The notes below the pieces were generated by a model, which searched no databases, had not been told where the DNA came from, and saw only the letters and a list, made by a program, of their open reading frames with translations. Below are positions 1 to 64,000 of a stretch of DNA of 64,000 nucleotides, piece by piece; within the stretch, counting starts at the first letter, position 1, and every line of letters starts with the position of its first letter. Origin of the DNA: Podarcis gaigeae (taxonomy: Eukaryota); NCBI GenBank assembly GCA_964106915.2, contig OZ066914.1; one strand, written 5' to 3'. Made by a program: the position numbers and the translations under genes.

Positions 1-470
1 GGTGGGGAGGGGTATTACTCAGAAGGGTGGTGGGAATGGGTGATTGGCAGATAGCTGTGATGAGCCTGTTGACGACTCTTAACGACTGCAATAGGTCTTA
101 CAGGAAGAAGCAAGGGGTGAAAAGGTGAAAAATGGCTTTGTCATGTATAATGAGATAAGAATCCAAGGTCTTAAAGCCATTTTTCACCTTGCTTCTTCCT
201 GTAAGACCTATTGCAGTCGTTAAGAGTCGTCAACAGGCTCATCACAGCTATCTGCCAATCACCCATTCCCACCACCCTTCTGAGTAATACCCCTCCCCAC
301 CTTCTCACTATATAGAAGGGTCTGGAAACTTCTGTTTCAGTGTATCTGAAGAAGTGTACATGCACACGAAAGCTCATACCAAGAACTGACTTAGTTGGTC
401 TTTAAGGTGCTACTGGAAGGAATTTTTTTTGTTTTGACTATGGCAGACCAACACGGCTACCTATCTGTAA
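1..470 (+). mobile_element. Penelope-like retroelement (PLE) end with inverted duplication (fold-back), in SLC25A29 intron 1; left arm runs off the window
   Basis: 1-139 is the near-perfect reverse complement of 173-301. This is followed by a hammerhead motif and the sauropsid PLE-type terminus GTTGGTCTTTAAGGTGCTAC...CAGACCAACACGGCTACC. Confidence 0.8.
342..379 (+). ncRNA. Minimal type-I hammerhead ribozyme motif (PLE-encoded)
   Basis: GTAT-CTGAAGA-A-GTGT(acatgc)ACAC-GAAA-GC-TC-ATAC. Stem I is GTAT/ATAC, core CUGANGA and GAAA are present, stem II is 4 bp, stem III is palindromic AGCU, and the predicted cleavage site is UC after nt 375. Confidence 0.8.
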
Positions 471-2247
471 CTCAAATATTCTGGTTATTTCTACTTTTAG
501 TCAAGAATTTTATTTATTTAGGGGGCAGCTGCCCCCCTGGCTACACCCATAGAGGATGGCGCTGTTTGTTGTAGTGTGGGGCTTCGAGTCTTATTATTTC
601 TGCCCCTTTGAAATGCTTGAGGTGTCCATATTGTGTGCACCACTGGAGTGGTGGCAACCACTTTACCCAATCTGTCCTCCCCCCCAAAAAAATCACACGA
701 GTTTGTATCCAATATAAACCCATTCAAGATAATGAATATGGCTACTCTGAGTATGACTTGCTTGGATATAGCCTACAATTTCAAAGTTAGCTTCCTCATA
801 GTGCTGGATGAGTTTACTCCTTTTTTTATTTTAGCTGCATTAGGATCTTGCAGCAAGAATAATAAAGATTATTCCTTAATAAAGCCTTAAAGACTACCAT
901 CTTTATTATGGCATAGCCGCTTGTGGGCAAAAACACAATTTGGCAGGTGCTCATGTGCCAAGATCCTATGTTTTGAGGGGCAAAAGAGAGAGAAAGAAGA
1001 AACAAAGTGCGTGTCTCCTTGCCTTGATTTTGATGAAGCAATGCAGGTCTGACTCTGGAGATGTCGTCTTCCTCCAGTGAAAGTTACAACAGCGAGTAGC
1101 TGGCTGGTTTCAGCCTATTGAGGCTTTCCTTCTCCCTTCCATTGTTGACTTCCCTCTTCTCTCTCCCCCGCTCTGCAAGCACAGTTCGGGGGTTATGTAG
1201 AACACTCTGTACTTAATATCTTCATCTGCTGCAGTTTTAAGTATGCCACTTTGCGTGTGATTTTTAAGTCCTTGCCAAATCGGTTTTAGTAAGATTAACA
1301 CAGCGGCACTCAATTGGATCCCTAAAGGAAGAACTTAACAGGAGCCTGTTGACATTTTGACCCTGCTTTATTTTTGAAGATACTATGCAGATAATATTTA
1401 AAAATATGTAGGCTGAAAATCATCAATCCCCCTAGCCATACTTGCTTTAAAAACGTGGGGTTGTGTGTTTTTTTTTAAGTACTTCCATCACTTCCTACAG
1501 CAATTTTGCATGCTTACCACAATCTTACTAGAGCACTAGCACTTGGCCTTAGATACAGTGGCTAACATGTGTTTCCCTTTAGATATTGTGGGACTGTCAT
1601 TCCCATTATCCTTGGTCATCTTCCATGCTGGCTGGGGCTGATGGGAGCTGGAGTCTAGGAATTGCATCCAGTGAAGTTCTTCTGTTTTGTGCAAGGACCT
1701 CTGCTTTTGCAATGTAACTTCCTCTCCTCTTCTCAACCCATATCCTTTCCCCATAATTTCTCCTGGGGGGGGGGGGTCAGAAGAGGTGCACAAGCAGAGG
1801 TCTTTGGGTGAATAGGATGAGTTGATTGGATACAGTCTTAAGATGAGCTTGGAGTTTCCTGCCCCATCTCCCCATGTGTTAAGATGCACCTTGAAGGCTC
1901 TGCTCATTTGACTGCCTACAACATCTGTCAGGTTGGCAGCCACGAAAGACGGAGCCTTCCCAGTGGTGTCCCCACCCTCAGTTAGAGAACTGCCTTCTAA
2001 CAAGATTGTGGTTGTCATCCCTACAAAACCGACCTTTGGACTGGTCTTGAGAACTCATCTGTTCTGGGATCCTTCTCCAGGGTTTTTGGTTTAGCAATCA
2101 GTCCTGCTTCCCAGGGATTGTACTCTGGGATTGTAGCTCTGTTAGGGAGGAATAGGAATCTCCAAACAACCTTTAGCACCCTTAATCAATTAAATTTCCC
2201 AGCATTCTTTGAGGGAAGCCACAAATATGGTAGGGCTGAGTCCTGTA

Positions 2248-2626
2248 AAGGTAAAGGACTCCTGGACAGTTAAGTCCAGTCAAAGGCAACTATGGAATGT
2301 GGTGCTCATCTCGCTTTCAGGCCGAGGGAGCCAGCGTTTGTCCACAGACAGCTTTCCGGGTCATGTGGCCAGCATGACTAAACCACTTCTGGTGCAACGG
2401 AACACCATGACAGAAACCAGAGTGCATGGAAACACTATTTACCTTCCCACCACAGCGGTACCTATTTATCTACTTGCACTGGTGTGCTTTCAAACTGCTA
2501 GGTTGGCAGGAGCTGGGACCGAGCAACAGGAGCTCACTTTGTCGTGCGGATTCAAACCGCCAACCTGATCAGCGAGCCCAGGAGGCTCAGTGGTTTAGAC
2601 CACAGCGCCACCCGCATCCCTCCTAC
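2248..2626 (-). mobile_element. Sauria SINE
   Basis: AAAGGTAAAGG tail and CCACAGCGCCACC head. Near-TSD CTGAGTCCT(G/A)TA at 2236-2247 and 2627-2638. Homologous to 6 other copies in the window. Confidence 0.9.
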
Positions 2627-2752
2627 CTGAGTCCTATAGACAGCAACCATGTGACTTCTGTAGTCTTCTGTGCTTTGCAAATAGTTGCTTCTGTGGTGGG
2701 TTATAGTGGTACAATGCCAGATTGTCTCATAATGCCTTCTTCTTCATTTCAG

Positions 2753-2796
2753 GTGCTGCCGGCGTGTTGGTAGGACATCCATTCGATACTGTTAAG
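2753..2796 (+). CDS. SLC25A29: SLC25A29 mitochondrial basic amino acid carrier, exon 2 (44 nt; (G)AAGVLVGHPFDTVK)
   Basis: ttcag acceptor and AAG|gtggg donor. Encodes the first carrier motif P-x-D-x-x-K. Phases join exon 3. Confidence 0.93.
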
Positions 2797-4089
2797 GTGG
2801 GTTGATTTTCCACAGGCTTACTTAATCATAAACATTTAGGCTGAAGATAGCACTAGCCCTTATGAGTAGAAAGCATTTTTGTTTTTTAGAATTCAGATGT
2901 TTTGGACCCATTAAATAAAAATCCTCATAGGCCAAATCCTGGTATAGAGATCTTGAATTAGATTTTCCGACATACTAAAGCATTGAAACATCCCACAGTG
3001 AAGCCAAATTAGCAGCAGATTAAAAAGTTCCAAATTGATAGTCCCTCTTGACTTAAGTCCTCTGATTATTGGGTCTTCAGACCCCCCCTTTTTTTTAACT
3101 TTGCAATCGAGCAGGATCTAGCAAAAATGCTTATGGAAGATACAGATTTTTAGGACTAATGCAAAAAGCGGGTGGGGGGTTTGCACTGCACTTAAAGGTG
3201 CATTATTGCTGTTTGGTACATTTTTTGTTTTCCTACTCTCTTTGGGTAAACATAAATTTGTTAATTATATTTCCCGGATGACAGTTTGCAACATGATGAA
3301 ACAGTCTTGCTAATTAACATGCTTCCTCCCACCCTTGGGGAAATATTGTGCGCTCACAAAGAAATACTTTTCTTCTTCTTTTTCTCTTCGCCCCCCCCCC
3401 CCAATTAAGCTGACATTTAATTGGTTGAACTCAAAACAGAAGTGGCCGATTGCGGGTGGGAAATGAGATCCAATTAGGCATATCACTTAAAATCTCTGCC
3501 TGTACAGCAATCAAATAGCATCTCAAAACAGGTTTGGACTGGCCCATGGGTTGGAATTTCCTGAGTCTAAGCTGGGCTTTAGTCATTTGCACGCTTGCTT
3601 GAGAGCAAGGCTCATTGAACGCTGTAGGGCTTACTTCTGAGTACCCATGCACAGGATCAAGTAAATCCAATAATTTCAGCTTGAGTGTGGGTTGGAGCAA
3701 GGGTTTGAGGATCTTCTGGCTGAGGAAATGTGCCGATTAACATTCATAACCTTAAAATATCCCATACTTAATAGGTGCAACAATTATGGATGAAATGTGA
3801 AGTCTTTTGGTTTGTAGCTGTAAAATTCAGTCATTTCATGCAATGGTGTATCCTTTGCTTGAGAAACCGTTTCCATTAGATTCCGTTGAATTTCTGTTGA
3901 ATCCCATTTTTTCCCATAGGGGATAATACTATGATCCTTCATTTTATGGACATGTTTGCAGAACCAAACATGAGGACCAAAACTCTGACTGTCTGGTTTT
4001 CTTAATCTTCTTCACTTTTTTTTTAACTTAATGGGATTGGTTTTAACTGAGAGGGTGAAGGCATAGTCTGGCACCCTGAACTGAAACCT

Positions 4090-4230
4090 ATTTTTTATTT
4101 TTATTTTCATTTTAGTATATTTCTATCCCACCTTTCTTCCATCATGGAACTCAAGGTGGTGTCCATGGGATTCCTAGGCAGTCTCCCATCCAGGCATTGA
4201 CCAGACTCAAACTGCTTAGCTTCAGAGTGG
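4090..4230 (-). mobile_element. 5S rRNA-derived SINE fragment
   Basis: GTCTCCCATCCAGGCATTGACCAGACTCAAACTGCTTAGCTTC resembles the reverse complement of the 5S internal control region, degenerate, with an AT-rich tail. Confidence 0.55.
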
Positions 4231-6480
4231 TGCCTGCAGCATGTGCCCTTGGACCACATCTTGGGACCAGGAAATGCATTTACTTGGAAGCACATTCTAT
4301 TGAGCATACTTGCAAAGCAAATGTATTCAGGGATGGGGGATTAGTTAATTACGATGGCAGTATACAAATCCCTCAGTTAACTTGCTATCATGTTGTTGAA
4401 GGTACAATGACATTACTAACAATGCAAAGGGGGGGTGGTTCTGTTTTAAGGCTGCAATCCTATACACACTAATCATGGGAGTAAGCGAACTTAACAGGAC
4501 TTATTTCCAAGTGGACAATTAGAGAGAATCATGCTGTCAGTTACCAGTTTCATATCCTGTCCATGTTTATTGGAAGTCAGTCCCATCAGGAGACTTGTTC
4601 CCAAGAAAGTCTGCATGGGATTGCAGTATTAGACTAACTTACTTTAATCTGCTAGGTAATAATAACCTGGTCTTGTAAAAAGGCAGTTTATGCAGATCTA
4701 AATCTTGTGTCGCTGCATTAAGCCCTATAACTCTTTCCTTGTGAGTCCTGGATGGCTAAACATTTCTTAGCTTTCATTTTATTTTTTAAATAATTATCTT
4801 TTAAAGCAAATTTTCATTTTGAGACCATAAATACATCTTGGGGAGGGATCCAAAGCAAAGCTTAATTTCCTATCTGAAGCTTGTTTTTTCCACTAGTTGC
4901 ACAGATAAAGCAATGTCTGGGTTTTGTGGGAACCTGGTGGGGGAGATTCAAAAAACATCAGAGATGCTGAGCTGAACCTGATCCAGGTCTTCTTCGAGTG
5001 GCAAATCCTTTCCTGCTCCTCCTCCTCCCCCCCAGTTTGTTGATGTAATGTGTACAATTGCTTTGTTGCTTAACTGCCTTTACTTTCTGAGCTAGGGGCT
5101 GTCTTCATTAACAGCAAAAGTGTTACTTTGTTGTAGATGACAGATAAGCCTCATCACGGGAGAGTTACCTAGTAAGTATAGACGAGGTGAACCTTCTGTT
5201 TCTCTCGGTCTTAATTTTTTCCAACATGTATGATTAGTTCAAGTTTTATAAAGACAACAAAAATAATAATAATAATAAAAATACCAGGAAACCATATGTA
5301 GTTTATTCCCTTCCTCTTTCTTTTTTTTTCCTTTTTAGTTTAAAAATGTTTCTTGTGCTCTGAAGTGGAGGGGGTGGGGATTTGCAATATGTAAGGTTTA
5401 TTTTGAATACGAGCTTTTAAAAGAAAACCTGACTTTGTTTTGCATTCATTTTCCTAGACTGCACTAAAAAGATTTTATGTGCTTTTTTACATGCTTAAAA
5501 AAGATTTTATATATGTACTTTGTGGAACAAAACTTGTGAATTCTGATTTCAGCCACTCCTTAAATTGAGGTTCCCATTTTTAATATATATATTTATTTAT
5601 TCCCCCCTGCCACACACAAATGTTATAACCATGTCTGTCTTGATGCATTTTTAGGTATTGGTACTTGGTTGGTCTGTGGGGTTCACTCTCAGTGTGTGTT
5701 TTCAATTCAAAATTTAAGTGTTTTTATATGCCAGGGTTCAGCTTCAGCAGTATTGAAAGAAGGAAACTGGCATAATGTAATGGGAATGGTATAGGAAATT
5801 GCATTGTGGCAAAAATTTAAGAAGCTTAGAGCATCTGCGTGGTAATGTTTTAACAGGCCGCAAAGAGAGACTGCCCCACAATGCTTAAAAAAGCATTATT
5901 GGTTAAAAAAAAACCTGTAGGTCCCTCCAAGCAGGATTTTCTGACTCTATTGTCTAAAATACAGGCAGCTTCTTTAAGATTTAGGGTTCATAAAAAGTGG
6001 ATATATTTCACATATCTGTTAGTTAGCTGTAGTCTAAAAGGAAAAACTATGAACTCCATTCATGATCACCTGTAGAATATTCTCGTTCATCATAGGCAAC
6101 CAGACAAGTAGCTGTTTATGGACCTCAGCTAACATCCTTTAAACTTGGCCATTCATGACCACTGTGTAGATTCTCGCTGGCCTTATTTCATAGCTGAGAA
6201 TAATGATGTGTGCTAATGAAACCTTAGATAGTTTGAAGTAAGGGGGCAAGCACCATCCCCTATTAATCATTCCCATCTCATGCAGACTTGAGCACTAAAC
6301 TGAGTGACTCCCAAAATACTGACCATCTTTAAAATTGCCTGCTATGGCACTGTGGTGTCAGGACTGGATGCACATTGATGCACCTTATGTGTGCCCAGTC
6401 AAAGGTGCTGTCATACTTCTGCCTGCTGATTTTCATTTATTTTGTTTGCCGTGCCAACGAATTCTCACTACGTTTTGTAG

Positions 6481-6564
6481 GTACGCCTTCAAGTTCAAAA
6501 TGTGGAGAAGCCACTTTACCGGGGGACCTTGCACTGTTTTCAGTCCATCATAAAGCAAGAGACG
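6481..6564 (+). CDS. SLC25A29: SLC25A29 exon 3 (84 nt; VRLQVQNVEKPLYRGTLHCFQSIIKQET)
   Basis: tttgtag acceptor and ACG|gtgagt donor, phase 0/0. Peptide matches SLC25A29. Confidence 0.95.
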
Positions 6565-8909
6565 GTGAGTAGCTTGTTTAGTGATTGTGCTCTTCACTCG
6601 TGTTTTGCAGTGTATTCAAGGGAGAAGGAGCCTTTCATGAATAAAGCCTAGGAGCTCCTTTTCACCATGGGTGTCACGGGAGCTGCTGCTGCAGCAGCAA
6701 GGCTCTTTTCCTGTCACCTTTCATGTCACTTCAGAATTCGCCAGGCCACTTTGGATTCCTAGACCAGAATACCAGTTTCTGGAAACCACAGGTGTGGGAG
6801 AGTGCCTTTGTGCTCGGGTCCTGCCTGAAGCACAGGCATCTGGTTGGACACTGTGAGAACAGGATGCTGGACTAGATGGGCCATTGGCCTGATGCAGCAG
6901 GCTCTTCTTATTGTTCCTATGGGAGGAGTTTGCAATGTGGCTGTGCAGAGGAGCTGCAACTGGATCCTCCCACATGATCTGTGGTTGACATCTTGCATTA
7001 ACTAGCCAGTTACAGCTCTCACACTACAAATTTTAATTAGAGATCTGACCCTTGGGCGCCTAGATGACAGCTGAAGGCCAAAAGTGCCTTCGGCCAACTT
7101 CATCTGCTATGCCAAATAGACTCTTTTTCTTGGAGGAATAGATCAGCCTGAGGTCTTTCCTGATCTCTTCACCTCCAGGTTAGATTACTGCAATGTGCTG
7201 TCCTTGAAGACGATTCAGAAATTTCGGATAGACTGTAGTTGTCAGGGGTTATGACCCAAGTTGCTCCATCAGCTCTTGTTAGCTGATCTTCTTCTAGGGC
7301 GCTGGTCACTAGATGGCTTCCAGGCTCCATTCAAGGTGCTGTTCTTTGTTCTTTAAAGTTCTAAACTATCAAAGAATATCTCAAGGATCACCTCCCCCAC
7401 ATGACTTGGCTCAAGAACTCCATTCGAGATCTAAGCCACCCTGAAAAGGTTCCCTCACCATCAAGAGTGTCCTTGTGGAGGTCCTTCTCAGTAGTGGAAC
7501 AGCCTCCTAGGGTGGGGTCTGGTCACATCACTGATTGGACAATGATGACTATTTTATTTTAGTGCATCTCGTGAGAATTTTAACGTTCCATTAGGATTTA
7601 ATTGCCCCTGCTGCTAATGCCGTTTGTTTTAAAGTCTGCTTTTTAAAAAAAAAAAATTGTGTGTTTTTTAAGTAGTAGTTGTTTATTGTGCCATCTCTTT
7701 CATTCTTTTGTTTCTCTACTGTGATTTTATTGTTTTTATAGCTGTATAAAAAGGATCTTGTAGAAAGGCGGACAGTAGTTTGATCACTACGGTTAAAATG
7801 AAGTTCGCCTAAATGGATTCCTGTGGAAACTAGTTAGCTCAATGTTTCGGCTTATAAAAGTAAAGTACAGGCACATTAACTGGTTTTTAGCCATCTCACA
7901 CACACCATAACTGGCATATTTTCTGCTCTCACTGGAGCAAATTATTAGAGCCGTTGCCCCGAGAATGAGTCTTAGACTCTTCCACTTTGGAATGGGGAAC
8001 AGAGAAGACTTGCATATGTTTGAGCAGACCCCCATGAGAAAAAAAACCCAAAAGTAACTCTAAGAAACAAAGGGACAAATTAGGAAAAAAAGGATAAATG
8101 CAACACCAAACTAAAGAAATTAAACTACAAATAGCACCTGATTAGGGGCCCTAATCAACATTGGCACTGCAAACTAGTGGTGAGGATTGTGGGCAACTTT
8201 TTATCAGGACCACAATGCTGCTTATAGGTGGGTGATTTTCTTAAAAGCAGAGATCTTAGACCCAGGTACCATATATGGCCCTCCAGATCTCTTTCTGTGG
8301 CCATCAGCACTCTCCCCAGGCCACACCCCCTCACCAGCCCTCCACCCGCTTTTGCCTCTTCCCCCACCCCCATGATTGGCATGTGGCCCTAGAATGTAGC
8401 CCAGCAGGGCTTTGTGGCCCTTGGGTTGAGAGATGCCCCTCTACCCCTGTTTTAAAGCAGGGGAAGTTCCTCACAACACCCGCAACAGTTGCCTTGGAAT
8501 TTGGCTCCCTGCAGATCAGAAAGAGGTTTAGCTTAGTCATGTTCCTGGTGTGCCAGTTTTCCCTACGAAGGGGCTCGTGATGTGCGAAGGCACAACTTAA
8601 TCTTGCTTCGCTCCTGCCCAGATGTAACTAGCAGCTGATAACTGAATGGGAAGTGAAACCAAAGTTAAGTAACTTCCCTAAGGGACGTGTCGAAATAGCT
8701 CTACAGGTCAGTAAGGGAAGATCCCCAATTGGCCACAATAAATACTCCTCATGCCGCAATGCTGGACTTTTCTTCCAAATGCTAATGGAAGCGTGATCGG
8801 AAGAGGGGCTTCCCCATCCGCAGCTAGCCATTAATCATGTGACTGCTCCTTGGTTGGTCAAAGAGCCACATGGGCAGCCATGTGACGCTTCCTTAGTCAT
8901 GACTTGACA

Positions 8910-9240
8910 TATAATAATAATACTTTATTATTTATACCCCGCCCATCTGGCTGGGTTTCCCCAGCCACTCTGGGCAGCTTCCAACCAAATATTAAAAACA
9001 ATACTGCATCAAACATTAAAAACTTCCCTAAACAGGGCCGCCTTCAGTTGTCTTTTAAAAGTAAAATAGTTGTTTATTTCCTTGACATCTGCTGAGAGGA
9101 CGTTCCACAGGGCGGGCGCCACAACCAAGAAGGCCCTTTGCCTGGTTCCCTGTAACCTCACTTCTCACAGGGAGGAAAGTTCCAGAAGGCCCTCGGAGCT
9201 GGACCTCAGTGTCCGGGCAGAACAGTGGGGGTGGAGACAT
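8910..9240 (-). mobile_element. L2-like LINE 3' fragment
   Basis: AT-rich tail plus ATACCCCGCCCATCTGG. Near-identical to 11600-11990. Confidence 0.7.
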
Positions 9241-9383
9241 GGCCAGTTGCTGCTGTCATCAACTTTCTGCCTCCTCCGTAGCTGTACACACACCAATATA
9301 CGTTTACAAGTACTCAACCAGTTGCCGCAGTTGTACGATTCTGTACGGTTTTTGAGAACTTTATGATAGATGGAAGACAAATA

Positions 9384-9601
9384 CAGTGGTACCTCGGCTT
9401 ACAGGCACTTCAGGTTACAGACTCCACTAACCCAGAAATAGTACCTCGGGTTAAGAACTTTGCTTCAGGATGAGAACAGAAATCGTGCAGTGGCAGCAGT
9501 GGGAAGCCCCATTAGCTAAAGTGGTGCTTCAGGTTAAGAACAGTTTCAGGTTAAGAATGGACCTCCAGAACGAATTAAGTTCTTAACCCGAGGTACCACT
9601 G
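9384..9601. mobile_element. Tc1/mariner-type MITE
   Basis: TIR CAGTGGTACCTCGG/CCGAGGTACCACTG with TA on both sides. Sister copy at 48286-48527. Confidence 0.85.
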
Positions 9602-10837
9602 TAGCCCAGAAAAACTGTTTGAGATATAGTTACCAGGTACTGATTTTAAATGCAGCTATTTCCGAAGGAGTACTTAGGAAAAGTGAACCTAATTCAGTGG
9701 GACAGAAGGAGCTTACTAATGTTATTCATGGAGTCTAAGCACAACATATTTGCCCCTGTGCCATATGAAATGGGGTCATGAAGTTTGATTTCCATAAAAC
9801 AAACCCCACCAAACGTTGCAGCTCCTTTTAAGATGTGAGCATCCTTAGGATGTGGGGATTTGTTTCAAGATAGCATTCAAGCGTGCTGTTCCTTTGAAGG
9901 CTGGGATTTCTCCTCACATTAAGGGGAAAGATAACTAAACAGAGGCTGGGCACGGACTTGGGAACACAGAAAGCACCTTTATAACGAGTTAGACCATTGG
10001 TCCATCTCGTTTAGAATAGTCTACACCGATTGGCAGTAGCTCTCCAGGGTTTGGGAGAGGGCTCTCTTGCAGCTCTGCCAGAGGATGCTGAGGACTGAGC
10101 CTGAGGCCTTCTGCATGCAAAGCAGATGCTCAAACACTGTGAGGTCCCCAACCCTCAAGCTGGTTTGTGGTGGCTGAGGGCTGAAGGCAGATGGGGATTC
10201 TTTGAAAAATTGCACCCTCTTTTTCATTAGCTTTGCTGGCTTAAAAGCCCTTCTATGAGCCCAGTGGGATATTTTGACCCACACCCTATGAGTTATTGTG
10301 GGTTCAGAGAAGTTTGTGGCAATTTTGCCTGTCTCCATCCCTTGCCCAGAAGGGTCTAAGTCTTTAAAGTTGGCATCATAGAATTGTAGAGTTGGAAGGG
10401 ATCTTGAGGATCATCTAATCTGATCCCTTGCAATGGGGGGATATTCAGCTGTTCCATATGGGGATCAAACCTGCAACCATGGCATTAAGAGCACCATGCT
10501 CTAGCTGACTGAGCTACTGAAGGGTGTGCATGCCGTAAGGAAGTAAAGGAGGCAGATTATAATAAATGTCTATTTCCAACTCAACTTAAAGCTTTCTTGC
10601 TGCAGCTGCTATCCATACCCACTCAAACAACATTGTCATGACACAGGGAGAAATAACTTGAGGGAAGGCGTGTTGACAAAAGGATTGAGATTTCTGAATT
10701 CTTACTGGTTAGCTGAGGCAGGGTCATAGCCCAGCGACAGAGCCTCTGCCCTGCATGCAGAAGTTCCCAGGTTCAGTCTCCAGGTAGGGCTGGGAAATGC
10801 TGCTGTCTGATACCTCTGCCAGACAGTGTAGACACAG

Positions 10838-11203
10838 GTGGTGCTGTCGTCAAACCACTGAGCCTCTTGGGCTTGCCGATCAGAAGGTTGGCAGATGCGG
10901 ATTCCCATGACGGGGTGAGCTCCCATTGCTCTGTCCCAGCTCCTGCCAACCTAGCAGTTCAAAAGCACGCCAGTGCAAGTAGATAAATAGGTACTGCTGC
11001 AGCAGGAAGGTAAATGGCGTTTCCGTGCGCTCTGGTTTCCATCACAGTTTCCTGTTGCATCAGAAAGGGTTAGGCATGCTGGCCACATAACCCGGAAAGC
11101 TATCTGTGGACGAACGCTGGCTCCCTCAGCCTGATGAACGCCGCAACCCCATAGTCGCCTTTGACTGAAGTTAACCGTCCAGAGGTCCTTTACATTTGCC
11201 TTT
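10838..11203 (+). mobile_element. Sauria SINE
   Basis: Homologous to the other copies, with a degenerate ACCTTT tail. Confidence 0.85.
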
Positions 11204-11527
11204 TTGCAACACTGAACTAGATAGATGAATGGTCTCACTTGGGGTGATGCTAGTCTAACCTATTGCTTAACCGGAAGAGAAGGTTGCAGGAACCTTCAGG
11301 TGAAACATTTTGAAGGCTGTGATGATTTTTATGCATTAAATGGAATCACAGGCAGGATTAAATTTTCAGCAGTGGATGCAAAATAAAATATAACAGTAAT
11401 GAAAGTATTGTGGAATAAATACGTATAATGCAACCTGGAAATGTAGGAAATTGACTTTGGAATTCGGTATTAAATCTGATGTTGTTAAAAAGAACTGAAT
11501 AAAAATGACTTGGCTAATATTAGCCAG

Positions 11528-11528
11528 G

Positions 11529-11568
<40 letters not shown>

Positions 11569-11990
11569 ATTTATTTATTTATTCCTTCCTTCCTACCTAC
11601 CTACCTAGGTACCTACCCTGCCCATCTGGCTGGGTTCCCCCAGCCACCCTGAGCAGCTCCTAACAGAATATCAACAACAACAATAAAGTGATAAACTATC
11701 AAACATTAAAAACTTCTCTAAACTGGGCTGCCTTCAGATGTCTTCTAAAAGTCAGATAGTTGTTTATTTCCTTGACATCTGCTGGGAGGACATTCCACAG
11801 GGCGGGCGCCAAGACCGAGAGGGCCCTCTGCCTGGTTCCCTGTAACCTCACATCTTGCAGAGAGGGAACCATCAGAAGGCCCTTGGAGCTGGATCTCAGT
11901 GTCCGGGCAGAACGATGGGTATACCTTCAGGTATACTGGGCCGAAGCCATTGCGAGCTTTAAAGGTCAGCAGCAACATTTTGAATTGTGA
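11528..11990 (-). mobile_element. L2-like LINE 3' fragment with compound (TTTC)n/(TTTA)n/(TTCC)n tail
   Basis: Homologous to 8910-9240. Minus-strand translation has LINE C-terminal-like 'FKMLLLTFKA..GFGPVYLK'. Confidence 0.7.
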
Positions 11991-12039
11991 AGATGGTTCA
12001 CCAAATGCCAATTTCTCCCTTCTGTTTTCTCTCTCCTAG

Positions 12040-12798
12040 ACCCTTGGACTTTACAAAGGCATTGGGTCACCTATGATGGGACTTACCTTCATCAACGCCC
12101 TTGTGTTCGGCGTTCAAGGGAACACACTCCGTGCTCTCGGAAAGGACACTCCAATGAACCAGTTCCTTGCCGGTTCCGCGGCCGGCGCCATCCAGTGCGT
12201 CATCTGCTGCCCCATGGAGCTGGCTAAGACGCGGATGCAGCTGCAAGGGACGGGCGAATATAAGCTGAAGTCCAAGAACTACAAAAACTCCCTGGACTGT
12301 TTGGTCAAGATCTACCGGAAGGAAGGGCTGAAAGGCATCAACCGGGGGATGGTCTCCACGTTCATGAGGGAGACGCCCAGCTTTGGCTTCTACTTCCTGA
12401 CATACGACTGCCTCACCAGGTACTTGGGATGCGAGGCGGAGGACAGTTACATCATCCCCAAACTGCTCTTGGCGGGAGGCATGTCTGGGATTGTCTCCTG
12501 GCTCTCCACGTACCCCGTAGACGTGATCAAGTCTCGCCTCCAAGCAGATGGAGTGGGCGGGATTGTGCGCTACCACGGCATTCTGGACTGTGTCAGGAAA
12601 AGCTACCACGCCGAAGGCCTGAGGGTGTTCACAAGAGGCCTCACCTCCACGCTGCTTCGAGCTTTCCCCGTGAATGCTGCTACTTTCGCCACAGTCACTG
12701 TCTTCCTCATGTACATGAGGTCGGAAGAGAACCAGATCCGAGGCGATCTAAGTGGATGTGAGGCTGGCCCGGCGATCCAGCAGCCTTCAAGCTTTTAG
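12040..12798 (+). CDS. SLC25A29: SLC25A29 exon 4 (last coding exon; TLGLYKGIGSPMMG...QQPSSF*)
   Basis: Polypyrimidine tract and tag acceptor at 12039, in frame with ORF 12073-12798. Carrier motifs PMELAKTR and PVDVIKSR. Synteny with YY1. Confidence 0.95.
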   Translation, partial: TLGLYKGIGSPMMGLTFINALVFGVQGNTLRALGKDTPMNQFLAGSAAGAIQCVICCPMELAKTRMQLQGTGEYKLKSKNYKNSLDCLVKIYRKEGLKGINRGMVSTFMRETPSFGFYFLTYDCLTRYLGCEAEDSYIIPKLLLAGGMSGIVSWLSTYPVDVIKSRLQADGVGGIVRYHGILDCVRKSYHAEGLRVFTRGLTSTLLRAFPVNAATFATVTVFLMYMRSEENQIRGDLSGCEAGPAIQQPSSF

Positions 12799-12987
12799 AT
12801 TCCCAAACGGAAGCAAGTGATCTTCTTTTTATTTTATTTTTTCCTTTCTTTTTTTTTAAAAAAAATCTGGATGTACAAACTGTAAATTTCTGTCTGTATG
12901 AAGCATCCTTTTATTGTGACTTGGGATTTCACCTCCTTTATGAAAGCAGCAGATCTATTCTAGAAATCCAGGTAATAAGAGGACTTG

Positions 12988-12988
<1 letters not shown>

Positions 12989-13038
<50 letters not shown>

Positions 13039-13295
13039 TGCAGGTTTTGGTGTCCTCGGGTGTCTTCCCGTGTAAAAGTTGGGGTGTCTAGGCGACGTTT
13101 CGACGAGGTCTCACTCGTCATCTTCAGGCTGGTGCTGAAGATGGTGCACCAGCCTGAAGATGACGAGTGAGACCTCGTCGAAACGTCGCCTAGACACCCC
13201 AACTTTTACACGGGAAGACACCCGAGGACACCAAAACCTGCATTCCTGTACCCGTGAAAATCTACGAAAGCACATACACATATATATATATACAT

Positions 13296-13351
<56 letters not shown>
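12989..13351 (+). mobile_element. Penelope-like element fragment (98-bp perfect inverted repeat) inserted in (TA)n microsatellite, SLC25A29 3'UTR
   Basis: Arms 13038-13135 and 13146-13243 are exact reverse complements with a 10-nt spacer. An unpaired 3' tail follows to about 13270. (TA)n lies on both sides. Hammerhead core in each arm. Confidence 0.75.
13150..13190 (+). ncRNA. Hammerhead ribozyme core (mirror copy on - strand at about 13091-13131)
   Basis: CTGAAGA-T-GACGAG(tgagac)CTCGTC-GAAA-C-GTC. Perfect 6-bp stem II, palindromic ACGU stem III and a GUC triplet. Stem I is weak (2 bp). Confidence 0.65.
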
Positions 13352-13352
<1 letters not shown>

Positions 13353-13889
13353 AACATTGTCTTAAAAAAATAATAGACCTCATCCTACCTTCCAGCAGTT
13401 CATTATTTGGCACATGGCCTAGCTGCTGCTACAAACCTCATAAAAGACCCCCAGCCTACCCTATTCCCATTCAATATTGATATAAGCCCCTATGCAAGCA
13501 TTCTCCATGCATAAATGGTGGAGAAGGGGCAGGGAGCAGCACTGGGGTCCTGATTCTGTGCAGCACGTTATGCTTGCACAGTTGAATGTTGGTGGGTTCC
13601 CCTTGCAGACAATGGCGCCGTGCATGTTGGGATGGCAAGGCAACTGGCGCACATTCTAGCAGGATGGGTTTTCTTTGCCTTACGTGTTTGTGCTTGAATA
13701 GAGATGTGAGCCTTATTCAGGCATTTGCCTGAAAGTATGTGGGATAAAACGGAGGGAGGGGGCAAGGGCAAGCACACAAAACTCCCTCTCTGAATGTCTC
13801 AGTGCACTGGCTCCATTTCTGACCTTCCCATTTTGAGAGGGAAGATGTAGAGAGGAATTGCTAAGTGAATTAGGAAACCTCGTCAAGAT

Positions 13890-14125
13890 CAGGACATGTT
13901 GCCATATTTCAAAAGCTGAAAGTCCAGCTTTTTTTTAGTTTTGCCCAAAGTTGTGGACTTTTTGGAGCTATTTTTAAGGAAAATCTGCAAAAAATAAAAA
14001 AAATGACACTGCCGGCATGGGTTGCCATACGTCCAGATTTTCCTGGACATTTTAGCTGATTCCCACCCGGACACTGCTTCTGATTCCAGCTATGTCCGGG
14101 AAATTCCGGACCTATGGCAACCCTA
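13890..14125. mobile_element. hAT-like MITE (GGGTTGCCA termini)
   Basis: GGGTTGCCATACGTCC...TATGGCAACCCTA. Related copy at 41834-41972. Confidence 0.55.
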
Positions 14126-14306
14126 ATGTTCACCCAAGCAGTTTTAATCCCCTGCCCTCACAGCACGAAAAGAGAGAGGAATCCAGATGTGCTGGAAAAC
14201 CTGGCTTCAGGTGGCGCTAAAGCCATTGCCTAATCACCCCTTTGTTAGGCAGAATCCCACCAGCAATACTCAGTGACTGAGAATCAGGGAACCTGTGTCC
14301 CTACAC

Positions 14307-14818
14307 CAGTGGTTTTCAACCAGTGTGCCGTGGCACCCTGGGGTGCCTTGAATGAAAGTCAGGGGTGCCATGGGCAACACTGGCCTCTGACTCTCTTTCC
14401 TTCTATTCCTCCTCCCTTGCCCTCTCATGTCTCTGCCTCCCAAAGGCTTGCACAGATGTTCGTTGCTGCAGCCCTGGCTGTAAGCTCCTCAAGCGGATGG
14501 TGCCTCTGGGGCAGGCCAAGGGGTGCTTCCCAGCCCCCTGTGGGGCAGTCTGAGGAGGCACCTCTCTTTGGGGCGGTGGGGGGAAGCTCAGAGACTAGGG
14601 GTAGCAGCAGTGGCTGCCTAGAGGGCTTCCAGGGAGAGAGGCGAGGAGGCTGAGGGAACACTCTGCAAGGGAGGCTGTTTGAAAAGGAACGAGAGGCTGC
14701 CACAGCTCTGCAGCCAAGGGGGTGGCGTAACTGGGCTCCTGAGTCCCACAGGGGTGCCCCAGAAAAAAATGTAGTTGGTCAAGGGAGCAGTGGAATCAAA
14801 AAGCTTGAAAACCTCTAT
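14307..14818. mobile_element. Non-autonomous hAT-like DNA transposon
   Basis: Imperfect TIRs CAGTGGTTTTCAA...TTGAAAACCTCT with GGGGTGCC subterminal repeats. No clean TSD. Confidence 0.55.
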
Positions 14819-16382
14819 TTGAAGGCCTGCAGGTCCCTGTCCCTGACTCTTCTTGCCATGAGAAATTCCGTAAATGGTACATGCTTGAGCATTTACTGTT
14901 CTTGCTATCAAGGCTGATGCATTAGTCATTGGAAATTCCACATACTGTGAACCTTTCAGTACAGCATATCAACATCCTTCTTTTTCTCTTGGTTATGAGG
15001 TTTCTTAGCTGGGTTCCTGCTGGGTTCTCCCACTTCCCCCGTTTTGCTGTACTTTTGACAGGAAGCGCCTGATGACTCTGTGAGTGTGTGCATGTATATG
15101 CACTTAGACAAGCAACAAAGGTTGCAATTTGCCTTTTCCTAATGTACTGCAGGTTGCACTAAAAATCATTCAGGAACGCAGGAAAGTCCTATGCACTTCT
15201 GATAAAGCTTACATACCTTGCTAGTTGCTGCATAATGCAAGGCATCCCAGAAAGCTTAACAGTGCTGATTGTTGTGAGGAAAGTGAACTGCAGAGCTGAA
15301 AGTTGTCATTCCTGAGACTGGGATGTGTGTCAGCACAGCATTGAAGGATACCTAACTATAATGAGAGGGAGCAAAGCAGGGCTTCATTAACCTCAGCCAG
15401 CGTGAGCAAGGGCCATGGGACTTTTACATGAGCAACATCTATAAGGCTGCAGCTTCCCAGTGCAGGTGTGAAAGATGCAGGTGCATATTGACACTATAGC
15501 ACCTTTGTAGCTCCTCATCTCTCTCTTGTTACAGTGCAGTTTGGAAGGCAAGCTTATCAAGAGAGCCTCTGGCAACTTTTTGGCCTATTCTGCAGAGCTA
15601 TGCCCAACAACGTTGTCCCGTTTGCACCACAGCTTCTGCTTGGGCCATAGAACTTCTCCCCTCGCAGGGCTCCCACGTTTGTTCTGGGGTTCCCCCCACC
15701 CTGTGGAATGGTTGTGGAGGAGAAGTTCTGTCGTGCAGGAACAAACAGGACATTTGTCATACGGTTCAACACTGGCATGTATGTTGTTCTAGCTCTGTTG
15801 ACCTCAAACGTTTGTTAGAATCCATGCAAGTTAGCTGGATGGTCAGTGAGAGTGAGATTTACTTTTCTTTAGAGACAAGAGGCTTAGGCTGCAGTCTTAT
15901 CTCCTCTTAGCTGGCTATGAGTCTCATTGAACTCCAAATACTTTTGAAGAGGTATGCATGGAGTCGTGCTTTGGAGCCATTGCTGTTGGCCAGTCACCAG
16001 TATTAAGAGCCTACCAAGAGCTGTAAACCTGTCTTCTTTTACCCTGCCAAGTGAAGGAGAATTTTACCATACTTCATTGAGGCCAGATATGAACGTTACA
16101 GGTCCTATTGCTCTGTTAGGGGCATAATGTTGCCACCTGTGGAGGTGGTTTTAGACAAGCCCTGCATGACCCATGGCATGTCCCCAAGCCTTCCTCCTAG
16201 TCCTCAAAGGTGTTCTTAATTCTGGTGTAGAAACATCCTACGGACAGAGGTAAAATTGAAATGGAAGCATAGCCCTTGACTAATTTCCACACATTTGAAG
16301 CTAGGAAAAGAAAGCCAGGAATACTCGCTTGGAATAATTACAGGATACTTCCTCTTTCCAAGTTGTGTTCTCTGTGAACCTT

Positions 16383-16532
16383 TTATTATTATTATTAAGT
16401 TGATTTATTATTTTATTATTTTCAATAGTAATAAATAAAAATAAAAATGTGCACCCCACCCCCAAGACCATTCCATTGTAACTATCCAACCTCCCAAAAT
16501 TTCAACACCTCTTGCAATGGTTTGACCCCTTT
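16383..16532 (-). mobile_element. Extremely 5'-truncated LINE (L1-like) 3' end
   Basis: 10-bp TSD TGTGAACCTT at 16373-16382 and 16533-16542. Reverse complement of about 49088-49220. Confidence 0.75.
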
Positions 16533-17769
16533 TGTGAACCTTACTTTCAACGCTTCCCATGTGAGCAGAACAATGTGCAAGGTAGCATGAAATTCCTAAG
16601 GTCAAAAGCCAGAGGAATTCCAAGCTCCACAAGGCAAATAACTCCTAGATCTGACCCAATTAGAAAAACTGGGGGAGCAGGAGTTATATTCACGTCTCTA
16701 TTTCGTACAGGGCAACGCAGAGAACCTGTTGGCAAACACTTCTTAGTCAAGAGTCACTTGTGTTAACCATGGTTTATTGAAAGGGGGTCTTCCTCAAAAC
16801 CCTTCATATCCAAAGCATGATTGGGAAGCTGTATTATGTCGAGTCGGATGATTGCTCCATCTAGCTCCATCTAGCTCCACGGTTTCAGACGAGAGTCTCC
16901 TTCCCAGCCCTGCCTGGTGATGTTGGGGATTGGCCAACCAGATGCTCTGCCACTCAGCCATGGCTCTTCCCCAACCATGGTTCTCTTAACCCTGGGGTCC
17001 CCAGCTGCTTTTGGACTACAACTCCCATCCGTAGCCACAAGGACCAGTGGTCAGGGATGATGGGAATTGTGGTCCAAAAACAACCGGAGACCCAACTTTG
17101 AGAAACTCTGTCTTTGCCATACCTTCAATGTGAGACCTATTCCTTTTCTTTTTATGTCTTTCCTCCTTTATATGCTCGCTCTTCTCCTTGTTATTTTTCT
17201 GCTGCTCTTCTCTCAAGAACGTGCAAGCCCAGAAGAAAATGGCAGTGTTGCTGCTACTACTGTGAATGGCTTTAGAGCAAGGCCTAACCCAGCTGAGGGT
17301 CTCAATGTATTTGCTGAAGGCCAATGCTCTATAAAGTGCTAAAAGGTTTAGATTTAGAGAAGGGAATTTTGGGCAGGGGGTGGTGGTGGTGGGAGCCACC
17401 TTTAAGCAAGGGATATAAAACAACACAACTGATAATAAAGAACCTCCCACAAGCTGATGGCCATGGTGGGTATTTTACCCTTTTTATTGGGGACAGAGGT
17501 GCAATAGGGCTGGCTGGTCTTTTAATGAAATACCTACCTAGATAACAGCATTTTTAAACCAATGTTACGCTGGAGAAACCTGTAAAACTGGTTCATCGCT
17601 TCTATACCTTGGAGGTATACCGAATGTTTCGCTGCCTGTTTGGCAAGGACACTCAAATTGAATGTGAAACCTATCCGAGCTGTTAATGCACAACAATTCA
17701 AAGCAATGACAACTATCTCTTTTTTTGTACAGTATTCTGTAACTGTTGTACATAAAGGCAGAATGAATG

Positions 17770-17775
17770 AATAAA
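17770..17775 (+). terminator. Candidate distal polyadenylation signal of SLC25A29
   Basis: AATAAA preceded by several TGTA motifs and followed by T-rich sequence. Inference only. Confidence 0.45.
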
Positions 17776-18569
17776 TCTTTTTTTAAAATAATATTGTAGT
17801 TTCATCAAAAGGTGCATCTATATTTCACTCCCACGTGATAATGCAAGACAATCACCTAATGATTGTATGTTTTATGGGACAACCTCAGTGCAATGCAGGC
17901 AACAGATCTGTTGAGGGTTCTTGCAGAGCTCCCAATTTTTGCAAACCAGCCACAGGTTGCAAGACATTTCTTGCTGATAAAAGGTCTTCGGAACCTGCGC
18001 AAAGCAAATCAGAATTGGGAGTTGGTTGAAACAGTAAGTACTTGAAAGAAGCGATTGTGGTGCTTTTCTCATAGGGAAGTGCTATTATTTTCAAAGGCAG
18101 GAGGTTACCTGTTGGAAGCTGCTGTAGTTTTGTACCCTTGGCTCTTATTTCTTGCAATTCCAGAAATGGAAGGAGAGTTGCGTGTCCCTTCCATGCCTCA
18201 AACTCCCTATCCATTCATGCAAGTTTACGACCCAAGTGAATGGAGTGATGAAGAAATACTGTGTTGCAATAAGCAAAGTCCTTTGCAAACCCCACACCCG
18301 TTTACATCACATTTACGGTACAAAATGTGCATTAGCATCATATTTTAAAACCATTCAAGATCCATAGCCACAGAACTTACCATATATAAAATTCAATTCA
18401 GATATCAAAATTAATCATAAAGCATACTTGCAATTTTCTGGTCACTGTGGCAAATGCAGCTGCTGTTTCAGTAATGTAGAACTGATTTACAATGCTAGCT
18501 TTCAGGGATAATCTCCTGCCCACAATTTCAGTAACCATGCAAGGAGTCATGGGGGATAAATGTGCTCTT

Positions 18570-18870
18570 AAAGGTAAAGGGACCCCTGACCATTATGTCC
18601 AGTCTGGGGTTGCAGCGCTCATCTCGCTTTATTGGCCGAGGGAGCCGGCATACAGCTTCCGGGTCATGTGGCCAGCATGACTAAGCCGCTTCTGGTGAAC
18701 CAGAGCAGCGCACGGAAATGCCGTTTACCTTCCAACCAGAGCGGTGCCTATTTATCGACTTGCATTTTGACATGCTTTCGAACTGCTAGGTTGGCAGGAG
18801 CAGGGACAAAGCAACAGGAGCTCACCCCGTCACGGGGATTCAAACCGCCGACCTTCTGATCGGCAAGCCC
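18570..18870 (-). mobile_element. Sauria SINE (5'-truncated)
   Basis: AAAGGTAAAGGGACCCCTGACC tail and homologous body. Confidence 0.85.
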
Positions 18871-19149
18871 AACCACCCTGCCCTCAATGCTGGAAGAGGG
18901 CTTGACCGTTCCACCTTACAAAGGGAACAGCAGTTATGATAGGGACCTGCCTCCAATGTCTAAAATGGCACCAACTGAGCAGCTTAGAATTGTCTTCAAT
19001 GAATGGTGGTAATGGAGACCCAGCAACTGTGATTAGCAGATTCCATTCCTGTTCCTACAGCACAAGTAAAATGCCTACTTGCTGCTACAACTCATCCAGC
19101 TCACTGACTGTCAGGTTCAGTCATATATACCAAAAGTGAGATGCTAGTA

Positions 19150-19263
19150 CAGGCATAGGCAAACTCGGCCCTCCAGATGTTTCGGGACCACTGGTCCTGT
19201 TAGCCAAGGATGATGGGAGTTGTAGTCCCAGAACATCTGGGGGGCCAAGTTTGCCTATGCATG
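19150..19263. mobile_element. hAT/Charlie-type MITE
   Basis: TIR CAGGCATAGGCAAACT and perfect 8-bp TSD TGCTAGTA at 19142-19149 and 19264-19271. Confidence 0.85.
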
Positions 19264-19333
19264 TGCTAGTAGCAATAGCAGGACTGTTTAGTTTGCTGAC
19301 AAATATTCAGGTTCTTTGATAACACTAATAGTT

Positions 19334-19597
19334 GTTGTTGTTTAGTCATTTAGTCGTGTCTGACTCTTCGTGACCCCATGGACCAGAGCATGTTCGTAGC
19401 TTTGAGAACACTGTCCAACCATCAATCTTTCCCAACATCAGGGTCTTTTCCAGGGAGTCTTTCTTTCTCGTGGCCAAAGTATTGGAGCCTCAGCTTCTGG
19501 ATCTGTCCTTCCAGTGAGCACTCAGGGCTGATTTCCTTAAGAATGGATAGGTTTGATCTTCTTGCAGTCCATGGGACTCTCAAGAGTCTCCTCCAGC
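19334..19597 (-). mobile_element. Bov-B (RTE) LINE 3' fragment
   Basis: (CAA)n tail, GTCGTGTCTGACTCTTCGTGACCCCATGGAC and GGGACTCTCAAGAGTCTCCTCCAGCA typical of Bov-B. TSD AACACT(A/G)ATAGTT. Confidence 0.85.
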
Positions 19598-19997
19598 AAC
19601 ACTGATAGTTAGGCTATCCTATAAACCCTATGGAGATGGTAGTATTTTTTTTTTATAAATTAACAGCAACCAGAGAATAAGGCAACGTCCTGGGAAGGAA
19701 AGAGCAAAGCTGCTGAACTCCAAAGGGTGCCGTTTCAGCCTCAGGGTTACGCTACATCAAAGGTGGGGAACCTGAGGTTCTCCAGACGTTGCAGGACTAA
19801 AACTCCTACCAGTCTCTCATAATTTGGTATATTGGTGGGGCTGATGGAAGTTGAGAGTCCAGCACAGGGAATCTACTGGTTCCCCAACACTGAAATACCT
19901 GTTCAGGTTCAGCACACTCTGCAGCTACACTTGGGCAGTATTTTTTTAAATGAGGATTCAGACATGCAGCAAAAGGTGCTTGGTATTTCTAAAGATG

Positions 19998-20160
19998 AAG
20001 TTAAAGCCTTAGAAGCGTCTCCCAACCTTGGTTCTCCAGTTGTCTCTGGACTACAACTCCCATCATCCCTAGCTAGGACTAGTGGTCAGGGATGATAGGA
20101 ATTGTAGTCCAAAAACAACTCAAGAACCAAGTTTGGGAGACGCTTCTAAGGCTTTAACTT
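19998..20160. mobile_element. Palindromic hAT-type MITE with extended inverted flank
   Basis: Same family as 16975-17105 and 59841-60067. Outer 28 bp are a perfect inverted repeat. Confidence 0.7.
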
Positions 20161-22624
20161 GTCTCAAGGACAAGAGGGCACATGGAGGATGAGAGGAAGT
20201 ACCACTTATGCAAGTGGACATTGCCCAAGCTGGAATTCAGAAGCTAAATTCTTTTTTACGAATTAAATATACATGCAGGTGCCGCTATCAGAACACTAGT
20301 TATCCAAAATCTGCTAGCTGAACACCAAGAATCATACCCAAACCTTGCTACACAGACAGCTGATTCAGATATCCAAACAACCAGAGTTTGCCCACTTCCT
20401 TACTTATTTCTGTTTTGCTGGTCAGCGGCAGCCATTTCAGGGAGGGAGGCAGATTGTGAACATTCCTAATCTGTGATTTGTTCACAGGAAACAATGGAAA
20501 TAATCAGCTCGTTATATGCAAACGTTTGCCTAACAAATAATTTCCTGGGAACGCATTGTGTTCAGAAAGTGGGACCGGCATGTATTCTTCAGATGCATCC
20601 TGTAAGGGGCATGTCCCATGATGAAGTAGCATCCTTGCATCTCTCACACAGGGGTGGCTAAACCTGTGGCTGTGCAGATTGTTGGGACGCCAAACTCCCA
20701 CCAGCTCCCCATCTGCGCGGACAGCTATCAACATCTCCCGCTCTTAAGTTCTAGGAGAGATCTGCAACAAGAGCACTCATCTTCACAACTCTTCAAAAAC
20801 ACCAGCACACCAAGACGGTGAGAAAGGAACACTAACCTTCATCTTCCTCTTGCTTCCCTTTTAAAAAAATAAACTGAAATTTAATCAGCTTTAGCAAGTT
20901 TAGAAGCTGCTTTTCACACATAAGATGGCGTTACCATGTACAGTTAACTATGCAGTACAGAAAGTAGTACATGAATTTGTCATTGTTTACAGAGAACCTG
21001 ATGTTATGCTAGGCATAAATATGGTTCTAGGGAGGAATACACAATTGCAAGTGCTACACAGCAAAGTGTAAAAGAGAAAAGGATTTTTTTAGGTTGAGTC
21101 CATAAACGGAAACACTTGTCTACCAATGCTGGCTTACGTTAGTGTAAGCAGAGTTAAGACAGATGATACCAAGACAGAAACAAAACTAAGGCTTGGCTTG
21201 AGATGGCCCCAAGATGCATTTAATTGGTGGGCAAGTTTCTCCAGAAACACAAGATCCCATTCCTTAGCAAAACTATTGCAGAAGGGATGCTTCAAGATGG
21301 GAAACCTTCAGTCTTGAGCAGGTACCTTAGTTCCCATTCCCCGTATTAAGAACTTAAGCCCAGGAGATTTACATTTTGAAGTTGCATCGCTGACACATGA
21401 AAATTGTATTCCCACTTCCCATCCAGTTTGAATATAAAATCAGGCACTGGGGGCACACTGGCAGCAATATACCCATTCTCTGTCCTGTTGCAAGCTAGAT
21501 CTTCGTTAATAATTGCAGATTCATTGCAGCAATGACGTTTCTGTACAACCAGGGTTGTGTTTATTTAAAAGCATTTATAAACCGCTTCATATTTTAAAAA
21601 TCTCTTAAGCGGCTGCTACAAATCTCTTAATACAGGCTGCTACAATTCTGCAGAAGTGTAAAACAGAAGTTGCAGCACACGGTACAGGGTTCAGATTTCA
21701 GCTTGCCAAGAAACTCATTTCTAGACCTCAGTTCCTAGCCCTTAAGGTTGAAAGTAGAGGAATTCAATGTAGAGCTAAGCGGATGGCTTGGCCTGCCCCC
21801 CTCCTGAACAGTGTCCCGGCGCCCTTAGCCAACATGCAGCGTGCCGGGGGGGGGGGGGGGGAGGACTCTGCTGTGCCAGGAGAAGTCCTTGTGCAGGATG
21901 AATCCCGTCATATTCTTGTGAGCATGGGGAGTGCCCTCAAAAGCTACTAAAATTTCCATTGATCAGGGGTGGGGCTTGGGTGCCCTGCACAGCTTCTTGC
22001 CATTGTCCCTTGATTAGGTTATGCAGAATTATTGTACAACAGTAAAGCATTACAGAGTCAAACAAAATAGGTTGTATCATTTAAATTCACATCACTGATG
22101 CAGAAGCCACCCTTTTCTCGGCTCAGAATCCGAGTTAAGCTTGTTGCTGTTTTGGTACTTAGGGCAGCTATTGGACACCAAGAAGGAAAAATGACAGCAA
22201 CTATACAACACAGCTCTGTTCAACAAAAAATATGCAACCTGCACTATACTGTTCTATAGATTCTCAAAGGTAAGAACCATCTCCCCCGGCCAAGGACAAG
22301 CATTCTGGTGTTTCAATTCACATGCACGAATCACCCCACTAATGGGTGCAGCTGTCATCACCTTACCTTATCAGACCAAGGCAGCAGAGGTCTATAGGTT
22401 GTCCTGCTCCACCACTTGCTGAATGTAAAAAAAACCAAAAGCTAAACTTCACTGTCAAAGCTGCAGCGCCCAATGGGAGGCTCCATATGATCCAGAGAGA
22501 TCAAAATCTCCACAACTGCTTAGTGTTATTCAGGTTGGGGGTTTAGTGCTAAGATGAAGATACACCACTTACATTAAAAATCTAATTGAATGCAGGGGAG
22601 GGGGGTAGTTAAGGTAACTTGAGT

Positions 22625-22630
22625 TTTATT
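22625..22630 (-). terminator. Candidate YY1 polyadenylation signal
   Basis: AATAAA on the - strand about 1 kb after the stop, at the end of a repeat-free UTR-like block. Second hexamer at 22744-22749. Confidence 0.55.
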
Positions 22631-22973
22631 TAGCATCCAATTTCTGGGACGTTAAAGAACTATAATTTGTCCTGGACAACAGAAGAAAAATAGGCTGTGC
22701 TTACAGATTGTTTTCTGCCATATTCTTTCTTCAGGACCACTGTTTTATTTTTTTGCCCACTCTATTACACGGGATGTACATATCAGGTGTTGTTAAAAGC
22801 TCAGTGCCTGTACAATACATTCTACAACTGAGCACCACTTTCCTTAACTGAACAGGCAAAGAGAAAGTACACGGAACATCAGCATCTGGCAGTATTTTTC
22901 CCAAAAAAAGTGACTAAAATGGGTTTAAGTTGATTAACACTATTAAATCACATCTAATATTTGTTACTACATG

Positions 22974-23286
22974 NNNNNNNNNNNNNNNNNNNNNNNNNNN
23001 NNNNNNNNNNNNNNNNNNNNNNNNNNNNNNNNNNNNNNNNNNNNNNNNNNNNNNNNNNNNNNNNNNNNNNNNNNNNNNNNNNNNNNNNNNNNNNNNNNNN
23101 NNNNNNNNNNNNNNNNNNNNNNNNNNNNNNNNNNNNNNNNNNNNNNNNNNNNNNNNNNNNNNNNNNNNNNNNNNNNNNNNNNNNNNNNNNNNNNNNNNNN
23201 NNNNNNNNNNNNNNNNNNNNNNNNNNNNNNNNNNNNNNNNNNNNNNNNNNNNNNNNNNNNNNNNNNNNNNNNNNNNNNNNNNNNNN
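22974..23286. other. Assembly gap (N run) in YY1 3'UTR
   Basis: Run of N. Confidence 1.
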
Positions 23287-23620
23287 AAAGTCCAATTTTA
23301 GCACTGTTGTAGAAAGAACTGTCTTTGATGCAAGTCCATGAACTGTCTTGCCTCCTCCAGGTGGGGCCACGCTTTACAAAAACACCGTACTCTCGAAACC
23401 CAAATTATAGAGCAAAATCGAGCATTGCAGCAATGCACCCTTAAAGTTTATTTTGCCACTTTATCAAAAACAAGTCCTTTAGGCATGTAGGGTTCTTTTT
23501 TTGTTTGTTTTTTTAAATTCTTTCCTAGAAACAATATACAAAGGGGAGGCTTATTCATTTTCAACCATTCTCCTGTAAAGTAAGATGCTTTGAGTCCAAG
23601 AGCTTTCTTCTTGCAGAGTT

Positions 23621-23839
<219 letters not shown>

Positions 23840-24094
23840 TCAGTAAGACTAATATTTTTGCCTCAAATACTGTGAACATGAAACTATTATTAGTTTGCTC
23901 ATGGCACGCTGGCACTTTCTAGTCACCATTTCTATACAGTCTCTCATGGTAGTCACAAGGCAGAGGGCAATCATTTTAAAAATGCAATACAAACATACAA
24001 TATTCAGAATGAAGCTGAAACTCAAACCCATGGACTTCCATACACAGGATCATATTTGTTGCTGGTTGACTGACTGAATACAAAGAGTGATCAC

Positions 24095-24760
24095 TAATAG
24101 TTTCCTGTCACCCTGGAAAAACGTAACAAGTGGGACACCACAGGGTTATGTCCTGGGCCCGACATAACCGACCTCTTTATAAATGACTTGGGTGAAGGAA
24201 TTGAGGGGATGCTCATCAAATCTGCAGATGCCACCAAACTGGGAGGGGTAGCCAATGCCACTGAAGACAGAATAGTGATTCAATCAGACCTTTAACAGAT
24301 TGGAAAACTGAGCCCAAACTAACAGTGAATTTCAATAGGGACATAGGTAAGGTTTTACACTTAGGCAGGAAGAACCAACTGTACAGATATAGGATGGTGG
24401 ACACCTGGCTTGCCTGGAGTACCTGTGAAAAAGATCTAGGACTATTAGTAGACAAGCCTAACATGAGTCAACTGTGTGATGCAGCAGCAAAAAAAGCTAA
24501 TGCTATTCTAGGCTGCATCAACCAAAGTGTAGTCTCCAGATCAATAGTACTGCTCTATTCTGCCTTGGCTAGTCCACACCTGGAGTACTGTGTCAAATTC
24601 TGAGCAACACTATTTAAGAAGGATGTTGACAAGCTGGAACATGTGCAGAGGAGGGCAACTAAGATGATCAAGGGTCTGGAAGCCAAGCCTTATGAGGAAT
24701 GGTTGAAGGAGCTAGGACTAGATGACCCTCAGGATCCCTTCCAACTCTACAATGCATACA
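24095..24760 (+). mobile_element. CR1 LINE fragment (YY1 intron 4)
   Basis: Degenerate CR1 RT C-terminus (KVLHLGRKN, EKDLG, KKANAILGCI, PHLEYCV) and GATCCCTTCCAAC 3' end. Confidence 0.85.
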
Positions 24761-25794
24761 ATCATACAAAGTACAGTATGATTCTATACCTTGTGACATG
24801 AATTTACTAGCAGTAAGATATCTCAAGAAAAAGCTTTACATTTCTAAAGCAGTTAAGTAGTAGTCCAGGTAACATTACATAAGCCTATAAGCAGTTCTTG
24901 GTATCCTTCAAGCACCACCTTTACTCTTTAATCCACATTTCCCCAGGAAAATACATTATAAATGTACACCAATTAACCGCAACGTTACACTAAAAAAATT
25001 ACTGCAAATGGCAGGCTTCCCAGCCAAGAACTTAGGAATCCCATGGACATGAAGAATTCACCCATTCCTTCCTATAAATGCTATGGTGCAATGCCTGTGT
25101 TATCTGAACAGTTCAGCAGGCATAACAAGCAAAGTACGTCTCTGGAGGATAAAGACAATGATCACTTTATCCACTGAAATCAAAGTTGGCATTCACTATC
25201 TTGTTTCTATGCACTTGTTTCTATGCACGGCTTCATTCATAGCCTTCTTGCACGATTTTTGCCAACGAAAGGCTGAGGAACATTTGATGAAGAGGCATGT
25301 CTTCAACAACATGGCAAAAGTCAATTCTTGATTGCTTTATATAAAGCACAGTGAATAACAGCCATGGCAAACTACTACTACTGAGAGGTAAAACAACAGT
25401 TCTAAGAGCGCCAGCTTTCACAACAGGAACAGAATTTCTCCACTGTCTAGATTTCTGTTTATTGCTCCTATTAAAAAAGTTTGCATACAAGCACATTCTA
25501 AAAACCTCAAGGAGAAAAAACACACATACAATTTGTTTATGATGTTGTCCAGTTTGTACATCTTGAGCTGGCAAACTAGACAGTATGACTTATCAGTGAA
25601 AGACATCCCACACCTATATAACCTCTGAGGCCTGGCCTGTAGTGGGAAAATGCAGCATGTCGGGAAAGGGAGAAACAGTTCTCAATATATTGCACTCCAT
25701 CTACATCAACAGCTTGCAAGTGCTCCAATAATTAAGTCTCTGACAATGATGAAGTGTGCAGCCAGCAAATGAAATGCTTTTGGGGTTGGGGTGT

Positions 25795-25796
<2 letters not shown>

Positions 25797-25866
<70 letters not shown>
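25797..25866. repeat. (GT)n(GA)n compound microsatellite
   Basis: Directly visible. Confidence 0.95.
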
Positions 25867-25869
<3 letters not shown>

Positions 25870-26150
25870 TAATTACATTTTGCTAGGTATATTTTGCCTA
25901 GCAGCTATTAAAGTCTGCTGCTTGTTATAAGACCTGATCTCAAACCTCCTGGTAACTATGGAAAGATAGCATCATGAATGACCCAACAAGACAGGATAGG
26001 AAAAGATTTAGTGTGAAATGCCTGTTAGGCAGTTGCTTGAATTATTCTCTGTCCACACATTTAGATTATTTCCAGCCCTTTGACTGGTGTTACCTAATTT
26101 TATCTGAGAACAGGTACCTTCGGGTTTTTTGAGCCTCAGAATGATCTCTA

Positions 26151-26396
<246 letters not shown>

Positions 26397-26687
26397 TTAC
26401 AGCTAGAATTTCCAGGTGCTCTACTAAAACACATTCAGCCTCTTCACATTTTTTACCAAGTCATTTTCAGTTTTTTTTATTTTTTAAATACATGAGCTGC
26501 TTTCCCTTTTTCTTAGTTGCCATGGCCCTTCTACTTCCCATCAGCAGAAACAATACTTTAATACAATACAAAATGTATGCAACTTTCCTCATACTTTAAT
26601 TTTTAAAAGGAACAGAGAAGCAGTCTTTATAAGCATGAACTCTGAAGTTAAAAAGCATTTTGTTGACTATCAGGCTATCAGCAATCA

Positions 26688-26813
<126 letters not shown>

Positions 26814-27520
26814 TTATTTGCTTTGTATTAACAAATTACTCTTCTGACATAAACCAACTGTATCGTATTGCAATTGTGATGGCAAAGTCTCAAACTTGAC
26901 TGGCTGAGCTGGTGTGACGGCATGAAATATTCCACTGTCAAGGAAACTAAACAGTTTATAGTTCAACTTCTGTGAGGGAGGGGAAGCTGTTATTTTGGCT
27001 GGGAATAAAACCTCTAAGGAACAGGGTTAGGAAGTGAGAAGAGACTGGTCCTATCTCTGCACATTTAAGGATATGGAGCCCAGAGGGGGAAGGCTGGAGG
27101 CAAGATGGAATAGAGAATGGACTTTGAAACAGGAATCTGGAAACTTTAGGAATATGGCAGGCAAGCCAGACAATTTATTCCAGAATGACCTAATCAGAGA
27201 GAGAACTCTGAAGAAATTTCACAGCAATTACGAAAGTCTCTATGAAAAACCACGGAGTAATGGAAGCTGGTCAAGGGTGACTAAAGAAAATGCCTGTAAG
27301 ATCAAGATCCTGAGGGGGTAACCCACCAGCGTGACCTGCTCTCACTGTGGCATGAACTGGGAGGCTTTAAGCTACACAATAAAGGGTATCCTCACACTCA
27401 CAATTCCTATCTCAGTGACTGAACTCTTATGCCAGAAAGACCATTTCTCAGTATCTGATAATTATGAATGAGAATAATGGATTAATGTTTTTACTAGAAA
27501 AACAATTCTCTTACCACTTA

Positions 27521-27715
<195 letters not shown>

Positions 27716-29989
27716 TTAACATCCTCGAAGGACACCACCGTTGGCTAGGCTTGTACCTTAGCACAACCTCCCCCACCCTTAGCGCTAGCAAACATCCCTC
27801 AAGCTATTTCCATATGCAGGGTCAAAAAGATAATAAAATGCATTAGCAAATGGTCATTTGCTTACAAATCTGTACTTTACGGAACCCTCTGCCCTCCGCC
27901 CCAGTACTAAGCACTAGCTTTATAGAACATGCAATTATTTCCTATTTCAAATGAATACAATGCTAAATTCAATGTATGATGAGTTGTAACTATAAATATA
28001 TACACTGGCAACTCTGCCAACTTCAGCTTAATTTAGCAACAGCATGATCAATAAGGTGGCAATTAACTTCCATTTTCTTTTAATAAGAATTCCCTCTTAA
28101 ATGAAGAGGAATTCGGAATTTTTAATTCTAAAGAACTAAATTCTTCAACTGCCAATTCCTTGCTAGAAAAATAATCCACAACCCAACAAAGATATGAACA
28201 GCAGGCAGGGCACATATGCTAACTGAACATTTTGGGTAATCAAAATCTGTTGCCATAGCTTGTTATAAGGTGTTCGACAGTTTCTATATTTCATTATCAA
28301 TTCATTTTCTTCCTTTTTTAAACTACCAAAAGCACAGCACAAACAAAGCAATCCTAAGGGCAAAGGGAGAGAGAGAGACTGTGGTGGAGGAAGCCCCTTT
28401 GTCCTACAGGCAGGACAGAAAGGGGCAAGTGATTTCCCCCCCCCCCCCATTTTGCCTTTAATGGCTGCTTGTCCTTTTAAAACCCTTTCCTTCCCACTGC
28501 TTCCAGTGAGAGGGTGTGATGGGGGATTGGGAGGATCCTAAAGATCCACAGTAGCCACCCCCAACCCAGAATGCCTCCTTTTCGTCCTCTCTGCTGTCCT
28601 ACTTCCTTGACAGCTCCATTTGCCAAAGAGCAGCTGAGAACCAACAAGAAGTTCCAAGCATCTCCAAGGATCCCAGAATTGCTGTGCAGGTTTGGAAATG
28701 AATGAGAACTGAATGAGCCAGGAGGATTGATCATGGAGATTGCACGGCAGGTACAGTGCTTCCTGCAGCAGTGAACATGGTCTTGTGATCCCTGCCTGCT
28801 ATTGTGAGTCTTTGAAATAACACGGTCTGTCCAAACAAGTACATATTTGTGCCTGCTCTTGAATGCTGGGCAGATCATCTGTATCTCGAAACTAATTTGT
28901 GATGTGGCTGCTGTAGACACCCACTTCTTCAGGGGAAGCATCAGAATCTGGCAAAAAGCCTTCACATCTTGTCAATGTGTGCATCAGGCTTTCGGTCCTG
29001 ATGTCTGCTGACATGAGCGAAGGCTTGCAAAGGTATCTGGGGAGAAGGAAAGCCTGCTAGTTAAAGCTGCCCAGCAACGCCTCTGTCCCTTCTGCTATTG
29101 CAGCTATCAAAGACCAGACAAGGGCGCTAGATAAGCACTGCAAACTTTTCAAATGGTGCAGCGGGTGGTAGATCCTATTCCACCTTTTGAACCCTTCCCT
29201 CAGAAGGTGGCATGGCAGCTCCTGTACTATGCACTAGCTAACCCACTTCTGTAGCCCCAGGTGGACAGATCCACTATCCAGAATCAGAGGGTGGGGTAGC
29301 CTAAAGATCCGCTGGCTTACACCCATTTTGATCTGCCCTTCCTGCCTATGAGGGTTAGCACCAACCTAGCAGAGCCACCCTGACAGGTTTGTCGGGCCAT
29401 CTGGGTGCTCCCCTCCATCACTACCAATAGCAATTGCTCTCCTAGAGGAGCAACCTCTTCCTCTCCTAGGGCTCTCAGAAACTGTGCACGGAATGGATAT
29501 GGTGTTGAATGCCTCCTCCTTTAAACTTAAAACACATATTCAGCCAAAAGCCCACCTCATGACCCACCCTGGCTAGGTAGAGGGGTGGGTGGTGGGGAAT
29601 GCAATGAAAAGACCCAGGCACCAAGATGGGAAGGACCAGAAACTACATAGGAACTCTCTCCACTCAGAGGATATAGGACGCTAATTACAATAACCTTGCA
29701 AGTGGGAGGGCAGATCTATGCAAGAATTACTGCCTCCACTGAAGAAGAAATTGGCTAGTTTAAACTCCCTGTAAGAAAGAATAGTGAATAGCTCTACCCC
29801 TAACACTATCCAAAAATAATATTTGCATGTAAGAAATGAACAAGCCATATGCTAATTTGTCAAATGTCTGCTGCAAAGGGGGAAATTCATGAATTGATCC
29901 CATTATTTTAGTTTCTACATAAGCTAACAAGGAGAGGTATCAAGAATAGCTCACCCTTGAAAATTCTTCCTAGTGAAACACCAAACTAA

Positions 29990-30231
29990 GGCCCGGGGGC
30001 CAGATACAGCCCAATCGCCTTCTCAATCCGGCCCACGGACGGTCCATGAATCAGCCTGTTTTTACATGAGTAGAATGTGTGCTTTTATTTAAAATGCATC
30101 TCTGGGTTATTTGTGGGGCATAGGAATTTGTTCATTTCACACCCCCCCCCAAAAGAAAATATAGTCCAGCCCACCACATGGTCTGAAGGTCGGTGGACTG
30201 GCCCACAGCTGAAAAAGGTTGCTGATCCCTG
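29990..30231. mobile_element. hAT-type MITE fragment
   Basis: Ends GTTGCTGATCCCTG. Reverse complement of 42310-42560. Confidence 0.65.
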
Positions 30232-33200
30232 ACCTATACAGTTCTTTCGTTCTTTGTGAATGCCACCACTAGCTCTAAATATAATTTTCAAGTAGTAGTT
30301 CAATGAAGGATTTTCAGGAATTCCATCCTCCTGAATAGTGTCAAAATCTCAAGAATTCCTATATAACTTTTTTTTTTTTTACACTTCTGGCATTCAAATG
30401 TGATCAATGCTCTAGAAAGGTGGATCTGAGTTTATGAATAGAGATGGTATGTCTGGTTAAAGTATAAGGATTTAAGTAACATGACAGACAACTAGAAGGA
30501 GCCATGGGAGAAAGAAGCAAAGGTAACCAGCAGCAAGTAAGATTGCAATGCACAGTAAAGAAGACGATGAAATGAGATTGGATATAATGCTGGTCTGCAT
30601 GCATGTCAGTGCTTCTGAACTTTCACCATAAATCTTATTTGCTCATGTCCCCAATTATGTGCTTAGGATGAATCATTGCTGTTAACTGGGAAAATCATTT
30701 TACATTCTGATTTTTTTAAAAAAAGAAATATATATATATAAAGTGTTTTCAAGTATCCTGAACTATTGGACTTGGATGAGTTGAATACTCTCTGGTAAAG
30801 GAACCCTCAATAATCCTCAATGGATCTGAGGGTGGATGATTATACCTTCAAAGAATGGAGATTAAAGAGCTGCTGTTGCTTTGTTCTTAGGTTTCACAGT
30901 GTATGGTTCTAGGACCCTAACTTGACAGATCATCTAACCTAGCAGAAGCAAGCTGTGTGCACAGTTTGAGCAATAATATGTGTATATTATCATGCAGAAC
31001 AGATTACTGACACTAACATGGGGAATGCAAGAATTTACGAAGAACACTATTGGATCAGACCAAACACCCATCCAGTCCAGCATTCTGTTCACATAGTGAC
31101 CACTTCCCAATTTGGGAAACCAAATGAATTATAGCCTCTGTTCTGGTGAACATCTGGCTCATTTATCTTCTGTACATAACAACACCCCAAACTGGCTTGA
31201 GCAACCCAAAGATAACAGAGCAGAAAAAATCCAATAGAACTGATGGATGCAGTCAAGTTTCAGAAGCATAGTCAAGGGCATCAGTGGAAGATTTGCGGCT
31301 TAAACGTAACATGATAGGATGCCAGTGGCCACAGGTGTTGTGGCTAAAGACATTGTATTATGCAGATACATGCTGAATATCTAATAACTAGGATCTAAAC
31401 TTACATTTCTACTTCTGGGCATTATGACCTAGATCTTACTGCAGTGAATTCTTATTAATGAGATACGCCTGTATCGCTTCAGTTTGCTGAAAACTATACA
31501 ATGGGGTGGGAGAGAGAAACTAGGCTAAAATGCTTCTCAATGATATCTAGATTTATATGTGGAAGTAATGCCTAGTTCAGAAGAGCATTGAAAGTGGCAT
31601 AGATGTACTACGCTTGTGAAAAAGGAATGGCACATAGGACTGGGGGAACCTGTGGTCCCCGTAAGTTGTTGGACTCTAGCTCCCATCAGTCCCGAGAATA
31701 TGGTCAATAGTCAGGGATGATGGGAGATGGAGTCCAACAGAGTATACGGGGCCACAACCTACCCACCCCTAGTTTAGAAGATGCTATCTGACAAGGGTCA
31801 CTGCAATAGCCATGCAATAGTTTCCCGCTTACTAACTGAGAGGGATTTCTTAATGGTTTGAGAAATAGCATTGTGCTATAATGGGACCCTGGAATGTAAC
31901 TAATTACCCAGAAGGACAACAGAAGGACTTCCCTTAATTTGAAAGCTGCAAGTTATTAAACTGCTTAAGAAGCAACTCTACTCAACCCGAAACTTCAAAA
32001 TTAAAAGTCACTTGAGAGCAAGTACATGGTACTGTATTTGGTGTATTAACACAATTTTTTTAGTAATTCAGGATATTATGCTAGAAACTCTAAGGCTTTC
32101 CACGTGCATGAAAAGGGGGGAAGAGAATGCCTAAGAACTGTTTTTGACCTCCACTGTCACAAGTTCAGATAAATGCAATTATGGAGCAAGTTCAACTGGT
32201 TACCAAAACTTGGTTTCCATATCATAAAAGACAGGATATGTAAAAAGATGCATTCAAGATTTCAGAAGACGGTACCTGAGAAGTTTATGAAGTTTAACCA
32301 GTTCAACTATTTGAGCATCTAAAAGGGAGTGCCATTTAATGTATAGTACTGTAACTGAACACATCCTCCTCAAATCCTACCCTATTCAATAACATTCAAA
32401 TTCAGAACTGGTAGAAGTGTTAAACTTTCCTACAAGAATTATTTCTGCAGGAGGGCATTAAATTTCCCTTAAACAAGGCTAAAGGAATATTCTGGGTAGC
32501 CAGCCCCAAAACTGAGGGATGCATAGCACTCCTGTTCAGAACTTGGGAGAATCCAAAAGAGGATAATAGCACAAAGACGATATAATACTAGGTAAAGAGG
32601 TGGCTGAAAAATTCTTCTAACTTTGTACAAACTGTTAAAAGTTTGATCTGAGCCTTTTTGTGTTTAATCATCATACTATATTATTTCAGATATATCCCAC
32701 TGTTAAGAGTGTATGGCATATATGGAGAATTCAATTATGCTACTTCTGTTAAGCACACCTTGAACTAGTGGTCTGTAAAGTGCCTAAAAGGAGCAAGCAC
32801 AATATTGTGATCAAACAGGGCAGGTACTCAATTAAATTATATAAGCAGGCTGATGGACTTCAAGAGCTATCAAGGCTTCAGAGCACCACAGAAAATAATG
32901 GGTGTATATACATATTACATTTCAGCAGAAAAGGCTATTGCATTATTTATACAAGGTCAAAACAAGCCTGGATTAATGCACTGATTTTGATTCAGAAACA
33001 GAGAGAAATGAGCCCATAACTAACAGAGTTCATTTAGGCCATCAACATCAGTTGCTTCAGACACCTTACTAGATGCCTGAAAATCCACAGCTCAATGCAG
33101 CTAATTGATCTTTGACTTTCGGCACCTCTGGCAATAGCTTCTGCATCATGTAATATTTGATAAAGCTGCTTAACATAAGCACAAAGCATATAGGACTACA

Positions 33201-35389
33201 ATCTGCACTAGAAAGTAAGCCCCATTTATATCAGTAGTACTTGCTTCTAAGAAAGCATGGATATGTCACTGCAGAAATTATCCATTTAACATATCAGATT
33301 CCGTAAACCACTTATGAAACTCAATTACTTGAAAAATTATCAGCATGGTCAATAAAGTGATATTGCTATGAAAATATCATTTTAGATTGTCACAGAATGC
33401 CACTGGCTCAGTTTCTCTGAAGTACCAGAGGACAAGATAACCAATAGTGAAAGGGACTGGAAATTTTAAAAACACTGAATAAAATCTGTTCTGGGAAAGT
33501 TTTTAGACAGCACACAGGATTGAGCTATGATGTTCCACATAATCTAATGTGAGTTGCTTCCTAAGAATTGCAAGCCTTAGTTCTAAATTAAGTGATTGTG
33601 TTTAGTAGTTCAAAGTCTGTTTTGGGAGCCTAATCCGGCCCCTGTGGCAGTTTTTTTCCTGGGATAAAATCCTTAAAAACCCTCAACAACTTCAATCCTA
33701 AGAAAACTCAACAAACATAGCCCTTCATAAAATCTGGCCCTCTTTGAAAGAAGTTTTGACACCACTGATTTACAGAGAGCACACCAAACACATCTGTCAC
33801 TGGTCTCTAAGCAATGTAATGATATATTTACTCAATGAAAAAATATCATGTACAAAATTAGTACAGCACAAATGTTATGTAAACTGTATAGTCATAGATT
33901 CTGGATTGTGCTCCTGGCTGGCAGTGTTTATTTTATTAATGATTAAAACAATTACTCTGTCCTGGGGATTATGTTGTCCTGCTATTATTAATAATATACA
34001 AAGTTGCCCTTTTAACACCAGGACTTTCTAAAACTATGTATTATCAATGCAGCAATAAGGTAGAAACTCAAGCTAATTCAGCAAATATTTATGTTTCTTT
34101 CACTTAACACACTGAAATGTGCATGAACTGTGTTCTAATCAGCCAAGCAGGCATATATTGTGAAACACTAGGAGCCAAATTCATACCCATTTTTATGTTT
34201 CTATGCTATACTTCAAGGGATTACTTGCGTATAACCTGGCATAGCTCACTCATTAGAGCATGAGACTCTTGTGTGAAACATTCCTGCAATGCAGGAGGTT
34301 GGTCTAGATGACCCTCACAGTCCCTTCCAACTCTGCAATTCTATGGATTAGGACACTTAAAAATAAAGGATTAATGGTAGTAGGTTCTCCATTCATTAAC
34401 ACTATTTAACTTGAAAAAAGCATTTGAGAACTCTAAAACCCTGAAGTTTCCTCCAGCTGCTACCCTTTACTATTAACCCATATATACAGGCAGGAACCGC
34501 AAGCACTGCTTACTGCGGAGCTTAATTCCCTTAAAACAACATATCCTGGATCTGGAGGCAGGCAGTTTCAATTTCACACACCTGCTGTGTAATGAGAAGA
34601 GGTGGCATCACCTCTTAAGTCAAAAGTCACTCTCTCTGCTGGTCTTCTGCCAGAGATCCAGCTTCCAGGGTCAGAGAGGATCCACCTCCTTCCTTCAGAG
34701 CAGATGTCAGTGATCCAGGCGCCTAATTTTAGGCCTCCCTCAGACCCCTCAAGTTATTAAAAACCCCGCTAGATGTCAGCTAAAGAGACTTTTAAGCACC
34801 GTGAAAACAGGCTCAGTTTGGGAAACGTGTTTCGTGTAAAAGTGGCTCGGTTCTGGTGTTGGAAGGAGGCGGCAACTAGGGCGCTTCCCCGACTTACTGG
34901 CAGTAAAACTGCAAGCCGCGCTTCCTGAACAGACCTCTTGTCGGAATTTATTCGGGAGTTTTTATGGGGAGGAGAGGGGGACTTAGCCAAAATCCCGGGA
35001 GGAAGGAGATAAATGAGGAGGAACCAGTCAGACAAGCGCTACGAAGTCGAGGCGGCTGGTTGGGGAAAGGAAACGGACATGAGGCGGGGCGCGAGAAGGG
35101 AAGGAAACGGCTTATCCGTTTTCTTGTGGGGGAAGGAAAGAAGGTGGAAAAGCCCAGCGAGGAGGCTGAGGGGGAAAGGGAACGTTTAAAGGTCGCCCCG
35201 AGTCTGTCACGGGGTAGAGAATGAAAGGAAGGAGGCTACACGGGGGGGGGGGGGACGGAAACGAGGCAGCTCGAGGAGAGGGAGGCAGGCTGGAAGAGGG
35301 GAGGGAAGGGGCCGGCGAGCTCGGCCCGCGCCGCCGCGTGCCTGCACCGCCTCCCTCCTCCTCCCTCCCTCCCCCTACTGCAGAAACTA

Positions 35390-36548
<1,159 letters not shown>

Positions 36549-38261
36549 GGCGGCGGGCGCAGCGGCGGCGGCCCCGAGCCTAGCGACGGGCCTCGGCTCC
36601 GCTCGTCCGCCCGACGCCGGCGGGGCTCAGGCTCCTCTCGCTCGCCTTCCTTCTCCCTCTCCTCCTCCTCCGCGGCCGCCTCCTCCCCCTTCCACACAAA
36701 CACCAGCTCCTCGCTGGGAGGGAGGGAGGAGGGTGGGAAGCAAGCAGGCAGCAGCCTCCGCCGCCGCCGCCAAATCCCGCCCGCGCCGCCTCGCGAGACT
36801 TCCGCCGCTGCGAGAGACAGGCGCCCCGAGCCTCCCTCGCCCGCCATCCAGGCCCGGGGGAGGCCGCGGCTGCCGACGGGACACGCCCCCCGTTCGCGGC
36901 CGGGGGGCCAATCGCCGGGCGAAGCTCGACCTCAGGGCTCCGCCCACCACCCAAACCACGCCTCACTCACCAACGGCCAAACAGGCCGGTTGGTCTTCCG
37001 CCGCCCCTCGCTTCCCCCCTTCTCGGCGCACAGCCTATCGCGAAGGAGCTCGGCCGCGGGGCCACGCCCACCCACCCGCTCCTCCTCCTCCATCATCTCC
37101 CTCTTGGGTTCCAGTCAGCTTGCCGTTGGCTTCTGACGAAGCTTCTCTCGGGTGGGTCGGCCGTTGCTTTCTGCGGCCCCTCCCACTTCTCTGGAGAGAG
37201 CTGCTCGAGACTGTCATTGGCTGGTTCCGGTTTGCTGGGCCGGTTGGCGCGGCGGCGGCAACTTCGGCGCCTCTGGCTTTTCTGAGGGGTCGGGGTCGGT
37301 TCCCTCAGAGCGTCCGTGGCGGGTGGGAACGTGTCGCCATCCCGGGGGCAGTTTTGAAAAGAGGAACGGGAGGGTGGGGAGACTGCCTCCTGCCCTCTCC
37401 ATCTGGCGGAAGATTTCCCCCACCTTGGAGGCAAGGGGAGCAAAATGCCGCCTCGCCGTGGCTTCCCTCTCGCCGCTTCGCTTTGCTAATCCGAATCGCG
37501 TTTTCACCGAATCCTGCCGCCGCCTCCCTTAAGGGCCCTCCGAAAAGGACCAGAAGATGCGGAGCTCTTCCTCACCCGGAGACGCGGAGGCTTCGTCGCC
37601 TCTCCAAACCGCCAGCAGCTGAAACGACACCGCTCCTCTCTCCGGGAGACTCCAGATTTGGCTGGCCGCGATCGCTCCGTTTTGGGAAGCGAACTGGTTG
37701 CCGTGCTTGCAATTGGATGCTCGACGCATCGTCTGAAGAGACGTCGCTGCCTTTATTTTCCCTTTGGAAACTGAGCTGCCGCTGCCCCGCCGGCATTTCT
37801 GGAGAGGTGCCTCTTGTCTAACATGATTTTACAGCTCAGGGCAACGTGCCTCGCGATCCTATGCAAACGGCGGACGCCTGGGACAAGGTGAAGGACGAAT
37901 GCATATAATATTCGGAGGCTGGTTTCGGTGGTGCTTGTAAAAGTGCTCCAGTAAATTGTGCTTAAAGAGTGTAACCTCTTCTTCCCATTGCTTTTCTTTT
38001 CTGCGTCTTGGCTTTTTGGGATTCAGCAACTGAGGAAATGGACTGCGTAGTTTTCATTGATTTGTAAACTGCTCTAGGAAGCTTTTCTGGTTGAAGGGTA
38101 AGTTGTAAATGCTTTGAATAAATAAACTTTGCACTCAATACTGGGTGCAGAAATGGTTGCTTTCCCTCCTCCACTTGTGTTTATTTGGATTACAATATTA
38201 ATGGTTATGTTAGCATGAATTCAATTAATGTGTGCTGTTGTGTAAAATGTAATAAGGGGGC

Positions 38262-38827
38262 TTGTGAAGAAGGCACAGCAGAGACTGTACTTTTTGAGAA
38301 TTCTAAGGAAAAACCATCTTCCGCAGAAACTGTTGCTTGCCTTCTATCACTGTGCCATTGAGAGCGTGCTCACTTATGGCTTATGTGTGTGGTACGGAAG
38401 CTGTACTACCCAGGACAGGATGGGGTTGTGCAGAGTTGTTAAGGCAGCAGAGAGCATTGTTGGCTGCCCACTCTCCACCTTAGAGCAGATTTATGCCACA
38501 AGGTGCCATAGGAAGGCACTGGACATAGTAAAAGATCCATCGCATCCTGGTCACTGTCTCTTCGAGCTCCTGCCGTCGGGACGGAGATTCAGGACGATAA
38601 AAACAAGAACGAGCCGTCCTAAGAACAGCTTCTTCTCCAGAGCGATCTCGGCCCTGAATGGGAAGCCTGGACTTTGAAAGTCATCTAATCTTCCTTGCTG
38701 TATTATACTGTATTGTTTTAACTAGTGTTTCTATTGTTGTTTTGATTTTGTGTGGAGTGCCCTACCTGGGTGGATGGAGCAGCCAAGTAATTTCGTGGTC
38801 CCCGAGAGGGGGCAATGACAATAAAGA

Positions 38828-38875
<48 letters not shown>
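38262..38875 (+). mobile_element. Rex1/Babar-type LINE 3' fragment with (TAT)n tail
   Basis: ORF KKAQQRLYFLR..IESVLTY..LLPSGRR..TSR.KNSFF..AI..LN is typical of the Rex1 C-terminus. Ends ATGACAATAAAG-(ATT)n. Confidence 0.85.
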
Positions 38876-38880
<5 letters not shown>

Positions 38881-41833
38881 ATAATGTAATACCCTTCAGC
38901 TGCTGCTGGACTCGAGTCCCATCATCCCTGATCTTGCTGGCTGGCTCTGATGGGAGTTGGAAGTCCTGTATTTTGAGGTTATATATTCATACTTTAGAAT
39001 ATTTAACTATTTTTCCCCATGAGATTCAGAGTAATGTTTCCTAACATTTAAAACATTTCAGGGGTACTACTTAGTGTACCTTGTAGAAAATCTCAGTGAA
39101 CATGGGGGACTTTCTTTTAAAATACTTTATTTTCCTGTTTAAAAATTGCACACACAACTCATGGAAACAAGCATACTTTTCAAATGTGTCTTTCAATCTT
39201 CCTTCCAAATTATAAATGAAATGTGTCAGGGTGAGGATGATTTAAATTAGGAAAATATTTTTGTGGCAGAAGGTGTGCTGTGAAGACTGAGTGTTGTGGA
39301 CTGCTGTGCATTAACATCAGTTAACTTAGATATGGAGAAGTGAGATTTGTCCTGCCATCACAGCTTACTTTTAGCTTGTGCTAGCTAGAGAAATGAAGGT
39401 GAGCTTATAAATGCAGGAGCGTGCCAAGGTCAGACAACAAACTAAATGTATAGTTAATGATGGCTAATGGATTTCAATAAACAGCCTCTGGTCTGTTTGC
39501 AAAGGAAGTCCCACTGATACTAGGATAGTTCAGGGCAGGCTTAGCACTGAATGCTGAGTGACCAAATTGACTAAATGTCATTGGATTATTAGGGGAAATG
39601 TGCTATGCTTTAGTGATAGACAACATAAGTTGGACTATCCTTGTCCAAATGGGGGGGCACAGCTGGGCCACCATCTGAAACTGATGGAAGGCACTCTGCT
39701 GCACTGAGGCCATCTGAGCCTCAAGCAACAGCAAGGATCCAGAAGTACCCTGAAGTTGTGTACCCGCTCCTTGAGAGGGAGAATAACCCTCTCAAGAGCA
39801 GGCAGCCTGCCATCCATCTGGACTAGAGAACTACCCCCTAAAAGAGATGCAAAACATGAAGGCTGTAAAACATCACAATAGGCAGAAGAAAAAGAACTGA
39901 TGCTGAGACAATATAGTTCTGCTGCTGTGTATAAAGTACGAGGAAAGGTGATGTCATGAAAGAGAATAGACATCGTTAATAAGGCGCGACTTCCACGCTC
40001 AACTTCCTTTGCCATTCTTTGTATTCTCCTGTAGCAATCCTTTGACTTTGTTGGGGGGTTAAAGAAACAACCATTTGAAAATCGCAGCAGATTTTGATCT
40101 CTCCAAAGCATTCATTGAAGCAAATGTCAGTTCAAAGTGAAGGGCAATATCAATCTTTGGGGTGTCTCAGGGCAGAGTCAGGATTCAGGGAGTTCCTTGG
40201 GAGTCTGCCAGGTGGTTTGTAAGAGCCCTCCTGGATCAGACCAAAGGCCCATTTCATTCAGCATCTTATGCAAACCAATCGATCAACTGCCTTCAGCAGG
40301 ATATGAAGGTGGTGGACTGCTTCATTGGAGGTGTCTAAACATGTTGGATGGCCATCAGTCAGAGATTCTCTGGCTGTGATTCCTGCTTGCAGGGGGTTGG
40401 ACTTGATGACCCTTGGGGTCCTTTCCAGCTGTACATTTCAATGACTATATGAATGCAACAGCATTCTCCCCATTTGTGATTCCCAGCAACTGGAGAGTGA
40501 CCATTATGGCCAATAGCCACTGATAGCCTTATCCCACAAAATATTAACCAGTATACTATGATAAACCTTCTGATCATTCCTGTACTAAGATACATAGGTC
40601 CCAGTGCATTTAATGCTAACAACTTCTAATTCTCCCTGGAATTTGACAGCCACGTTGCCAGCGCACAGATGGAGTAAGTGACCGGACCAGGCTTCCGTGC
40701 CTAGAGAAGGAGGTTAGGAACTTATCCACATGCAATCCTGAAACTGTGTTTGGGACAACAAGAACATTCCAAACTAGGCTGCAAACTAAAAACACTGTTG
40801 GTAGAGCCCCTTGAATAGATGGGGAATATTCTCCAGATATGCTGATAATTGCTATGTTTTTCAGTGTGTATTTTATTCTGCTTGTAAGTTGCCTAGATAC
40901 TATTTTTGTATTAAGTGACAAATAATAGCCACAGTATGGGGGTGTACTGGGCAGCAGAACTGAGTTGGAAAGGGGAAAAGGCATTTCCCAGTTTCATCTC
41001 ATTATCAGTGCACAGCATCCAGAATAACATTTCCTTACTGCACAGAATCTGTGGAATTGTTTCGAAGGCAGGTGGGCAACTGCCTCTCTAGCTAGCTGTG
41101 AAGCATAACTCCTTTTATTTCTAATAGCCACTACAAACTAAAGAACTACTGGCTTGCATGAATGTTGCATCTCCCCCTCAGCAATCTAGTCACTACATAG
41201 ATAAGACTGTCTCCACACACAGAGTCAGGCAGGCAGGAGAGGAAGAGTAGAAGAGCAGTTTCTGCCCCCTCTTTTCTCAAAACATCAGATCGGGAGATTC
41301 TTGCAATGGGAGGGGTGAAAATATCAACACTTTTTCCAATCTGGAGGGTTCCATCGCAAAACCATTTCTTTTGTCTAGTTTAAATGCCTCGTGAAGTTGG
41401 TGATATTGTAACCAACCTGTTCCCTAATTTCTTCGAAGTTTTTTAGTTTCAGTTTATTTCCTTCCTCTGTTAATAATACTTCGTATATTGGCCAATTCCC
41501 TTTCATATATTTCTTTCTTCACTGCTAGTGCTGTTCTTAGATTTCAGGGAATGATAGATCCAAAAAGACTAAAGCCTTCCTTGGAATTGTATCCTGTACT
41601 TCTGTGTGTATGCAAAAGCATAGGAAATGTCTGCGCTGGATAGCCTCCTGTTGTAATCCATGGCTGCTGTAGTGGGCGCTCTTACCCATGTAATCCTGAA
41701 ATCATACATTTTCTTTGGGAATGTTGTTAATTCATAATCAGAGGTCAGAGCCAAGCGGTTCAGCAAATTGAAAATGAAATGGAATTACGTTTCCTCCTAC
41801 AGATTCTGCTGAATTGCATTTATTTCAACAAGG

Positions 41834-41972
41834 TAGGGTTGCCGTATTTCAAAAAGTGAAAATCCCAACAAAAAAGTTGTTGAGCTTTTCCCAGACATTT
41901 CTGCGAATTCCACTTTTTGCGATGGCCGAATCCCAGCTATGTCCGGGAAATTCCAAACGTATGGCAACCCTA
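41834..41972. mobile_element. hAT-like MITE (TAGGGTTGCC TIR)
   Basis: TAGGGTTGCC...GGCAACCCTA termini. Confidence 0.7.
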
Positions 41973-42309
41973 CAATATACCCAACCGTGGTTATATTTTC
42001 AGAGCAGGGGCAGCCGACGGGAGGCCCTTCAGATACTGCTGGACACCACCCCCATCCTGTGCCACTGAGGCTTATGGGAGTTGGAGTCCAACAACTTGAG
42101 GTCTGCAGGATCCCCACCCCCCAGTGGTGTAGCGTGGGTTGTCAGCACCCGGGGCAAGGCAAGTAATTTGCGCCCCCTAACCCCCAGATTTTGCGCCTGG
42201 TGCGGCCAGCCCCCCTGCACCCCCACGCTACGCCACTGCCACCCCACCCCACCCCCTTCTTTCTCTCAAGAGTTATGACAGAGTAGCACCCACCTGGGCA
42301 TCCTCTGGT

Positions 42310-42561
42310 CCAGGGGTCAGCAAACGTTTTCAGCAGGGGGCCAGTCCACTGTCCCCCAGACCTTCTGGAGGACCGGACTATATATTTTTTGGGGGGGGTG
42401 AATGAATTCCTATGCCCCACAAATAACCCAGAGATGCATTTTAAATAAAAGCACACATTCCACTCATGTAAAAACACGCTGATTCCTGGACTGTCCGCGG
42501 GCTGGATTTAAAAGCTGATTGGTCTTGATTTGGCCCCCGGGACTTAGTTTGCCTACCCATG
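42310..42561. mobile_element. hAT-type MITE
   Basis: CAGGGGTCAGCAAAC...GTTTGCCTACCCATG termini with TCTGGTC on both flanks. Confidence 0.7.
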
Positions 42562-43049
42562 CGTCTGGTCCCTTCCACAAAGAAGTTGGTGCTGAAGATC
42601 AGTGTTTGGCTCCTGTGACTGAATCAGTTGCCTCAAGGTTCAGTTTAAACACACTTTTTAACATCTGAATCAGGGGAAAGGAATCTTCTGCAGCCCATTT
42701 GTGGGTGGGGCCCGAGGCCCATGTGAGTGAAGCCATTGATGCAAAGTTTCCCATTGTGCAGAACACCCTCTCCCTTTCTACACACACCCCTCTCTATCTG
42801 CCATGTGGAAAAGCAAGAGTCCAAGGACACATTCCAGACAGGCAAGGACCTTCAAGGAGAGTATGAAGTATGGCTGGTGAGGGGAATGGATTGGGGAAAG
42901 GGGGTGTCATCTGGGAATGGTTCTGGGGGCCAGATAACAAGGACTGGAGGCCACAGTTGGCTCCCAGGTCTGAGGGCCCCTAGCCTTGATCTAAATGAAA
43001 TGTGAAGTGCTGTGTCAGCACTATGACAGCGAAACACGGCAGTATCACT

Positions 43050-43417
43050 ACGGTTGAGGATGTTTAGCCTGGAAAAGAGGAGACTCAGAGGAGATATGGA
43101 ATATCTCAAGGGCTGTCCCATGGAGGATGAAGCAACCTTATTTTCTGCTGCTCTGGAGGATAGGACCCAAACCAATGGATTCAAGTTACATGAAAGGAGA
43201 TTCCAACTAAACCTCAGGAAGAACTTTATGACAGTAAGAGCAATTCAACAGTGGAACGGATTCCCTCAGGAGGTTGTGGACTCTCCTTCCTTGAAGGTCT
43301 TTAAGCAGAGGTTGGCTGGCCATCATGGATGCTTTTGTAGAGATTCCAGAATTGCAAGGGGGGCTGGACTAGATGACCATTGGGGTCCCATCCAACTATA
43401 CAATACTGTGATTCTTT
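43050..43417 (+). mobile_element. CR1 LINE 3' fragment
   Basis: MFSLEKRRLRGD...WNGFPQEVV..PSLKVFKQRL and a CR1-type tail. Confidence 0.85.
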
Positions 43418-44589
43418 GATCCACAGGAAAACGCTGCATCCACACTTCCCTGTGGCAGCTGGGGCTCATAAGGCAAAGGACACGTTAGCCTATGGTAGGC
43501 AGAATACGAGCCAAGGGCAGGTAGAGTCAGCACAGATCGCAATACTAGCCTCATTTACCTGAGAGTATAAGTGAACATAAGAACCCCCTGAAAACGTTTA
43601 GGAAAAGAGTGCTTTCATCTTCAACAACCTGTCGCAATCCAACATGACTCAGAAGGCAAGTGTCTCACAACATTTTAGTCCTGATAATTTATGTTCCTTG
43701 AGTGATTCTTATACATGTTGAGGACTAATTTAAATCATGCCTATGTATGCATGTTGGAGGTTCTTTTATTTAGTGGCATTCCAAAACTTTAGAATTGTAA
43801 ATATAGAATTGTAAAAATAAATATAATGAATTAATGTATAATAATTAAAATCTAAAATAATTTTGGGATAGTCTTTGTGCCTTTGGTGGTCCTTTAGCTG
43901 CTCATCTATTGGGAAAATGTGAACAGACTTGTCTACTAAAAGGTCAAAAACTTTGAACCTTACCAGCTGCCAGATTCCAGCAGGGACATTTTATCATCTG
44001 TAGGGGGGGGGGGAGGCATTGCATACACATTTATTCTACCACATTGTATAACCAGGTCTCTATACTGCATAATTGGCTCTCCGTATTCCTAATTGAACAT
44101 AAAAATTGATGCCAGACTCAGCTTACCTTATTCATTTTTTACTTGATGTAAGTTTCTTTTCATTTATGGCTTTCAAATCATGGAAGAAGCCTAGCAAAAT
44201 GATGCTTTGGCACTCCTTACAATGTTTTTATATATGCTAAAAGCCGCCCAGAGTAGCTGGGGAAACCCCATCAGATGGGTGGGGTATAAAAATTAATTAA
44301 TTATCAATTAATTACTTCTGGGGAGAGATGGGCGAGACAACACAGCAGGTCTGGTTCTTCCCCCACCTTTCTCATTCGCAAGGCCCCTAAACACTTCAAA
44401 CAAAGGATTCCTTGCAATACTCTCCCCCACCCCCACCCGTGTAGCCTCTGATCCTTTAACCAATGCACATCGGGGAGCTTCTCAAAAGCTAACGTCATTA
44501 CTGCACATTCCCCAGATCCAGAGACAACCGAGATGCAAAAAGCAAATGCTTCAAAGCAGGGCAAATATAACCGAAAATCAATCCATCCA

Positions 44590-45200
44590 TCCTATCCATG
44601 CGCGCGCAGTGCGCAAATCCCATCAAGCTTGCAATAAAGGTTGGATCTAGTTCAGGGAGGCGCGCGCTACAGGGAGCCCGCAGATTGCATACCAGCTCGC
44701 CTCTGGCAGCACATTCCCAGCTGAAAATCGTGGAAAAGCCTTTATTATTATTATTTTTAAGGCTTCCCAAATCCGCTTGTGGCGCATAAGCTTCCTCCTC
44801 GTGGCGCGCCTGATGCGCAGAGAGCGCGCTCCAGTCCGCGGCCGCTTCTATCCCGCATCACCACGAGGCAGGCGAGTTGGCGAAGGGGACGGAGCCGCCA
44901 CTTGGCCCCGCCCCTCAGGTGGACCGAGGCGATAAAAGCCCCCGCGCTTGGCCGTCGAGCAGGCAGGTGCAGCGGCGGCAGCGGCAGCAGCTATGGGCAA
45001 CAGGGTTACCCGCGAGGATTTCGAGTGGGTTTACACGGAGCAGCCTCACACGCAGCGCAGGAAAGAGATCTTAGGTGAGCCATCCTCGGGATCCCCCTGG
45101 GAGGTCACTGCCCGCCTCGTTTACGCACCACCCTCTGTTTTTCTTGCTCCAGACCTCTTTCCTCCTAAAAACGGACGGCGTTAGGGGTTGATTCTCCGCC
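44590..45200 (+). promoter_or_regulatory. DEGS2 promoter CpG island
   Basis: CpG-rich. GC box GCCCCGCCCC at 44905-44914 and TATA-like GATAAAA at 44931-44937, about 60 nt before the ATG. Confidence 0.75.
44993..45074 (+). CDS. DEGS2: DEGS2 sphingolipid delta4-desaturase/C4-hydroxylase exon 1 (82 nt; [27 protein letters not shown])
   Basis: DEGS N-terminal domain and G|gtgag donor. Phase 1 matches exon 2. Synteny with YY1 distinguishes it from DEGS1. Confidence 0.93.
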
Positions 45201-46902
45201 AGGATCAGGCCCTCTGTCAAAATCGCTTTGCCTTGTAATCCCAGGGGAGGGTGGGTGGGGGGTGGCCGGGGACAGGGGGGGCAGCTGCCCCCTCCAAATA
45301 AAGTAGATAAATAAAAATATATAACAACTTTTTCTCAGATACGTCGGTTCTGCCCACCACCACCCCACATAAATCCTGGCTACACCCATGTGTGTTGCTC
45401 GGAGGGCTGGCTGTGTGTGAAGATAATGAACTCTGCACATGCTTGCGGGTTCTCTTTTCCTAGCTGTTGCTTCCCGAACAGCTCCAGGGTCCTGGCGCGG
45501 AAAGGAGGGCTTTGATGGGGGCAAATCCTGGCTCCGACGACGCCTTAGGCAGGCAGCGTTTCCTGTCACGTCCAGTTTGCATCGTCTTCTCCACTTCTCT
45601 TTCTCGCATTTCCTTATAGATCCAGAAATACACAGCATAGCGAACTGTCTCTCTCTCCCCCCCCCCCCTCTCTGCCACGCTTCAGGTTGCAATCTTTCCC
45701 CCTGGAAAGGGGCTGCTGTGTGACAAGCAGAAATCCCACGGGTGAAGCCTTTTCTCTTCATGCATTTGTGCGCAATGGGCGGGCGGGGGGGGGGACTCAC
45801 CTGGATAATTCTTGCTTGTCATGGAAAGCTAAGGAAGGAAGGAAATTCCCAGGTTGGGGTGCACCCCCTCACCCCCTATTTCCCCATAGTCTCCCCATCC
45901 AGTTTCTGACAGCCAGCGCTCCTTTTTGAAAATGTTCCTGGAAAGCACAAAATGTTGCCTCTGAAACCACTTCTCCAATTACTGAGAGATAGTTCTGGTA
46001 ACATTCAGAGACACTTTCCTTGTGAAATAAGAATGGAGGCATTTTTTTGTTCTTGTTGTGAGCACATATGTATATGTGTGCATGTGTGCATGTGTGTCCC
46101 ATACCTTTCCTCCTCCAGGGAGGTCGGAGTAGAACCCTGTACACAGTTCAGTTGGCTGATGAGTCAGATTATCATGGGAGGCAGGGACTGCTTCAGAGCT
46201 CCCCAGCTCTCTCCACAGACCTAATCTGATCACTGCACCTGATTTCTTTAGTCTTCAGGTCAGGTTCTGTAGCTATTCAAAGTCCTGTCCAGCCACACCC
46301 ATAGCTAAATAGATGTAGCTTTTTTTTATTTCTTATAGCCTGTGGGTGCAGTGAAAAATTGCCCAACCTCTGCCATACTTTCCTTCCTTCCTTTATCAAT
46401 TCCCATAACATGACATGGGTAATTGCAACATGGTACACTATGCAAAACACACTTTGTTATCCGTCCCCCCCCCCGCCCCCGGCAGGGGTCATTTTATTCT
46501 GCTGTGTCCTAACCTGAGGGCCAGTTTTGCATTTTCAACTCTTTTTTGCATGTTTATGGTACAGTGATCCATATCTAGGGGACTAGTTTTAGAAATGGGG
46601 TGACTTGGGTTCAAACCAGCCCTCGGTGATTTAAAGATATAATCCTAATTCACATTGCACTGCAATCCTTACCTGGGAGTAAGCCCCACTGGACTCAGTG
46701 AGGCTTACTTCTCAGTTGCCACATACAAGATCCGGGGTGCCAACTTGAATAAAAAATTCGGGGGACCCAGGTCACTTCCACCCTACATAAGCAAATACAT
46801 GATTCAGCACAGCCCCAGAAGTTGGCTCCTATGTAATGGACTGTGTATCTGCTGGTGAAATTTAAATAATGAGCAATTATTATTGCTTATTATATTTATT
46901 GG

Positions 46903-47246
46903 AACGCTGGTGGCGCTGTGGGTTAAACCACAGAGCCTAGGACTTGCTGATCAGAAGGTCAGAGGTTCGAATCCCCCTGAGCTCCCGTTGCTCGGTCCCT
47001 GCTCCTGCCAACCTAGCAGTTCAAAAGCACGTCAAAGTGCAAGTAGATAAATAGGTACCGCTCCGGCGGGAAGGTAAATGGCATTTCCGTGCGCTGCTCT
47101 GGTTCGCCAGAAGCGGCTTAGTTATGCTGGCCACATGACCTGGAAGCTGCATGCCGGCTCCCTCAGCCAATAAAGCAAGATAAAGCACCGCAACCCCAGA
47201 GTCGATCAGGACTGGACCTAATGGTCAGGGGTCCCTTTACCTTTAC
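46903..47246 (+). mobile_element. Sauria SINE
   Basis: 17-bp TSD CTTATTATATTTATTGG at 46886-46902 and 47247-47263, with an (ACCTTT) tail. Confidence 0.92.
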
Positions 47247-48285
47247 CTTATTATATTTATTGGTCGCTTTCCCCCATGAAAGAAAACTCAAAGCAACATA
47301 CAAAAACAAAAAATGAGGAATGAGTCCTTTAAGGCTGCACCCATCGTTTGATTGCATCAGGTAATCTTGCACTATCTCCGAGTTCCAGTCTGCCAGCCAT
47401 ACTCAGTTCCAAGATGCTCTGTTCCATTTCCATGTCCCACCTGCAGTTAGCATTCCAAGGTCACTGTCCTCATTGGGCTGTTTTGGGGGCATCCCTCTTA
47501 GCATTTCCCTCTTAAACTCTGTAAATCTTGGTGTTTCCCCAGCTATTAGTTCCTAGATCCATCCTATCTGTGAGGGCTTGGAGAGGGGCTGCCAGTCAGA
47601 GTAGACAGGCTGGGCTCAACAACTGCTAGCACATATCTCTGAGCCCAGGCAGTGCTGACATTAGGAGCCTTAAGTGTGGTTTTCTCCCAGGTGGATTTCG
47701 CATCATGAACTCCCCTGCAATCAAATGTCACCCGACAGTGGTCATTTGGAAGTGCTAAAAACTACGTCAAGCTGGTTTGGGGGGTCACCCCTGGTTCTGG
47801 TGCATGTCAAATCAATGCACCTCCCTCATTCTCTTAGATACAGGCAGCTGGCAGCTGGAAATGAAATGCACACTCCAAACAGCCTAATGAGTATTGGCCA
47901 TTTTCAGTGGCCAAGGAAGACTGACTGACGATTGCCTGGCTGGGGAAAATGGAAAACCAGGTGGGTGGAGGAATCTAATGGAGTATCCTGGAGTAGGGCA
48001 TGGCTGGCTGGAAGGCTAAACAGGACCACTTGACACTGCAGAGACGCACATGCATGTATGTGCGCATGCACATATCTACAGATATATTTTTATGATTATT
48101 ATAAAAAAATGTTGTTATTGAAAGTTTCATGGATAACAAAGCTACATATAACGTCTCTGTTTTCAGTTCACAGAGTCCTTCCTGTAGGTCAGCTGCTTTG
48201 GGTGTGAGACGTTGCTGTCATAGGCATTATAAGATTGGGGGGGGGGAGAGGTGGGAGAAAAGGGGGAGGGCAGTACACACAGATA

Positions 48286-48527
48286 CAATGGTACCTCGGG
48301 TTAAGTACTTAATTCGTTCCGGAGGTCCGTACTTAACCTGAAACTGTTCTTAACCTGAAGCACCACTTTAGCTAATGGGGCCTCCTGCTGCTGCCGCACC
48401 GCCAGAGCACAATTTCTGTTCTCATCCTGAAGCAAAGTTCTTAACCTGAAGCACTATTTCTGGGTTAGTGGAGTCTGTAACCTGAGGTGTCTATAACCTA
48501 AAGCATATGTAACCCGAGGTACCACTG
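48286..48527. mobile_element. Tc1/mariner-type MITE nested in an old L1-like 3' end
   Basis: TIR CA(A/G)TGGTACCTCGGGTTA with TA TSD. Inverse copy of 9384-9601. Confidence 0.85.
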
Positions 48528-48918
48528 TATTTTAGACATGCCAGACATTTCTGAAGAGCCGGTCTTTGAAAAAATATGTTCCGCGTCATTTACCAAAACA
48601 GAATCAGGCTCATGTTAATTTATCATTAAAAGCCTATATCCCACACCTCTTTATACCATTCTTCCATTTTATATTCTGCTTGCCCTTTCCACTTCCTAGC
48701 GATCATAATTCATGCAGCTGTCAATAAAATATGTGAGCATGTTCTTCATAGCTTGCAAACCTTCCACCCCGTTGCAAATTGACAATAATGCTACCTTTGG
48801 ACTTTCGGTCAGCTTTAACCCAGTTATTTCTGTGCCGTTGAGGTAAGAGAGGGAATACACAAGAGAAATGATTTTGAGGAGATATGGAAGGAACTGTTAC
48901 AACGTAAAGGGGTCAAAC

Positions 48919-49087
48919 CAGGGGTCTGCAACCTTTAAGATAAAAAGAGCCACTTGGACCCGTTTCTGAAGGAAAAAAAACTGGGAGCCTCCTCCCCTCG
49001 CTAGTATCGCTAGTCTCCGCCCCGGAGCTCTTGCAAAGGTGTAAAAGAGCCACAGGCGGCTTCGGAGCTGTGGGTTGCTGACCCCTG
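48919..49087. mobile_element. hAT MITE nested in a LINE 3'UTR
   Basis: TIR CAGGGGTC(T/A)GCAACC and perfect 8-bp TSD GGTCAAAC at 48911-48918 and 49088-49095. Confidence 0.9.
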
Positions 49088-49355
49088 GGTCAAACCTTCG
49101 CAAGAGGTGTTGAAATTTTGGGAGGTTGGATCGTTGCAATGGAATGGTCTCGGTGGTGGAGTGCACATTTTTATTCTTACTTATTTATGATTATTACTTG
49201 GGCAAAATAAAAAATAAAAATGGGGGGGGGGGGAGGGAACCAGAAATGTCAGGAACAAACAAAAAACCCAGAATCAGGCTGATGCATGTCCTTTGTAAAT
49301 CAAGGCTTGGAAAACTTGGCATTTTATTTATTTATTTGAATTTATATAAGGTTTC

Positions 49356-51470
49356 TCTTCTTTTTTAATTCATTTTCTATAACCAAACAACAACAGAGAG
49401 AGAAAAAGAAAAATAGCCAACACATACAAAAAAAGAAAAAGAAAACATCAACCAAAACAAAACACCTAAACCAACCAAAAAACAAACATTAATTAACAAT
49501 AAATAACGATTGACTTCCCTCCATCTCGGTTTTGGGTTATGTGAATATTAAATCCATTCTGCAGTTTTTCATTTTTTAACGTAAACACATCGCATGGGTT
49601 ATATTAAACCTACTGTGATTTTTATATCTCTAGAATTTGTTTCCATATATGTTATGAATTTAGACCAATCGTCAATAAACTTTGTACCTTTTTGCTGTCT
49701 AATGTTCTGCGTCATTTTTGCCAAATCCATATACTCAAATAATTTAATTTGCCAATCTTTAACGGTCGGGGTATTTGGGGTTTTCCAATTTTGTGCTAAC
49801 AGAATCCTGGCAGCTACAGTTGCATATTGAAACATTATATAATCTTCTTTCTTAATCTCCTCTCTGATCATTCCCAGAAGGAAGGCTTCGGGCTTTTTGA
49901 CAAAGGTGTATTTAAGTATTTTCTTTAGTTCGTTGTAGATGGAATCCCATTTTTTTTTAACTTCTTCACATTTCCACCAAATGTGGTAGAAGCTTCCCTC
50001 TTTAGATTTACACTTCCAACACCTTTTGTCGCCAGTCTTATACATTTTTTGCAATTTCACAGGGGTGATGTACCAACGATACATCATCTTTTCCATATTT
50101 TCTCTGAGGGCAGTACAGGCTGTAAATTTCATTCCTTTAGTCCACAACTTCGTCCATTTTTCAAAATCCAAATTATAGCCAATGTCTATTGCCCATTTTA
50201 CCATAACCTCTTTAACCTCTTCGTCCTTGGTGTTCCACTCTAATAGCTGATTATACATTTTAGATAGCAGTTTAGTTTTACTTTCTATTATCTCTACCTG
50301 GAACTTAGATTTTTTCTCATTCATTCCAATCTTTTTATCTTCCTTCCATAAGGCATTAATTTGATGATACTGCAGCCAACCTGTTAATTTGCTTTTTAAC
50401 TCTTCGTAAGATCTAATTTTCCATCCTCTTTCCGATTTTTCCAGGAGATCTTCATAGGTCAATCTCTCACCTTCCATGTTTTTTTTTTTAGTAGTTAATA
50501 TGTCAATAGGGGATAGCCACCAGGGGGTATTTTTTTCCAGTAGTTTTTTATTTTTTCCCCACGCTTCTAACAGTGTTCCTCTGATGATGTGGTTTGAGAA
50601 GCCTTTATGCACCTTTTCCTTATTCTGCCAGAGATAAGCATGCCAACCAAATCTTAGATCGAAGCCTTCTAAGTCTAGCAGATCTGTATTTTTTAAAGTG
50701 ACCCATTCTCTAAGCCAACAAAGGCACGAGGCTTCATAATACAATCTCAGATTTGGGACTGAGAATCCTCCTCTGTCTTTTCTGTCCGTTAACAGTTTAA
50801 ATCTAATTCTCGGTCTTTTACCTTGCCATATAAATTTAGAGAGAATTTTTTGCCAATTTTTAAATATTGCACTTCCTCTAATCACTGGGACATTTTGGAA
50901 TAAAAATAAAAGTTTTGGTAGTATACACATCTTGATTGCAGCCATTCTGCCTGACCAGGAGAGTTTTATCCTATTCCAGGTATCTAGTTCTTTTTGGATT
51001 TCCTTCCAGGTGTTTGTATAGTTATCAGCCATTAAGTTTATATTTCTCATTGTTAGCCACACTCCTAGATATTTTATCTTTTTTGCTTCTTTGATTCCCG
51101 ATTGGAGTTCTAGCTGCCTCCTTAGATCTTCTCCCATATTCTCAACCATCATTTTAGTTTTAGTTTTATTTAACTTGAAGCCCGCTACTTTCCCAAATTC
51201 CTCTAGAAGTACCACAACTTTGTCAATACTCTGTATCGGGTCCTCGACTGATATTACCAGGTCATCAGCGTATGCTTTCAGTTTGAATTCTTTCACCCCA
51301 ATTCTAATTCCTCGTATCTCAGATGTTTTCCTTATCTTATTTGCAATTACTTCCAACACCATTATGAAAAGAAGCGGAGACAGGGGGCAGCCTTGTCTTG
51401 TACCCTTTGAAATTTCGAATGTGTCAGATAAATTGTTATTAATAATCAGTTTGACTCTTTGATTTGAGTA
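49356..51470 (-). mobile_element. 5'-truncated young L1-clade LINE with uninterrupted ORF2 (RT C-half and C-terminal zinc knuckle)
   Basis: Open frame from 51470 to 49599 with GTRQGCPLSP, YADD and CWKC..H..WKC. Perfect 17-bp TSD AATTTATATAAGGTTTC at 49339-49355 and 51471-51487. Confidence 0.95.
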
Positions 51471-52577
51471 AATTTATATAAGGTTTCATTGTAAACAACA
51501 ACAACAACCTCAAAGCTTCTTCCAAAAAGAAGGATTTAAACCATTCGAAATAAGAATAATTAAAACCAACTACTATTCTCTTAAGCAGGGATGGGAAATC
51601 TCCAGCCAAACTGAATGTTCAAATTTAGCCTGCATGGCCACTTCCCCCAGCCTCCCCACAGCTGCCCCACCTGTGTAAGGCAAGGCAGATTTTCCACTTT
51701 AAAGCACCACAAAGGGTTCTGTGCAAGCAAGCCCTGCTTGGGTGTGGTGCTGTCAGGCCCCATTGATCTCCTGCTATCATTGTGGGCAGAGCCGAGCCCC
51801 AAAGGTCCCTCACCTGTTCTCTTAAGGGACTCCATTTGACTAAAGATTTCACTACCATTTGAATTGTGTGTGCAAAAATGCAGCATCAGAGGTTGTGAAG
51901 CAATTAATTTTGTTAGGTTTAACGGCACGGCCTCTCGGACACTGGTTGCTCAATTTCAACAGAAGGATCAGTGGCCACACTCTGCACTAACACTTTGATG
52001 CTTTTATAATCACAACGAGCCAAAAGGCAAGAACGGAAAAGAAAGAATCAGACATTTATTGCAGGTACTCTGCCCCTTTCCTTTTGTCCCAGGATGCAGC
52101 CGACTACTTTTAAAGCTTGCAAGCCTCACCTGAAGAGTAATTGGCTCATGTGAGCAAGCAAAGTAAAGAGAGATAAGTAAAGCCAACTCAAATCACAGGG
52201 AATGCAATGAAATAATAATCATTTCTTTTTAAAAAACAAAAACAAATGACGATCGAAGGAATTTTCCCTATCACCTTTTCCTCAAGAGGCATGTCTTTGA
52301 TGCAACAAGTATATTGCCACAATGGATTATTATCATCATCACATTTAATATTATCATTAATTAGCATATTAATATTAATTAATATCGTTAATATTATCAT
52401 ATCATTAATTAGCATTAATTATTATAATTAATTAGGTTTAAACGCAGTATAAGGAGTCTCTATAGGAGTATATTGTATTTTAAAATGGGTTTCAGAGTTT
52501 TTAGGGGGTTTTGAGTGTTTTATGTAGATTTTTCCATTTCATTGTTCTGTATGGGACAATGACAAGAAAGATATTAT

Positions 52578-52649
52578 ATGGTATGGTATGGTATGGTATG
52601 GTATGGTATGGTATGGTATGGTATGGTATGGTATGGTATGGTATGGTAT
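52578..52649. repeat. (ATGGT)n microsatellite, probably the tail of a Rex1-like 3' end
   Basis: About 14 units, preceded by CAATGACAAGAAAGATATT (compare CAATGACAATAAAGATATT near 38813). Confidence 0.85.
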
Positions 52650-53214
52650 CATATATGTAGGCTTGTTAATTGTGCTACACAAGTACATTGAGGCAACTTG
52701 TGAATAATATTAGTGAAACAGACAATACTATTTTTTGCACTGGGTACTGTTTAGACCCAGAATGGAGGCTTTGTAAATTGTTGCTGGCAACAATACAGCT
52801 TTTGATTTCTGGGAAAGGATGGCAACTGATTTACCGACTCATCCAGCTCTTTAAAAAAGGGAAAATGAGGTTGGGGCACGATGCACAAACTCACATTCAT
52901 TTCAGCAGTGTGTGCGTTCACCGTTCAAAATGGTAAACGAGGTTCACATGGTGATGATGGGATCTGCTTTTCAGTTCTCATGCGATTTCAATTTCTCCCA
53001 CTCACCCCCCATCCCTCATGCAGGCCACATGGCTAAGACTCCGTATCTTGTTGCTGTTAATTATTAGTCACGTTTTTACTCTCAAAGAAGCGTACACCTT
53101 GAAAATGGAACTAAAAAAGACATTAAAATCAGGTATAAAAAACAACGAGCGAAAACTAAAATACTCCTCTGGAAGCATATCTAAAGTAAATAAGTCCTAC
53201 CTACCCCAACTGAA

Positions 53215-53570
53215 GGGACGCGGGTGGCACTGTGGGTTAAACCACAGAGCCTAGGACTTGCCAATCAGTAGGTTGGCGGTTCGATTCCCTGTGACGGGGT
53301 GAGCTCCCGTTGCTTGGTTCCTGCTCCTGCCAACCTAGCAGTTCGAAAGCACGTCAAAGTGCAAGTAGATAAATAGGTACCACTCCAGCGGGAAGGTAAA
53401 CGGCGTTTCCATGCACTGCTCTGGTTCGCCAGAAGCGGCTTAGACATGCTGGCCACATGACCCAGAAGCTGTACGCCGGCTCCCTCGGCCAGTAAAGCGA
53501 GATGAGCACCGCAACCCCAGAGTCGGTCACGACTGGACCTAATGGTCAGGGGTCCCTTTACCTTTACCTT
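53215..53570 (+). mobile_element. Sauria SINE (full length)
   Basis: GGGACGCGGGTGGC head, (ACCTTT)n tail and TSD TACCCCAA(C/T)TGAA. Confidence 0.92.
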
Positions 53571-54785
53571 TACCCCAATTGAACACCACAAAGTCCCATT
53601 ACCCTCTCAATTAGAAACCCAAAACCTGACTAAATAGGTTTGTTTTTGCCTGGCAGCTGAAGGCAGGCAACAATGGCACCAAGCAGTTTTTCTGGGGAGA
53701 GTGTTCTGCAAGCAGGGAACCACCACTGAAAAGGCTCATTTTCATGTTCCCACCCTCTGGTCCTCCCATGGATGGGGCACACAGAGAAGGACCTCAGGTG
53801 ATTATAGCAGATAAAAACATGCTGGCTGTACAGAACCTCCATGGGACACAAGAACCTGCCTTATGACAAAGTAGGCCATTATTTTATTTGCAGCATGTGT
53901 AGCCAGCCTGCAATTCAGGTTTCACTTCAGTAACTCAGAATCCACAAATGTGTGTTTTTTGTGTGTGTGTTTTTTTTTAATGCTGGGACTGCACTCTGGG
54001 TGCCAATATACCCTGTGAGAAGGTCTAGACCAGGGAAAGCAGCACTAATGTTAACTTGCATACCCTCCAACATTTCTCCGATGACAATAAGGACGTCCCA
54101 TTCTGTAATGATTATTTTGCTATTTATACCCCACACATCTTACTGGGTTGTCCATGTAAAAACATAATAAAACATTAAACATGTAAAAACATAATAAAAC
54201 ATTAAACATTAAAAAAAAACTTCCCTTCAGATGGCTCGGAGTCAGATAACTCCACACCCTCCAACATTTCTCTGATGAAAACAGGGACATCCTAAGGAAA
54301 AGTGGGACATTCCGGGGTCAAATCAGAAACTGGGATGGCTTCTCTAAATCAGAGATGTCCCTGGAAAATAGGGGATTTGGAGGGTCTGAACTTGATGGGG
54401 CAGCAGTTGAATAGAATGGTGTCATTTCAGTCCTGGCAGCCAAAAAGACAGGAAAAACAGCTAGAGGGAGGCTTATTGAAAAAATAGAAGGGCTAGCTTG
54501 ATGCTGAGAATGAAATGTGCAGAGACCTCTTGGCTATGTGGGATTTTCTCCTCCACTGCTCTATTATTGGATGCCACTAGAGGGAGTCCAGGCAACAACT
54601 TTTCTGATTCCCACCACTGTGCTGCACATCTGTCTCTAATTCTTGCAGGATTCTTCTTCTACCAGTCCCCCTTCCATGCAGGGAGCTGCAAAGGGATGGG
54701 GAGCTGGAAAGGAGCTGCTGGATTCTCCCATTCTCATCCCATCCTGTCAACATCTATTCACTTGTCTGTTTGAAAACGTTGCTTA

Positions 54786-57700
54786 CTCCATATGGAGAGA
54801 CGACCAATGGGTGACGCAAGCAAAAATCAAGTTAGCGGAATTTTTTGAGATAAATGGGAAACAAAATACAGATATAAATGTAGTTTGGGACACAAGTAAA
54901 GCGTACATGAGGGGTCTTGGAATACAACAAATGGCAAGGCTGAAGAAGATTAAAGACAATAATATCCAAGAGCTAACTAAATGGATAAGAATTAATGAAA
55001 AAGAGTTGATCAAAAATCCAAAAAGTCATGAAATATTACAAAAAATAAAGATATTGCAATCCCATATCTCTATTATATTAAATAAGGAAGTAGAAAATAA
55101 AATTAAATGGGCAAAACAAAGGTATTTTGAGTCCGCCAATAAGCCCGGTAAGTTGTTAGCATGGATGATAAAGGAAAAGCAAACAAGAAAAGTTATAAAT
55201 AAATCTTTGGACCAAGGGGAGGAAATAACAGACCCAGTAAAAAAAAAAAAAAAAAATCCTAAACTTTTATAAAGATTTGTATAAACAAGAACATTTAGAG
55301 GTTAATAAAATGGAAGAGTATTTACAACAAAATAAATTACCAAGAATTGAAAAAGAAGAAGGTGAGGCCCTAAACTCCAATATAGAAATAGATGAAATAG
55401 CACAAGTAATAAAAAAAATGAAGAGTGGCAAATCGCCAGGTCTTGACGGAATCACATTAATGTACTATAAGAACCTGGAAGAAGTAATGCTCCCTACATT
55501 ACAAAGAATAATGAATAATATACTGGGAGGGAAAGATATACCACAACAATGGAAAGAAGCACTGATCACTCTAATTCCGAAAAAGGGAGTGGAGTTGACA
55601 GACATGAAAAATTATAGACCAATCTCCCTGTTGAACACAGACTATAAAATCTATGCTGGGGTGATGGCTAATAGATTAAAAAAGACCTTAAACAAAATAA
55701 TCAGCAGAGACCAGGCGGGCTTCTTACCGGATAGACATATAAAAGACAATACAAGAATAATAATTGATCTGTTGGAATATGTGGAAATGAAACCAAGTAA
55801 AAAGATCGCCATGTTATTGGTTGATGCAGAAAAAGCTTTTGATAGAGTATCATGGAATTTCCTATTGGCAACTTTCAAAGGTCTGGACATAGGGGAGAAA
55901 ATAATTAATGGAATTAGGGCGATATATGATAACCAAAAAAAGCAAAATTGCTAATAAATAACGAGATCACCGAAGAGTTCAGCATCGAAAGGGGGACAAG
56001 ACAGGGGTGCCCTCTCACCCCACTTCTTTTTATTGCCACCTTGGAACCACTTTTAATAGCAATAAGAAAGGATAAAAATATAAGAGGAATTAACCTAGGA
56101 ACTCGATACTACAAAATTAAAGCCTTTGCCGATGATGTAATTGTAACCACTGAAAATCCAGTGGAAAGTATCCAAAAAACACTTGCATAATTGGAAGAAT
56201 TTGGAAAGGTCTCGGGGTTCAAACTGAATAAAAGAAAATCCAAATTATTAACGAAAAATTTACGTAAGCTGGAAAAAGAGGAACTGGAAAATACAACAGG
56301 TTTAAAGGTAGCCAATAAGGTAAATTATTTGGGGGTTTGGATCACCAATAAGACTATAAACCTATATAAGGACAATTATGAGAAGAAGTGGAAGGAAATA
56401 AACAAAGAATTAGAGACTTGGGGAAAATTTAATTTGTCCCTGTGGGGGAGAATATCCACAGTTAAAATGATGGTATTGCCAAAGATGATTTTTATGTTCC
56501 AAACAATACCTATAATTAGAGGCATAAAGTGTTTTAAGGATTGGCAGAAAGACCTTGCCAAATTTATTTGGCAAGGGGAAAAACCACGCATAAAATTGAA
56601 GCTACTAACAGAGTTGAAGGAAAAAGGAGGCTTTGCGGTCCCTGACCTTAAACTGTACTTTGAGGCAGCGTGCTGGACTGGATATTAATTAAAAACACGG
56701 AAGTCCTTGATCTGGAGGGATGGGATATTGTGTACGGGTGGCATGGCTATGACAAGGTTAAATCCCACAAAGGATTTTTAAATCATATTGTGAGGGCATT
56801 ATATGAAGTATGGGAGAGGAGTAAAAAATCAGTAGTAACCAAAACACCATGGTGGCTGTCACCAATGGAATCTATGTCGGTTCACAGGATGAATATGAAC
56901 AGCGATTGGCTAACATATAAGGATTTAGTAGAGGAAACAAGTAGTGATCCGAAAATAAAGGACCTAAGTGAATTGAAACAGAAGGGAATAACCTGGCTGG
57001 AGTATTATCAATTAAAAGCTGCCCTTGAAAAGGATAAAAGAACCAAAGGATTTGACAAAAAAATATCCTATCTGGAGAATGATATTTTATATAATAATCA
57101 AAAGACACTTTCTAAAATGTACAAACTACTTTAGAATTGGCAAAGAAAGGAGGAAGATATAAAAGAAATTACAGTAAAATGGGAGAGGGACCTGGGACAC
57201 ACGATCAAACCCAATATTTGGAACGAATTATGGACTAAAAATATAAAATTCACGGCTTGTTTCCTTATAAGGGAAAATCTTATGAAAATGTACTATAGGT
57301 GGTACCTGACCCCTGTAAAACTTGCAAAAATAAATAAATCAAACAATAACAAGTGCTGGCGATGTAAGGAACAGATAGGAACATACTACCATATGTGGTG
57401 GTCCTGTCTAGAGATACAAAGATTTTGGAATATGATTTATGAAGAGAGAAAGAGATTGATAAAAACTACATTTAGCAAGAAACCGGAAGAATTTTTACTA
57501 CGAATGGTTTCAGATAATATTCCCAAAAACAAAACTAGGCTATTTATGTATGCAACGTCAGCAGCAAGGGTTATAGTGGCAAAACACTGGAAAGATAAAA
57601 ATATACCCACTAAAGAGGAATGGGTAGTCAAATTGTGCGAGTACTTGGAGCTCGCAAAGCTGACAGATGCAATAAGAGATAAACCTAAAAAGTTGGTGAA

Positions 57701-58127
57701 AGAAGAATGGGAATGTTTAAATAATTATTTCGGGGACAAGGGCTCAGCAAGAAAGATCTGGCTATGTTTAGAATGATACCACATAGAGAAATGCTCCCTG
57801 ATACCAAGATGAGGGATTCCTTTGGAATGCAGATAGAGTTAATTGATAAGAATAATGATCTGTTGTGAGCTTGACAGAAGTGTACAATTGATGAGCTTTC
57901 CTGCTTTGGCTCATCTTCCTTTTTTTCTTTTTCTTTTTTTCTTTCCTTTTTTCGCCTTTTCTTTTATATTTCCCATAGTTGCTTATGTTCTGTGTCGTGT
58001 ACTTCGATATTTTTTGTAGTTTTTGTAGTTTTTTTCATTACTATTAAGGAATTTTCCCTTTGTAATTTTTGGTTGTTTATATTTATATGTACCTGTTTAA
58101 GCAAAATAAAAGCTATTTTTTAAAAAA
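54786..58127 (+). mobile_element. 5'-truncated, degenerate L1-clade LINE (ORF2 broken by frameshifts and stops)
   Basis: ORF pieces with KSPGLDG, YRPISLLN, DAEKAFD, GTRQGCP, FADD and CWRC. T-rich 3'UTR and AATAAA. Degenerate TSD GAAAACGTTGCTTA / GAAAACATTGTTTA. Confidence 0.93.
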
Positions 58128-58609
58128 GAAAACATTGTTTAGCCACCATTCACCAGAAGCTTGGGGGGAAAGAGGCCTGTTCTGAACCACACCAGGCAGG
58201 GCAGCCCCCACCATTTCTTCCCTATGGGTGGGAGGAGACCAGCAGCTCCTATTCACTGTGAGGATGCTGTACTGGCAGAATGGAGGGTGGTGGGGTGTTT
58301 GCCGGGGAGACAAGAAGTCCAGCCTCCAAAGAATACGCCACAGCCATTGCTGCCACTGTGGTGGCAGCAGCGGGCAATGTATTCCTTGGAGGCCAGATCT
58401 GCCTCCTCTGTGGATCCTACTGCCTGAGGCAGTCGCCTCACCTTGCCTAATGGGTGGGCCAGACCTTCGTGGAGGCCTGGTTTATGTTGGGTAAGTAGCC
58501 TGATGGATATTAGGGGCAGAGGGATTTGTCTAGTTGGCACCACAATTCCACGATTGGATGCCAGGCAGTTTGGGCTACATTTGTCCTAATGTTTTTTTTC
58601 CCTCCTCAG

Positions 58610-59352
58610 CGAAGTACCCAGCCATCAAGTCTCTCATGGGGCCAGATCCCTACTTGAAATGGATAGTGACGGGGATGGTGTTCACCCAGCTTCTGGCCTG
58701 CTACCTTGTGAGAGACCTTTCTTGGAAGTGGATCTTCTTCTGGGCCTATGCTTTTGGGGGCTGCATCAACCACTCCATGACCCTGGCCATCCACGACATC
58801 TCCCACAACGTGGCCTTTGGCAACAAGCAAATCAAGTGGAACCGGTGGTTTGCCGTCTTTGCCAACTTGCCCATTGGACTCCCCTACTCGGCCTCCTTCA
58901 AGAAGTACCACATAGACCACCACCGATACCTTGGTGGAGACTTGTTGGATGTGGACATCCCCACAGACTTTGAGGGCTGGTTCTTCTGCACTCCCTTTCG
59001 GAAGATGATCTGGCTTGTCTTCCAGCCCCTTTTCTATGCCTTGAGACCACTCTACATCAACCCCAAAACAATTACCGAGATGGAAATACTTAACGCTTTG
59101 GCCCAGTTCTCTGTCGACTTGATCATCTACTACCTGTGGGGTTTGAAGCCTGTTGTTTATTTAATATCAGGGACGTTGCTTTGCATGGGCTTGCACCCTT
59201 TTTCGGGGCACTTCATAGCAGAACACTATATGTTCCTGAAAGGTTATGAAACGTATTCCTACTACGGACCCCTCAACTGGATCACCTTTAACGTGGGCTA
59301 TCATATGGAGCACCATGATTTCCCCAGCGTTCCTGGATCTAAGCTGCCAATG
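58610..59352 (+). CDS. DEGS2: DEGS2 exon 2 (743 nt; three His boxes HDISH, HIDHH, HMEHH)
   Basis: Pyrimidine tract and cag acceptor, ATG|gtaag donor. Membrane desaturase His boxes. Confidence 0.95.
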
Positions 59353-59840
59353 GTAAGCTCTAGAGTTTTTGACCCTTGCAAACAGGTTTGCCTCTCTGGG
59401 TGTTGCTGAAATACAACACCCTTCGGCCCCAAGCAAGCATGGCAGTGGCAAGGGATGATGGGAGTTGTGGTTCAGCAACATCTGGACAAGCCAAAGGTTG
59501 TGAAGCTAGTTTACATATGCAGCTTATGAAAGAAAAGTGGGTCCTGAATCCTGAAATTAGAGGTGGAGCAGTTAGGTAATTTTAGACTCCGGACTTAACG
59601 ACCTGGTAGGAAGGCATCTATTTAGACAGTAGCATGCATTAACTTCAAAATGCGATAAGCCAGCGTTGTTCTGTTTGGGAGCCTCCCGGCTCATACCTGC
59701 ACCTTAATGTCATCGCTGCTTGGGGGGATGCAGTGGGAATAATGGTATTTAAATATACAGCATAAAGTAAGTGAATGCAGATTGCTAGCCAGACACTATT
59801 TTGTAGCTGGCTTAACCCCAAGCACCAATGATACTCTAGA

Positions 59841-60067
59841 TCAGCGTTTCCCAAACTTGGGTCTCCAGCTGTTTTTGGACTACAACCCCCATCTTCCCTA
59901 GCTAGCAAAACGATTGGTCAAAGATGGTGGGATGATGATGATAGCAGCCACTTTGGGCGGCTTACAGCACATATAAAAACATAGCAAAACCTCAAACATC
60001 AAAAACTTCCCGATACAGGGCAATTGTAGTCCAAAACCATCTGGAGAACTAAGTTTGGGAAACACTA
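59841..60067. mobile_element. hAT MITE with nested L2-like tail fragment
   Basis: 8-bp TSD CTCTAGAT and TIR CAGCGTTTCCCAAACTT. Insert at about 59930-60021 matches the 8910-9240 family. Confidence 0.75.
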
Positions 60068-60146
60068 CTCTAGATGAAAATAATACCTTCTAGGCCTTAG
60101 GAAAGATGCTTTCATAGGAATCTGAGGGCAGTGAGGAGAATTATAG

Positions 60147-60293
60147 GCCTAGGACTTGCCGATTGGCAGTTCAAATCCCCATGACGGGGTGAGCTCCCAT
60201 TGCTCAGTCCCAGCTCCTGCCAACCTAGCAGTTCAAAAGCACGGCAAAAAGTGCAAGTAGATAAATAGGTACTGCTCTGGCAGGAAGGTAAAA
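60147..60293 (+). mobile_element. Sauria SINE 5' fragment
   Basis: Homologous to the 5' half of the other copies. Confidence 0.8.
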
Positions 60294-61146
60294 CAAACAC
60301 AGACCTTAGTGTGACCAATGCTTCCCCCATAAGCACAGCAAGGTGGGGTTTTTTTAGGTAGCTGGCTTTTGTTAAAAAAGGGCTACCGATCCAACGTTTG
60401 TTCAACTCATTAAATAGACTTCATGCAAATATGTGAGCACGACTGATTTTGATTCTTAACTTAGTTGGACATACACACGCACACACCCAGTTCTGTGGCA
60501 TGCAGGGAGTTCTGTGGCTTGCATTAGGTTCCCTAGACACAAAAGCTAATATCTGCAAGAAAAGCTGCTTTGGGAAAGGGGATTTTCATTGGGACCGCGA
60601 TACAGGAGGAAATAATTTTTTTAAATAAAAAAAGTAACCTGTCTTCCCCATGTGCCGTGGTCCCAGTTGACACGCACACCCCCGCCCTGATGTCTGTTTA
60701 AAAAGACACAAATCCAGGTATATAAACTGTAGTTGTGCGTTCAATTCTTTAGCTCAGAAGCTGGCCCCTTCCCTTTTCCTGCGCACATATTCCCAACAGA
60801 GCCCAGTCTTATCAGCTACTTTGTGGAATGTGGTGCGATCGGCTCCCCCCCACCCCCTCAAGCAATACAATAGGGCTTGTCATACTTTCAGGCAAGTTAT
60901 TGCCCTGGGGACAAATAAGTAACTTATTAAATGAGTGCCTTTCCGCAGTGACAAATCCAACTGGCTTGTGCAATGACAGTCGCTGCACACAAATGTAGAT
61001 AGACAAGTCGAATTCTGCCAGCCCAGTGATTTTTCTTAATTGCAGAGTTCCAGAACAAGCTTTATAACCTGTTCGAAGCCAGTAATAGCCGTATCACTGT
61101 TTCCTTGGCATGGTCTGCTTCCTGCTTGTTCCTGATGGGGCACTGA

Positions 61147-61292
61147 GATAGCTCCGTTGATAGAGCATGACACTCTTAACCTCAGGGTTGTGGTTTTGAC
61201 CCCAACATTGGGCAAAGGATTCCTGCTTTGCAGGGCCTGGACTAGTCGACCCTCATGGTTCCTTCCAACTCTACAATTCTGTGATTTTATGA
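61147..61292 (+). mobile_element. tRNA-Lys-derived SINE with CR1 3' tail
   Basis: TAGCTC..TAGAGCATGACACTCTTAACCTCAGGGT..TTGGGC head followed by CCCTTCCAACTCTACAATTCT. Related copies near 10376-10520 and 34240-34345. Confidence 0.8.
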
Positions 61293-62526
61293 AATGCAGT
61301 AATTGGGTGGCAAATGTATATCATTGACTGTTAAGGTGACAAAAGGAACGGAAGCTTCTTGTTATTGTTGTACATGGTTTTGCCTCTGTGACGCTCCATA
61401 GTTTTCAAATGTCTTACCAATGGACTTCAGAAGGGAAGGCTCTCTGTGCCAGTCCTCTGATGGATGCAGAAAGCCAGCCCCAGAGCTCTCTCCTTTGAAG
61501 TTATCGCCCGGTGTCAGGTGATGAGCAGGTAGATGGGACTTATCCAGCTTTCAAAGTTGGCCCACAAGGTGAGGGACTTGGCAGGAAGGAAGATCCAGCC
61601 CACTAGCCAGTTTGAGTTCTCTACACCTTTCCTGCTATAAAACACCCCCCTCCCTGTTTCTGCGCTATTCATTGCTCCTAATTTCACTCCTAACCAACCA
61701 TCCAAAACCGGAACGGATCCTGAATCACACTGACACTTGTGTAGCAGTGCAGAATGGGGCACCTGCGGACCTCCCCTCATCCTCCCCCATCCGTGGTCAC
61801 ACCGGCTGGGGCTGACGGGAGCTGGAGACCTCCGTAGGTTCCCCAAATTTCTAGGATTGCATCAAAGTACATGTAAGCTTATGCAGAAAGCATCTAGGAG
61901 TGTATGTGACCATCCACTGCGTCTTCTATTTGAAGGCACGCTTCTTCTGCTAAGGGATGTTCCAATCCAATGGCAGCAGCCATTGCTAGACTGACCCATG
62001 GACCTGCCTGCAACAGGGAGCTTGCCTTAGTCTGTCCGGTGCTGTCTACACTGACTGGCAGCAGCTATCCAGGTTTCCAGGCAGAGAACTCTCCCACCAC
62101 CTACCTGGAGAAGCCGGGGATCAAACCTGGGACTTTCTGATCTGCTCTCCCCACTTTCTGTCTGCTTGCTCACAGAATTAGCCATGGGGCTGGCAGGCGG
62201 TGTGCAACTGCTCCCAACTGCGGTTAGACGTGGGGCAGCCTTTCTCAACCTGGTGCCCACCAGATGTTTTGGCCTAGAACTCCCATCCTCTCTGACTCAC
62301 CCGCCATGGGCTCAGGCACACTTCAGTTTGCCCTGCTGCTTTCCTCCAGGAAAACCCATGGCTTAGCACTGAACTGAACAACAACTGGGCTTCCTGCAGA
62401 TGTTTGCTCCATTGCTATGAAGCATGGGACAAGGCGGGGGGAGTGTGGAAGACAAGGCCCATGGCAGATGGGACTGATGGAAGTTGTAGTCTGGGGCAGG
62501 CTGTCCTAGGTCTGGATCGGCAAGAA

Positions 62527-62877
62527 GGTAAAGGTAAAGGGACCTCTGACCATTAGGTCTAGTCCTGACCGACTCTGGGGTTGCAGTGCTCATCTTCCTT
62601 TATTGGCTGAGGGAGCTGGCATACAGCTTCCGGGTCATGTGGCCAGCATGACTAAGCTGCTTCTGGCGAACCAGAGCAGCGCACGGAAACGCCGTTTACC
62701 TTCCCGCCGGAGCCGTACCTATTTATCTACTTGCACTTTGACTTGCTTTCGAACTGCTAGGTTGGCAGAAGCAGGGACCGAGCAACAGGAGCTCACCCCG
62801 TTACGGGGATTCAAACTGCCGACCTTCTGATCAGCAAGTGCTAGGCTCTGTGGTTTAACCCACAGCGCCACCCACGT
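62527..62877 (-). mobile_element. Sauria SINE (full length)
   Basis: TSD TC(T/C)GGATCGGCAAGAA at 62511-62526 and 62878-62893. Confidence 0.92.
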
Positions 62878-63988
62878 TCCGGATCGGCAAGAAAACACAG
62901 TACAAATCCAGCAAGCTGCATTATGTCCTACCTGGACAGTCACAGATTCCTGCAACTTTGGCTTACATTTTAACTTGGAAGCTGTCAAGTGAAGGTCAAA
63001 AATCTGTGCTGGGACTGGGAAAGACAGAAACAATGGAGCTTTTTTAAAAAAGCGTTTTATTTTTTTCTTAGCACATCTTAAAACTGGTAGGGTTTCTGCC
63101 ACCCAACAGGCCTTCAAGCTGCCAGCTGGCTATTCCCAGTCTAGAAAACAGAATTAATCATCTAAATCATCTGCCCCGGTTCTGTCAAATGAATGCTCAG
63201 GTTAGGTTGCAATGCTGCCATGGCGTGAGGGAGATTCTGGCTCTGCCACATTCAGAGCCCTGCTAGCTCCTCGAGGCCAAAGGATGAGGGATCCAACAGG
63301 ACTTTTTCCTTCCCTCTTCCCTTCTCCCCTCGAACGACTGCAATGGGATTTGAATTCCAAGGTGTATGAACCATGAAAAATCTCTTCGCTCTCAAAAGTA
63401 ATCTGGGTCGCTTTCATTTGTTCATTGGGTTTACTCTTGGCATAAATTCTATTAGCCTGCATTCAGACAGCACTCTATTCCTTTTCTGGACGTTTTCTTA
63501 CACGGCAATTTAAACATTTTTATATCACCTGTCATGCCACGTAAAAGCCACTGCAGAAATTTAGCACACATTTCCACGTTAACTGCTTCCGGGGGGGGGG
63601 GGGGGAGCACCTTGCAAGCCTGCTAACTCAGAAAAACACAGGAGTTTTGTGTTCGCTTTGCATGTGTCAAAATTCAAGGGTGGGGTGTTTTTTGGTATGC
63701 AGTTCTTTCCTGTCATTTCAATGGGTAGATCATGGGAGAACAGAAGTGCGCACGTGCATAAAGGGTGGCAACACATCCACGAGTGTCAGCTGTTGTGTCA
63801 CACCACACTCACTGGTGTGAATGAAATTTAGGGTGACACGGCGCTCTTGGTCAAAGGCCAGAGTTTCATAACACAGCAGGTACTGCCACTTTAAAGCAGC
63901 ATTAGAAACCTCGTGTCCAAATGCATTCTAAGATAGATGTTTCACAGATAAAAGAACAGTGGGTAAAAATTTTCTTTTGCTCTTGCAG

Positions 63989-64000
63989 GTAAAGAAGATA
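63989..64000 (+). CDS. DEGS2: DEGS2 exon 3 start (VKKI..., truncated by window end)
   Basis: Strong pyrimidine tract and cag at 63986-63988, phase 0. Continues ...GSKLPM|VKKI as expected for DEGS. Confidence 0.8.

What the first reader, a model, noticed from the sequence alone, without database searches (positions are those of the whole stretch)
12989..13351. Perfect 98-bp fold-back with two mirror-image hammerhead cores just after the SLC25A29 stop codon
Seen: 13038-13135 and 13146-13243 are exact reverse complements with a 10-nt loop, embedded in (TA)n about 240 nt past the stop. No AATAAA lies between the stop and the element. Each arm contains CUGAAGA-U-[GACGAG/CUCGUC]-GAAAC-GUC, so both strands encode a hammerhead core. 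Known: Penelope-like elements carry minimal hammerheads with palindromic stem III that can work as dimers, and they often insert with inverted ends. Inference: the mRNA 3'UTR contains a self-cleaving motif together with its own antisense lock. The 98-bp duplex would sequester the ribozyme and create an ADAR, Dicer or Staufen substrate, giving a possible conformational switch on mRNA stability. Zero arm divergence with intact CpGs implies a recent, possibly polymorphic insertion. Caveat: stem I is only 2 bp, so activity is uncertain.
Basis: partly seen in the sequence, partly recalled or inferred. Interest (0 to 1): 0.8.

Follow-up and report, generated by a model that had tools for sequence, protein, structure and literature searches.

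The report
Head-to-head truncated Penelope retroelement insertion
The perfect 98-bp fold-back is real, but it is an ordinary recent insertion of two back-to-back stubs of a very abundant lizard Penelope-type jumping gene, and its small hammerhead motif is almost certainly inert here.

Summary
Arms 13038-13135 and 13146-13243 are exact reverse complements with a 10-nt loop. They sit in (TA)n, 239 nt past the stop codon of a mitochondrial-carrier gene, and each arm carries the same hammerhead core.

The element is not a UTR device. It is two head-to-head, extremely 5'-truncated copies of one module of a Poseidon-type Penelope-like element (PLE): the pLTR end, the hammerhead and the start of the ORF.

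- The layout matches the published Anolis element Poseidon_Ac. The ORF's ATG sits at the start of helix II. The GAAACGUC cut site lies 25 nt after the ATG. A one-sided "tail" ends in an AC-rich site about 112 nt into the ORF. The target is AT-rich.
- Contigs from two samples of the species put the arm thousands-fold above single-copy depth. Other family copies read straight on where this copy turns back, and they end at the same 3' end followed by (AT)n.
- One transcript holds only one sense motif. That motif has a 2-bp helix I and no helix III of its own, and it is locked in a -217 kcal/mol hairpin.

Self-cleavage or a conformational switch is therefore unsupported. Inclusion in the 3'UTR is likely but not shown. 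The scan has already noted many similar Penelope hammerhead fold-backs elsewhere in this genome. Interest is low.

The parts
12040..12798 (+).
   Evidence: Translation is open to the stop. Pfam Mito_carr E=4.6e-50. The paralogue name rests on my recollection of the human protein and on a DEGS-like desaturase exon downstream.
12989..13037 (.). Left (TA)n microsatellite ending in ACACATAT; AT-rich target or flank of the left copy
   Evidence: PLE endonucleases prefer AT-rich DNA and (TA)n (PMC11167929, PMC8557442).
13038..13135 (-). Left arm: PLE copy in minus orientation, running from 8 nt upstream of the CUGAAGA box to ORF position 84 (..CCTGCAT)
   Evidence: 100% reverse complement of the right arm. 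Family contigs read on past 13136 with another sequence (loose ends).
13094..13127 (-). Minimal hammerhead motif of the left copy (antisense in a + strand transcript)
13136..13145 (.). 10-nt asymmetric junction (loop). With C13135 it forms CTGAAGATG, a 9-nt duplicate of 13154-13162. Base 13136 still follows the family sequence.
13146..13243 (+). Right arm: PLE copy in plus orientation (8 nt of pLTR end, hammerhead, first 84 nt of the ORF)
   Evidence: Summed contig depth is 1e5-1e6 against about 80 (X1) or 11 (X3) in unique flanks. In 24 (X1) and 6 (X3) contigs the family copy is followed by (AT)n right after 13243.
13154..13187 (+). Minimal hammerhead motif: CUGAAGA, bulged U, 6-bp helix II (GACGAG/CUCGUC, 6-nt loop), GAA, palindromic ACGU, C17. 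The predicted cleavage site is after 13187.
   Evidence: The features are as listed in PMC4209133.
13160..13162 (+). ATG of the PLE ORF, formed by A9, the bulged U and G10.1. The frame stays open for 42 codons into the microsatellite.
   Evidence: The arrangement is the same in Poseidon_Ac.
13244..13272 (+). One-sided 'tail': continuation of the ORF to an AC-rich site at about ORF positions 112-121. It is present only on the right copy.
   Evidence: Poseidon_Ac starts reverse transcription 111-118 nt into the ORF in an AC-rich loop. A 30-40 bp tail at one end is typical of PLEs. Peptide ENLRKHI (residues 33-39) compares with ESLRQHI (34-40) of Poseidon_Ac.
13273..13351 (.). Right (CATA)/(TA)n microsatellite flank

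Best explanation
A recent insertion of a Poseidon-type Penelope-like retroelement into a (TA)n microsatellite downstream of the carrier gene's stop codon. It is most likely a single event. Only the 3'-terminal module of the element was copied: the last 8 nt of the pseudo-LTR, the minimal hammerhead that straddles the ORF's start codon, and the first 84 nt (left copy) or about 112 nt (right copy) of the ORF. It was laid down twice, head to head. PLE proteins nick AT-rich DNA and extend both target strands. They start reverse transcription inside the beginning of the next tandem ORF copy, which produces inverted 5'-truncated copies and a one-sided tail. Both arms stop at the same base, and the loop is asymmetric and repeats 9 nt of the arm (CTGAAGATG). 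This suggests that one arm was copied from the other by a fold-back or template switch of the nascent cDNA (inferred, not shown). In a + strand transcript the two arms would pair into a perfect 98-bp duplex. The single sense hammerhead cannot form there, and the element has no ribozyme role at this locus. Any effect on the host mRNA would be the generic effect of a long dsRNA hairpin in a UTR.
For: The palindrome is exact. The arm is a very abundant repeat: summed contig depth is 177,000-964,000 against about 80 in X1, and 96,000-436,000 against about 11 in X3, a second sample of the same organism. In 23 X1 contigs the family sequence continues past 13136 with one agreed sequence (TTCGGCTTCTTG...) where this copy turns back. 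In 24 (X1) and 6 (X3) contigs the family ends at 13243 followed by (AT)n. A further contig shows another inverted pair of the same family with different truncation points and (TA)n between them (table 5c). [quoted passage not shown] The architecture matches Poseidon_Ac: ATG at the start of helix II, GAAACGUC, a cut site 25 versus 26 nt after the ATG, an AC-rich 3' end at about 112 versus 111-118 nt, and ENLRKHI versus ESLRQHI at the same distance from the ATG. The literature describes inverted 5'-truncated copies, a one-sided 30-40 bp tail and a (TA)n bias, and cleavage and extension of both strands of AT-rich DNA by the Anolis PLE protein. Youth is indicated by CpG observed/expected of 0.97 against 0.37 and by 1086 of 3009 X1 contigs being at least 99% alike. 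The hairpin MFE is -216.8 kcal/mol, z = -30.8. Single minimal hammerheads show no detectable cleavage in vitro.
Against: No reverse transcriptase or GIY-YIG sequence is present in this copy. I could not fetch a full-length element of this family to show that the arm is its pLTR/ORF junction. Sequence similarity to Poseidon_Ac is limited to layout, the GAAACGUC box and a 7-residue peptide match, judged by eye. No contig shown spans the centre of the palindrome or a junction to unique DNA, so the exact structure at this locus rests on the assembly alone. The fold-back copying step is inference. Rfam hammerhead models give no match, although they also miss the clearer motif at 346-375.
Confidence: 0.85

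Rival explanations
1. The fold-back is a working regulatory device of the mRNA. A hammerhead is held inactive by its antisense arm and can switch to a cleaving form, or the duplex has been recruited as an ADAR, Staufen or Dicer target that tunes mRNA stability.
For: It probably lies in the 3'UTR. No AATAAA or ATTAAA occurs before it, and the probable RNA run X19 covers both sides at depth 33-48. The core motif is intact. A 98-bp perfect duplex would be a substrate for dsRNA-binding proteins (general knowledge).
Against: It is one of thousands of copies of a young repeat, so nothing indicates selection at this locus. There is only one sense motif per transcript, and this hammerhead type needs two to build helix III. 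Helix I is 2 bp and the family sequence upstream is truncated. The competing hairpin has -216.8 kcal/mol. Single minimal PLE hammerheads are inactive in vitro, and dimers are only weakly active. In Anolis RNA-seq, no reads start or end at the Poseidon hammerhead site.
Confidence: 0.03
2. The perfect palindrome is an assembly artefact: a fold-back chimera or mis-join inside (TA)n. The real locus would hold a single copy or none.
For: PLE inverted structures and microsatellites are known to trouble assemblies. No contig shown bridges the loop or links an arm to unique flank.
Against: The palindrome is short. It is flanked on each side by different unique sequence that is present in independent runs (X1, X3, X19). 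It has an asymmetric loop and a one-sided tail that fit PLE biology in detail. Read-level fold-back artefacts normally mirror everything up to the read end and give no tail on one side only.
Confidence: 0.05
3. It is a fold-back DNA transposon (MITE) with 98-bp terminal inverted repeats and a TA target duplication, moved as a palindromic unit.
For: Perfect inverted repeats, a short loop and TA-rich flanks. Other notes of the scan describe hairpins of about 209-285 nt with back-to-back hammerheads elsewhere in this genome (not checked).
Against: Family contigs read through the loop position into further non-palindromic sequence, with full agreement among 23 contigs. Depth rises towards the 3' end, as in 5'-truncated retroelements. 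The end lies at a known PLE reverse-transcription start and carries a one-sided tail. Another inverted pair of the family has different truncation points (table 5c).
Confidence: 0.03
4. Two independent insertions of the same family into one (TA)n tract, in opposite orientations.
For: The family targets (TA)n, and copies are very numerous.
Against: Both copies are truncated at exactly the same base and are 100% identical over 98 nt. They abut with only 10 nt between them, without intervening (TA)n. That differs from the other inverted pair seen.
Confidence: 0.03

Closest known systems
Poseidon_Ac, the Penelope-like element of Anolis carolinensis (Arkhipova 2006; PMC11167929)
   Same: The hammerhead spans the pLTR/ORF junction with the ATG at the start of helix II. 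Both have the GAAACGUC box, a cut site 25-26 nt after the ATG and a 3' end (tail) in an AC-rich site about 111-118 nt into the ORF. Both insert into AT-rich DNA, and the Anolis protein extends both target strands. The short peptide ENLRKHI/ESLRQHI lies at the same position.
   Different: Helix II and most of the nucleotide sequence differ (GACGAG/CUCGUC here). Helix I is 2 bp against 3 bp. Only the first 28-38 codons are present here, with no RT or endonuclease, so the clade assignment is by layout only.
Minimal hammerheads of metazoan PLEs (Cervera and de la Pena 2014, PMC4209133)
   Same: [quoted passage not shown] That paper already reports pairs of such motifs close together on opposite strands and thousands of mostly truncated copies per genome.
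   Different: Helix I is 2 bp instead of the usual 4-5, as in the D. virilis variant. Here the two motifs are only 26 nt apart in a perfect palindrome.
Complex tandem/inverted PLE insertions (Evgen'ev and Arkhipova 2005; Craig et al. 2021, PMC8557442)
   Same: An inverted 5'-truncated copy abuts the element, a 30-40 bp tail sits at one end only, and there is a microsatellite (TA)n bias.
   Different: This is an extreme case. Both copies are cut down to about 100 nt, so the whole insertion is little more than the inverted repeat.
Animal non-LTR retrozymes (PMC7229834; bioRxiv 10.64898/2026.07.22.740005)
   Same: Non-coding, PLE-derived sequences that carry type I hammerheads.
   Different: Retrozymes are direct tandem repeats, so that two sense ribozymes can dimerise and release a unit RNA. 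Here the copies are inverted, so no unit can be excised.
Inverted-repeat Alu pairs in human 3'UTRs, and the discontinuous hammerhead of rodent Clec2 3'UTRs (recalled from memory; Martick et al. 2008 is cited in PMC4209133)
   Same: Transposon-derived long duplexes, or a hammerhead, located in a 3'UTR that can affect mRNA fate.
   Different: No evidence of any effect here. The Clec2 ribozyme forms all three helices in cis, and this motif cannot.

Membership tests
Minimal PLE hammerhead (min-HHR) | Catalytic boxes CUGANGA and GAAA in type I order | tested here: met
   CUGAAGA ... GAAA at 13154-13183 (+) and mirrored on the - strand
Minimal PLE hammerhead (min-HHR) | [quoted passage not shown] | tested here: met
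   U at 13161. GACGAG/CUCGUC gives 6 bp closed by G-C, with a 6-nt loop. This hairpin is also present in the MFE fold of a single arm.
Minimal PLE hammerhead (min-HHR) | No own helix III: palindromic 15.1-16.1 tetranucleotide followed by H17 | tested here: met
   GAA-ACGU-C at 13181-13187. The same GAAACGUC is found in Poseidon_Ac.
Minimal PLE hammerhead (min-HHR) | Helix I of about 4-5 bp | tested here: not met
   Only 2 bp (GC/GC) adjoin the core. The copy is cut 8 nt upstream of the box, so any distal helix I partner of the family is missing. A 2-bp helix I is known in the D. virilis variant.
Minimal PLE hammerhead (min-HHR) | Belongs to a large genomic family of such motifs | tested here: met
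   Thousands-fold excess depth in two samples, with 3009 contigs laid in X1
Minimal PLE hammerhead (min-HHR) | Self-cleavage (as a dimer) | not testable with these tools
   Needs in vitro transcription. Published min-HHRs: none as a single motif, weak as a dimer.
Rfam hammerhead families (Hammerhead_1, _3, II, HH9, HH10) | Score against the covariance model | tested here: inconclusive
   No hammerhead match at E<=10 on 701 nt or on the 80-nt arm, and none at gathering in the window. The clearer PLE motif at 346-375 is missed as well, so these models do not cover the helix III-less type.
Penelope-like element, Poseidon-type insertion | Hammerhead at the pLTR/ORF junction with the ORF's ATG at the start of helix II | tested here: met
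   ATG at 13160-13162, open for 42 codons. Same arrangement in Poseidon_Ac.
Penelope-like element, Poseidon-type insertion | 3' end at an internal reverse-transcription start in an AC-rich site about 111-118 nt into the ORF, giving a tail at one end | tested here: met
   The right copy runs to CACATACACA at ORF positions about 112-121. The left copy and most family copies end at position 84.
Penelope-like element, Poseidon-type insertion | AT-rich or (TA)n target and an adjacent inverted 5'-truncated copy | tested here: met
Penelope-like element, Poseidon-type insertion | RT plus GIY-YIG endonuclease ORF | tested here: inconclusive
   Only 28-38 N-terminal codons are present, as expected for an extreme 5' truncation. 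ENLRKHI against ESLRQHI is the only protein-level similarity. No full-length family member could be fetched.
Animal non-LTR retrozyme | Direct tandem repeats, each with a sense hammerhead | tested here: not met
   The two copies are inverted, and there is no direct repeat of the unit
MITE / fold-back DNA transposon | Family copies share both inverted termini and move as a unit | tested here: not met
   Family contigs continue past the loop position into non-palindromic sequence (loose ends at 13136)

The most novel reading that the evidence does not exclude
The insertion is carried in the mature SLC25A29-like mRNA, and its 98-bp perfect duplex changes the fate of that mRNA. This could happen by editing, retention or decay, or by rare cleavage when the sense motif pairs in trans with abundant family transcripts. 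The result would be a young, possibly polymorphic expression allele created by a ribozyme-bearing retroelement.
Probability: 0.03. Interest if true: 0.65.

Novelty: new member of a known kind. Interest (0 to 1): 0.12.

Why it matters
It matters little for ribozyme or UTR biology, because this is a routine copy of a known class of repeat. It has two modest uses. First, the exact symmetry, the asymmetric loop that repeats 9 nt of the arm, and the one-sided tail record the still unvalidated late steps of Penelope integration (second-strand synthesis or template switching). A census of such palindromic copies could test those steps. Second, a 98-bp perfect hairpin inside a probable 3'UTR is a natural test case for what long dsRNA does to a lizard mRNA, if the insertion turns out to be polymorphic.

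Tried and rejected
- Rfam found no hammerhead family on the 701-nt region, on the single arm or on the whole window. It returned only generic miRNA-hairpin matches caused by the palindrome. I reject this blank as evidence against a hammerhead, because the control motif at 346-375 is also missed.
- BLAST of the arm plus tail against the window found no other copy, and the family's upstream sequence is absent from the window.
- Two exact-pattern scans of metagenome contigs, one for the core and one for the 3' end, were blank.
- The search of the scan's notes by sequence was blank.
- I considered using the start of X19 coverage at 12495 as an exon boundary to prove that the run is RNA.
- I considered a fortuitous extension of helix I (GGUG/CACC). 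It uses loop bases that are not part of the family sequence, so it is not a family feature.
- I did not align typed Poseidon_Ac letters with the window, because typed long sequences were to be avoided. The comparison is by eye.

Full report
**Observation**

- Arms 13038-13135 and 13146-13243 are 98 nt long and 100% complementary, with 10 nt between them.
- (TA)n-type microsatellite lies on both sides, at 12989-13037 and 13273-13351.
- The 34-nt core CTGAAGATGACGAGTGAGACCTCGTCGAAACGTC occurs once on each strand, at 13154-13187 (+) and 13127-13094 (-). It occurs in none of 100 shuffles.
- The upstream ORF is a mitochondrial carrier (Pfam Mito_carr, E=4.6e-50) and ends with TAG at 12796-12798. 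The fold-back therefore starts 239 nt after the stop.
- The name SLC25A29 rests on my memory of the human protein. It is also consistent with a DEGS-like desaturase exon further along the window, which fits the human neighbourhood as I recall it.
- No AATAAA or ATTAAA lies on the + strand between the stop and 13993.

**Is the hammerhead motif more than chance?**

I wrote a descriptor with the features that Cervera and de la Pena (PMC4209133) list for the minimal hammerheads of Penelope-like elements (PLEs). These features are:
- CUGANGA, with zero or one extra nucleotide before helix II;
- helix II of at least 4 bp, closed by G10.1-C11.1;
- GAAA, a complementary 15.2/16.2 pair, U16.1 and H17.

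The descriptor found nothing in 300 simulated 64-kb windows. In the real window it found the two mirror motifs here, a third motif at 346-375, and one overlapping match that starts at the duplicated box in the loop.

The motif has the bulged U, a 6-bp helix II, and the palindrome ACGU followed by C17. It has no helix III of its own, so it is the type that can only build helix III by pairing with a second copy. Helix I next to the core is only 2 bp.

Rfam gave no hammerhead match at E<=10, either on 701 nt or on the isolated arm. It gave nothing at gathering score in the whole window. The clearer PLE-type motif at 346-375 is missed in the same way, so the blank says only that Rfam's models do not cover this helix III-less type. 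The strong miRNA-family matches are an effect of the perfect hairpin.

**What the arm is**

I laid contigs of four public runs on 12300-14300.

*Abundance.* The arm is a very abundant repeat.

| Run | Sample | Summed depth over the arms | Depth in unique flank |
|---|---|---|---|
| X1 | organism A | 177,000-964,000 | about 80 |
| X3 | organism A, second sample, another study | 96,000-436,000 | about 11 |

In X1, 3009 contigs were laid, and 1086 of them were at least 99% alike. Summed depth is not a copy number, but the excess is thousands-fold. It is highest over the outer part of the arm, which is the 3' end of the element, as expected for a 5'-truncated retroelement.

*Ends of the family.* Two sets of loose ends define the family.
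- Behind 13136, 23 X1 contigs continue with one agreed sequence (TTCGGCTTCTTGTTACTGGAACAGAG). Other copies therefore read on where this copy turns back.
- Behind 13243, 24 contigs in X1 and 6 in X3 continue with (AT)n. CCTGCAT is therefore a regular 3' end of the family, next to AT microsatellite.
- One further contig shows a different inverted pair of the same family, with other truncation points and (TA)n between the copies (table 5c).

No other copy lies in this window. That is compatible with thousands of copies in a genome of gigabase size.

**Identification as a Penelope-like element**

The published Anolis element Poseidon_Ac (PMC11167929 and its File S1) has a hammerhead that spans the junction between pseudo-LTR and ORF.
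- Its cut site is 26 nt after the start codon.
- Its box reads GAAACGUC.
- Its protein cuts AT-rich DNA and, unlike R2 or L1, extends both target strands.
- It starts reverse transcription inside the next tandem ORF copy, 111-118 nt from the ATG, in an AC-rich stem-loop. This produces the 'tail' typical of PLE insertions.

The element here has the same anatomy.
- A9, the bulged U and G10.1 form an ATG at 13160-13162 that opens a 42-codon frame.
- The box is GAAACGUC, and the cut site is 25 nt after the ATG.
- The right copy continues beyond the palindrome for 29 nt (13244-13272). It ends in CACATACACA at ORF positions about 112-121, where it merges into the microsatellite.
- The peptide ENLRKHI (residues 33-39) faces ESLRQHI (34-40) of Poseidon_Ac. 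I compared these by eye.

Craig et al. (PMC8557442) describe, for PLEs in general, an inverted 5'-truncated copy abutting the element, a 30-40 bp tail at only one end, and a bias for (TA)n. All three features are seen here.

I therefore read the feature as two head-to-head copies of the module 'pLTR end, hammerhead, ORF start'. Each copy is truncated 8 nt upstream of the CUGAAGA box.

Two things were not shown. There is no RT or GIY-YIG sequence in this copy, and I could not fetch a full-length member of the family. Two metagenome scans were blank.

**How it arose (inference)**

Both arms end at the same base and are identical, which argues for one event and against two independent insertions. 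The loop is asymmetric. Its first base still follows the family sequence. Together with C13135 it spells CTGAAGATG, a 9-nt repeat of 13154-13162.

A nascent cDNA that folded back or switched template, with one short slip, and then copied its own or its partner's strand would give exactly this result. The longer right copy with the tail may be the primary one. The published in vitro system leaves these late steps unvalidated.

**Age**

- The arms are identical.
- CpG observed/expected is 0.97 in the arm, against 0.37 in the window.
- The arm equals family contigs in other runs without a single difference: X19 record 14 and X4 record 25.

A recent insertion is well supported. Whether it is polymorphic could not be tested, because no contig shown bridges the microsatellites or the loop. 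For the same reason, the reads neither confirm nor refute the exact palindrome at this locus.

I rate an assembly artefact as unlikely (about 0.05). The two sides are flanked by different unique sequence that is present in independent runs, and the asymmetric loop and one-sided tail match PLE biology.

**Is it in the 3'UTR?**

Probably, but this is not shown. No strong poly(A) signal precedes it. Run X19, from a related organism, covers 12495-12817, 12901-12980 and 13408-14300 at similar depth (48, 37 and 33).

X19 is labelled only as a guess at RNA. I think it is RNA for two reasons. It holds only 65 million letters of contigs. The MITE at 14019-14123 stands 100- to 600-fold above baseline in the three DNA runs, but only about 2-fold above baseline in X19.

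If X19 is RNA, the homologous UTR runs at least 1.5 kb past the stop. No run of organism A on record as RNA was available.

**What it does**

In a + strand transcript the two arms pair into a 98-bp perfect duplex. The MFE is -216.8 kcal/mol, against -72 +/- 5 for shuffles.

The transcript contains one sense motif and one antisense motif, not two ribozymes. This hammerhead type needs a second sense copy to form helix III. Its helix I is 2 bp, and the family's upstream sequence is lost.

Published minimal PLE hammerheads show no detectable cleavage as single motifs and only weak cleavage as dimers. Anolis RNA-seq shows no ends at the Poseidon site.

I conclude that the motif is inert here. The 'antisense lock' is a by-product of the insertion mechanism. 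The only plausible host effect is the generic one of a long hairpin in a UTR. That effect is known for inverted Alu pairs in human UTRs, as I recall from memory.

**Comparison and verdict**

The kind is known: PLE minimal hammerheads, pairs on opposite strands, inverted truncated copies, the tail and the AT-rich target. This is one more copy, from a family related in layout to Poseidon_Ac.

The scan itself has already noted many such cases on other pieces of this genome. 73 notes mention both hammerhead and Penelope. Two follow-ups called them ordinary lizard PLE pieces. I did not verify that the organism is a lizard.

The regulatory-switch reading is unsupported. Interest is low.

Noticed in passing
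window 1-470: A second, unrelated PLE-type piece. It has a fold-back with 125-nt arms (1-125 / 177-301, 97% complementary), followed by a sense minimal hammerhead at 346-375 (CUGAAGA-A-GUGU..ACAC-GAAAGCUC) with a 4-bp helix I. There is no ATG at helix II, so it belongs to a different family from the one at 13154. Rfam misses it too.
   Followed up: partly
window 13037-13304, runs X3 versus X4: The hammerhead family is thousands-fold above single-copy depth in both samples of organism A. In organism B, the closest other species by shared words, it is represented by a single contig at depth 4.9, identical over 98 nt. The neighbouring MITE is equally abundant in A and B. This could be a very recent burst in organism A's lineage or a horizontal arrival. 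The lone contig in B could be carry-over within the same study.
   Followed up: no
window 14019-14123: A 105-bp MITE with 32-nt terminal inverted repeats (88% complementary, GGGTTGCCATACGTCC...). Contig loose ends in three DNA runs stop exactly at 14016/14019 and 14125/14126, and depth there is 100- to 600-fold above the flanks. The only AATAAA near the gene's 3' end (13993) lies in an A-rich stretch just upstream of it.
   Followed up: partly
window 49599-51362 (-) and 55277-55954 (+): ORFs with reverse-transcriptase domains (Pfam RVT_1, E=4e-9 and 2e-18) and no GIY-YIG match. They are probably LINE fragments, not the PLE family discussed here.
   Followed up: no
window 58534-59409 (+): An ORF with fatty-acid desaturase and sphingolipid delta4-desaturase domains (DEGS-like exon). 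It is consistent with the gene order I recall around human SLC25A29.
   Followed up: no
window 34001-38000: A GC-rich island (GC 0.55-0.61) with long overlapping ORFs on both strands and no Pfam match. It may be a CpG-island first exon of a neighbouring gene.
   Followed up: no
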